This document shows positions 1-64,000 of a DNA stretch of 64,000 nt, in pieces. Under the pieces are notes generated by a model. That model searched no databases and had not been told where the DNA came from. It saw only the letters and a program-made list of their open reading frames with translations. Origin of the DNA: Octopus vulgaris (lineage: Eukaryota); contig OX597822.1 in NCBI GenBank assembly GCA_951406725.2, positions 31,930,001-31,994,000 of the forward strand. The letters are read 5' to 3'. The position numbers and the translations under genes were made by a program. Position 1 is the first letter of the stretch. Each line of letters starts with the position of its first letter.

Positions 1-33
1 GGTAGACGGAAACTAGAAGAAGCCCACCTTATT

Positions 34-81
<48 letters not shown>

Positions 82-680
82 TGTATGTATGTATGTATGT
101 ATGCATGTATGTGTGTGTGTATGTGTGTGTGAGTGTGTGTGTTTGTGTGTGTGCATGATCCCCTCCCCCAGCAATTGACAACCAGAGTTGATTTGGTTAC
201 GTCCCCGTAGCTTAACGGTTCCGGTAAAATAGACAGACAGAATAAGTATCAAGAAAGTCAGTACAGTAATCGCTCAACTATCGCGGGTGTTACGTTCCAA
301 AAAAACCCGCGATAAGTGAAAATCCGCGAAATAGTAACAGTACTGAACTATATATTTTTTTATTATTTTATTAATTTGTATATACTCATTTTATTTCGTT
401 TTTATATTTGTATAAATAAGTAAATCAGTGGAAATCGGTGAGTGTGTTAAATTAATAAGACACTAAAAGAGAATGACTCTCCCCAGACACAATAAAATTT
501 AATTTTATTGTAAATTCAAAACAACACCACAGAGGAATCGACGTAAGCTTAAATAATAAACCGCGATTGGTGAACCGCGATATGGCGAGGGATTAGTGTA
601 CTGGTCTCGATTCGCTTGACTAAACCCATCAAGGTGGTGCTCCTGCATGGCCATGTTTCAATGGCTGAAACAAGTAAACG
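1..680 (+). mobile_element. SINE family A, 5'-truncated by the window edge and interrupted by a MITE
   Basis: Family A blocks ggtagacggaaact..gaagccc, internal (TA)/(TG)n, ttgacaacc..., and 3' ggtggtgctcc..catggcc..gaaacaagtaaa; the SINE resumes after position 600. Confidence 0.75.
264..598. mobile_element. Tc1/mariner-type (pogo/Tigger-like) MITE
   Basis: TIRs cagtaatcgctcaactatcgcgg / ccgcgatatggcgagggattagtg; TA on both sides (262-263, 599-600); no ORF. Confidence 0.8.
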
Positions 681-1146
681 ATGTTTGTGTACATGTAAAC
701 ATGTTCGCACAGACACATATATTACTGCTCGTTTTTATTCCATGTCATAAAAAACCCAAACAACTCAACATTAGGCAGAAGGATTACTCAATACAATTTG
801 GAGGAGTACGTGTAGTGATAGTGACTTCGATGTTTTGGCTTGCTAGTCTTTTTCAAGCTTTCAGAAAAAAAAAAAAAATTCAGTAATCGTTACCTTTCTG
901 ATTCAAAAAGTGTAATGCATATATGTATGCTTGTACTTGGGAGTGTGTGCTTGGATGAATATACACACGCAAACACACTAACACACACATTTATCTATAT
1001 GTGTTATTCGTTGTATAAAATGGTGTATATTTTTCGGTAGAGAGGTCTGTACTGCGAAGTTTTATATCGTTGCTGTTATGTTAAATTGTCGTATGTCCAA
1101 ATTTAACCAAATCGGGTTTTGTTTTTTTCAATATTTACTCTTGCTA

Positions 1147-2170
1147 GGGCGGCGAGCTGGCAGAAACGTTAGCACGCCGGGCAAAATGCGTAGCCGTATT
1201 TCGTCTGCCGTTTCGTTCTGAGTTCAAATTCTGCCGAGGTCGACTTTGCCTTTCATCCTTTCAGGGTCGATAAATTAAGTACCAGTTACACACTCCATGT
1301 AATCCATGTAATCGACTTAATCTGTTTGTCTGTCCTTGTTTGTGCCCTCTGTGTTTAGCCCCTTCTGGGTAGTAAAGAAATAGGTATTTCATCTGCCTGA
1401 CGTTCTGAGTTCAAATTCCGCCAAGGTCGACTTTGCCTTTCATCCATTCGGGGTCGATAAATTAAGTACCAGTTATGTACTGGGGTCGATATAACCGACA
1501 TAATCCGTTTGTGTATTCTTGTGTCCCCTCTATGTTTAGCCCATTGTGGGCAATAAAGAAATAAGAAACGTTAGCACGCCGAGCGAAATACTTAGCGGTA
1601 TTTCGTCTGCCGCTACGTTCTGAGTTCAAATTCCGCCGAGGTCGACTTTCATCCATTCGGGGTCGATTAAATAAGTACCAGTAACGCACTGGGGTCGATA
1701 TAATCGACTTAATCCGTTTGTCTATCCTTGTTTGTCTATCCTCTCTGTGTTTAGCCCCTTGTGGGTAGTAAAGAAATAGGTATTTCGTCTGTCTTTACAT
1801 TCTGATTTCAAATTCCGCGGAGGTCGACTTTGCCATTCATCCTTTCAGATTTGATAAATTAAATACCAGTTGCGTACTGGAATCGATCTAATCGACTGGT
1901 CCCCTACCCCAAAATTTCGGGCCTTGTGCCTAGAGTAGAAAAGAATAATTATTCTTGCTTAAGGCGGCGAGCTGAAAAAAACGTTAGCACGCTGGGCGAA
2001 ATGCTTAGCGGTATTTCGTCTGTCTTTACATTCTGAGTTCAAATTCCGCCGAAGTCGACTTTGCCTTTCATCCTTTCGGAGTTTATAAATTAAATACCAG
2101 TTGCGTACTTGAATCGATCTAATCGACTTGCCCCCCTCCCCCAAAAATTTTGGGCCTTGTGCCTAGAGTA
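1147..2170 (+). mobile_element. Head-to-tail cluster of about 5 full or partial SINE family B units
   Basis: Repeated ggcggcgagctggcagaaacgttagc / gagttcaaattccgccgaggtcgactttgcctttcatcctttcggggtcgataaattaagtaccag; B-box-like gagttcaaattc. Confidence 0.85.
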
Positions 2171-3639
2171 CAAAAAATATTTATTCTTGCTTGTAATAGC
2201 CGGTTATTTTGGTCGAACTATCGTATCTCCAGCTGCTTCAGATGCCAAAATATCAAAAATTAACGAAGTGAAGTCCACCGGTTTTGTTATGGAATAGTGA
2301 AACTATTTTATCGTTTTCTGTAAAAGCAACTTTTTGGACTTACGACACTTTTCCACAATAGCAACGATATATATTGTATATTCCTGTATGGTTATTGAGG
2401 CATAGAGTTCAAGCGAGCGCACTTCTCTGTGTGTCTCAGGGAATGGCATTGAGCATTTTGGGGATCATTATTTGTGCTTGAGATCATGGCCGCCCTACAT
2501 TCCTGAACCTGCGACATATATTGGCACCGGATATCCTGCCCTGGCTTATCGTTGGATAATGTCAATAGGGTAAAGAACATCTGTGCGTTAATGCGCAAGC
2601 CTTAATGGACATAAAAATTTTGGTTGTGCAGTCACTGGTGAGGCAGCTAACCGATATCCGGTCGTATACGTGGGCGCCTCGGAGGGCATGGAGACTGTGA
2701 ACGCAAGCCTGGGTGAATCTGACTGCTTTTGCAATGACCTCATATACAGGTATTGCAGGCATTTTGCACGGACAGTAGTCAGTGAAAGTCTTCCTCGGTC
2801 ACTAGAGGGCAACCATCATATATATGACATAGTTCATCCGAAATCAAGAAGAGCCTAAATTATTATCCTATCAAAATAGTTTACCAATGAAAAAAATCGT
2901 GCAATGTCAATATATATGATGATACAACCAATAAAACCACCATAAGCTATGGATCCTTTACAAAGTTTAACTTTACAAGAAGAAAGGGCTACTCGGGATA
3001 GCAAGACTCCTAGATAGGAAATATTAACAGAAAAACAAGCATGTCAAACACATATTCCCATCGTCAGCTGCCTAACAGATATCACTTTCATTTCCATACC
3101 TGGCCTCTACTATTCAGTCCGTTAGCGTCAACAGCGTTGAAATCATAAACGCTGTCTGGGAATCAAGAGAGGAGTTGCAAGTGCGAAACGTTAGCGTTGT
3201 ATGTCCTTTACATCTACACATCCCCTCCTCACCGTGGTGGGGACGCTGGCAACAGGCAGTGTCAGAGCTATGCCGTCGGGACCAAGGCGGATTGGTCTGA
3301 CACCGAGTGGTATTAAGGACACAACCCGGCAGACGGGGCTCTGGTGAAAATCCTCGGAATGTATGTTTCGGCAACCGGCGGCTCCTCGGTCGTTCTGTCC
3401 CTGCGTCTGCGGACAATCTGCGGCAAACAGGATGTCTCTACATGCGGGATTGTTGGGTACCGCTTGTGAAATCCACATATTCCCACGAAACTTCTTCCAT
3501 GGTAGAAGAAGCCGACTCAACCCGCCCAGGGTGAATGTCGCCACAAGTACAGGTAAGTATACTTATTATTAGAAATACCACTTAAGACTGTGAGCTTGAA
3601 GGATCGTTAGCACGACCCAGAAGAACTAGAGGAAAAGAT

Positions 3640-4070
3640 CACGAGAGCGGCAGATATGTATTTCAACGTAGGTGCAGCCTATCAGTGTCGCGTAGTCGTA
3701 TTACTTCCGAATGGGAATCGTATCCGATTGTCTGATGAATATACTGATAGTAGGTAAGCTATCAACTGGTTTGCAATCTCGGAGTGATTTGTTTCGCTTA
3801 ACTCTGAAGTATGCTGTGTGGTTTTTTAACACAATATGTCTTTAAAGGATCTTTCTTCCGAGAAAATCCCTTTAAAGACGTGTAAAGAAATCGCTTGAAA
3901 AGTAATCATAAGAGCGACAGATACGTATTTCTCATTAGTTGCAGCCTATCAATCTCAAGACTCGTGCTTGTTCCAAAACTAAATCGAATCCGATCGTCTG
4001 AAGAATATATAATGGTAGGGCGATTTCTTTCGCTTAGCTCTGAAGTATGTGGGGGGTTTTTAACACACTA
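3640..4070. repeat. Diverged tandem duplication, about 270-bp spacing
   Basis: agagcggcagatatgtatttc..tgcagcctatca..atccgattgtctgatgaatata..ctctgaagtatg recurs at about 3910-4070. Confidence 0.6.
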
Positions 4071-4084
4071 TGACTTGAACTATC

Positions 4085-4285
4085 CAAGAATTTGGACCTG
4101 GAGATTTTCATTTCCAGCGACTTCGAGAGCCACATCTTAGTGGTGTCGGGCGTCAACGAAGAGCCCTCGACTACAACAAGACGACCAAAGTTTTTTTTTC
4201 CAAGTTCTGGGGGTCTCCCGCTCCTAAGCTCTAGACCATCACCTAATCACCTTTACCCGCCTTGTTGCTTAACAACAACATCAAT
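4085..4285 (+). repeat. ~210-bp dispersed structured repeat ending in (AAC)n; second copy inverted at 49590-49795
   Basis: Clear reverse-complement match between the two loci. Confidence 0.8.
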
Positions 4286-4876
4286 ATGACTTGATAGGGG
4301 TTTTACACTAAAACATCGGGAACTTATAGCATTTAAACAACACACATATTTGGAGTATGCTGTACTGATAATGTACTTCTGTTTTATTTGATCGTAGGCC
4401 GGGGTTTCTTTCGTTAATGATGCCCAGCAGCTCGCAAGAATTCAGTTCATAAAACTTTTGTATTTATGCACATAATGTAGTTACCACAAACGCGAGGCAA
4501 AGGGGGTTGCTAAGCCGTTATATCAAATATACTTTAGCTGTGAGTATAATTCATACAAAGTGCTCCACCATCACCGATTATGAAATCTGAAAATCTCTAA
4601 TTCGATAGGAGCTATTATAAATATTTGATCCATTTTATTTTTCGAAAATTCATCTAGATGTATTTTCGAGTAAGCTTTTAGGAGAATGTTAGATAACAAC
4701 GAAATCAATAATATCAAATTTTCACACATGTATACACATTAAATGTAACATATGGAAGACAAAAAATATATTTATATACGTACATTAAAATAAGCGTATA
4801 TTCTTAATCGGACATGGACCTCTATTGCTTGCACCATTACTTTTCATTTGATTATATTATTTATATACATAGAAAC

Positions 4877-4925
<49 letters not shown>

Positions 4926-5105
4926 TATATATATATATATATTACATACATATGTATACTTCTGTGTGTGTATGAGTATGTCTATATGTGTGCGTGTGTA
5001 TGTGTGTTTGAGTGTTTATATACATACATATTATAAATTTGATAATTTGGAAACGAAATTATCGAGTTACATAAAATTACATCAGTGTATGTGTGCACGT
5101 GAAAG

Positions 5106-5177
<72 letters not shown>

Positions 5178-5482
5178 CTTTTTACAAATTCGCTGAAACG
5201 AAAATATAGCTATACTCAGTAGCACAGGATATGTATGGATAGAGTAGTGGATTATTTGTAGCTTCCCTAGATGAATACACACACACACACACATATATAT
5301 ATTAAATTTATAACTTAGGGTATATACGAGATAACGTCATGCTGAAAATAGCTGACAATGGCCGTATCTCGTAGATACCCTAAGTAATAATTTTAATAAT
5401 AATTATTAACTTTGAAGGTTTTTATTTTCATGCTAGCCACTTGATAAGATCGTTATTTAATTTAAATTGACGATCTTATCCT

Positions 5483-5560
<78 letters not shown>

Positions 5561-5724
5561 AGCTTAGAGAAGAAGAAGAAACGAAACGAAACCAAACGAA
5601 TCGACGCGAAGGCGCTCAGTCATACAATAGTGTAATAAATAAAATATATGCATACATACAAACATATATGTACGTACCTACATCTACATGTATATATACA
5701 TGCATATATAAACATATATACGTG

Positions 5725-5902
5725 TGTACAGGACACCACAAATAGACGTAGAACTCAACGAGAAACGAAAACGTAAAAACAGCATGGAACGGACCATTCC
5801 TTTAACAACGAAAAAACAGAGTACAAGACAACTACACAAGGAAAAATCCCCTTCATCAGCCGTCCCTAGATCAACTCCAGCGTGCTTCGAAGGTGAGGAC
5901 AA
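5725..5902 (-). mobile_element. Short retroelement remnant (Penelope-like pLTR type) with the 3' part of a permuted hammerhead motif; second copy at 38647-38819
   Basis: Matches 38647-38819; microsatellite flanks; minus strand reads ttgtcc..GAAG..ggacgg CTGATGA. Confidence 0.55.
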
Positions 5903-5911
5903 TATATATAT

Positions 5912-6130
5912 ATTTCTTTATTGCCCACAAGGGGCTAAACATAGAGGGGACAAACAAGGACAGACAAAGGGTTTAAGTCAATTACATCGACCCCAGAGCG
6001 TAACTGGTACTTAATTTATCGACCCCGAAAGGATGAAAGGCAAAGCCGACCTCGGCGGAATTTGAACTCAGAACGTAACTGCAGACGAAATACCGCAGAG
6101 CATTTCGCCCGGCGTGCTAACGTTTCTGCA
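5912..6130 (-). mobile_element. SINE family B
   Basis: Reverse complement of the family B consensus seen at 13318-13548. Confidence 0.85.
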
Positions 6131-6205
6131 CACAACCTAACATATTTACATTATGTGTGTGTGTGTGTAAATATATTTGTATATATTTACGTACAGACCG
6201 AGGAC

Positions 6206-6270
<65 letters not shown>

Positions 6271-6719
6271 GAAGTAAAGAGAAGGCATAATAGATCACCT
6301 ATTGTGATGAGCGAAATATGCTTGAGGTAAACGTATTTCGTCAGAAGTCTTAGTTTATTCAGCCATGTTTTGTTCTTGAAATGAAAACCACGACTAGATT
6401 AGCAAAGACGCGGTCTGATGCAATGCTTTAATAACAAGAGAACTTTACCAACAACAATTCGTGAGCATTTATTCGTATTATTGTATGCCTATACCTTTAT
6501 CACGCAACATACTTGTATCGTGTCCAGTATATGCTTGGTATTAGTAATATTTAAATATAGACACAGACGCATATACATATATATAGCTATGTATGCATAT
6601 GTGTGAGTACGAGTGTATATACCTAAACATATGTACAAACTTATATATATATATATGCACGCGCGCTGCGTTGCACATGTTTATATAGATGTGTGTGTGT
6701 GTTTGTGTGCATATATATT

Positions 6720-6752
<33 letters not shown>

Positions 6753-6957
6753 ATATGTGTATGTATATACATATGTATAATATGTATATACATACGTATT
6801 TATGCGTACATATATTTATGCATATATTGTATATATATATACATATTGCATATACATACATATATATATATATACATATTGCATATACATACATATATAT
6901 ATACATATATATATATATCTATACACACATATATATATACACACATATATATATACA

Positions 6958-6988
<31 letters not shown>

Positions 6989-7014
6989 CATATATATATA
7001 CATATATATATACG

Positions 7015-7057
<43 letters not shown>

Positions 7058-7198
7058 AATATATATGCATATTTATATACATACATATAGATATAGATAT
7101 ATATATATATACACATTTATATACATATGTACATATATACGCATACATATATTTAGCTATGTGCACACACATATATCAGCACACACACGCGTGCATAA

Positions 7199-7263
<65 letters not shown>

Positions 7264-7320
7264 CGAACTTTAGGTTAGTTTAAATATGTATGTGACATAT
7301 GTTAACTAACCTAAAGTTCG
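7264..7320. repeat. Hairpin with perfect 17-bp arms
   Basis: cgaactttaggttagtt ... aactaacctaaagttcg. Confidence 0.8.
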
Positions 7321-7479
7321 ACAATGCCTAAACACTGCTTGGCAGTGAGACTGCTCACTATTTCTCTCTCTGTGTTTGTGTGTGTGTGTGTCTATGCTGA
7401 CGAGCTGACGAAAAAACAACTCTGCACTGGACAGATCTAAGGGAACATACCTCTAATAAATATGAAAATGAAACTGCGG

Positions 7480-7610
7480 AAGATATCAATCTCCCCTTTA
7501 CTTTAAACAGACAGGAATTTCCTGTTATCAGACAATTTCAACTATCATTAAGTAATCCCGAGGTCAGTCCTTTGCTTATGTTGGTGCATACCTGACGTCT
7601 CCCCGCTTTT
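7480..7610 (+). pseudogene. Decayed Helitron PIF1-like helicase fragment
   Basis: Translates with a frameshift and a stop to LPFTLNRQEFPV...TIIK*SRGQSFAYVGAYL, matching the PIF1/Helitron motif LPFxFxRxQFPV..AxTINKSQGQSLxxVGxYL. Confidence 0.6.
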
Positions 7611-7662
7611 TTAAAACTTACTTTCGTTAGAACGCGAAATTGAAATAAAAGCTTGCTGCTCT

Positions 7663-7874
7663 TTACTCTTTTACTCTTTTACCTGTTTTAGTCATTTGAC
7701 TGCGGCCATGCTGGAGCACCGCCTTTAGTCGAGCAAATCGACCCGGGGACTTATTCTTTGTAAGCCCAGTACTTATTCTATGGGTTTCTTTTGCCGAACC
7801 GCTAAGTGACGGGGACGTAAACACACCAGCATCGGTTGTCAAGCAATGATAGGGGGACAAACACAGACACACAA

Positions 7875-7905
<31 letters not shown>

Positions 7906-8095
7906 TATATATATATATATATATATACATATATACGACAGGCTTCTTTCAGTTTCCGTCTACCAAATCCACTCACAAGGCATTGGTCGACCCGGGGCTA
8001 TAGCAGAAGACACTTGCCCAAGATGCCACGCAGTGGGACTGAACCTGGAACCATGTGGTTGATTAGCAAGCTACTTACCACACAGCCACTCCTGC
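7663..8095 (-). mobile_element. SINE family A, full length
   Basis: Reverse complement of caggagtggctgtgtggtaagtagcttgc...gaaacaagtaaaagagtaaaagag. Confidence 0.9.
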
Positions 8096-8371
8096 TAGTG
8101 GAGAAAAATAAAATTATGACCGCCGAAATCTTTTGAGGATTAAAATTTTCAATGAAAATGTTATAAGAAATTAATAATGAAATGGAATATCGCCAACATA
8201 ACCTCTGCGTGTGCAGCATTTTTTGTCCGATCATTCTTCTGGGATTAATTAAACTTCCGTTTTATTTACATCTAAAGCAAATATTGAATCGGAAGAAGTA
8301 TTATCTTTTCTTTTAGTCTGCTATTGTTTAATGCAAAGATTATCACAATATGTGTGTGTGTGTATATAAAT

Positions 8372-8535
8372 AAAAACAAAAGATGAAGACAGGTGGTGTA
8401 GAAAACAAACAGATGTATTAGTATAACGGTCGGGAATTGAAAAAGTCTTTTACGTTTTGAGCCAACGCTCTTCCACGGAAAGAAACGCAGAAAGAAACAA
8501 GGAGAGAGAAAAATGTGTGTAGCGGCTACCGATCT

Positions 8536-8540
<5 letters not shown>
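8372..8540 (-). mobile_element. Penelope-like pLTR remnant with a degenerate minimal hammerhead (8446-8483); second copy on + at 48002-48197
   Basis: The two copies match; TA-microsatellite flanks; stem II GAGC/GCTC. Confidence 0.55.
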
Positions 8541-8573
<33 letters not shown>

Positions 8574-9787
8574 TATTTATTTTAATTGTATTTTTTCTAT
8601 TATTATTATTATATAAATTTCCATAACTTTTAATGAGTTAAAGATATTTTCCATTACATTTCAGACATTCAGCACTGAGTTGCTGAAAAAAGAAATATCG
8701 TTATAGCTAGTATTCTGCTCAATACCACAAACTTGCTTGCCAGTTGCTTGACCTTAAACTCTTGAGCTTGTCCTTTAGTGATTGATAATACGTGCATCTC
8801 TGATCATAAGCAGGAGTATTCGGGAGCATCATAGCCATGTGTTGAGAAGGATTTTGAGGAGTTTGAATAAATGTAACAAAGGCAAAGTTTGAAAGAAATA
8901 TTAGCTATTTTTCATACTTTCTAAGGGTAAGCAAAGGGGAAATAACAGTTGCTATCCAAGGACAAAAAATGTATTAAACTGTATTGTCGATGAGAACTGA
9001 AGTGTCTAGAAATTTAGCAGGAACGGTTAAGATGGCAAAATTGAATTCAAAAGCGAGATGAAATGAATCAGCAATTGTCGAGTAGGAATATGATTGAAGA
9101 AGTGACTCTGATATCTTCGTCGATGTAACAACAGCAAAACTCTGGGTAGGTCCGGTAAATAGGGGTGATTAGCCTCAACGTGACTAGTGAACAGTTTCGT
9201 GCTGTTTAAACCGATCCTATCTCCCATAGGCACTCCTCAATGAAGATTTTGGTTATGTTGCCATAAATAATGCTACACTGTGTCATCCTTTTTGTTGTCC
9301 ATTCAAAGTGTGTTCATGACTGCGTCATCGCTTCTCAATAAAACTATCTCTTTCAGACACCAAAACACACCCATAAAATAGCAAACGAAACAGAATTTAT
9401 CAGCTTCAAAAAATAATAAATAAATATATAAAAAAAACTTGAATTATTTCTTGTTACTCTTCAACTTTTTTAGCATGTCATCAACTTTAAAGGAAACACA
9501 CTCGCACACTATTTTCTAAATCAGCATCTATGTATGTATATCGATGCACGCTGAATCCTCCTCCTCCTCCTCCTCATCATCATCATCATCATCATGACGT
9601 TTCGAGCATGGATTTTCGTTGGAAAGGGAGGAGATCCAGAAAGAAGGAGGGAGCAGATAATGTATATAAACACACACACGCACACAAACACACGCGCACA
9701 CACACACACACGCACACACACACACGCACACACACACACGCACACACACGCACACATGCACACGCACACGCACACACGCACACGCAC

Positions 9788-9854
<67 letters not shown>

Positions 9855-9959
9855 CGCACACGCACACACGCACACACACACACGCACACACACACACACA
9901 CGCACACACACATACTTTATAGATTACTTTTTATCGCTTCTGTGTCAATAAATGTTGTA

Positions 9960-10180
9960 ATTACTCCGAGAATGCCGGATAATCGTCTCCTAAAGATGTT
10001 CCTCTTTAGCGAGAACAAGACTGGAGGTAGGCTCCAAGGATACCCAAAACTATATTTTCATGATAATCTCAAGCGGTCACTCATCTTATGCTGTGTCCCT
10101 CTCAAACGATCGCAGGCCTTGGTAGTTAATCGGAAGAGATGAAGGATCATGTGTGACGCCGGAGTCGAGCGCTTACAAAC
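9960..10180 (+). pseudogene. RTE-clade LINE 3' ORF fragment
   Basis: RMPDNRLLKMFLFSE..GGRLQGYPKLYFHDNLKRSL fits the RTE C-terminal motif RMxDxRLPK..G.R..G.PK.R.KD.LK. Confidence 0.7.
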
Positions 10181-10215
10181 CGAACGACAGAGATTGCATG
10201 CAATTAAAAGGAAAT

Positions 10216-10655
10216 AAGCGCAGGAGTGGCTGTGTGGTAAGTAGCTTGTTTACCAACCACATGGCTCCGGGTTCAGTCCCACTGCGCGGCACCTTGGGCA
10301 AGTGTCTTCTACTATAGCCTTGAGCCGACCAAAGCCTTGTGAGTGGATTTGGTAGACGGGAACTGAAAGAAGCCCGTCGTATATATATATATATATATAC
10401 ATATATATATGCGTGCGTGTGTTTGTGTGTCTGTGTTTGTCTCCCTAGCATTGCTTGACAACCGATGCTGGTGTGTTTACGTCCCCGTTACTTAGCGGTT
10501 CGGCAAAAGAGACCAATAGAATAAGTACTGGGCTTACAAAAGAATAAGTCCCGGGGTCGATTTGCTCGATTAAAAGGCGGTGCTCCAGCATGGCCGCGGT
10601 CAAATGACTGAAACAAGTAAAAGAGTAAAAAGAGTAAAAGGGTAAAAGAGTAAAT
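10216..10655 (+). mobile_element. SINE family A, full length
   Basis: tRNA-like head (A box tggctgtgtgg, B box ggttcagtccc), internal microsatellite, (gtaaaaga)n tail. Confidence 0.9.
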
Positions 10656-10919
10656 GTCTTCATGAACACAATGTGGCTATTATTTCGTGGGGGTTATTCT
10701 AGTGCCCTCTGTGCCAAAGGATCTGTCTATTTCGTATCGGTCTTCTCAGTCATGTCGCTCCCATGAGAAGCAACGTGTTGGAGACAGAGAATGGTAGATG
10801 TTCTGGATCAATGCGGCCATCATCTGTGATAAGCAAGCAAAAGCCGGTAAATGGAGCACCACTCCAATACATTAGTAGATACATCACTTTCTCTCTCTCT
10901 CTCTCTTTCTTTGTCTCTT

Positions 10920-10968
<49 letters not shown>

Positions 10969-11442
10969 CTTTCTTTATTTCTTCAATCTTGCAGCGTTCA
11001 GAGCTAGAGAGGGATGGGTTTGCTTGTCCCAAACACAAATTTATACACATACACTTATTCACTTCATTCCATCTCGTTAATAAGACACACACACACACAC
11101 ACGCACACACACTCATACACACACACACACACACACGCGCGCGCGCACGCACGCAGATGATACAATTCCACACACCATACATTTACTCTCAGACATTTCA
11201 CAAGTACTTCTGTTCTCTGTTTATCTTATTTCCTATCTCCCTTCGTTCTCCCAACGCTCAGGCTGATACGGATAATCAACCCCGCTTCCTGCATCTCATC
11301 ATCACACACTATCTTCTCACTCCCTCACTTTTCTATTGTTTCCTCTTTTTCTATTTTTGTTTTCTTTGATTCTATACCTCCGCCCACAATATTTCTGTCT
11401 GGTCTCCCTCCCTCTCTCTCTCTCTCTTTGTATATATATATA

Positions 11443-11855
11443 TAGGCACAGGAGTGGCTGTGTGGTAAGTAGCTTGCTTACGAACCACATGGTTCCGGGT
11501 TCAGTCCCACTGCGTGGCATCTTGGGCAAGTGTTTTCTGCTATACCCCCGGGCCGACCAATGCCTTGTGAATGGATTTGTTAGACGGAAACTGAAAAAAG
11601 CCTGTCGTATATATGTATATATATATATATGTATATGTGTGTGTGCTTGTGTGTCTGTGTTTGTCCCCCTAGCATTGCTTGACAACCGATGCTGGTGTGT
11701 TTACGTCCCCGTCACTTAGCGGTTCGGCAAAAAAAGACCGATAGAATAAGTACTGGGCTTACAAAGAATAAGTCCCGGGGTCAATTTTTCGACTAAAGGC
11801 GGTGCTCCAGCATGGCCGCAGTCAAATGACTGAAACAAGTAAAAGAGTAAGAAGA
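11443..11855 (+). mobile_element. SINE family A, full length
   Basis: Same blocks as 10216-10655. Confidence 0.9.
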
Positions 11856-11856
11856 G

Positions 11857-11887
<31 letters not shown>

Positions 11888-12152
11888 CACTTTTTACTCT
11901 TTTCCTACATGCATACATGCATATGCACATGTACATCCATATAAACACAGACACAGAGAAACACATGCACACACCCACACATTCACAAACGTACATACAT
12001 ATGGATGATTGCCTTCCCCCTCTTCCTCTCTCTGTCTTTATCTACCTATCCATCCATCCATATATATACATATATATACTTCTAATATAGGATAACATTT
12101 TTTCCAAAAATTTCATCGAAGTCGCCAGAATATTAAAATACCTTTAAAAGTG

Positions 12153-12233
<81 letters not shown>

Positions 12234-12641
12234 GAGAGAGAGAGAGAGAAAGAAAGATAAATAGATCGATTGATAGATAGATAAAGAGGCAGAGAGAGTA
12301 GAGGGTGAAGGCATGACCTAGTGTTTTGGGTGTTGCGCTAACGATCACGTGATCGTGGCTTCAATTCCTGGTTCGTTGTGTAAAACATTTCACCTAACGT
12401 TGCTCTGCGATCATTTCGACAACTGACCTGTAGCACGCAGTGCAGCTTTTCAGGAAACGTCGATTTGTTGGACGATGTGAGCAAATGTGTGGCACATACT
12501 ATAAACCCTATTAACAAATCATTTGTGTAGGATGTTCGGCAAAAACTGAACTCTCATACACTGGGCTTCGTATATTTTACCCCAGTGTCACTTTCATGGC
12601 ATGCACTGCTCTCTCACACAATAATAATAATAATAATAATA

Positions 12642-12693
<52 letters not shown>

Positions 12694-12695
<2 letters not shown>

Positions 12696-12885
12696 TCAAC
12701 ATCGAAAAATACCTTAGGAATGAGAAATCAGGTTCAAAATTTCCCCAGGACACTTGATAAAGGCTGGAGGGTATATCAGCCGAAATGTTGTGTTAACAAC
12801 AAGCAAGATGAGGTCAAATATCCGTCAATTGTAAATAATGTAAATAATGTACATAATTGCTCATCTCTTAAATATAGAACTGTAT
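12694..12885 (+). mobile_element. (AAT)n-associated Penelope-like remnant with a degenerate minimal type I hammerhead (12749-12794); second copy at 28446-28592
   Basis: gacac TTGATAA a ggctg..cagcc GAAA tgtt gtgtt; both copies start directly after (AAT)n. Confidence 0.6.
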
Positions 12886-13186
12886 TTAAAAAAGCCCACG
12901 GGCATATGACGTAGTTTATTGTTATATGCATTTAATAACAGTGTGAGGTTGCTCCACATTACATGAAGTTTCGTTGGTGTAGAACGCATTCATATTTGCA
13001 GATGTTCAGCGTCACTGTAAAGAGAATTTACAGGATTCAAGTAAATCTTGGGTCTACTACAATTCACATAAATTCTGACGAGGGTGTCTTAGTTTTCGAG
13101 AAATGTTTTGTTTATGATAAATATTCCATGTTTTCAATAATATACCGATGGCTTTCAGATATATTATCCAACGCATACACACACAG

Positions 13187-13217
<31 letters not shown>

Positions 13218-13317
13218 TACGTACATACATATATATACACAGATATATACACACATACGTACATACATATATATACACAGATATATACACACATACATAT
13301 ATATACACACACACATA

Positions 13318-13548
13318 AGGCGGCGAGCTGGCAGAAACGTTAACACGCCGGGCGAAATGCTTAGCAGTATTTCGTCTCTCGCTACGTTCTGAGTTCAAAT
13401 TCCGCCGAGGTCGACTTTGCCTTTCATCCTTTCGGGGTCGATAAATAAAATACCAGTTACGCACTGGGGTCGATGTAATCTACTTAATCCCTTTTTCTGT
13501 CCTTGTTTGTCCCCTCTATGTTTAGCCCCTTGTGGGCAATAAAGAAAT
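13318..13548 (+). mobile_element. SINE family B, full length
   Basis: ggcggcgagctggcagaaacg...gccccttgtgggcaataaagaaata. Confidence 0.9.
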
Positions 13549-14053
13549 ATATATACACAGATCCACATATACATACATACATGTATACACACACATACAT
13601 ATATACATACAAACACGCACAGACACACACACACACACACACACATACGCGCGCGCGCTCGAGATAAAGACAATAAACGCGGACAGCTGTTTTGCAACTT
13701 TCACCATCTAAACACCGATTATAAATTCACATTTACACCAGTAATAATGGCTTCACTTGGTTTTCTTTATAGATGCCCAAGTGACAATCTGGAGACGCTA
13801 GTGTTTTCAGAAAAAGAAATTATACAGCTAACGCGCACTTTACTAACACAATCTGTAAGCAAAACATCTAATTTCTAAAAGTTCTTAGATGGGGCATTGC
13901 GAGATTTTTATGATTTGCATTCCAACGACGGACTTACGTATCTTTGATAAAATCCAAGCCCCCATCACTTAGAGGAGGACATCAAATAATTAAAAATAGA
14001 AGAGCCTACATGCATACTCACATATATATACACACACACGCACACACACACAC

Positions 14054-14099
<46 letters not shown>

Positions 14100-14122
14100 C
14101 ATTAACACAAAGAAAGGACCCT

Positions 14123-14199
14123 ACCTCAGTTGTCGGCTGTTTGTCTACTTCTCATTTTGAGCATTCAACGACAGTAGGATTCTTCAAAGACAGTTGCTC
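14123..14199 (-). ncRNA. Degenerate permuted (pseudoknotted) hammerhead-like motif inside a microsatellite-flanked element (about 14100-14378)
   Basis: Helices gagca/tgctc, ctgt..ttg/caaacag and tgtcg/cgaca; core mutated to AAAA and CTGAGGT. Confidence 0.5.
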
Positions 14200-14375
14200 C
14201 CATGAATTCTAAAATAAAATTTGGGATTTATGGAGGTTCAAAGTTGAGAACAGAAAAATGACAGTGGAGACATACAAGGAAACCGAACGAAAACAAACAA
14301 GGAGGGTCGTTAGACCAGAACGAGAGGAAAATAGTGAACGCTGGGAGAAACATGTTTTTGAAAAGAGAAAAGATA

Positions 14376-14412
<37 letters not shown>

Positions 14413-14609
14413 AATAATTCCCTAAAAGGGATATAGACAGTAACTGCTCGATAACATAAGGGACTAAAGCCATCTGAATATGGCTAGGGACAGGGCAGGG
14501 TGGTGGGGGTGTTACTGTTGCATTTAGCCCCAGGCGAACATCGACGTCACCAGAAAGGCTCGACACCGTCACGGTGCCCTAAACCTGCAAAGGGAGGTAA
14601 TTCCCCGAT

Positions 14610-14683
14610 GAAGCGGAAACCACACACGGACCATGGTTTCAAGGTGTATTGCCTATCATCGGCGTGTGGTAGGCCTCCGCTTC
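14610..14683 (-). ncRNA. Type I hammerhead ribozyme motif, array copy 1
   Basis: Reverse complement of 15586-15659. Confidence 0.75.
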
Positions 14684-14969
14684 CTCGACGAATTCTAACT
14701 ATGCAGGATTTCTTATATAGATTTTCAAGCAAAATACATTTGCTGATTTCGAAAATCTGTTCGAAAGCAATAATAATTCTCTAAAAGGGATATAGACAGT
14801 AACTGCTCGATAACATAAGGGACTAAAGCCATCTGAATATGGCTAGGGACAGGGCAGAGTGGTGGGGGTGTTACTGTTGCATTTAGCCCCAGAGCGAACA
14901 TCGACGTCACCAGAAAGGCTCGACACCGTCACGGTGCCCTAAACCTGCAAAGGGAGGTAATTCCCCGAT

Positions 14970-15043
14970 GAAGCGGAAACCACACACGGACCATGGTTTC
15001 AAGGTGTATTGCCTATCATCGGCGTGTGGTAGGCCTCCGCTTC
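14970..15043 (-). ncRNA. Type I hammerhead ribozyme motif, array copy 2
   Basis: Reverse complement of 15586-15659. Confidence 0.75.
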
Positions 15044-15327
15044 CTCGACGAATTCTCACTATGCAGGATTTCTTATATAGATTTTCAAGCAAAATACATT
15101 TGCTGATTTCGAAAATCTGTTCGAAGGCAATAATAATTCTCTAAAAGGGATATAGACAGTAACTGCTCGATAACATAAGGGACTAAAGCCATCTGAATAT
15201 GGCTAGGGACAGGGCAGGGTGGTGGGGGTGTTACTGTTGCATTTAGCCCCAGGCGAACATCGACGTCACCAGAAAGGCTCGACACCGTCACGGTGCCCTA
15301 AACCTGCAAAGGAGGTAATTCCCCGAT

Positions 15328-15401
15328 GAAGCGGAAACCACACACGGACCATGGTTTCAAGGTGTATTGCCTATCATCGGCGTGTGGTAGGCCTCCGCTT
15401 C
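15328..15401 (-). ncRNA. Type I hammerhead ribozyme motif, array copy 3
   Basis: Reverse complement of 15586-15659. Confidence 0.75.
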
Positions 15402-15585
15402 CTCGACGAATTCTCACTATGCCCTAGCCATATTCAGATGGCTTTAGTCCTTATGTTATCGAGCAGTTACTGTCTATATCCCTTTTAGAGAATTATTATT
15501 GCTTTCGAACAGATTTTCGAAATCAGCAAATGTATTTTGCTTGAAAATCTATATAAGAAATCCTGCATAGTGAGAATTCGTCGAG

Positions 15586-15659
15586 GAAGCGGAGGCCTAC
15601 CACACGCCGATGATAGGCAATACACCTTGAAACCATGGTCCGTGTGTGGTTTCCGCTTC
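15586..15659 (+). ncRNA. Type I hammerhead ribozyme motif, array copy 4; predicted cleavage after 15640
   Basis: gaagcgga..cacacg CCGATGA t agg caataca cct t GAAA ccatgg TC cgtgtg..tccgcttc; bipartite stem I; palindromic stem III ACCATGGT. Confidence 0.78.
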
Positions 15660-15938
15660 ATCGGGGAATTACCTCGCTTTGCAGGTTTAGGGCACCGTGA
15701 CGGTGTCGAGCCTTTCTGGTGACGTCGATGTTCGCCTGGGGCTAAATGCAACAGTAACACCACCCTGCCCTGTCCCTAGCCATATTCAGATGGCTTTAGT
15801 CCCTTATGTTATCGAGCAGTTACTGTCTATATCCCTTTTAGAGAATTATTATTGCTTTCGAACAGATTTTCGAAATCAGCAAATGTATTTTGCTTGAAAA
15901 TCTATATAAGAAATCCTGCATAGTGAGAATTCGTCGAG

Positions 15939-16012
15939 GAAGCGGAGGCCTACCACACGCCGATGATAGGCAATACACCTTGAAACCATGGTCCGTGTGT
16001 GGTTTCCGCTTC
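15939..16012 (+). ncRNA. Type I hammerhead ribozyme motif, array copy 5; predicted cleavage after 15993
   Basis: Identical to 15586-15659. Confidence 0.78.
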
Positions 16013-16432
16013 ATCGGGAATTACCTCCCTTTGCAGGTTTAGGGCACCGTGACGGTGTCGAGCCTTTCTGGTGACGTCGATGTTCGCCTGGGGCTAAATG
16101 CAACAGTAACACCCCCACCACCCTGCCCTGTCCCTAGCCATATTCAGATGGCTTTAGTCCCTTATGTTATATATATATATATATATATATATTCATTGAT
16201 AAACCTCGCTAAGATAAATATTTCAATTAACCTGAAGATTGACTGTAACCATAACTCGAATTATTACGAATTGTACTGCCATGAAACGATCGTAGTGTTT
16301 TACTCTTTATCTTTTATTAAACTTTTAATACTTTTGATATATATTTAAAATAATATAAATTAATTAATTTTATATATTGGCTTATGTTTTTCATTGTTTG
16401 ATTTGCCTAAAAGTGGTTTTATCTCTAATTGA

Positions 16433-16484
<52 letters not shown>

Positions 16485-17527
16485 CATGCATGTGTATGTG
16501 TGTGCGCGCGCATGCATGTGCCTGTGTATTTGTGTGTCTTCACATCCACACACATATATACTAACTTAAACCTCGATGTAACATTATTTGATGTGTTACA
16601 AATAGCAGCCAAATCTGCTTTAAATCTCGCCTATACATCTTAATAAGAAAACATTATTGCTCACGTTACACTGCACTTGAACAAGGAGTGGATTGAAGAC
16701 ATTATTTTGATCAATCAGGGTTGTCTTCGTGGTTAACTAACAAAAACGGCTACAATGTTTGCGTGGATATATAACCTATCTATGCTACCATCTACGAAAA
16801 TAGGGAAAACAAGAGCGAAGAGCCAAAGGAGGTGAGTCATGGTACATGTCGGTTTGACATAAAAAGTAGCAAATGCCTTTGAGCCTGGGCTTTGCATAAG
16901 GTTATGAAGAGCTCGGACTATGCTCGTGGAAATAGCAGCCTAACTGACCTGCTTAAGAAAGCATCAGCAAAACCGCTCAGTGTAACTGACTTGCTTACAG
17001 TGTAATCCCCAAAAGTTGACTTGTTTATCGTAAATAGTGAGTATGTCACGCCCGTAGTAACGATTGTGTATTGTTGCGCTTCTCATGCATTTGACATATG
17101 AATTCAGAAGGCAATGAGGTCTCTTTTGCTGACGGATTTCACTCCGCTCTTAAATAATCTTGTTCTAAAAATATGGAATTATAATATGTTGAGAAAGCTA
17201 GCATTGGATCAACAATTCTTGTAGTTGAACTGCTTGACCCCACATTCGGGAAATGTACAAACAAAGATGTTACATCCGGAACCCATCCCGTCTTCTCGTT
17301 TTAAGACATCATTATGTCAGTTAAAGGAGATTTAGCTGCTAATATTTGCTAGTCAATTGACGCATCGAAGTTTCCTCATTGATTCATCATCATCAGTTAG
17401 CAAATGTTATTCGTTATTGAGTCAGATTCCCTCCGTAGCTTCATAGAGAGAGAGAGAGAGAAAGAGTGAAGGAGGGATGGAGAGAAAGAGAAAGAGTGAA
17501 GGAGGGATGGAGAGAAAGAGAAAGAGT

Positions 17528-17595
<68 letters not shown>

Positions 17596-17719
17596 GGAGT
17601 GTTGTAAACTAACGTCGCATTTCATAAAATGAGTTCAAATCAGCATAGACATCGTAAATTTGTTACTCATTCAAAATATAATCGCCCACATTGAAACTAG
17701 TGTTCTCATTCATCGACAT

Positions 17720-18400
17720 TAAAAAAAAAATAGGTTCTTTAGAAAAGAAAAATGTTTAGAGTAACTTTTCGACTTCGTCCCTGTTATCGAGTGATTTAAA
17801 AGACCCAAATAAATCTGATGGTGTGAGGGTCTGTTGCTGGAAGGTAAGGTAGAACTTCCTAAACTAATGAATTTATCTTTTCCTGGATTATCTTGTAGAA
17901 CCCATTGCTTTATTATCAACAGACAATGCATGACATATCTATCTCCCACATTTTTCCAATCCGTGTGAGATGATCTTGCACAGTGGGCCAGAGATTATTA
18001 AACCTCGGAGGTAAGTACTCAATATTTTGATACGGATCCTCTACAGTTGCAGATTTCACTGTTTTATAATGGAGAATCGTTCTTTTACCTGATTGATATC
18101 CATCCAAAAGTTCAAAATCACTGCTTCTGAGTTTGCTAAACCACGATTAGCTGCATCGAATCATCGCACCACCAGGCTGTACAGCACAAATTTTCAATTG
18201 CACGTGTTGACTTGTTGCTCTTATGAAATTTCTAAAGTATGCAATACCGAATATACAGCTCCCTAAAGTCTTTGTTTGGCATGGAATATCAGATGAAGCA
18301 TGCGCACACAATGCGTGCTCACATTATTATTTATTCATTAACTTTATACTGATTGATTGATTACAAGGACACCTTTTACTGGTGGGTAAAAGTTTTGTGG
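17720..18400 (-). pseudogene. Possible heavily decayed hAT-type transposase remnant
   Basis: Weak peptide traces across frameshifts (..HALCAH..KTLG..NFIRA..; SDLFGSFKSL). Confidence 0.3.
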
Positions 18401-18902
18401 TATGACGCCAGATTATTTCTTTGAAAGTACAGTAATTTTCTATATATTTAATACATACATATGTGTGTGTGTGTGTATGTGTGTGTGAGTGTGTGTCTAT
18501 AATTAAGGAAAAGAGACGTCAAAGTTGATATTACGCACGTTTTGGTGAACGAACGCCATTTTTTTTTCATTTTGTCTACGAAGTTATACAAATTTATATA
18601 ATAATTATAGAGTATATTTACTTCCTCAGACAATATAGTTTGATTCACACTGATTTTATGAAATATACTCGCATGTACGATATTTTCTTCGTTGCATGGG
18701 AATGTCCAACAACCAGGCATATAGACACAACACTAATGTTAATTTATGGACCAAACTCTATTGTAAACGATCTACTTTTACAGGAATGGAAACAAATAAA
18801 CTGCTGAAGCAATTGCCTGGATGTTACGTATCCCCTCATTTATACACGTACACGCACACACACGTTTATATGTATACATAAATATGTACGTACGTATGTA
18901 TG

Positions 18903-18974
<72 letters not shown>

Positions 18975-19076
18975 GGAATAAGTACATAAATGTGAAACGA
19001 GGTGGAAAAAAGTGTACTCAAATACCAAAGGTAGAGTAATAGGCTTTATTTAAAAGCAGCAGGAATATAACAAAAG

Positions 19077-19114
19077 ATGTTACTCAGAGTTTCCCGTTCC
19101 CGTTCGTCGGACAG
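19077..19114 (-). ncRNA. Minimal type I hammerhead motif in a short TA-flanked element (about 18972-19135)
   Basis: Minus strand: ctgt CCGACGA acg ggaa cgg GAAA ctctgag TA acat; one mismatch each in stems I and II. Confidence 0.55.
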
Positions 19115-19186
19115 TATTGTTACATCCGGAACCCATATATATATATATATATATGCATATTTCTATAATATAAATTTATATACATA

Positions 19187-20300
19187 TTAAGCAGAGATAC
19201 CCGGCGTTGCCCGTGTTACATACTATTGGAGAATTAGACTTTTCTGTTATATTTTCTTTAATGAACTGGAATATCTATGTTTCGAATTTCAACAAAATTG
19301 CAGATGAGGGTTATTTCCTTCTTTACAGACTCCAAAAAAATTGTAATCGTGCCACACATATCCCATATTACTGATTTTTATGCGCATATTCCAAAATTCC
19401 AAAAGACCGAGTGATAATAAAAAGACTGAAAGGAGGTCTGCAATCAAATAACTTTACTCAACACTTTGCAACTGAATCAGTGGAGGCAAAGGTGCCTCTC
19501 ATTTACTTGACAATTTATGCAGCTCATTGCAGAAATCACAATGTAAGTGTATGTCAAAGCAAACTTTTACATTGTTGTACCATTGAATTAGAAATAATGC
19601 TCAACTTTTATGCTCGGGTAACCCTACAGCTTCCAAGAGCACAACTGTATTCGTTTTTGCTTTGATAAAATGACAAAATTGTGGGTGTTAAGTCCCCATG
19701 GTGGGTTCTTTATAACTTGTAAGTAGACGAAATTTTATAAATATTACTTCACTTGTGTCTGATATCTATGGTTAAAATTTCATCAACAGCAAAAATATAT
19801 GAATTGTCATGGGGGTTATGGCCCTTATGCATAGAATATAATTTCCAAATTTCGTAAAGAACCATTCAGTACTTTTGACTTAGTTTTGGATCATAAAAGA
19901 AATGACTAAAATTTGGGAGTTAAGGACCCCATTTGGGTGTCTTAGAATCGTCATGAGAAGTGGAAACTCTGAGAATACTTCTTGATGTGTGTGTCAATCA
20001 CCCATGGTTGAAATTTCATTAACATCGAAAATTTATGAATTTCCTTGGGGATTCTGCCCCCTTTAAGCCATCTGAAATTCAAACCAAACATATTGCATTA
20101 TACCCACCCTTATGCATTGAATCTAAGTTTCAAATATCATAAGTATCCATTCAGCAATTTTGGTCCATAACGTATGAAACACACAGCATTACCCATCTCC
20201 CTAGGCTTGGATTTTGTGTTCCAAATTTCATTATGATCGGTGCAGCAATTTTCGAATGTATAATTCACAAACACATAAATACATTGTCTTTGATATAATA
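19187..20300 (-). mobile_element. Non-autonomous Helitron-like element with internal ~240-bp direct repeats
   Basis: Minus-strand 3' end cgggcaacgccgggtatctctgcttaa resembles the Helitron end at 54883-54910; internal repeats at about 19670-19900 and 19905-20170. Confidence 0.55.
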
Positions 20301-20330
20301 AATATTAATGTACACATATACATACATGTG

Positions 20331-20501
<171 letters not shown>

Positions 20502-20538
20502 GCTCAGGAGTGGCTGTGTGGTAAGTAGCTTGCTAACC

Positions 20539-22651
20539 TTCGACGTGTTCGGACGTGTTACTTTGGCTGCTGCCAGATGTCACGTCTTTCGGCGTGAATT
20601 ATTGAATTTTGAGGCTCGACTACAGGTAGGCATTTGTTTTATATTTTTGAGGGCTTAGTGGAGTTTGTTGCTCTGTATTTAATATTTTTCAGTGAGTAAT
20701 AGACTCCACTCTGCTCCGAACATTTACCTGCCTGTGGCCGCCTTGAGAGACTCACTTTACAGTGAGAATTGTGTTTTTGAAGAGGTGTAGTCCCTCCGCA
20801 AAAATTAATTTGTTTTGAAATTGTCTTTGTGTTTTCCACTGGATTTACCACGGAGCATCAAGGATTACCAAGGATTCTTTTTGCAAGGTTTTTCACCAAT
20901 TGGACATTTGGCCAGGAGTACCTTTTTTTGGCCGAAAAAAATTAATTCCTTTGTCTGGATTTGAACTCTCTTCGAGCTATCGTTTATTTTTTAAAAAAGA
21001 ACATTTTTGAACTGCTATTTCTATTTTTATTTCTTCCCTTCTGTTGTGTTTTTCATTCTCCTTTTTGTGTCTTATTATATTTCCTTATATTTTGAACTGT
21101 AATTGAACTTTGTGTTAAAATGTCAAAGGAATTTCTTCTGTGGGAGTTGACACCTCCCAAAAAAATATTTAAAAGAGCTGGAGGAGAAGACCATGGTGTT
21201 GAGGACTTACTCGAAGTCGCTTGACACCATAGCCGTCTTTCCGAAGGCCACAATTTTGAACGAGCTGGCAGACTACATACCAGCCATTAAATTTATTGCA
21301 AGGGGAGTGAAATATGCAACGGTACGGTTGCTATTTGACTCCCCCCAAGAAGCTTGCGATTTTGCAAGTCAGCCCCTCGAGGGTGAGGAAATATTGTTTC
21401 TTCCAACCTACTATGGAAAGAAACTATTGAAGGCTTGGATCTGCGGCCTGCCACCCGGAGTTGAGCCCGATTGGACAGAGGACTCTATTTGCCGGGGTCT
21501 GGGTGGTAGCAGCGCCAAGCTGCTGAATGTAAAAGTGTTGCCTGCGGCTGATTGGGAGGGGTCGAAAGCTGTTTTGACCCTATGAACCCAATCAGCCGAA
21601 AGTCTGGTTTTTCCAGATTTCTTGAGGATGGCCGGGTCCAGGTATCCGGTGATGCCTGAAGGACCCCCCCCCCCCAAGTGTCACCTGTGCCTGGAGACCG
21701 GCCACATTAAGGAGAACTGCCCCAGGGATCAAAGTAGGATCCTGGAGCAGGAAAAAGAGAAAGTGCACGCCGCCCCTTCATTGGCGGGGGAGACGGTGGA
21801 AGTCGTGGAGGAAGCTGCCTCCACGAAAAGAAAAAGAACGGTGAGCAACAATGGTTGCTCACCAAAGAACGTACAGACGGAGGAGGAGGATAGCGACCCC
21901 CGCGTCCGGCGATGGAGCCCCCTGGGCTCGCAGTCTCAAATAGAAAGAGGAAAAAGAGGAACAGACGATGGGCGGCGAGTGTTCCTAGGCCGCCGACGGA
22001 GCCGCAGGTGGGATGTGTGCCACCTGCGGATAAGGCTCCGTCAGTGGGAAGTGTGCCACTGACGGATCAGTTTGAGGCCCCTTTCTGTGAACAGGAGTGG
22101 TTTATCCTCCTTTACCACAAGGGAGGGAAGGCGAAAACATTTTTGAACGGCTTGGATGACCGAGAACGTATGGACACGGTCTGCACAAGTAGTCCGTTAT
22201 GGCCTTCGCAGGTGGCTGTGGAGGTAGTAACGGAAAATATTTTGTCAGAGGTCGCAGCGACCTTTAACAGGAAAGAATTTACTTTTCTCTTTGCAGGCCT
22301 CGATTCGTCGTCGCAGAGTTGTCTGCAGGCGGCAAGGCACTTTGCTTCGGGGACCTGACAGGGAGAATTGTTGTGAATTTATGTACTGTCCTTGTGGCAA
22401 ATTAAATGAATGAAAGAAGTTTGTAAGAGGTTTTAGTGCCTCCATTGTGTAAGCGGTTTGAAGCCTCATATCGATTTTTTGAAAATAAAGAAAAAAGAAC
22501 ATTGTTTTAGAGAAGCGAAGGTCGGCGGGCGCTTTTCGTCTTCTCCCATCATCATCATTTTTGCATTACCATCATTCATATCATTAATGTCTATGTCCAG
22601 CCCGCAAAGCTGCTATCTGTGTAATGCCCTTGTGGAAAATTAGATGAAATA
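20539..22651 (+). mobile_element. ORF1-only (HAL1-like) non-LTR retroposon inserted in a SINE A head
   Basis: 16-bp TSD aagtagcttgctaacc at 20523-20538 and 22652-22667; broken gag-like ORF; no RT between the TSDs; 3' end cccttgtggaaaattagatgaaataa. Confidence 0.75.
21193..22358 (+). pseudogene. LINE ORF1/gag-like protein with a CCHC zinc knuckle, disrupted by a stop and a frameshift
   Basis: ORFs 21193-21585, 21622-22062 (CHLCLETGHIKENC = CX2CX4HX4C) and 21912-22358. Confidence 0.7.
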
Positions 22652-22712
22652 AAGTAGCTTGCTAACCAACCACATGGTTCCGGGTTCAGTCCCACTGCGT
22701 GGCATCTTGGGC

Positions 22713-24490
22713 TTCTTTAGCCACGGCATCCCTAGCCCATCTTTTAACAGCTTTTGGCAGCAGATAGAGCGCCTTACAAGTGGTGCCCCTCTCCACAAAA
22801 TGCGGAAGGTGGGACGCTCCAACTTGCTCAGCCACGAATCGGGGCAAGGCAAGATGGTCAGGCGGTAGGTAATAACAGATGCTATGTACATCTGCGCCAC
22901 TTCCGCCATCCCTAGCAGCAATAGCATCCTTTCAGACCAAATCTTGGTTAGGACAGTTACCTTGCTTGTGACCTCACTCCAATTCTTCTCTACCTGGAAA
23001 TACGGACCAAACCAGACACCAAGCAACTTAACCGGACCTTCCGTCCAACGTCCCACGATATTATTGGGCGGCATCTACTTGTCCTCACAGGTGCCGAGTT
23101 GCAAGCCGGCTAACTCATCCTGCTTAATTTTTGCTCCTGCCACCGCTTTGTATCTTCTGATGGCATTGTCTACACAAGGTAGTTGCCTTTGATCCGACGC
23201 GATGATGTTGGTGTCATCCGCGTACGCGGTCGCAGTTCTTCCACAGTTTAGATCACGCGAAATATCCACTAAAGCCTCAAACCTTCGCAGTAATGGCTCA
23301 AGTGCCAATACATACAAAAGCGAAGACAGGGGACACCCCTGGAAAACATAGAGCTTAATGTCGAACGGTTTCGAAATGAAATCGTTCATCAGGACGATAG
23401 ATTTGATGTGGTTGTACAGAGCAGTGATTCAGTCGTAAAAATTCTGGCCCAGCGCGGCCGCCCTGAGAACCGCCACCAGGTACCGATGATCAAACCCATC
23501 GAATGCTTTAGATTGGTCTAAATGTACCAGTGCCCCAGCTTTGTCAGAAATTTTAACTACCCGCTCTAACGTGTAGCTTATGCGGTAGAGATTGTCATGT
23601 ATCGTCCTGCTGGGGATGGTGCATGTTTGCGCTCTCCAACAAGGCTACTTAAGACCCACACCAACCTTTTTGAAAGCACCTTGGCCAAAATTATTAACTC
23701 TGTGCTTAACAGATTTATTAGCCTAAAGTTACTAATAAAGTTCCTCTTGTTCGGGTCCTTTCTGATCAGCGTCACCACTCCCCAGATTGCAGCCTTGTGA
23801 ATTTTCCCATTCTGCTGCAAGTTGGCATAGATGCTGGCAAGCAGATGCTTGAACAAATCTGGCATACTTTTGAGAAAGTCATAGTCCAGACCCGGGGGCA
23901 CTCGGACAGTACCTCCATGACTTCCTTAGCCGTGATTGGTCCTTCACTGCACTCAACTACTCGTGCCGAGGGACGCAGACCACCATCCAGGAAGCTCACC
24001 ATGGTCCATCATTTCACTCCTCCCCAACAACTCAGCAAAGTGCTTGTAAAAGACATCACACGTCTCATCTTGTTCATCGACCAAAGACCCAATTGTGACA
24101 TCATTGCCATGCTGGGTCTCTACGGTGCAAGCCAAACCGGCAACGTTAATTACCTCGCGGCCCAATGCACGTAATTTAGCCTGAACTCTACATCCCGCGT
24201 ACTTGGCTTTGAGGTGTCGGTTGAAGTCCGATCTCGCTGTCAAAATGTGGGATGCAGAACCCAACCTTAACACATCTTCTAAGTCCTTGACTTGATCCCT
24301 TTCTGCTCTAGTCTTATCTGATCTTCTGGGTAAATCTAATCGACTCAGGTCGAATAGCTCGTTTGAGGGTAAACCACCACCTGTTATTCAACACGGTACC
24401 AGTTAATGCTTTCATGCCTAACTCTTTAGCCTGACTACAATATCCTAACAAGACAAAATAGTCTTGTTTAGCTTCCAGTAGCCAGATCGC
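22713..24490 (-). pseudogene. Tx1/L1-clade LINE ORF2 (reverse transcriptase) remnant
   Basis: GYWKLN; PGLD..FLK; NFRLINLLSTELIILAKVLSKRL; QGCPLSSLLYVLALEPLL; AYADD; KLLGVWFG; several frameshifts and stops. Confidence 0.9.
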
Positions 24491-24522
24491 TGTCTATGTA
24501 TCTATGCTCATCCTACACATTC

Positions 24523-25360
24523 CTAGCTTGTGATCCGTGTAAGAGACCAGAACAAACTGTGGACAATTAAAGCTGACTTATCTCTAGTACCTATATAAGG
24601 CAGAGCGGCAATTTCTAGTATGGAAATTTTATCTTCATTTGACAAGCAAAGGGCAGCCACCACCCACGCGGCGTCGTTTTCCGGTGATACTTCTTGTATC
24701 TTGATCTGGAACGGTCTACGTTCAAGATATGAAGGCAGAAGTACCACCTCTTTTGTTTTTAGTGTGAGCGGTATTTCTCAATTTTTTTCTTTTGGAACGT
24801 TAGCAATTTTTTTGTTCTCCGCATCATGTTTGGTATATGATAGACGTATTTTTGGTTTGTGTCGTAATGTCACTTGGTGGGGACGATTCGAATATCACCT
24901 CCATCTAAGAACAACATGCCGTAGAACGTTTGATATTCAACGCGTTATCTCAACACCTTCCTTGTGAATCGCAGTTGCCGCAGCAAAATTTTTCACACCA
25001 TCATTCATTTGGTTACTTCTATTAACTCCTTCAAGAGCCATTCGCTCATTTATTATTTCCATGGTTGCCATGATTTTTCCGGAGAGAAAAAAAACAAATA
25101 TTTTTTTTCTAGTGAATTTCTCACAAAGGAGAAAAAGACTTTTTCTAAATGGATTTCTCACAAAGGAGAAAAGTTCTTTTTCTTTTTTTGAAAAGAATAC
25201 TCGCAAAAGAGAATTCAAAGGTTCAAATTCCTACCCCGTAGGGTGAAAGACACAGTTCATAAACAAAAACTTTCAATAAGTTGCAATAAAAAAACAACGT
25301 TCAAATCTTTACCCCGTAGGTGAAATCACAGAATTTCAACAACAGCCTGCCAAGCAGGTA
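24523..25360 (-). mobile_element. Probable 5' UTR and ORF1 start of a LINE-like element
   Basis: ORF MATMEIINERMALEG.. downstream of a T-rich leader with duplicated taccccgtagg(g)tgaaa (about 25232 and 25310); lies upstream of the RT remnant on the same strand. Confidence 0.35.
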
Positions 25361-25663
25361 AAAGCTTTCAATAAACAAGAAACAGTAACAATTTCAACAA
25401 TACTTTCGTAAATCTAAATCCAAATAGTAACAACACGGCACACTGCAATTGTCAAATCGAACTAACACACAAACGTCACCCCGACCGCTATTATTTATAA
25501 TCTTTCGGTCCAGTCTATTTATCGCGAGGGTGTTGTCGTGATTCATCACATCTCCCTTTTAAGGTTTCGACTTCTCCAAGAAGTGAAATTTATTTTATTT
25601 TCTATTTTATTTCATTCCTCTATTTCTCTCTCATCCTCTCCCTGTCCCTCTCTCTTTTTTGTT

Positions 25664-26720
25664 TTAGAAAATTTGGTACCTTTTCCTTTTTGATGTTATT
25701 TCTAAGTGTACTGCCAGTTTCCTTTCTCTACTGCTACTTCTACGAGGCCCAATCTCTTTCGGCGCTGGTACCTCAAACATATCATTGCAGGCTTCCATTG
25801 GTATTTCATTTCGCTTATCAGTATGTCTCATCTTTAATTGTTTTAAGTGTCTCTTATGTTCCCAACGTTGTCCTTTAATTACATACATCATGTTACTTAA
25901 TTTTTTGTTACGAAATCACCCACCCAGCCCTCTTTACCATTTTTGTAAATTTTAAAATGAACTCTATCTCTTACTTCAAAATGTTTTGTTGCCTTTTCTC
26001 TATTTCCTTTAAATATATTTTTTCCTAGCAATAATTTCTCGAAAATCGATTTTATTTTTCACGGGAACATTAACACTGCCGAAGACTTTCCTGAACTGGT
26101 ATTAGGATTAGGCGTTATTCTATATACCCTCAAGAATGTCAATACTTCGTTATTTCCTACGTCATTCTTTGCTTTTTTGTAACGCTAGCTTGAAAATATC
26201 AACGAATCTTTCGATCTACCAGTTTGATCCCGAGTGGTAAGGTGGGATAAAAATATGCTTTATCGTATGTATTTTTCAGAAATTTTTGAATTCACTACCC
26301 CTAAATTTTGTTTCGTTATCTCATACCAACGTATCTGGAACCCCGTATCGGGCAAATAATTCATACAGGAACTTTATTGCTGTCTTTGCTCTTGGTCTAT
26401 TGTACCTGCATACCTCAGGCCACTTTGTACCGCAATCAACAACGATACCGGTGTTGCCTTGGCTGCTAACGCACAACTTCTACATGATTTTACACAATTT
26501 TCTATGTCCTGGTCCATTGTCGACCAATATACATAGCTCATCATTAAGGCTTTCATTCTCGACAGTCCCTGGTTCTCACTGTGGAATTTATACAATACTC
26601 GCTTCTGTAGTGCAGTTGGTACTACCACTCTTTCTGCGTACATTGCAACATCATCGCATAGTGAACATTTATTTGAATTTGTATTGTCATCTTGCTTATA
26701 TTCCAACATTTCTTTCATTT
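25664..26720 (-). pseudogene. Gypsy integrase remnant
   Basis: VVVPTALQKRVLYKFHSENQGLSRMKALMMSYVYW..DIENCVKSCRSC (HHCC region); FARYGVPDTLV*DN; KRHLKQLK. Confidence 0.85.
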
Positions 26721-26989
26721 TTTTAAATGTAATTATCCTCAGCAGATTTCATTTTATATCTTGCGATGTCACTAGCAGTTCGTGAATAATTGTTATACAT
26801 AATGTTTCTTCATCTTTTCTCCGATGGATTATTTTTGCTAGTGGACAGCCGTTTATTAGGTTACAGTACCGTCTTATTAAGAGAACCCATAAATCGAATA
26901 ACTCCATCCAGATTGGTTGCGTTCTTTACGACGAAAACTTTCACCTTGCAAGTTTGTGAATAACGGTGGTAATGAAACTGAAGACAATG

Positions 26990-28360
26990 GTGGTGACAGT
27001 GTTACACCCGGTAGGCTCAGAGATTCTGTGTCGATATCCAGAAAGGCCCCACCACACACAGATGGATAAAGTAAATTAATGCTGTTGTCATGCAGTGTTA
27101 CCTGAGCAGCCCGGTAGATGAAAATGGCGTATGTATGATCATTGGAGAGAAAAGGGATTGTTTCAACTCACGGAACAGAGACTATGTGATCAAGCTAGAG
27201 CAATAAGAGAAAATTGTTGGTTCACAGAAGTAGAGCTCAAAGCTATCAAAAGACGGGTCATGGAAAATAGCAGCATAGATAAGAATGAAAATACAGTTCA
27301 TACTAATAAGAGTAATCTCATAGCACAGGAAAGGAGCAGTGATAGCTTACTTGATGAGAGACATATAGATGATCTAAAAGAAGATAATAAAACTAATGGT
27401 GACATGGCAGATGAACAAAAGACAATCTACAACAGAATAAAGGTAAGATTACAGGAGAATGATAGCGACATTATTTGCAACCTTAAAAAGGTTGATCGAT
27501 GGAAATTGAAGTAAGAAACGAAAAGTGTCAATGAAATTCTGAAATACATCAGAACAAACAACATCACAGAAACAAATAATTTGATCAAGGCAGCAAGTAT
27601 TGTTGTAGCAGAAAACGTGGGTGTTGATGTCAAGAAAAAGAAACACGGGTGTGACAAAAGAAAAGATCCACGGTGGAAAAGAAGAATCCAGGCAGTGTTA
27701 GACACATGCTCTCGAAGGAAATCTCTGTGTTAGACCGAAAAGAGAAAGGGGAGCTTAAAAGCGAACAAAAATACAGGGCGCTGAAAAAGAAATATAATAT
27801 TGAAAGAAAGGGCCTGAAAGTAGTAAGTGAAGGAATTGAAACAGCGCCTCGTTGCAAAGAAAGCATAGATGGTAAGATACGACCAAAGAATGAAGGGTTA
27901 CCACCTGAATAGGTTATTCAGAGTAGATCAGAAAATATTCTATAAAGAAATAAATGGAGAGTGTACAGATGAAAAGTTGATACCAGATAATATTGCAAGT
28001 CAAAGGTTTTGGGGTGACATCTGGTGCAAAGAGAAGGAGCACAAGAAGGATGTTGAATGGTTGCAAGAACTGAAACAAACAGTAATCTCTCCAAAACAGA
28101 CAGAACTAGTCATTTCAGTTCGGGAAGTGAAGGAAATCAGGAAAAAATGAGCAACTGGAAGGCCCCGGGACCAGATGGAGTTCAAGGCTACTGGATCAAA
28201 AGATTTGGTGAATGTCATGCACGAATAGCTGCGCAACTCAACACCTTGTTAAATGCCAACCAAGTAACACCAGAGTGGTTGACATTGGGTAGGACAGTGC
28301 TGTGCCTGTAAAACAACGAAAAAGGCAATACGGTAGACAATTACAGGTCGATATCCTGTA
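26990..28360 (+). pseudogene. R4/Dong-like non-LTR retrotransposon ORF fragment (N-terminal region to the start of RT)
   Basis: LTEQRLCDQARAIRENCWFTEVEL; NRLFRVDQKIFYKEIN; [18 protein letters not shown]; [11 protein letters not shown]; NYRSISC. Confidence 0.8.
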
Positions 28361-28363
28361 ATC

Positions 28364-28406
<43 letters not shown>

Positions 28407-28445
28407 TAATAATAATAATAACAATAATAATAATAATAATAATAA

Positions 28446-28592
28446 CATCGAAAAATACCTTAGGAATGAGAGCCCAGGTTCGAATTTTCCCCCAAGACAT
28501 CAGATGAAGGCTGGAGAATATATCAGCAGAAACGTTGTGTTGACAACAAACAAGATGAGGACAAATCTCCGTCAAATGTCAATAATGTAAAT
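28446..28592 (+). mobile_element. (AAT)n-associated hammerhead element, second copy (motif at 28496-28541)
   Basis: gacat CAGATGA a ggctg..cagca GAAA cgtt gtgtt. Confidence 0.6.
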
Positions 28593-28599
28593 AGTTTGC

Positions 28600-29650
28600 C
28601 CTATTTACTTCCACGTTTCGGTGTAAATGATAGACATTTTACTACCAGTGTCCAGTTGTAATCTAACATTTACCTTGTTTACTTTCAAGTGTACAAATTT
28701 CCTTATTTGCTAAGAGCACTTTAGAATTTTTTAATATTTAACCTTCGGAATTTTGTTCTTCGGTGTGAACTCTTGTGTTCAATTTTTTGACAGCTGTAAC
28801 ACTTTAGGTTTTTAAAAGAACAATCTTTCTGAAATGTAGGCCACCACATCCGTAACATGGATTAGGACCTCGCAATCTTCTTTGGTTATATTTTCTCGGT
28901 CGACATATCTGTACTTTTGCAAAATCCTTTTTCTTGAATTTTTCTCACATCAGGTTCTAGGTTTACCATTCATTGACACTCTTCTGCAACAGTCTAAATT
29001 TTGGTTCGCTTGTTCAAGTTTTGAAAGAATTCTTCCCCGTATTTCTGTATCTTCATTTGAAGTAAGGCCTTGTACAAAAATGATGCATTTAAACATATCA
29101 GGAGTAAGTTTTTAAGTTCAAAATTTTCACACATTCTGGTGATTGTTCCTGCATACGTAATAAAGTCATCATCGTCTTTTTTAGTGAAATTCCAACACTC
29201 CATTCGAGTGTTAAATAGAGAATTTTTATCGCCAAACATGTTAAACAGTAATTTGATTGTTTCCTGAAAACAAATTTCACTACACATTTTGGGCAATATG
29301 AAATTACAGTATCTTTTTATGTTCAGATGGAGCTAATTAACGTAATAATAACCTTACTTTATCTTCGTCTGACCATATCTTGTAATCTTCCTTAAAAATA
29401 TCCTCGTACCTTCAGTATTACGCTGCAAAAGATATGCCATCCTCTCGGTTATAATTGAATTCTGTTATGGCATTCGGTACGCCGTCTGGCGGAAACGAAC
29501 TTATCGCATCTTCGGACTTCCTTGCGTATAGATCCATTAATTTGTGTTGTTGTTGTTGCACTAGTTCTTTCTGTTGCTCTTATTGCTGTCAATGTTGTTG
29601 CTTTTGCAACTGCATTATAGAAGCTAATATTTCTTTCAACATTTAACAAG
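28600..29650 (-). pseudogene. Gypsy gag (CCHC knuckle) and aspartic protease remnant
   Basis: ETIKLLFNMFGDKNSLFNTRMECWNFTK; CYGCGGLHFRKDC; VRLQLDTGS. Confidence 0.8.
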
Positions 29651-29742
29651 TTATATCACGAGCAAATTGTTAAATATTCTACGTGAGCTTCGGACCCCTC
29701 GTAGTCAGATTTTGCATCCTCCGTCTCCAATGTCATAGTAAC

Positions 29743-29974
29743 TATTTCTTTATTGCCCACAAGGGGCTAAATATAGAGGGGACAAACAAGGACAGACAAA
29801 CGGATTAAGTCGATTATATCGACCCCAATGCTTAACTGGTACTTATTTAATCGACCCAGAAAGGATGAAAGGCAAAGTCGACCTCGGCGGAACTTGAACT
29901 CAGAACGTAGCGGCAGACGAAATACCGCTAAGCATTTCGCCCGGCGCGCTAACGATTCTGCCAGCTCGCCGCCT
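29743..29974 (-). mobile_element. SINE family B inserted at the inner end of the 5' LTR
   Basis: Family B sequence flanked by tgtcatagta at 29731-29740 and 29981-29990 (TSD). Confidence 0.85.
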
Positions 29975-30284
29975 TTTCAGTGTCATAGTACCGCCACGAT
30001 ATTGTGGCGGATGGTTTAGATCCACTGTACCAGTGTTATAACAATAAACAAGATAATGATGCAGTCATAATAACAACGTAACGATCCAACAAGCTCTTCA
30101 CGAACCAACAACCAATATTCCAAACAAACAAATCAGACGACACCTTCCGATTTCACTGCGAACTCAGTTCAAACTAACACACAAACTTCACTCCAACCGC
30201 AGCTATTTCTCGCAAGGAGGCGTCGTGACTCGTCACAATATGTAATACATGCATGTATACCTAACCTAGATACATGCATACATA

Positions 30285-30680
30285 CAGGCTTGTGGTAAAA
30301 AGCTTGCTTCCTAACCACATGGTTCTGACCTCAGTCTCACTGCGTGGCACCTTGGACAAGTGTCTTTTACTATAGCTTCGGGTCAACCAAAGCCTTGTGA
30401 GTAGATATGGTAGACAGAAACTGAAAGAAGCCCAACGTATATATATATATATGTATTTATATTTATGTGTGCGCTTTGTGTGTGTGTTCGCCCACCCACC
30501 AGCGATTCACAACCGATGTTGGTGGGTGTATACCCTCAAAGCATAGCGATTCGGCAAAAGAAGCTGATAGAATAAGTAGTAGGCTTACAAAGAATAAGTC
30601 CTGGGGTTGATTTGTTCGACTAAAGGCGGTGCTCCAACATGGCCGCTGTCAAATGACTGAAACGTGAAAAAGAGTAAAAG
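30285..30680 (+). mobile_element. SINE family A, diverged
   Basis: Family A blocks in the expected order. Confidence 0.8.
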
Positions 30681-30683
30681 CGA

Positions 30684-30727
<44 letters not shown>

Positions 30728-31772
30728 TTTGCATCAACGTCAAGTTTCCTCCAATCGATGAATAGTGTAAGCTATTGCAATCATGACAATACTGCCTCAT
30801 TTTCTTGCACTGTGTATATAGGATCACTTTTGAAGAAATGATACCTTCTTCGATAAGGCAATAGTCTGTGATCTTCAGGTGTATTTAGCATCTATTTTTA
30901 GCAGGGTGATATTTTCTTCGTTGTTTTGCTTACATGCTACACTTAGTTACCAACACATGTGGAAGATAGATTAGTTGTTATTCGGTAGAGTCTTGTCTTG
31001 TGATTAAAAGCTAGTGCTGAATTATTTTGCACTTTTGTTGATGTAATCGTATAAAGATGAAGTACTAACGTTTGTTTCTTAATTCCTCAGGGACAAAACT
31101 CTTAGAAGAAACAATCTCAAAGCAAAAACAATGAGAAAGATATGACAACAGCATGGGTGGGAAATAGGAGCCTAAGTTAAAAAAGCCTAAAGCAGGAAGG
31201 AGAAATAGTGTGTTTTGTTGCATACGAGCATGAGTGCAAGTTGGGTAGGAGAAGGAGGAGGAGAATATGAATAATGAAATAAATTCTGACGCATGACAGG
31301 TAGGTCAGCTAGAGACATACAGCTCGACAGATTGTACACGTACCTGTATACATACATATTTGGATAGAACTCCGTCGTTTTCGGTGATTATGATCGAGTC
31401 GTTAGCTCAGGTGTATTGCCTGCATATTGAATTAGCATGTAAGTAGCTGAATATTTCGTAGACACATGTACTTTCTATGAAATTCTAAATCAGAATTAGA
31501 GTGATACACTGCATGACAAGGGTGTACTTTTAAATTAGGGAAACCATATATTCGACGGACTTCTATACAGTTTTCTCTTGCCCCAAATTATTCACAAGTC
31601 ACAGCGTCAAATTGAAGTTTTAGAAAATTTATTTTAGCCACGATGCCATGAAGGAGGACCGAACTAAGGACTAGTTGTTGCAAAGAATATTTGCAAGCCA
31701 TTAGAGCATGTTATATACACAACGCGCACGCACACTCACACAGATATTTATATACATACATACACACACACT

Positions 31773-31803
<31 letters not shown>

Positions 31804-31884
31804 GTCAGTGTGTATATTTGTGCATATATATATATATATGAGTGTGTGTTTGTGCGTATTTGTTTATGCACAAATATACACACT

Positions 31885-31928
<44 letters not shown>

Positions 31929-32259
31929 TAGATAGATAGATATGTCAGTGCGTATGTTTGTGCATATATATATATGTATATGTATATATATATATATGTG
32001 AGTATTTGTTTTGTGTCTGTGTTTGTCCCCCATCATCACTTCACAAACAATGTTGGTGGGTTTACTTCCTCAAAACTTCGCAGTTAGGCAAAAGGAACCG
32101 ATAGAATAAGAAATAGATTTAAGAAAAGAAATAAGTACTAGGGGTGATTCAATTGACAAAAATTCTTCCAGGTGGTAGCCAAGCATGGCTGTAGTCTAAT
32201 GACAAACAAAAAAAAGTTACAGGATATACACACAATTATATGCATATATATATATATAC

Positions 32260-32290
<31 letters not shown>

Positions 32291-32380
32291 GAGAGAGAGA
32301 AAGAGACAGACAGACAGACAGTCAGACAGAGAGAAAGAGATAGGAAGAGAAAAAGAGAGAGATACACATACACACACACA

Positions 32381-33251
32381 GAGGGTGCGGTGAATATATT
32401 GTCGTCTAAATTACGCAAAAATGAAAATAACATTGACTCGTTATGTAATAACAGATATATTACATAAATTACATAAAAATATCTTGACATATTAAAGAGT
32501 AAATTTATACAATAAAACGCCATTGGCTTCAACTATGGCCTCCAGACGACTTAGGAATCTCCTGCAACGTTTCTGGACGGTCTCCTTATTTAGGTTCATG
32601 AAGGCTGCCATAATCGTTGTCTTCAGTTCATCATTGGTGTTACAAGGGGTTTTGTTGGTCTCTCGCTCAACTGTACCCCACAAATAATAATCAATGGAGT
32701 TGCAGTCTGGGGTGTTAGGTGGTCAGATGTTAAGGGTGATGTGTTCGCAGAAATCGTCTGACAGCCTGACTGGGTTCCGCTACTTGTGTGGCATGGTGTA
32801 GAGTCTTGCCAGACAAAAGATCTTCTAGCAGCCACCCTCTTGACGCAAGGCAGCACTACCTACTCCAGACACTAGACGTAGGCCTCTGTGTTGAATCTGA
32901 GGACAAGTGGGAATATGAATGAAGCATAAAGTTACATTACTAGTGATCACTCCAAACACTATGCTGTTGAAAGGATTTTTGTTTACTCTCGGTACATGTT
33001 TTGGGGACACAGCAAGCCAAAAAGTTTTCTGTGTGTTCACCATCTGTTCGTGCTGGAGATTTAGGCGCGAATGTCAAGAAGTACAGCATGTCATTTCTAA
33101 ATTTCTGTCACAGTGAATTGGGTCATGGTGCTGTTTTTCTCTCAGACGGTGCACAACTGACCTTACCATATTGTGTCGTCGATAAAAACAAACAATGAAC
33201 ATGTGTGAAATTCAAAATACACAATGGCGATAATTTACTCACCCCACCCTG
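32381..33251 (-). mobile_element. Internally deleted Tc1/mariner-superfamily transposon with a decayed DDD transposase
   Basis: Imperfect TIRs gggtgcggtgaatatattgtcg / cgataatttactcaccccaccctg; peptides IVFGVITSN, FVWQDSTPCHTS, WGTVERETNK..FLSRLEAIVEANG. Confidence 0.8.
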
Positions 33252-33290
33252 TATACATGCATACATGCATACATACTTACACATTCACAC

Positions 33291-33590
<300 letters not shown>

Positions 33591-34329
33591 TGATTAAGGA
33601 CCTTGTAAAGATATTCATCTGAACATATTATTCATGTTATTGAATCTTATAACATTTTAATAAAAAATTATAGCATGCACTTTCAGGAGACCAAGTGTGA
33701 ACGACATGGTGACGTATTGAATCAAAGGAATCTAACATTATTAATTCAATGTCTTGCCGCCAGAAACTAAATTTCTTAGTGGGGAGATAACCAAATTTTG
33801 TAATGGTAATTTTTAATAGGTGTGAGATAGCCGGAATGTATCCAGGGGACCAACCAAGTAATCAACCAACCGACCGACCGACCAAGCGACAAACCGAGCA
33901 ACGAACCACCCAAATCGCTAATGCCAAAACGAAATCCATGTTTTTATCAAAAAAACATCCACCAGAAAAAAATAAGACGTCATCAGAATTATAATGAATT
34001 ACATATTAGATACTTTCACATATACCTTTAGATGATATTCGCCGATTCCAAAACACTTCGTTAAAAGCGAAAAGTCTTGTACACAACAGAATAATGATCT
34101 ACACGCAAGGTGACAGAAAGTCTAAAACACCCTCTATTATTCTCTTCTTTTCTTTCACTCTCTTGTCCACTAATGCTATATAATAACTCAGTATGACCGA
34201 ACTTTCAGTATTCCATACTTTTCTTTTTATTCGCCGTTCATTTTTGACATATTTTCCACTCTGTCATTGAATTTTGTGAACATTTAATCATTGAAAAGTA
34301 TTTTCTACTTCGTAATTTTCAATTTTGCT

Positions 34330-34672
34330 TTACTGTTTACATCTCGTTCAGAGATTTATTGTTGCTTGCATACAGTTTTTCGAGATCAGTGACGAAAAGT
34401 TACTGGAAAAACGATATAAAGATTTGCATCGGGACCCCTTTCATCGACAACCGGTGACTGCCGTACGCTGAAGACAGGCAAATACCTAGAAACTGCAGTC
34501 CGTGCGTGTCACCTAGGTTGACGAGGGTGGGATGACCTCCCTTTGCAAATACCATAAGGGCACAGAAAGTGTGTCTAAAGTCAGCTGGAGACGATGATCT
34601 CCTGGGACTACAAGCTACAGTAACACCCACCCTTAGTGGTTAGCCATATTGTGATGGCTAGTATACCTTATA
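34330..34672 (+). mobile_element. Diverged retrozyme-like monomer homologous to the 360-bp array unit
   Basis: Shares colinear blocks (acctccctttgca, agggcac, cctggg.cta, cagtaacaccc, tagccatatt..gatggct); absent from the paralogous host repeat near 40800. Confidence 0.8.
34448..34520 (+). ncRNA. Type I hammerhead ribozyme motif with canonical core; predicted cleavage after 34500
   Basis: caacc ggtgac tgc cgtacg CTGAAGA c agg caaata cct a GAAA ctgcag TC cgtgcg t gtcacc ta ggttg. Confidence 0.82.
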
Positions 34673-35377
34673 TTAAATTTTTTTTAATAAATATTTTTAC
34701 GATTGATAAACAAAATAAAACAAAACGTTGAAACAAGTTTGGGATGTATGTAAATAAAGTTATTTAAAAACAAGTTTTTCAAATTCAGTGCCTTTTCAAA
34801 ATCAAATTATCCTATATTTTCTGCCTCGTAGGAATACGCACCTTACTACCATATATGTATATATCTATAAATATATATGTATATATCTATTTATATCAGA
34901 ACCCATAACAATGTGGTTAGTAAGCAAGCTACTTACCATACTACCACGCACGGACGTAGCTGGGAACCTACAAAAAGTCTCTAAGAGCAGTTAGGTGACT
35001 ATCCTCTACAATCAAGTCCTATTCAAACAAAAACAAATTTGAGCTATGACCTCTCAATAAAACTAGAGCACGCTTGAAACATTAGTCAGAAAGAAGACAA
35101 CTACGACATAAGCTACGTCTTTGGCGTCGTAAGTTAAAGCAGACACGGTTGACTGGGCATGTTGAAACAATCAGTGCTCCGGACGTTTCTGTCATGTGTA
35201 TGTAGGGAATGAACATATGCTTAAGTTCATAACTATTTGTACGCTTCCCGCTACGTCCGTGCGCTAGTGTCACGTGACAGTATATGAGTTGAAAATGCAC
35301 TGACAATAGCTAAAATATATTTTGTTACCTTATTTAAAGTTACTCGATTTTAAAGTTTACACTGATTTTTAAAATAT

Positions 35378-35775
35378 TTGTCTTATGAAGAAAGGCTGAA
35401 GAAGCTCGACCTTTATTCTCTAGAAAAACGTCGCCGCCGTGCTGATCTCATTCTTGCTCACAACATCATTAGCGGAAAGTGTAACCTCTCGAAAGAGCTG
35501 TTCTTCACTCCTGCTCCAGAGCATCGGCTGCGGGGTCACTCCGAAAAGCTCTATCTGCGACGATTTCATCTCAATCGAAGGAGAGGGCTTTCTCCGTCCG
35601 GGTTGCGGATCCGTGGAATAAGCTGCCGGACGAGATAGTGAACGCTCGGTTCAAAGACTCTCTTGACCAGAAATGGCCTGAACTCTTTGCATGAACATCC
35701 TCCTTGTATATAACTCCATGTCCCCCTACATGGCCTTGCTTTTGCTTTTTGAGCCAAAAAAATAACTTAACTTAA
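35378..35775 (+). pseudogene. CR1-like LINE 3' fragment
   Basis: SYEERLKKLDLYSLEKRRRRADLI..RLRGHSEKL..FSVRVADPWNKLP; (taact)n tail. Confidence 0.85.
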
Positions 35776-36035
35776 TATTCAAATAGAAAACATTGCTTAT
35801 ATCGCGGCTGTCTCGCTTCTAACTTGTGTTTCAAGCTTGCTCTAATTTTATTGAGAGTTCGGAGCTCAAATCAGTATTTGTTTGAATAGGACGTCTTTGT
35901 AGAGGATAGTCACACAACTGGAGTTAGAAATTTCTGGAAGGTTCCCCGCTATATCTGTGTGTGAGTAACAAGTCACAATGTTTGTCGTAGTAAGTTAAGG
36001 CTGACACGGTTGACAGACCATGTTGAGACAATCTG

Positions 36036-36262
36036 TTTCTTTATTACCCACAAGGGGCTAAACGCAGAGGGGACAAACAAGCACAGACAAACGGATTAAG
36101 TCGATTACATCGACCCCAGTGCGTAACTGGTACTTAATTCATCGACCCCGAAAGGGATGAAAGGCAAAGTCGACCTCGGCGGAACTTGAACTCAGAACAT
36201 AGCGGCGGACGAAATACGGCTACGCATTTCGCCCGGCGTGCTAACGTTTCTGCCAGCTCGCC
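36036..36262 (-). mobile_element. SINE family B
   Basis: Reverse complement of family B. Confidence 0.85.
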
Positions 36263-36915
36263 CAGTGCTCTGAGTGTTTTTTGTCAAGTGTTTATAGAAG
36301 ATGAACACATGATTAAGTTTATAACCATTTGTACGCTTCCCGCTACGTTCGTGCGTTAGTGTCACGTGACAGTATATTTTTGCGCCTAAAAATGATGCCG
36401 ACACGGTTTAATTTGTCTGGTGGAAGTGTGGGCATAAATCCGAAATACTAAATCATTCTTCTTTATCAATGCACTGGAAGCACTTCAATCCATTTCCGAT
36501 TGAATAAGGAAAGCTTTCTTTAAAATATATAAGCCACAAGTAAATGTCCTTTAATCACACACTAAAAGGAAGAAAAAAATGAATTTCTTCACAAAAAGCA
36601 ACCAGATACAATAGGTATAATTCGAAAAGTTTAGTGAGTTTTCCTGCGGGGAACCTACAAGAAATTTCTAACATCAGCTTTGTGATTAACATCTACAATC
36701 AAGTTATATTCAAACAAATAAATATTTGAGCTCTGAACTCTCAAAACAAATAGGACAAGCTTGAAACACTAGTCAGAAGTAAGACAACTGCGATATAAGC
36801 ACACGTCTGCCTGTTTCAACATTTTGAAAATGAGTGTAAATTTAAAAATCGGGTAACTTTAAATATGGTACCAAATATATTTTAACTATTCTCAGTGCAT
36901 TTTCTACTTATATAT

Positions 36916-37146
36916 ATTTCTTTACAACCCACAAAGGGCTAAACATAGAGGGGACAAACAAGGACAGACAAAGGGATTAAGTCGATTACATCGAACCCAG
37001 TGCGTAACTGGTACTTAATTTATCGACCCCGAAAGGATGAAAGGCAAAGTCGACCTCGGCGGAATTTGAACTTCGAACGTAACGACAGACGAAATACGGC
37101 AAAGCATTTCGCCCGGCATGCTAACGTTTCTGCCAGCTCGCCGCCT
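36916..37146 (-). mobile_element. SINE family B
   Basis: Reverse complement of family B. Confidence 0.85.
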
Positions 37147-37576
37147 TATTCGAAACTATCTTTCTATCTTTCTACTTATATACTCTTACGTTACACTAAG
37201 GCACGGGCGTAGCGGGAAGCGTACAAATGGTTATAAATTTAAGCATGTATTCATTCTCTACAGACAGTTGACAGAAAACGATCTGAGCACTGTTTCATCA
37301 TGGCCAGTCAACTGTGTCAGCTCGAACTTACGGCGCCAAAGACGTAGCCTATGTCGCAGCTGTCTTGTTTCTGACTAATTTTTAACCTTGCTCTATTTTC
37401 ATTGAGAGTTCATAGCTCAAATCTGTATTTGTTTGAATAAGACTTGATTGTGGAGGATAGTCACGTAACTGGTGTTAGGAATTTTTTGTAGGTTCCCCTG
37501 TACAACTGTTCGTGGCTGCATGGTAGGTAGCTTGCTTACCAAACACATTGTTCCAGTTACTGATATAAATAGATAT

Positions 37577-37695
<119 letters not shown>

Positions 37696-38066
37696 TGGTG
37701 GTAAGGTGCGTATTCCTGCGCAGCAGAAAATATAGGATAATTTGTCTTTGAAAATTATTAAATGACAGGGAAAGATAATATCAAAAATGATCGGTGAAAA
37801 AAATATAAAGTATGGAATACTAAAAGTTCGGTCATACTGAGTTATTATAGCATTAGTGGACAAGACAAAGAAAGAAGAGAAGAAAATAAAAAGCGGATGT
37901 TTTAGACTTTCAGTCTTGGGTATAGTTTTCTATTCTAAGCGTACAAGGCTTTTCGCCTTTAACGGAGTGTTTTGAAATCAGAGAATATCATCTGAAGGGT
38001 TATGTGAAAGGATGTAATATGTGTGGCTGCATGGTAAGCAACTTGCTTACCAACCCCATTGTTCCA

Positions 38067-38117
<51 letters not shown>

Positions 38118-38139
38118 CTATGTGTCTATGTATGTGTAT

Positions 38140-38540
38140 ACTCTTTTACTCTTTTACTTGTTTCAGTCATTTGACTGCGGCCATGCTGGAGCACCGCCTT
38201 TAGTCGAGCAAATCGAACCCGGAACTTATTCTTATTATATCGGTCTTTTTTGCCGAACCGCTAAGTGACGGGGACGTAAACACACCACCATCGGTTGTCA
38301 GGCAATGCTAAGGGGACAAACACAGACATACAAACACACACACGCATACATACATATATATATATATACATATATACGACAGGTTTCTTTCAGTTTCCGT
38401 CTACCAAATCCACTCACAAGGCATTGGTCGGCTCAGGGCTATAGCAGAAGACACTTGCCCAAGATGCCACGCAGTGGGACTGAACCCGGAACCATGTGGT
38501 TGGTTAGCAAGCTACTTACCACACAGCCACTCCTGCGCCT
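38140..38540 (-). mobile_element. SINE family A
   Basis: Reverse complement of family A. Confidence 0.9.
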
Positions 38541-41500
38541 ATGTGTATATATACATAATAAGTTAAATGGTATATAAATATATACACATATACATATATA
38601 TATGTACATACCTACATATATATATGTATATATACATGCATATATGGGTACAGGACATCAAAAAAAAAAACTTTGCACACGATGAGAAACGAAAATATAA
38701 AAACAAAAACACAGAAACGAACTTTTTTTCAATCAATGAAAAAAAACAGAGTACAAGACATACAACACAAGGAATATTCCCCTTCTTCAGTTGTCCCTGT
38801 TTCATCTACTCCGCGTTTAGGAAAGTGCGTATGTATATGCAGGAGAAAATTTAGGATAATTTGTTTTTGAAAAGGCACTGAATTTGAAAAACTTGTTGTT
38901 TTTAAATAAATTTATTCACATATATCCCAAACTAGTTAAAGCATTTTTTTTGTTCATGAATGGTACAAATATGTATAAACAATTTTATTTTAACAGAATT
39001 GAAAATTCGGATGTAGAATGCACTTTTAAATGGTTAAATGTTCACGGAATTCAATGACAGGGGTAGATAATATCAAAAATGATCGGCGAGCAATATAAAA
39101 AGTATAGATTACTAACGTTCGGTCATACCGAACTATTATAGAATACGTGCACATGACAGAAATAGGAAAGAAGTGAACAAAAAAAAAATTTTTTTCTTTT
39201 GTGTGTAATTCTTTAATCCGTTGCGTACAGGGGTTTTCGCTATTAACGAAGTGTTTTGGAGTCAGAGTATATCTTCTAAAGCGATATGTAAAAAGATTTA
39301 ATATGTGATTCGTTATAATTCCGATGAAGTCATATTCTTTCTATTGGATGTTTTTCATCAAAAAATAGTTTTTGCTTTGGCGTTAGTGCTTTCGTTGGTT
39401 TGTCGGTTGGTTGTTTGGGTGGTTGATTGAGTCCCTGAGTACTTTTTGGTTATCTCACACCCATTAAAAATCACCATTACAAAATTGGATTACCTCCCCA
39501 CTAAAAAATCGAGCTTGTGGCGACAAGACACTGAATTAATAAATGTGAGATCCTTTTGATTCAATACTCCAACATATGTCCATGACGTTTAGCCTCCTAA
39601 ATAGGCATGATATAATTTGTTATAAAAATGTTATTAGACTCAATAAGATGCTTAATTTTTTTCAGTTTTCGTTTTTAGTAATTATTTCAGTTTTCATGTT
39701 AATTGCTTTCCATTTTTTTGTTTTGTTTTAAGTGTTAAACACTTTCTTTAGTTGTGGGAGATAACCGAAAGGAATGATATTTTTCATTAAACATGAGAAG
39801 TCAACCAAACAGAAAACCAAACTTGACCAATAAAAAGCAGGTTCTTTATCAAAATAGTGACGTCACGAAACGTAATTACTCATCAAAACCTGTTCCTATG
39901 TACAGGGAACCGGTACTATTTGGTTATCTCACCCCTATTTAAAAATTGGGTTAACTCCCCCAGTTGTATGAAAAATATCGGAAATTTTGTTTATCTCACC
40001 TACATAAAGATATTGTTTAACCCTTAATAAGACAATAGAAAAAATGAAGAAATAGAATATAAATGAAAATTTAAAAAAAATTAATAAATACAACAACTGA
40101 CAAAAATATTCATGTTATTGAATCTAATAACATTTTTATATCAAATCATGCCGTACCTACTGAGTAGGTCAATCGTCAACAGCATGTTGAAGTATTGAAT
40201 CAAAGGGATCTAACAATTTTAATTCAATCTCATCTCCACAAACTCAATTTTTTAGTGGGGAGGTAACCTAATTTTTAATGTTGATTTTTTAATAGAGTGA
40301 GATAACCAAAATGTACCTAGGGAACAAACCAAGCAATCAACCAACCAGCCAATCAACCAACCAGCCGACTGACCGAACGAACAACAAACCAACGGATATA
40401 CTAATGCCAGAACAAAATCTATTTTCTTATCAAAAACATCCACCGGAAAGAATAAGACGTCATCAGAATTATAACGAATCAAATATTACATCCTTTCACG
40501 TATCCCTTCAGAAGATATTCTCTGATTACAAAAGACTCCGTTAAAGGCAAAAAGCCCTGTGCGCGACGGAATAATGAACTACATGCAAGGGGACAGAAAC
40601 TGTAAAATAATCCCTCTTTCTTATTCTCTTCTTTCTTTTTATTCTTTCCTTGTCTTGTCCCCTAATGCTATAATAACTCAGTATGACCGAACTTTCAGTA
40701 TTATTTCATTCGCCGATCAGTTTTGATATTATCTACACCTGTCATTGAGTTTTGTGAACATTTAATCAATTAAAGTGTTTTCTGCTTTGTAATTTTAAAT
40801 TCTTTTAAAATAAAATTGTTTATAAATATTTGTACCATTCATGAACAAAAAAAAAATGCTTAAACTAGTTTGGGATGTATGTAAATAAATTTATTTAAAA
40901 CAAGTTTTTCAAACTCAGTGCCTTTTCAAAAACAAATTATCCTATAATTTCTCCTGCGTATTCATATGCACTTTCCTAACACACACACACACACAGACAC
41001 ACACATGTATATTTATATCAGAGCCCGGAACAATGTAAGCAAGCTACTTCTCAAATTCAGGTGCATTTTCAAAAACAAATCATCCTATATTTTTTCCTGC
41101 GTGGAAATACATCGCTTCTTTACACACATACACACATACACATATATATACATACATACATAAACACTCCAATGCCCATCTGCCACTCATTCAAAGAGGG
41201 AGAGAGAGAATAATGCATATATTGTGTTGGTAATCTTGCAAGCAAAACTCATCAAATACAGAATCTCGTACGTAAAAACAGGAAATGGTGGAGATTCAAA
41301 AAGAAAAAAAAAACGAAAAAAAAAAACTAGATAGTCCATAGGACAAAAAAATTGTGAGCCGAGTAATTTCGGTCATGAACTAAAATCTGTTGTTGACGTT
41401 TTTCTGAAGTATTGTATGGGAGAATTAAATTTAACTGAGGTAACCAAACTACTTATAATATACCAGTTTCGTTCTTTCTATTTTTGTGATCTTGTAATTC

Positions 41501-41982
41501 TGGGAAAATAAGCTTATTTTTTATATCGTCGATTATATAAAATCCAGTTTTTTTTTCAAACTGGTATTTTAAGTTACTTGACAACACTGGTTTTGGGGCC
41601 ACACACACAAGCGTATTTGAATATAAAACTATTTAAGTTAGCTAGACGCAATCCAAAGTCAAAAAGGAAATAATTCACCGTCACTAAAATGTGACGAAGG
41701 ATGCAGAGAGTATCAGAGTTGCTAGAAAAAAGAGTCATAGACTTTTAGCCACAAAAGCACATGTTCTATTCACTGACAGGAGAGACAACCTCCCTACAGC
41801 AAGCGAGGTTTTTAGATTGGCATGCTAATTTCGCATGGAAATTAATGCTCATCGTTAATGTTTATTAGATGCGCGTTGTGAAACTGAAGTTTACCTTGTC
41901 AGTATTTATAGAATTTATCTTAGGAATAAATGGCTGATTCCGCAAAATGTTAATGTGAAAATTATAAAATAAGTACCATCAA

Positions 41983-42470
41983 CATTGTTCGACCGTGGTC
42001 GAGACAATGGAATTTACTATGTTACGCCAGACTTCACGGTCCATCATAGCATTACGGAGGTCCTGTTGCTGGATGCCTGTATCCCTGGAGATTACATCAG
42101 GGTAGGAGAGTGTGCGCCCTCTGGTATCACGAGCAGATGGCTTCCAGAAGAGAAGAGTAGAAATTAATTCGTTTTCAGCTCTACAACAATGTCCAGCAAA
42201 CTGGACTCTACTACCTTTCCCAAGAGATGATACAGGTAGTAGTTTCCCATGTATTTGTACTTTGGTTGGATGACGCTTCTACGAGAGATTTTGAGCTCTC
42301 ATAAGGAGGCGAGTGTAAGTTCCATCCAACCGCCTCTCAAGGTTCTTTGATAACGTCCAGGTTTCTGAGCCATATAGTAGAATTGGTTCGACTGTGGCTT
42401 TGAAGATTTTAAGTTTGAAATCTCTACTTAGATTTGATGACCAGATCTTATGCATATCATTACAGGCTGC
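41983..42470 (-). pseudogene. RTE/RTEX-type LINE 3' ORF fragment
   Basis: KIWSSNLSRDFKLKIFKATVEPILLYGSETWTL..RLDGTYTRLL..FAGHCCR..YPDVISRDTG..AMMDREVWR. Confidence 0.85.
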
Positions 42471-43092
42471 CTAAAATAATTAAGGTGGCTAGAAGCAGTT
42501 CAAAACCCAAACGGAAGTAATTTACCGTCACTAAAATGTGACGAAGGGTGCAGGGAGCACCAACAAATATTTGTATGTGTTTATATAATTACATAAATTC
42601 GTGCATATGCATAGGCGTATACTTATGTATAGGCGGAGGCGCGGCTGTGTTAAGAAGTTGAAAGAGGTTTAATACCTCGTTTTGTGTTTGGTTTTAAAGA
42701 ACAATGTTTTAGAGAAGCAAAAGTCAGCGGGCGCTTTGTGTGTGTGTATATATATATGTATGTGTATATGTATATAGACAGATAGATGGGTTCATATGTA
42801 GAATGGAAAGACGGGCACACCCAAATACAGACATACATACATAGATATATACAAATGAAGACTGAAAGACATGACCATATACACACACGCACACAAGGAC
42901 ACATGAAAACACACATCCACACATCCGTACAAACATGCATAGGCACATAAACCGGCACACAGACACATTCACATTTACACACATACATACACGCATGCAT
43001 ACATATGTGTATGCGCACGCCCACTGACACACGCATGCGTACAAACAAAAATACTATATATCTATACATACTGAACACACACACACACACAT

Positions 43093-43516
43093 TACTCTTT
43101 TACTCTTTTACTTGTTTCAGTCATTTGACTGTGGCCATGCTGGAGCACCGCCTTTAGTCGAGCAAATCGACCCCAGGACTTATTCTTCGTAAGCCTAGTA
43201 CTTATTCTATCGGACTCTTCTTGCCGAACCGCTAGGTTACGGGGACGTAAACACACCAGCATCGGTTGTCAAGCGACGTTGGGAGAGGGGGGACAAACAC
43301 AGACACACAAACATATACACACACACATACACACATACATATATGCATATATACGACGGACGTCTTTCAGTTTCCGTCTACCAAATCCACTCACAAGGAT
43401 TTGATCGGCCCGAGGCTATAGTAGAAGACACTTGCCCAAGGTGCCACGCACTGGGACTGAACCCGGAACCATGTGGTTCGTAAGCAACCTATTTACCACA
43501 CAGCCACTCCTACGCC

Positions 43517-43518
<2 letters not shown>
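43093..43518 (-). mobile_element. SINE family A
   Basis: Reverse complement of family A. Confidence 0.9.
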
Positions 43519-43549
<31 letters not shown>

Positions 43550-44341
43550 CATACATGCATACCTACAGACAAAAATACATTATATATGCATTCACATATA
43601 ATGTTAGAAGGTGAAAGTATATATTTCTCAATTCACCTTAACCTAGAGATTGTTAGAAAGGTTTAGAAACAGATATTCCTATAAAACTTCCTAAAACTTA
43701 CAAAGGTTGCTGTTGCGCAAGTCCGTGGCCAGCCTCGATCAAGATATACTTAGGATCAAAGAATTTTGTCACATTAAGATGACATGTACAAGCCACCAAC
43801 GCACGATTATGTTTTGTTGACACCAAAAATATCTTTCTATGACTAATAGGGTCTTTTTCGTAGCCATTTCTCGATCCACATCCTCCACCATCAATAACGC
43901 TTGCTGCTCATTATACCCATAAACATGCTTGTATTTATATCACACCATTCTGTTATGTCAATATAACACATACACGCGATCACATGATCAAGTCGTTAAC
44001 AACCTAATCACTCACATTATCTCAGCCAGCTCCATTCTCGCCTTTATAAACACACATACGCACTCCTACACAACTCCTGATACAGGCAAATTCTCCACTT
44101 GTGTACACACATGCTTACATATACTTAAATTGACAGACAAATACGATTTTATACACTTAAACACTCACATAAACCTATAAATATACACATTATTAGGTCT
44201 CCCACGCCAGTTCCTTCCGGGCATGCCCGACATCTGTCATCTAATATATTCATAATTCTCAACTAGAAACCACTTGCTCTCGCCTACTTCGGTACGGCTA
44301 TTATTTTCCTTGCTGCTGCTTTTTCTATAAGTGTATTATAA

Positions 44342-44438
<97 letters not shown>

Positions 44439-44634
44439 TATATATGTAGGTATGTATGTATGTATATATAAATTTTTCTTTTGTTATCAAGACATTTTTA
44501 CAAGGACGAAGCTGGCCTAAACGGCGAAAACACTTCCTTACTTCTCACACATATGCACACACATGCACAGGGACACACACACACTACAACACACATACAT
44601 ATATATATGCACACACATATATATATAAATATGT

Positions 44635-44710
<76 letters not shown>

Positions 44711-45479
44711 TCACACACATAAGCATGTACATATATATATAATATATATAGATGGATAGATACATAAATAGCTGTTAAACTAAATTTATGTATAAATAAA
44801 CGCATATACACATACACTCATACACATGCACACATACATATATATATGTGTGTGTATATATATATATACATATATGAATAAACACGTATTGTACATAGAT
44901 ATAAATAATAAAAATATGCATGCACACCATATATATATATGTGTGTGTGTGTTTGTGCATGTGTGTGTGTGTTTGTATGTGTATTATTAAATACACTCCT
45001 ATGTTGAGTTTTAACGTTCTTATCATAGTTTTATTATTTTTTGAGATTTTTATGGATGTTTCCTAAATCCATGCTCGACTTTTCTACCTTCACAATCTCA
45101 TTATCAAGGATTGAAGTGAAAATATTTGGCGTTTGAGTCGCTTGTTATATTACCGTTTTAGCTGTTGCAAAGTTTAATTACATGTTCATAAAACGGGGAG
45201 CAGATATTTTAAAGCACGTTTCATTAAATAAACAGCTGTGTTCAAGTCTTATCTCTTTTATTTTATATTTTTCATATTTTCTCATTAGTTTCTTACACTT
45301 ATCTAGAGTTCCATAATCCGTATGTGACGTTTATTATTTTCCCTAAAGAGAATATAAAGAACAACACAAACGTCAACTGTATTCAATTCAATTCCCGATA
45401 ATACGACTGCGATGATATATGGAAAATTCGGATATTTAGGAAATCTACTTTTCTAAGGATTCTGCAATAATTTGACAAG

Positions 45480-46075
45480 AACGTAAGATAAAAAGGTAAA
45501 ACTTGAATATAGTCGTGTATTTAATAAAATTATCACCTGGCAGTGGGGGCTAGAGGCTTCATTGAAAGGAAAATGACAATGCGAGAACTAATAAGGAGAG
45601 TACAGGAGGCGGTCGAAAAAGCCAGCTTCTATATATGGCTGAAGCGGGAAGACCGAAAATGGCTTGAAAGTCATAAACATGCAGGCGGGAAATAACATCA
45701 CTAGGTGAGACAAGCTGACACTGAATCAGCTTCGCTGACTGACAGGTGACGGTCGTTTAGAGAATGCGCGGGCTAAAACTATGCGCCTTCACTAGCCAGT
45801 TAAGGGGAGACAGTGTCATGTGACAATTAGCTGGGGCTGCCTGCTGGAGTCTACGGCAGGTATTTAAAGGGAAAATTTGACAAGTCAGTCAGTCACCGGC
45901 TGACACTCGCTGACGATACATCGAAGAGGCCAGGGAACAGAAGAAAGAAGAAGAAAGAAGACACCTCAGAAAGAGTGGGGGGGGGGGCGCCACGCCAAAA
46001 TGGTAGAGGACTAGGGGCCGAAATCGGACGTCGTTCCTCCTGATGATGTCTTGAGCTAACTGGATCCTATAAAGG
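45480..46075 (+). mobile_element. 3' end of an RLE-type LINE (HERO/NeSL-like): ORF tail and 3' UTR
   Basis: VGARGFI..VQEAVEKASFYIWLKRED, typical of the restriction-like endonuclease C-terminus; structured UTR follows. Confidence 0.65.
45986..46046 (+). ncRNA. Permuted/pseudoknotted hammerhead-like motif; predicted cleavage after 46005
   Basis: [ggcgcc][acgcc]aaaa[tggT]A[gagga]cta[ggggcc]GAAA[tcg][gacgt]cgt[tcctc]CTGATGA. Confidence 0.65.
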
Positions 46076-46247
46076 AGCTGTTGTGGTAGCAGACCACGAA
46101 ACACGGTTGTAATTCCTTCACATGCTTAAAGAGTTCTCATATGTGTGTGTGCGTGCGTGTGTGTGTGTGTTTTTCCGTCCTTGTTTTCGTATACACTCGC
46201 TGCTTTCTTCCAAGGAATCTATTCTCTTAGCTTAGTTTTTCCTTGGG

Positions 46248-46318
46248 GATGGCCAGATTGGAGCAATCTCGAGTATAACCAACGAAATTCCAAAGATAAT
46301 CTGGAACTCGACTGAGGA
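46248..46318 (+). ncRNA. Permuted/pseudoknotted hammerhead-like motif in a microsatellite-flanked element (about 46170-46440); predicted cleavage after 46268
   Basis: [gatgg][ccagatt]gga[gcaaT]C[tcgagt]ataa[ccaac]GAAA[ttcc]aaagat[aatctgg]a[actcga]CTGAGGA. Confidence 0.65.
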
Positions 46319-46833
46319 AAGAAAACTCCGAATGACCCGTCCTTGTTTTCTTTGTGTCTTCTGTCTGGATGTTTTGTTGTCTCTTTTTTGTATCACCTAA
46401 CTGCCTGAATGTTTTGCGCTCTTGTACCATTTTTGTATTTATATATATATATATATATATAAGATTGAGTTGAATTAGGAACTTCAGCCAGTTCGGTATA
46501 GTGTATGCAGCTCGAAGTTAGGTCAACAAAATGCAAATAACAAAAAAGGATGTCCCGGTTTCAATGCATTACGTCCGTTTCAAGCGGCTCCATTTAATTG
46601 ATCAATGAAAACATTACTTCAACTTGAAAGAAACAGCTCTCCTCATTTCCAATATAAAGGATAAACCATTTTTAGCATTTGTAGCAAATTTATATAAATT
46701 TGCTATAAATGCTAAAATTGATTTATCCTTGATGTTGGAAATTTATAGAGTCATCTGCTCTGAGGAGAGTGGGTTCTTTCAAACTGAAGTAATGTTTTCA
46801 TTGATCAGTTAAATGAAGTCGCTTGAAACAGCC

Positions 46834-46900
<67 letters not shown>

Positions 46901-47013
46901 GAAGTCAACATGTACAGTAATAAGCAAATGGTAAAAAGACAGAAAGTCAAGTTGAAAAACATATCCTAAATGCACCGACGAACGGAAAACAAGCACAGAA
47001 GATCACCAACTCC

Positions 47014-47087
47014 TCATCAGTTATCGGCCAGTGTGTCGAGCGCAATTTCGTGCCATTATCGATAATATTGATTCCACTCTGGAGGCA
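47014..47087 (-). ncRNA. Permuted/pseudoknotted hammerhead-like motif; predicted cleavage between 47066 and 47065
   Basis: [tgcc]t[ccagagtg]gaat[caaT]A[ttatcg]ataat[ggca]cGAAA[ttg]cgctcga[cacactgg]c[cgataa]CTGATGA. Confidence 0.68.
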
Positions 47088-47797
47088 ACCAACAAGAAAA
47101 CTTGCTGTGAATGCGACCAAACAAAGCAAAACGAGATGGACTAACAAGGATGGGCAAGAAATACAAAATGGATAAAAGTAATTTGTGACGAGACTGTTAG
47201 TGGACGGACGAGGGAAAAAAGAAAGAAAGAAAGAAACAGAATATGGCTTTATGGCCAGGTGTAAGCAACAAGAAATAATAATACATATGCAACAAAAAAT
47301 AATAACAATGCATATACAAAAAAAAAAATGTTGTGGGCTATGAGACAGACAAATGTGGAGAAACAGAAAGGAGAAATGAAAATTATCCTAAAGGACTAAA
47401 CATAAGGGAAAAGCAGAGCGAGGAACACACAGAAGTGTGACTGATTTGGTTGAAGGCAACGCGAAAAACAATGACACCGAGTTAGATCATCATCGGTCAC
47501 GTGGTCATGAAGAGGACGAAAGAGTCAGATGAGTGATATTGTTAGAAGAAAAACTGGGATTTAAAATTTTGGCAGGTATCAATAAAGCACACAGTATGAA
47601 AAGAATTTGGTTATATGTTCAACAATAAGATACCAGCAAATGTATGTAGAATACATGTCTCAGGTAAATCATGCATGACAGGTAAATCCAGCTATCCTGT
47701 CGCAGAATTTAGAGAAATTCAGAGTATTTAACAATAAGAAAAATACGTACAGAGAAAATTACAATTTTATTTTAGATCTCACCTTCTGAATCCGAAG

Positions 47798-47999
47798 GAG
47801 GGGCTGAAAAGTTCCTGGTTTTGGGTAAAAGAAAATGCAGGACGATCAGTTAATTGTGATTCTTTTCAATATATTCTACCCTCAGATTTACACACTTTGC
47901 AGCGGTCCTTCGGTTTTTTTAACCCCTGTAAAGGGACTCGGAAGGGCCTGCATCCAAACTTTACGCGATACCCTTAAAGCCAAGGACTTTTCAGCACCC
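47798..47999. mobile_element. Mariner-type MITE
   Basis: TIRs ggggctgaaaagttcctggtttt / aaagccaaggacttttcagcaccc. Confidence 0.6.
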
Positions 48000-48001
48000 A
48001 C

Positions 48002-48197
48002 GATAGATCATTAGCCACTACACACATTTTTTTCTCTCCTTGTTTCTCTCCTTGTTTTTTACTGTGTCTCTTTCTGTAGAAGAGCGTAGGCTCGAAACGT
48101 AAAAGACTTTTTCTATTCTTGAGCGTTATACTAATACAACTGTTTGTTTTGTACACCACCTGTCTTCGTCTTTTGTTTTTATCGTAAACTTTCCCTA
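48002..48197 (+). mobile_element. Penelope-like pLTR remnant with a minimal hammerhead-like motif (48069-48106)
   Basis: tcttt CTGTAGA a gagc gtag gctc GAAA cg TA aaaga; core A6 replaced by U. Confidence 0.6.
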
Positions 48198-48199
48198 TA

Positions 48200-48256
<57 letters not shown>

Positions 48257-48259
<3 letters not shown>

Positions 48260-48635
48260 GAGGCGCAATGGCCCAGTGGTTAGGGAAGCGTATTCGCGGT
48301 CGTAGGATCGCGGTTTCGATTCACAGACCGGGCGTTGTGAGTGTTTATTGAGCGAAAATACCTAAAGCGCCACGAGGCCCCGGCAGGGATGGTGGTGATC
48401 CCTGCTGTACTCTTTCACCACAACTTTCTCTCACTCTTACTTCCTGTTTCTGTTGTACCTGTATTTCAAAGGGCCGGCCTTGTCACTCTCTGTGTCACGC
48501 TGAATATCCCCGAGAACTAAGTTAAGGGTACACGTGTCTGTGGAGTGCTCAGCCACTTACACGTTAATTTCACGAGCAGGCTGTTCCGTTGATCGGTTCA
48601 ACCGGAACCCTCGTCGTCGTAACCGACGGAGTGCT
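48257..48635 (+). mobile_element. tRNA-derived SINE family C; diverged minus-strand relatives at about 31368-31550 and 62520-62795
   Basis: A box tggcccagtggttagg, B box ggtttcgattc, 3' cgtcgtaaccgacggagtg. Confidence 0.75.
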
Positions 48636-48951
48636 TCCATCCATATATATATGTGTGTGTCTGTGTGTGTGTGTCTGTGTGTGTGTGTGTGTGTGTGTAG
48701 CTATAAAATTCTTTTTCGGAATATAGAAACTAAAAACAGATTAAGCTATAAATGATAGCATGTAAACACTGGGTTTACAGGCATTTGAATAGAAAAGGTC
48801 AAGTGTTACCAGAGGCTCTTTTTCTATTCATAACGATCTTTTACTGCAATATTTACACACTACAATTTATAAGCGTTATCTGCATGGAGTCACATTATTC
48901 GAAAAGTGAATTGTTTCACGGTTTCTCGAAGTTTATAAAATTTGACATCAA

Positions 48952-49023
<72 letters not shown>

Positions 49024-49334
49024 GCATAAAGACACACACACACAGGGGAACACACACACGTATCTATAGAACATTCACATATTTCACACCATGTTTCTGA
49101 GGTGAATAAATGAAAATGTAACGCGATGTAAACATAATGATGATTAGTTGAATGTGTGATAGATTTTTCTAACAAGTTTGTTTTTGTGATCAACAATGCA
49201 ATATCAATCTACCCTTAAATATTTTTACACGAAAGTGTTTGAGAACTGATTTCTTTACATATTCTCACACTAGTCACTGTTTTTAAATAGTTTGAAGAAT
49301 GAGCGTGAAAATGAGATTTACAAAACAGAAATTA

Positions 49335-49349
49335 CAGCTGCTGCTGCTG

Positions 49350-49446
<97 letters not shown>

Positions 49447-49526
49447 TACTGCTGCTACTACTGCTGTTACTACTACTATTACTGTTGCTACTACTACTAC
49501 TACTACTACTACTACTAGTACTACTA

Positions 49527-49581
<55 letters not shown>

Positions 49582-49894
49582 GCTGCTGCTGATGTTGCTG
49601 TTGTTAAGCAACAAGGGTAAAGGTGATTAGGTGATGGTCTAGAGCTTAGGGGCGGGAGACTCCCATACCTTGGAAAAAAGAAAAAACACTTTGGTCGCCT
49701 TGGTTGTAGTCGAGGGCTCTTCGCTGACGCCCGACACCACTGGGAGGTGGCCCTCGAAGTCGCTGGAAATGGAGATCTACAGGTCCAAATTCTTTGACGG
49801 CTGCAGCTGATGCTGCTACTACAACTACTACTACTACTTCTACTACTACTGCTGCTGTTGCTGCTGCTACTACTACTACTACTACTACTACAAG

Positions 49895-49977
<83 letters not shown>

Positions 49978-50405
49978 TTGCTACTGCTGCTACTACTACT
50001 GCTGCTACTACTACTATTACTGTTGCTACTTCTACTACTACTGTTACTACTACTGCTACTACAACAACTACTACTGCTGCTACTACTACTACTACTACTA
50101 CTACAACAACTACTATTGCTGCTGCTACTAGAGCTACAACTACTGCTGCTACTATTACTACTGTGGCTGCCATTACTACTACTACATCTACTACTACTAC
50201 AACAACTACTACTACAGCTACTACTACTACAACTACTACCATTGCTACTAATAATAATGATAATAATACTACCATTCCTACTGATGCTGTTGCTGGTGCT
50301 GCTGCTGCTGATGATGATGACGGTGATGATCATGATGTCGAAAATGATCATCCTGCTGATCTCGCTAATGTTGCTGCTTCTGATGATGATCATGATGATC
50401 ATGAC
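49335..50405. repeat. Compound (CTA/CTG/GAT)n microsatellite interrupted by the 210-bp repeat (49590-49795, minus)
   Basis: Seen directly. Confidence 0.9.
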
Positions 50406-50733
50406 AATATAGCAACTTATATGCATGCCTGTGTGTTTGCGTGTATACGTGTGGGAGGAGGGGGCGCTATGTGTTGATTTGCTTTCATGTATTACTTCAT
50501 TTCCGTTACATAATATTAATATATTATTACTCTAGCTTCGATGTAATTCGATATAATATATTCAAATACATGGAACACTTCGGCAAACATTACACGCAAT
50601 TATAGTCTTTTATTTGCAAAATATTTATTATCATATGACATATGATATATATATATATACACATACATACATACATATATATATACACATCTACACATAC
50701 ATATGCATACATATAATATATATACATATATAC

Positions 50734-50770
<37 letters not shown>

Positions 50771-50927
50771 TATATATATATATGCATATATATACATATA
50801 AATGTACGTATATGTATGCATATAAATATATGCGAATATATATGTATGTATATATATGTATATATATATACTTTTATATATATATACACGCACACACACA
50901 TATGCACATACACACACCCACACACAC

Positions 50928-50985
<58 letters not shown>

Positions 50986-50988
<3 letters not shown>

Positions 50989-51395
50989 GGTGTGTGGTAA
51001 GTAGCTTGCTAACCAGCCACTTGGTTCTGGGTTCAGTCCCACTGCGTGGCATCTTGGGCAAGTGTCTTCTGCTATAGCCCCAGGCCGACCAATGCCTTGT
51101 GAGTGGATTTGGTAGACGGAAACTGAATGAAGCCTGTCGTATATATGTATATATATATATGTATGTGTGTGTGTTTGTGTGTCTGTATTTGTTCCCCTAG
51201 CATTGCTTGACAACCGATGCTGGTGTGTTTACGTCCCCGTCACTTAGCGGTTCGGCAAAAATTGACTGATAGAATAAGTACTGGCCTTACAAAAAGAATA
51301 AGTCCCGGGGTCGATTTGCTCGACTAAAGGCGGTGCTCCAGCATGGCCGCAGTCAAATGACTGAAACAAGTAAAAGAGTAAAAAAGTAAAAGAGT
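50986..51395 (+). mobile_element. SINE family A
   Basis: Family A blocks. Confidence 0.9.
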
Positions 51396-51408
51396 TGTTT
51401 TATTAGAA

Positions 51409-51541
<133 letters not shown>

Positions 51542-51634
51542 GAGATAGATAGAGAGATAAAAACTTACTTGGAAGAGGATACGTGTCGTTCAGTCATATA
51601 ATAATATAAATATAATATATATATATCTAAACAA

Positions 51635-51770
51635 TTGCAGCGTGGGGAGTGTTTATAAGCCATTTAAGAAACACACAAAAACCGTTAGATTCACTTCAAC
51701 ATATAAATTTAATTTGCCAAAATATTTTCCTCTCTTTGAGACCGCGACCTGTTCACTGACAAATTTCCAA
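51635..51770 (-). mobile_element. Penelope-like pLTR remnant with a damaged G3-C8 hammerhead motif
   Basis: Matches 54095-54223; stem II mutated. Confidence 0.6.
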
Positions 51771-52329
51771 GCCACTGTTACGGAGACGTAAGGAGACCGA
51801 CACCGGTTATCAAACATTGATGAGGGACAACACAAATACACACACACAACACAAACATACAAAAAAAAATTAATTATACCATGCTTTTTTCATTCCCATC
51901 AAATATCTTAAACTATCCCTTCCTTTCATTTACGCACCACACACACACATACACACAGACACACACACACACACACACACACAAACGACAATCTTCTTTC
52001 AGTTTCCGTCAAAACTTTTTTTACTGCCTCTTCGTTACTTTTACTAACGCTATTTCAGGTCTCCTTTGCTTAGATTTCAACAAAATGAAATACGTCAGAA
52101 AAACTTTCCCTATAAGAGGAAAATACCACTTATACATAAGTTACGTCTATATTATCATATGAAGTGTCTAAAACAATATTTCAACCATTAATATTATCAG
52201 AAATTTTGCATGTAGAATACAAACTGTGCACTTTTCAAAATTAAAGATAGATATTATCCGAACTGGGAACAGTCGACTTATAACTTAAGCCATGAAGGTT
52301 TTTATTTGTTTACGTTAAATATTGATTTC

Positions 52330-52772
52330 ACTTTTTGGCACAAGGTTAGAGATTTGGTGGGATGAGTAAGACGATTTCATCAACCCCTAGTGCTGGATTA
52401 GTACTTATCCTATCGACCTCGAAATCAGAGAAGGAAACGTCGACCTCGGCGGAATTTGAAATCAAAACGTAATGACAGACGGAATACCGCGAAGCAGCTT
52501 GCCTGTTATGCTAACGATTCTGCCAGCTCGCAACCCTGTTTATTTGATATATTGACATTGAATATTGATTTCAATTTTCTGCACAATGCTAGTGATTTTG
52601 AGGTAGGGTTAAGTCGATTATCCTAGTGCTCAAGTGGTCCTTGTTTTATTGACCCTGAAATGATGAAAAGTAAAGTCAACCCCGACGGCTTTTGAACTCA
52701 GAACGTAAAGGCGGACGAAATTCCACCAAGCGTTTTGTCCGGCATACAAACTATTCTGCCAGCTCACCACCT
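52330..52772 (-). mobile_element. Two diverged tandem SINE family B copies
   Basis: cgacctcggcggaatttgaa..ctgccagctc present twice. Confidence 0.7.
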
Positions 52773-53250
52773 TAATGTTTGCATATTAATATTAAGAAGA
52801 AAATTTCAGTAGCATTTAAAGTCTTCAATATATCTCTTATTATAAAAGGCAGATTTTATCTGCCTCCCTTTGGGAGTTATACAAATCTACAATATAGGAT
52901 TTCTTCAATTACAATTTACCTTGCATTTTTAAGAGTACAATGTATCGCGTCATGCCAGGTCCGGTTTTTAAAATTTAAACTCCAGTTAAGCAAAATTTAC
53001 AGAAAACTCACATTCTGGTGTGTGTGTCAAATGCTTTTCTTAGTCTGGTTTACAGCACACGCAAACGCACACACACAGTGGGCAACGAATAAAATGAAAG
53101 TAATTGACTTACTGTAGTGAGTGATTCTTTCACTCTGCCTCCCACTTCCTCTTTCCACACAGACACGCAAATATATAAATAAAATTGTAAGCTAACGTGC
53201 GTGTGTGTGAGTGGTTGTGTGTGGGTGTGCGCGTGTGTGTGTGTGTGAGG

Positions 53251-53288
<38 letters not shown>

Positions 53289-53350
53289 GCGTGAGTGTGT
53301 GACAGGAAAGTTTTTTACGACGAATATAACACCTATATCCAAGTAGCAGA

Positions 53351-53725
53351 AAGATAAGACAGTAAGGTGTGATTTGAGGGAGATTTGGCTGCTATTTCTA
53401 CCATGTCTAGCTGCCATGTAGGGGTCTCCCTCATAGGCTCATACATACATATATACATAGATAAGACAGTAACGTGTGATTTGGGGGAAATTTGGCTGCT
53501 ATTTCTACCAGGTCTAGCTGCCATGTAGGGGTCTCCCTCATAGGCTCATACATACATAAATACATAGATAAGACAGTAAGGTGTGATTTGGGGGAAATTT
53601 GGCTGCTATTTCTACCAGGTCTAGCTACCATGTAGAGGTCCCGCTCATTGGCTCATATATATATACATACATAAGACAGTAAGGTGTGATTTGAGGGAGA
53701 TTTGGCTGCTGTTTCTACCAGGTCT
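53351..53725 (+). repeat. Minisatellite of about 3.5 units of ~108 bp
   Basis: ataagacagtaaggtgtgatttg..tttggctgctatttctacca..gtctccctcataggctcatacatac repeated; the core also occurs dispersed (about 16600, 17325, 63845). Confidence 0.85.
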
Positions 53726-54094
53726 GTTAGGCCTTCTCATGTAAACTCAAGCTTTCTCATGCCTTCAACATAAGACCAAAGCAGAGAATGTATTCTTTTA
53801 TTCTTCTGCTTTTTCCAGCCATTGGTCTGTGGCCATTCTGGGGCAATGCCTTGAAGAATTGTAGTTTAATGAATCAACTCCAGTTTTATTTTTGTAAGCA
53901 TTGTACTTATTCTATCTGTTTCCTTTGTCAAACCACTAGGTGACAGGGATGTAAACAAACCAACATTCGTTGTCAAGCAGTGGTGGAGGACAATCACAAG
54001 CACAGACACGCACACACACACACACACATACATGCATACACATATACACACATACATACATACATACATATATATATATGTGTGTATATATATA

Positions 54095-54353
54095 TTGCAG
54101 CATGGAAGGTGTTTCTAAGCCATTTAAGAAACACACAAAAACCGTTACATTCACTTCAACATTTAAATTTAATTTGCCAAAATATTTTCGTCGCTTTCAG
54201 ACCGCGACTTGTTCACTGACAAAAATATCGTGCTAACAGGTCGCGGTTTCAAAGCGACGAAAATATTTTCACAAATTAAATTTAAATGTTGAAGTGAATC
54301 TAACGGTTTTTGTGTGTTTCTTAAATGGCTTATAAACACCTTCAACGCTGCAA
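54095..54353. mobile_element. Inverted pair of Penelope-like pLTR fragments (~119-bp arms, 21-bp spacer)
   Basis: 54095-54213 is the reverse complement of 54235-54353; TA flanks. Confidence 0.8.
54173..54223 (-). ncRNA. Minimal type I hammerhead motif with G3-C8 core swap
   Basis: tttgtca GTGAACA a gtcgc ggtctgaaa gcgac GAAA atat TT tggcaaa. Confidence 0.65.
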
Positions 54354-54515
54354 CTGTTTTCGTTCCAGCACACGATCTCAGATCAAGTCACTTGCTATGC
54401 AAGTACATCTCTGTAACTATATATATATTTATATATATATATATATGTATATTGGTAAAAACAGTAAGATAACAAAAGAAAGAAAGAGACCTCAATATTA
54501 TGTAAATAGAGGAAA

Positions 54516-54910
54516 TCTTTATATATAAAAGTGAGGTTGTGTGCCTGTCTCCTACGATTTAGATTCCTAACTACTCCCACATTTTGCGGTGTAGTTTTAC
54601 CAAAACCGGGTATCTTATAGTCGTGATTCATATCGAGACCGTCTGGGTATTAGCGCGCGTCTACGATGAGTCTACGATTTAAAAAAAAATTTACCATCAA
54701 TTTTTCCCATTTTTAATCCATTTTTGACATATATAAGGGAAGTAACTCTCTAAAATTTATTATTAAATCTCAGAACGTAAAAAGCTACAGTAACACCCCT
54801 CCCCCTTTGTGGTTAGCCATATTGAGATGGCTATTATACTTTACATCTCTAAAAATGCTTATATAATTATTTCCCTTACAAACCCGAGCAACGCCGGGCG
54901 ATACTGCTAG
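54516..54910 (+). mobile_element. Non-autonomous Helitron
   Basis: 5' a|TCtttatatataaaag; 3' hairpin cccgagcaacgccggg followed by CTAG|t. Confidence 0.8.
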
Positions 54911-55334
54911 TATATATATAAAAATGCTAGATATTATTATTATTTTTTTTTTGCATTCTTTCGATTTGACTCAACGAGACCGAAACAAAACTTCGGATAT
55001 CTTCGTGACCTCCGCGACAGCTGCTAAAATGGGAGGAGGAGAAGAAAGCTAATGGGTTGTGTGTGCGTGCTTGTTCTTACACACACACACACGCACACGC
55101 ACACACACAGAGACAAGAACAAGCAAGAACTTTCCGTCTGCATTCAGTAGAGAGAATGAAAAATGAGTTTCACCTGTGGCGATAGAAAAGCAGAAGTAAC
55201 CACTTAGAAGCGTACTGTAAGTTACAACTTTCATCAATCACCCTTCAAATACATATAGGTCTGAAAGGGAACTCAATACGCATCTAAGGGTTCAAGAAAT
55301 GTCACTGACAACGGGATAATCCTCTGTGGAGATG

Positions 55335-55500
55335 GCGAGTTCAAATTCCGCCGAGGTCGACTTTGCCTTTCATTCTTTCGGGGTCGATTAAATAAGTACC
55401 AGTTACGCACTAGGGTGATGTAATCGACTTAATCAGTTTGTCCGTCCTTGTTTGTCCCCTCTGTGTTTAGCCTCTTGTGGGTAGTAAAGAAATAGGTATT
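55335..55500 (+). mobile_element. SINE family B, 5'-truncated
   Basis: Family B body and tail. Confidence 0.8.
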
Positions 55501-55619
55501 ACCGTGTATGATGATGTACGAGTGCGTGCCAGGAAGTCTGTTTCGATATTTGAGTCCGTCAGTCCGTCTACCTCTCGGCTTGTCTGTCTATTTGCCTGTC
55601 TATCGGTCTGTATATGTGC

Positions 55620-55692
<73 letters not shown>

Positions 55693-56212
55693 GTATGCAT
55701 GTATGCAAGTTCGCCTATTTGAATACATGTATGCCTATATTTTTGTCTGTCTGTCCTACAAGCATTTATGTATGTTAACTTTCTTCTTTAATTATTGCAA
55801 TTCGCCCAATAAAAAAAAAGGAGCTTCTATCTAACAAAGAACAAAAATCAATCGCTGGAATTTTACATCGTAACAACGAACATGTTGAACTTTAGAAGAA
55901 TAAGAGATTGCATTATTATGTGTATCTGCATACGTACGTGCAGGGATGTGTAGTTATGTATGCTTTCATCTACATATGCGTATGAAACTCTGTATATATA
56001 AATGAGAAACATTCAATTATTCTACTCACTACTGCAGTAAATGGAATTAAATGATTCATTCCAATAACCGGTAACGGGTATCCAGATTATTGATTTTAGG
56101 CTTTGCTTCAAGACAAGAAGTTTTTACATTCATGCATTTCTTATATGTTTTCGTGGGTTAGTTATGTATATCTACAATTACTGCCTCCCTAACTCCCTCT
56201 CTCCCTCTCTCT

Positions 56213-56270
<58 letters not shown>

Positions 56271-56432
56271 GCACACACACACACACACAACACACACACA
56301 CACATATATATACAGGGAGAGAGAAAGTGAGAAACAGGGAAATACATATATACAAGCATGCATGTTAGTGTATATATATATGTATGTATATATGTATATT
56401 TGTGTATATATATATATATATATATATGAATA

Positions 56433-56490
<58 letters not shown>

Positions 56491-56579
56491 TATATATGTA
56501 TATATATATTTGTGTATATATATATGTGTGTGTGTGTATGGACAGAAGTGTATTCCCAAGCACGAAACATATAGAATTT

Positions 56580-57200
56580 GATCTGGTGTTTGAAAATACA
56601 CCTGAATCTAAAAATGTGAAGATGTGGTGAAGTCGTTTCTTGAATTCTGGGAAATATTTATTCACATACCAAACTAGTTTAGACAACTTATTTTGTTTAT
56701 CAATGGTACAAATATATAAATAAACGGTTTAAGAGAGTTTAAATTTACAAGGTAAAAATTGGACAAACATGTATTAACTTTCAAATGTTCAAATGTTCAC
56801 AGAAATCTCAATGAGTTTCACAGGGACAGCTGGCAATAGACGTGTAAATGTTAAGTGATCATAACAAACGTACATAATTGTTCAATCAAACTGAGTTTTT
56901 GTAAAGAATGTGGAGAAGAAAGAGAAAAAGATGGAGAAAAAGAAAAACGGTTTGTTTACAATTTCTGTCGAGGTGCGTGTAGTTCTTTTTTCATCTTCAA
57001 TCTCACTGCATTGGCCTCTTTTCCTTTACGACTTATTGGAATTTGAAATGCTTTAAGGTCGAGTCTTTCAGTATACATATGTTTCACCGAAAAATATCGT
57101 ATTTTTGATTGGTTATAATTCTGATGACGTCTTATTATTTTTCTCTAGAGTGTTTTTGGTCAAATGCTTTGTTTTGACAAAGTCTGGTGTTTTGGCTGGT
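56580..57200 (-). repeat. Diverged copy of the long repeat found at 33620-41100; another piece at about 58370-58450
   Basis: Shared tttattcacata..caaactagtt..aatggtacaaata and gttataattctgatgacgtctta. Confidence 0.55.
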
Positions 57201-57208
57201 TAGCTTCC

Positions 57209-57436
57209 TATTTCTTTACTACCCACAAGGGGCTAAACACAGAGGGAACAAACAAGTACAGACAAACTGATTAAGTCGATTATATCGACCCCAGTGCGTA
57301 AGTGGTACTTATTTAATCGACCCCGAAAGGATGAAAGGCAAAGTCGACCTCGGCGGTATTTGAACTCAGAACGTAGCGGCAAACGAAATACAGCTAGGCA
57401 TTTTGCCCGGCGTGCTAGAGATTCTGCCAGCTCGCC
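57209..57436 (-). mobile_element. SINE family B
   Basis: Reverse complement of family B. Confidence 0.85.
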
Positions 57437-57748
57437 AGCTTCCTGATTACATTTTTACCCTGTTGACCATGGTCAAGGAACAAGTTCTCATTGGTTGTAG
57501 GTTTCGTGACCTCACTTTATTTTGATCAAAATCATTTTCTGTTTTGGACAAAATATCTTGGCTTTGACACTTGAAAAACTTCAACCTAACTCCGATTGAA
57601 TATGGAAATCATATTTCATTAAAAAGTACGAACCGCAACTAAACATTCTATAATAATACACCAAAAAGAGCAAACCTAATTTTTCCACGAGAAACGACTA
57701 GAGACAAAACGTGTAAGTAAAAGGTTACCTCAAGCATTCGAAACCCCT

Positions 57749-57902
57749 AGTGGCTGTGTGGTAAGTAGCTTGCTTACAAACTATATGGTTCCGGGTTCAG
57801 TCCCACTGCGTGCCAACTTGGGCAAGTGTCTTTTACTATAGCCTCAGGCCGACAAAAGCCTTGTGAGTGGACTTGGCAGACGGAAACTGAAAGAAGTCCG
57901 TC

Positions 57903-57941
<39 letters not shown>

Positions 57942-58162
57942 TGTACGTGGGTGTATATGTTTGTTGTCTGTGATTGTCCTCCCAACATCGCTTGACAACC
58001 GATGCTGGTGTGATTACGTCCCCGTAACTTAGCGGTTCAGCAAAAGTGACAGATAGAATAAGTATTAGGCTTACAAAGAATAAGTCCTTGGGTCGATTTG
58101 CTCGTTTAAAGGTGGTGCTCCAGTATGGCCACAGTCAAATGACTGAAACAAGTAAAAGAGTA
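57749..58162 (+). mobile_element. SINE family A
   Basis: Family A blocks. Confidence 0.85.
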
Positions 58163-58455
58163 ACACCATACACTTTCTCAAACACCAGTTGTTGACGTCA
58201 TCTCAGACAAAATCAATGAAATATTTCCCCGGGCAGGACCGGACTCTCAGAAAAATACAAATAGAGACCTTTTTATGGGAACAAAGCATATGGAACGTCA
58301 GATGACCATGAGGCAAAAAACAACGTATTGAATCCCTACCAGGAAGTCAAACAAGCAGAATTTCTTTTGGGGGTTGAAAACACCTGAATTTAAAAATGTG
58401 TAGTCGTTTTTTAAATTGAGTAAAAGATTTATTCACACACCAAACTAGTTTCTAC

Positions 58456-58555
<100 letters not shown>

Positions 58556-59726
58556 CACACAGACACACATACACACACATACGCACAAACACACACAGAC
58601 ACATACAGACACACACGCACAAACAACACACAGACGAAAATATCTTGTGAAAGATATATATGGCATGTATATGTGTATATATATGTATACACGCACACAC
58701 ACACACACACACACACATACAAACATATATATCGTTTGGCATGTACTTATAAGATAGGTAACAAGATATATGTTACGTTAGTCATTCCATTCTATGACAG
58801 AAACGACGAGTATACACACATAACGCACACACGCATATATACATACATATATATATAAGCATTATTTATACGAATGAGATGATACGCTCGTGTATATATA
58901 TATATATGTGTGTGTGTGTGTGCGTATATGGAAATATCTAACTATGAAGTATGAAACAGACTACGGTATATTCTGATGCTCTTTTCTACAATGTGATCTA
59001 ACCTTTTTATCTAAGTACTAAACACAGATGCAATTTGTGTCCCCCGTTGCGCACAGGTGTTAGAAATCGTCTGTTTTTATGTTCAGCAATGGAACTACGC
59101 TTTTTCTCTCGTCTGTGAACCCGCCTTTTAGACAGCTGGATTCGCTTGTGGTAAGTAAATCTTACTGAGAAGTTAGCAGTAGTGATTTTAGTGCAAAACA
59201 ATAACAATATAAAAGAGAAAAAAAGCACAACAACAACAACAGGTATGACAGTTGCTGCATCAGCAAGAGTAGCAGCAACAGTAGCAGCAGCAGCAGAAGT
59301 AGTAGTAGTAGTAATAGCAACAGAAGAAAAAGTCAAGAGCAGCAGTTGTAGTACTTATTATATAATTTGTAAAGCACTGTAGCAGTTGTAAGAGAAACAG
59401 CAGTAAATGCAGCGGTACCTGCAGCAGTAGTAGCGGTTTTGGAAAGTAAATATATAAGAAAGAAATATAAGGAGTAGTATTGACCATTTAATCTTTCTGG
59501 ATTAATTTGAAATAGAAAAATAAATCTGATTTATCCATCATGGTGGTGGTGGGGTGTATAGCATGGACGAGTGTCTTCTGCTAGAAATATACTCGCGCAC
59601 ATGCACGCACACGCATAACCGCACACTACACGCGCACATGCACACATACACACACACATATCACATATATCATATCGCCGGGCTGACCAATGACTTTCTG
59701 ATAGAAACTGCGTGTAAACCCGCCAT

Positions 59727-59759
<33 letters not shown>

Positions 59760-60761
59760 CACATACACAAACACACACACACACACATGCATTCATGCAA
59801 ACCTTCATGCATATACACACATTATGTGTGTGTGTGTGTGTGTCCGTCTGCTTGTTTCCTCATTCTGTTCGACAAACGGTATTGGTTTGTTTACGTTCCG
59901 GAAACATAGTGATTCGGCATTAGAGGCTATGGAGTAAATAGTACCAAACGCAAAAACAATCTAGTACAATGGTTTCGCTTGTTCAAGTAATACCCTTGAA
60001 AGCGGAGCTACAGCATGGCCACAGTCTAATGGTTGAAACAAGTAAAAAAACAAAGAAGAAAAGAAAAGGCTTGAGAGTAACCACCTCAACGAGATTACGC
60101 GGTCGCTCGGATTGCAAGAAACAACAGCCATATCTTTCTCAATTTAAAATCTCTAGGTTTACAGAACTTAAGAAAACGAGAAAATGGTCAATTCTCTCCC
60201 AGAGTTGACCCAGGGTTAATAAAACAACGAAAATTACAACGACGCTCATGTTTTATCGTTCATTTGTAATTGTGCCCGTCATTAGACTGGGGAACCTCCT
60301 TCAAGGGTTTTAATTGAACAAATTAACCCCAGTACTTATTTTTTATTCCGAAGGTTGGCACTTATTCTAGAGGTTATTTTTGCCGAACTGCTAAGTTACA
60401 GGATCGCAAGGGAACCAACATATACTGTTAAGCGGTGATGGAGGACAAGAAAGACGGAAATTGACACACGCACGAACAGCGCACACACATATATTATATT
60501 ACATTGTATATATATATATATATTGCATACGTTGCTCCAGTTCACTCAGCTGTAGAAATGAGTTGCGACGTCACAGGTGCCAAGCTGTATCGACCTTTGT
60601 CTTTCCCTTGGATAACACTGGTGGCGTGGAGAGGGGAGGCCGGTATGCATGGGCGACTACTGGTCTTCCATAAAAACAACCTTGCCCAGACTTGTGCCTC
60701 AGAGGGTAACTCTCTAGGTGCAAACCCATGGTCACTCATGACCGAAGGGGGTCAAGAGATA

Positions 60762-61006
60762 TAAGCTTAAATCTTATAGTGGTCACCTTGCAATGACTAA
60801 GGAAAATAGTCCTATAATGAGGCATATAAGCCCTAGACAGAAAAAAAGTAGGCTTTCCCATCTGCGTGGGATTCGAGCCCAAAGGGATGTGGGTTCGAGT
60901 TCCACACGAATGGGAACCCTCCTTTTTCTTTCGAGGGATAATATACCTCATCATTAGAGGATTTTCATTAGTCATTGCATGGGGATCGCTTTAAGCTTTA
61001 AGCTTA
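60762..61006. mobile_element. ~245-bp foldback (whole-length imperfect palindrome) MITE-like element with central B-box-like motifs
   Basis: taagcttaaa/tttaagctta, gcaatgactaa/ttagtcattgc, atgaggcatat/atatacctcat, gtgggattcgagccca/tgggttcgagttccac. Confidence 0.7.
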
Positions 61007-61078
61007 CATAAATACCATTATTATTATTTACAGGATTGTAAAACTCGGCACCATATAACAAAACCATTCGCACCGAAA

Positions 61079-61129
<51 letters not shown>

Positions 61130-61131
<2 letters not shown>

Positions 61132-61510
61132 TCTTTTACTCTCTTACTTGTTTCAGTCAGTTGATTGCGGCCATGCTGGAGCACCGCCTGTAGTCGAACA
61201 GATTAACACCAGGACTTATTATTTGTAAGCCTAGTACTTATTCTATCAGTGTTTTGCCGAACCTAAGTTACGGGGACGTAAACACACTAACATCGGTTTC
61301 AAATGATGGTGTGAGATAAACACAGACAGACACACACAGACACGCGCGCACCCATATATATATGACAGGCTTTTTTCAGTTTCCGTCTGCCAAATCCACT
61401 CACAAGGCTTTAGTCGGACCGAGGCTATAGTAGAAGACACTTGCTGAAGTTGCAATGGGAGTGAACTCGGGGGCACGTGGTTTTCGAAACAAGGTTGTTA
61501 CTAGCGATGT
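61130..61510 (-). mobile_element. SINE family A, diverged
   Basis: Reverse complement of family A. Confidence 0.8.
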
Positions 61511-61545
61511 CTGCAACTATATGATATATGATGTATATGTATATA

Positions 61546-61615
<70 letters not shown>

Positions 61616-64000
61616 TGTATGTATGTGTGTGCACGCGCGAGTGTGACCAGGCTTTACAGTTTCCGTGTAGCAAATTCACTTATAAGGCTTTGGTAGAAGA
61701 TACTCTCCCAAAGTGCTGCGCAGCAGAACTAAACTCGAGGCCACATGATTGAAAAGCGATCTTCTTAAAATCACAGCCGTGCTAAGGCCTATATGTACAA
61801 TGACAAAAGCAATTCTATGTCACCGCTGTAATTGCTGTAAATAGCAGTAAAATATCCCTCACATTGCAACGTCTACCATCTTGGCAATTGACGTACTGGA
61901 TAATGCTCTCCTAGGGTCCTTGAATTTAAGTATAACACAACTAATGACTACTTGTGCCACAGGTATATATTTTCATTTTATAAAACTTTGTAAATCTGTT
62001 TTGATGCTTAACTCTACCGGTTTTCGTAAATACCTACGTACCCAAGTCGAAACATACTCAAACAGATGCGTACGCAATCGATCACTCACAAAAGTTGTAC
62101 AGAATAAGATATGAGTTAGATGGAGGAAGTATCGAATTTACAATTGGGAAGGGCTCCAAGACTGGAGCCCTTCTGGAGTTAGTTTCGAGAAACACCAGGG
62201 TACAGAGAAAAAAATTCCAGGTCTGTGCATGATGAGTTGTCGTTGAAGGAAGAATTTAGAGTTAAGTAGGTTCGAAGACTGCATTTCCTAGAGCTGGTTT
62301 TCAGGAACACAAAAGATCATGTTTGCGCGGAGTCTTTAAATACAAACATTAGACTCAGGAGGGTTTTAACCAGTATTTCATAGAACTTGTTTTCAGGTAG
62401 AGTATATTCCTCTGAAAAACTCTTTGTGAAATGAAGTTTCGTTAAATAAAATTTGTTAAAAGTTTACTTAATTAAAACAAAAATGACGAGCAATATTTTA
62501 CAAATAAAATCTTAATTGACACTCCGTCCGTTAAGACGGGGAGTGTTTCCGTTGTCTGCTCGTGAAATTAACGTGCAAGTGACCGAGTACTCCACAAACA
62601 CGCGTACCTTTGACGTAGTTGTCAGTGTGATTTAGCGTGAACAAAATGTGATAGAGCTGGCCCTTTTAAATTACAGGTACTACTCATTTTGACAGCTGAG
62701 TGGATTAGAGCAACGTGAAATAAAGTGTCGGGCCGCATATCGAACTCACAACTCTACTATCTTGAGCCGGATACCCTAACCGCAAAGCTATGTGTCTTCA
62801 CATACCCAAATAATACATCATGTTGTCTTTTATTGTTGAATAAGAACAAATTTTCTGTTTAATACAATTACTTCATTTAATAATTGGTTATAATTAGGAA
62901 TGTTCTTTTCTCTTAAATATGGGAATGGTTAGCTTGAACTTTTGAAATCGTGCAAGAGTTTTGTTATAAAATAAGTTTCGTGTTCATGCTATTAATTTGC
63001 CGGTTCCTACTTAAAAATTATATTAGAAAGTATCACTAAAATCGAAAACATATGCCTTGTAACTATTTTTCGGGCCCATGCGGTTTGTGAGGTCCTAAAC
63101 TGTTGATTCTTAGCTTATACCTAAATCCAACATACTCTAGGTGGTAGATGTGGTGGTGTTACTCTTTTCTATCGGATGTGTTTCCCCTTCTTCATTATGT
63201 GACCTTGTGGGAAAATGTGAGAAATCAATATAACATTTATCAGTATTCCATAAAACTGCTTCAATCAACAACAAAAGCTGTCAAAACAACAACAAACAAA
63301 CAATAGTGCGATATAAGCAGCAGCAGTAGTACTAGCAGTAACAGCAGCTCAGCCGAAGCAGCAACATCTCGCCTTCTCAAATTACGGAGAAGAGTGAGAA
63401 CAGAAACAAAAACAAAAAGAAAAAAAGAGAGGAAGAAATAGAAGAAAAAAAATCCTTTAGTAATAGCAATCCTTCCTTTATGTTATAATGAGTAAGATGA
63501 AGGGAAGCGAAGCAGTTCACGGCTGCAGGCTTTTAGAACATGTTATCATTTATTTGTATCAATGACACAATGAAAGAATGGAAAGAAAAGTTGACTCATG
63601 AAATTTGAAGCGAGAACGTAAAAGATCGTGAACTAAATACACACAATTTCGCCATTCTGCTCTACCAGTTTACCATTTACATTAGTATGTATTCGTTGAC
63701 AAGTGTTTCACTGTAGAAATCGCCGATGTTGTCGTTTAGTTCTGAGTTGATAGAGAAGGATAAGAACCACAAAATAGCTTTTATTTTCAGATATATTCAG
63801 TCTAGATTTTACACTATCCATTTTATTTTTCTTCAAGTCGGTAGGATGTGATTTCAAAGAGAATTTCGCTGCTGTTTACTAGGAGGCTGAGTGACCGTGT
63901 AGAGGCCTCTGGTTTTGGTTCGAGTGTTTAGTTACAGTGTAGTGTACGGGTACATTGGAGTAGCATAATTTAATGCACAAGGATGCACGATTATCGAATA

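What the first reader, a model, noticed from the sequence alone, without database searches (positions are those of the whole stretch)
34330..34672. Diverged retrozyme monomer gives covariation support and evidence of mobility
Seen: colinear homology with the 360-bp unit, with compensatory changes in stem I (cacacg/cgtgtg to cgtacg/cgtgcg; outer gaagcgga/tccgcttc to ggtgac/gtcacc) and stem III (ACCATGGT to ACTGCAGT). The core is canonical CTGAAGA, and the base of stem II is again a mismatch (C.A versus U.U). It interrupts a host repeat whose paralogs near 39000 and 40800 lack it. Inference: two subfamilies under selection for the fold, with an unpaired 10.1-11.1 position as a family trait.
Basis: partly seen in the sequence, partly recalled or inferred. 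Interest (0 to 1): 0.72.

Follow-up and report, generated by a model that had tools for sequence, protein, structure and literature searches.

The report
Retrozyme family with mismatched hammerhead pair
This is one slightly clipped copy of a small non-coding jumping repeat that carries a predicted self-cutting RNA motif and was likely pasted in by a Penelope-type enzyme; five related repeat families in this genome keep the motif's fold but carry three different versions of one normally fixed base pair, which gives a ready natural test of how much that pair matters.

Summary
Real, and mostly as described. 34330-34674 is a 345-nt monomer of a dispersed ~354-nt repeat (family B), 67% like the window's 360-bp arrays (family A), with a type I hammerhead predicted to cut after 34500. 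Genome searches found three more relatives (C, D, E). Across the five families 11 of 11 core positions are invariant (41% outside the ribozyme), N7 takes all four bases, and 18 of 18 helix pairs are kept, several by double changes. The copy sits in an older repeat that is empty in 25 of 29 paralog loci, and B copies end at two fixed points in AT-rich DNA, the Penelope footprint. The 'unpaired 10.1-11.1 family trait' is only partly right: B, C, E have C.A, A has U.U, but young family D has the canonical G-C, most parsimoniously regained. U.U is already known (axolotl retrozyme, cleaves); I found no paper on C.A. Cleavage is untested; 0 of 29 B copies start at the cut.

The parts
34330..34674 (+). 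Family B retrozyme monomer, 345 of about 354 nt; 5' end clipped by about 9 nt, 3' end at the family's first fixed end point
34375..34412 (+). Conserved 5' hairpin-on-stem with double changes between families
   Evidence: RNAalifold pairs 47-53/78-85 and 59-65/71-77; fold
34453..34513 (+). Extended type I hammerhead: outer helix 34453-58/34508-13, 3-nt bulge 34459-61, helix I 34462-67/34501-06, unpaired U 34507
34468..34474 (+). Core strand CTGAAGA (C3-A9; numbering recalled)
34475..34488 (+). Helix II: C10.1.A11.1 mismatch (34475, 34488), three pairs 34476-78/34485-87, loop CAAATA 34479-84 (same letters as loop II of the Rfam RF00163 consensus)
34489..34500 (+). GAAA, perfectly palindromic 8-nt helix III (34492-34499) and C17; predicted cut after 34500
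34641..34660 (+). Conserved hairpin just before the first fixed 3' end; candidate recognition signal for the reverse transcriptase (inferred)
33616..34329 (.). Left part of the older host repeat (70-80% identical to its paralogs)
34675..34934 (.). Right part of the host repeat; junction blunt, at most a 2-nt TT duplication or microhomology
38818..39656 (-). Host-repeat paralog without the insertion
40094..41049 (+). Host-repeat paralog without the insertion
14409..16170 (.). Family A: two head-to-head arrays of the 360-bp unit (junction 15422), both outer ends in (TA)n; core CCGATGA, U.U at 10.1-11.1
54782..54846 (+). About 65-nt fragment of the B-type 3' end, stopping at the first fixed end point, inside a young Helitron-like repeat

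Best explanation
This is a nearly unit-length copy of a dispersed, protein-less ~354-nt repeat with a conserved type I hammerhead fold (a non-LTR retrozyme), likely written into an AT-rich spot of an older repeat by a Penelope-like reverse transcriptase and predicted to self-cleave after 34500 mainly when two units pair. Shown: the repeat family, its five related lineages, conservation of the core and helices, the empty paralog sites, two fixed 3' ends about 47 nt apart, frequent inverted 5'-truncated arms. Inferred: (1) tandem loci are transcribed into multimers; (2) two hammerheads pair through the palindromic helix III and cut, monomers circularise; (3) a Penelope protein nicks AT-rich DNA and starts copying at one of two internal sites, on a circle or an uncut multimer, since copies run through the cut site; (4) the C.A at 10.1-11.1 is a tolerated, weakened pair rescued by the loop II/helix I contact and by dimer formation; it is the common state of the clade (B, C, E), A has U.U, and D most likely regained G-C. 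This lone copy is probably a dead end (no tandem partner, about 2.5% private changes).
For: Homology A-B beyond chance. B: 41 near-full copies at 91-96% among 40 scored of 3207 first-look candidates; 351 exact core matches, 0 for the reversed control. Head-to-tail junctions without any ORF. Five families 51-80% identical: core 11 of 11 invariant versus 100 of 245 columns outside (p about 5e-5 to 8e-5), N7 = T,A,T,C,G, 18 of 18 helix pairs kept in family majorities. On 18 chosen copies helices I, II, III are 99-100% paired, 9 of 20 pairs have a double change, slid controls 16-49% paired. Three different perfect palindromes in helix III, duplex -10.7 to -11.2 kcal/mol; monomer helix III probability about 0. 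Circular monomers fold at z -4.8 to -7.0. 71 of 78 B arms end at two fixed points (42 and 29), 83% AT downstream, 23 of 55 loci have both orientations, matching the tail, partial-tandem and inverted structures described for PLEs (PMC8557442 passages; PMC11167929). Intact RT plus GIY-YIG ORFs exist in the genome. 25 of 29 host-repeat loci have the two flanks adjacent (three of these are the same window paralog). Tree without the ribozyme columns: (C,D,E) versus (B,A) 100/100, two changes of state.
Against: No cleavage, transcript or circle shown. 0 of 29 B copies chosen on their downstream half start at the cut site (nearest -3, at an inversion). No autonomous partner identified: neither A nor B matched the terminal repeats in 46 GIY-YIG loci, apart from an independent nearby insertion; only 150 of 6136 candidates were scored. 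Predicted monomer folds favour inactive alternatives by 6-10 kcal/mol. In the 2026 preprint 8 of 9 Xenopus dimer elements did not cleave in vitro. The number of pairs with a double change did not beat the shuffle control clearly (42 of 500), and copies were hand-picked and related. D's position inside (C,D,E) is weak (80/59), the tree is unrooted, D shares helix II letters with A and B rather than C and E, and one B copy carries the C/E helix II, so recombination may blur the 'regained' reading.
Confidence: 0.82

Rival explanations
1. B units are solo terminal repeats (pLTRs) or 3' fragments of an autonomous Penelope-like element, not a self-standing retrozyme.
For: Same ends and inversions as PLEs; B is mostly monomeric (5 of 78 arms exceed 1.5 units); 24 of 57 Xenopus retrozyme families match known repeats, 21 of the 22 being PLEs (preprint).
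Against: Units join head to tail with no ORF between; no RT or GIY-YIG motif in the flanks of 60 loci; no match to the terminal repeats in 46 GIY-YIG loci; sister families A and D form tandem arrays.
Confidence: 0.08
2. The C.A hammerhead no longer cuts at a useful rate; the fold is kept as a handle for the Penelope protein or as part of a stable RNA, and copies come from uncut multimers.
For: No copy starts at the cut (0 of 29); ribozyme-dead mutants of the anole PLE still insert in vitro (PMC11167929); U4C, which lowers activity in vitro (PMC3088659), is in 30 of 68 B copies.
Against: All 11 catalytic positions are invariant while N7, the free one, takes four bases; helix III stays palindromic through three sequences; a U.U retrozyme cleaves; D with G-C is nested among C.A families.
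Confidence: 0.09
3. The apparent covariation reflects relatedness and chance in a decaying satellite, without selection on RNA.
For: Few independent events (five families); shuffle control ignores relatedness.
Against: 18 of 18 pairs kept across families 51-80% identical, double changes in all three helices and in hairpins outside the ribozyme (23 of 64 predicted pairs); core invariance.
Confidence: 0.01

Closest known systems
Metazoan non-LTR retrozymes (Cervera and de la Pena 2020, PMC7229834: passages, sections 14 and 15), closest in kind axolotl Rtz353 with HHR_Amex2 and the 350-390-bp mussel repeats
   Same: About 350-nt non-coding unit, low GC (43-46%), one type I hammerhead per unit, two-pair helix III with palindromic tetraloop, mismatch at the base of helix II, coexistence of canonical and mismatched families in one genome, PLEs in the same genome
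   Different: Mismatch is C.A rather than U.U in B, C, E; mismatched and canonical forms are close relatives here (75-80% identical); B is mostly dispersed monomers; no RNA, circle or cleavage shown here
Retrozymes as non-autonomous PLE derivatives (Li, Clavereau, Pollet, bioRxiv 10.64898/2026.07.22.740005; parts 1-3 of 5 read)
   Same: Monomers, dimers and multimers dispersed genome-wide with PLEs present
   Different: No sequence link to a PLE terminal repeat found here; the link rests on insertion structure
EN+ Penelope-like elements (PMC11167929 parts 1-2 of 4; PMC8557442 passages; PMC4209133 parts 1-2 of 4)
   Same: Two fixed 3' ends defining a tail, AT-rich or (TA)n targets, partial tandems, inverted 5'-truncated arms, hammerhead
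   Different: No ORF; tail about 47 nt versus 30-40 bp; hammerhead is the canonical extended type, not the minimal PLE type with conserved G10.1-C11.1
Rfam RF00163 Hammerhead_1 and natural core variants (PMC3088659 passages and section 8)
   Same: Core, helix lengths and loop II letters; U10.1.U11.1 and U4C are reported natural variants
   Different: C10.1.A11.1 not mentioned in the text seen; the window copy is missed by Rfam while D is hit

Membership tests
Type I hammerhead ribozyme | Core CUGANGA, GAAA, NUH with helices I-III, open at helix I | tested here: met
Type I hammerhead ribozyme | G10.1-C11.1 first pair of helix II (highly conserved, natural exceptions known) | tested here: not met
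   C.A in 64 of 68 B copies and C in 97, A in 100 of the first 100 of 351 matches; met in sister family D; U.U exceptions
Type I hammerhead ribozyme | Match to Rfam RF00163 | tested here: not met
   no hit for 34300-34700 at E 10; D copy 32.2 bits, below gathering 34
Type I hammerhead ribozyme | Loop II / helix I tertiary contact | tested here: inconclusive
   U-led 3-nt bulge, unpaired U after helix I and last A of loop II are invariant in 18 of 18; their role is recalled from the Schistosoma structure, paper not held
Type I hammerhead ribozyme | Self-cleavage after N17 | not testable with these tools
   needs in vitro assay; no genomic trace
Non-LTR retrozyme | 150-450-bp non-coding unit with one type I hammerhead | tested here: met
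   351-354 nt, no ORF
Non-LTR retrozyme | Tandem copies and many dispersed loci | tested here: met
   B dimer at L006/L007 and partial tandems; A and D arrays; the window copy itself is a monomer
Non-LTR retrozyme | Highly self-paired monomer | tested here: met
   circular MFE z -5.5 for B, 63% paired; linear z -5.43
Non-LTR retrozyme | Expressed as circular and linear monomer RNA | not testable with these tools
   only contigs of runs not on record as RNA were offered
PLE-mobilised element | Two fixed 3' ends (tail), AT-rich target, partial tandem and inverted truncated arms | tested here: met
Autonomous PLE or its pLTR | Adjacent RT plus GIY-YIG ORF | tested here: not met
   (60 retrozyme loci, 46 GIY-YIG loci)

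The most novel reading that the evidence does not exclude
In one retrozyme clade the hammerhead's most conserved helix II pair has spent most of its history as a C.A mismatch, passed to U.U in one young family and re-evolved canonical G-C in another, while an autonomous Penelope element of the same genome carries U.U and U4/C4 in its own hammerhead. This would mean cleavage rate is a tunable trait of these parasites, with weak ribozymes switched on by dimerisation or by the Penelope protein, and B, D and A would be a natural allelic series to test it.
Probability: 0.3. Interest if true: 0.62.

Novelty: new variant of a known kind. Interest (0 to 1): 0.42.

Why it matters
Whether hammerhead cleavage matters for retrozymes and Penelope elements is open (ribozyme-dead anole PLE RNA still inserts in vitro; 8 of 9 Xenopus elements did not cut). 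Here five related families show that the catalytic core is under selection and offer natural G-C, C.A and U.U versions on near-identical scaffolds, so the cost of the pair can be measured directly. It also shows that searches demanding G10.1-C11.1, and Rfam, miss abundant animal hammerhead families. The element class itself is known.

Tried and rejected
Rfam on the window and on the element: no hammerhead hit. Search for an autonomous partner: no link in 46 GIY-YIG loci; the B-like stretch 600 nt from one PLE is a separate insertion in (TA)n. The high-depth partner of the 3' end in sequencing contigs proved to be a Helitron-like repeat holding a retrozyme fragment, not a PLE. Sequencing runs: no RNA holder listed; contigs of four runs under four organism codes cover the element, and the head-to-tail joint appears in guessed-RNA and other runs alike and equals the genomic tandem junction, so it says nothing on circles or expression. 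No contig spanning an empty orthologous site; not evidence either way. Cleavage footprint: 0 of 142 arms start within 2 nt of the cut, but only the 29 B loci were chosen so as to allow it. Idea that C10.1 locks the cleavage triplet in an alternative helix (suggested by RNAalifold): rejected, probability at most 0.09 in single folds. Pattern for relatives with other helix III palindromes: 1 match, which led to family E. Literature on C.A: searches gave no paper describing it; Lunse et al. 2017 and Martick and Scott 2006 were not held; no supplements were read, and those of PMC3088659 (S6-S8, Dataset S1) and PMC7229834 (S4) could show such a variant.

Full report
1. Observation. It aligns colinearly with the 360-bp unit of the arrays at 14409-16170 at 66-67% identity. 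The alignment score is 80 against at most 25 in 500 shuffles, and the parts 5' of, within and 3' of the ribozyme each beat all 500 shuffles. The hammerhead has core CTGAAGA (34468-74), C and A at 10.1 and 11.1, a 3-pair helix II with loop CAAATA, GAAA, an 8-nt palindromic helix III and C17 at 34500 (position numbering recalled). The paralogs near 39000 and 40800 run across the site without the insert.

2. The family. The genome (G000, 2.8 Gb) gave 3207 first-look candidates for this sequence; the 40 scored yield 41 near-full copies at 91-96%, and a core pattern has 351 exact matches against 0 for the control. I call this family B and the 360-bp repeat family A (708 candidates, 98% identical, long arrays; 1229 exact core matches). 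Three more relatives turned up: C, D and E. Mean identity within families: A 0.97, D 0.98, B 0.93, C 0.90, E 0.84; between families 0.51-0.80. B is mostly monomeric or partial tandem (5 of 78 arms over 1.5 units); hammerheads per 3-kb locus average 4.9 for A, 2.2 for D, 1.0 for B (overlapping loci, not independent).

3. Selection on the fold. Using the majority letter of each family, 11 of 11 catalytic positions are invariant against 100 of 245 columns outside the ribozyme (p about 5e-5 to 8e-5); N7 reads T, A, T, C, G; 18 of 18 helix pairs are kept. On 18 hand-picked, related copies, helices I, II and III are 99-100% paired, 9 of 20 pairs show a double change, and slid controls pair 16-49%; percentage paired and covariation score beat all 500 shuffles, but the count of pairs with double changes did not clearly (42 of 500). 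Outside the ribozyme 23 of 64 predicted pairs (whole unit, 15 copies) have a double change. Monomer helix III has a predicted probability near 0, whereas each palindrome forms an 8-bp duplex of about -11 kcal/mol, which points to dimeric cleavage as described for such motifs (PMC4209133 parts 1-2).

4. The 10.1-11.1 position. Distinct copies in my loci: B 64 C.A, 3 C.C, 1 A.A of 68; C 19 C.A of 26; E 18 C.A of 23; A 30 U.U of 30; D 17 G-C of 17. D was found with a pattern that demanded G and C, so its 17 of 17 is circular; what holds is that a distinct young family with G-C exists (80 of the first 100 listed of 668 matches; control 8). In a tree built without the ribozyme columns (52 copies chosen from those in hand) C, D, E stand apart from B, A at 100/100 and two changes explain the states (similar). 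G-C in D is thus most simply a regain, but the tree is unrooted, D's sister is uncertain (80/59), and helix II letters suggest recombination. U.U at this place is known from natural hammerheads (PMC3088659 section 8) and from axolotl HHR_Amex2, which cleaves 22% in an hour as a monomer and better as a dimer (PMC7229834 section 15). U4C is known too. I found no description of C.A (searches; two key papers not held; no supplements read). An autonomous PLE family in this genome has U.U and U4 or C4 in its own hammerhead (5 of 5 loci where the motif was found; ORF domains), with no other likeness to the retrozymes.

5. Mobility. In 25 of 29 host-repeat loci the two flanks lie within -31 to +6 nt of each other (three rows are the same window paralog); the junction is blunt with at most a 2-nt TT overlap. 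The host copy is 70-80% like its paralogs while the insert is 96% like its best relative, so the insert is younger. 71 of 78 B arms end at two fixed points about 47 nt apart, followed by DNA that is 83% AT, and 23 of 55 loci hold both orientations. These are the tail, (TA)n bias, partial tandems and inverted arms of PLE insertions (PMC8557442 passages), and the two ends match the two internal start sites shown for the anole PLE enzyme (PMC11167929 parts 1-2). Intact RT plus GIY-YIG ORFs are present, but I could not name the partner (46 loci examined; 150 of 6136 candidates scored).

6. What is not shown. No RNA, circle or cleavage. None of 29 B copies chosen on their downstream half starts at the cut; copies, including this one, run through it, so the template was a circle or an uncut multimer. 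This fits the model but also fits a non-cutting ribozyme; the 2026 preprint saw cleavage in 1 of 9 elements (parts 1-3 of 5).

7. Verdict. A real member of a known class, the non-LTR retrozymes, with a hammerhead variant (C.A) that I did not find described and a natural G-C / C.A / U.U series among close relatives. Other papers seen as passages only: PMC6155905, PMC9901934, PMC2837043, PMC6765202. Earlier scan notes describe family A and the Penelope footprint on other DNA of this genome; look-ups by sequence for B and D returned nothing. Interest 0.42.

Noticed in passing
window 54505-54910: Young repeat (99% identical copies, 1982 first-look candidates) with Helitron hallmarks (5' TC, 3' hairpin plus CTAG; hallmarks recalled, 5' boundary unsure). 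All 29 copies examined carry a ~65-nt retrozyme fragment ending exactly at the first fixed 3' end: a truncated retrozyme insertion amplified by another transposon, giving 50-100 times more contig depth over 34608-34663.
   Followed up: partly
B, C, D, E loci; 56-70 nt upstream of the cut (window about 34431-34445): 5' truncation points cluster here: B 10 of 34 (p 0.004), C 3 of 20, E 4 of 16, D 2 of 7; window chosen after seeing B. Could be a transcription start, a stall at the base of the long stem, or microhomology with AT-rich targets.
   Followed up: partly
L127:3800-3845, L131, L133, L134, L094: Autonomous RT plus GIY-YIG family whose terminal repeat has a hammerhead with U.U at 10.1-11.1, U4 or C4, and a palindromic helix III.
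   Followed up: partly
L121-L126: Young PLE family with intact 781-aa open frames in many copies; my hammerhead scan found no convincing motif in its terminal repeat.
   Followed up: no
L012, L325, L347: Small B sublineage with C at 11.1 (C.C), a half-way state between C.A and G-C.
   Followed up: partly
L259, L273, L274, L285: Another canonical hammerhead family (about 14 of the first 100 matches), unrelated to A-D by blastn for the two loci tested.
   Followed up: no
window 33616-41049: Local cluster of at least four copies of the old host repeat in both orientations; class not determined.
   Followed up: no
window 35390-35600: Looks like the 3' end of a CR1/L2-type LINE reading frame (motif recalled, not tested).
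   Followed up: no
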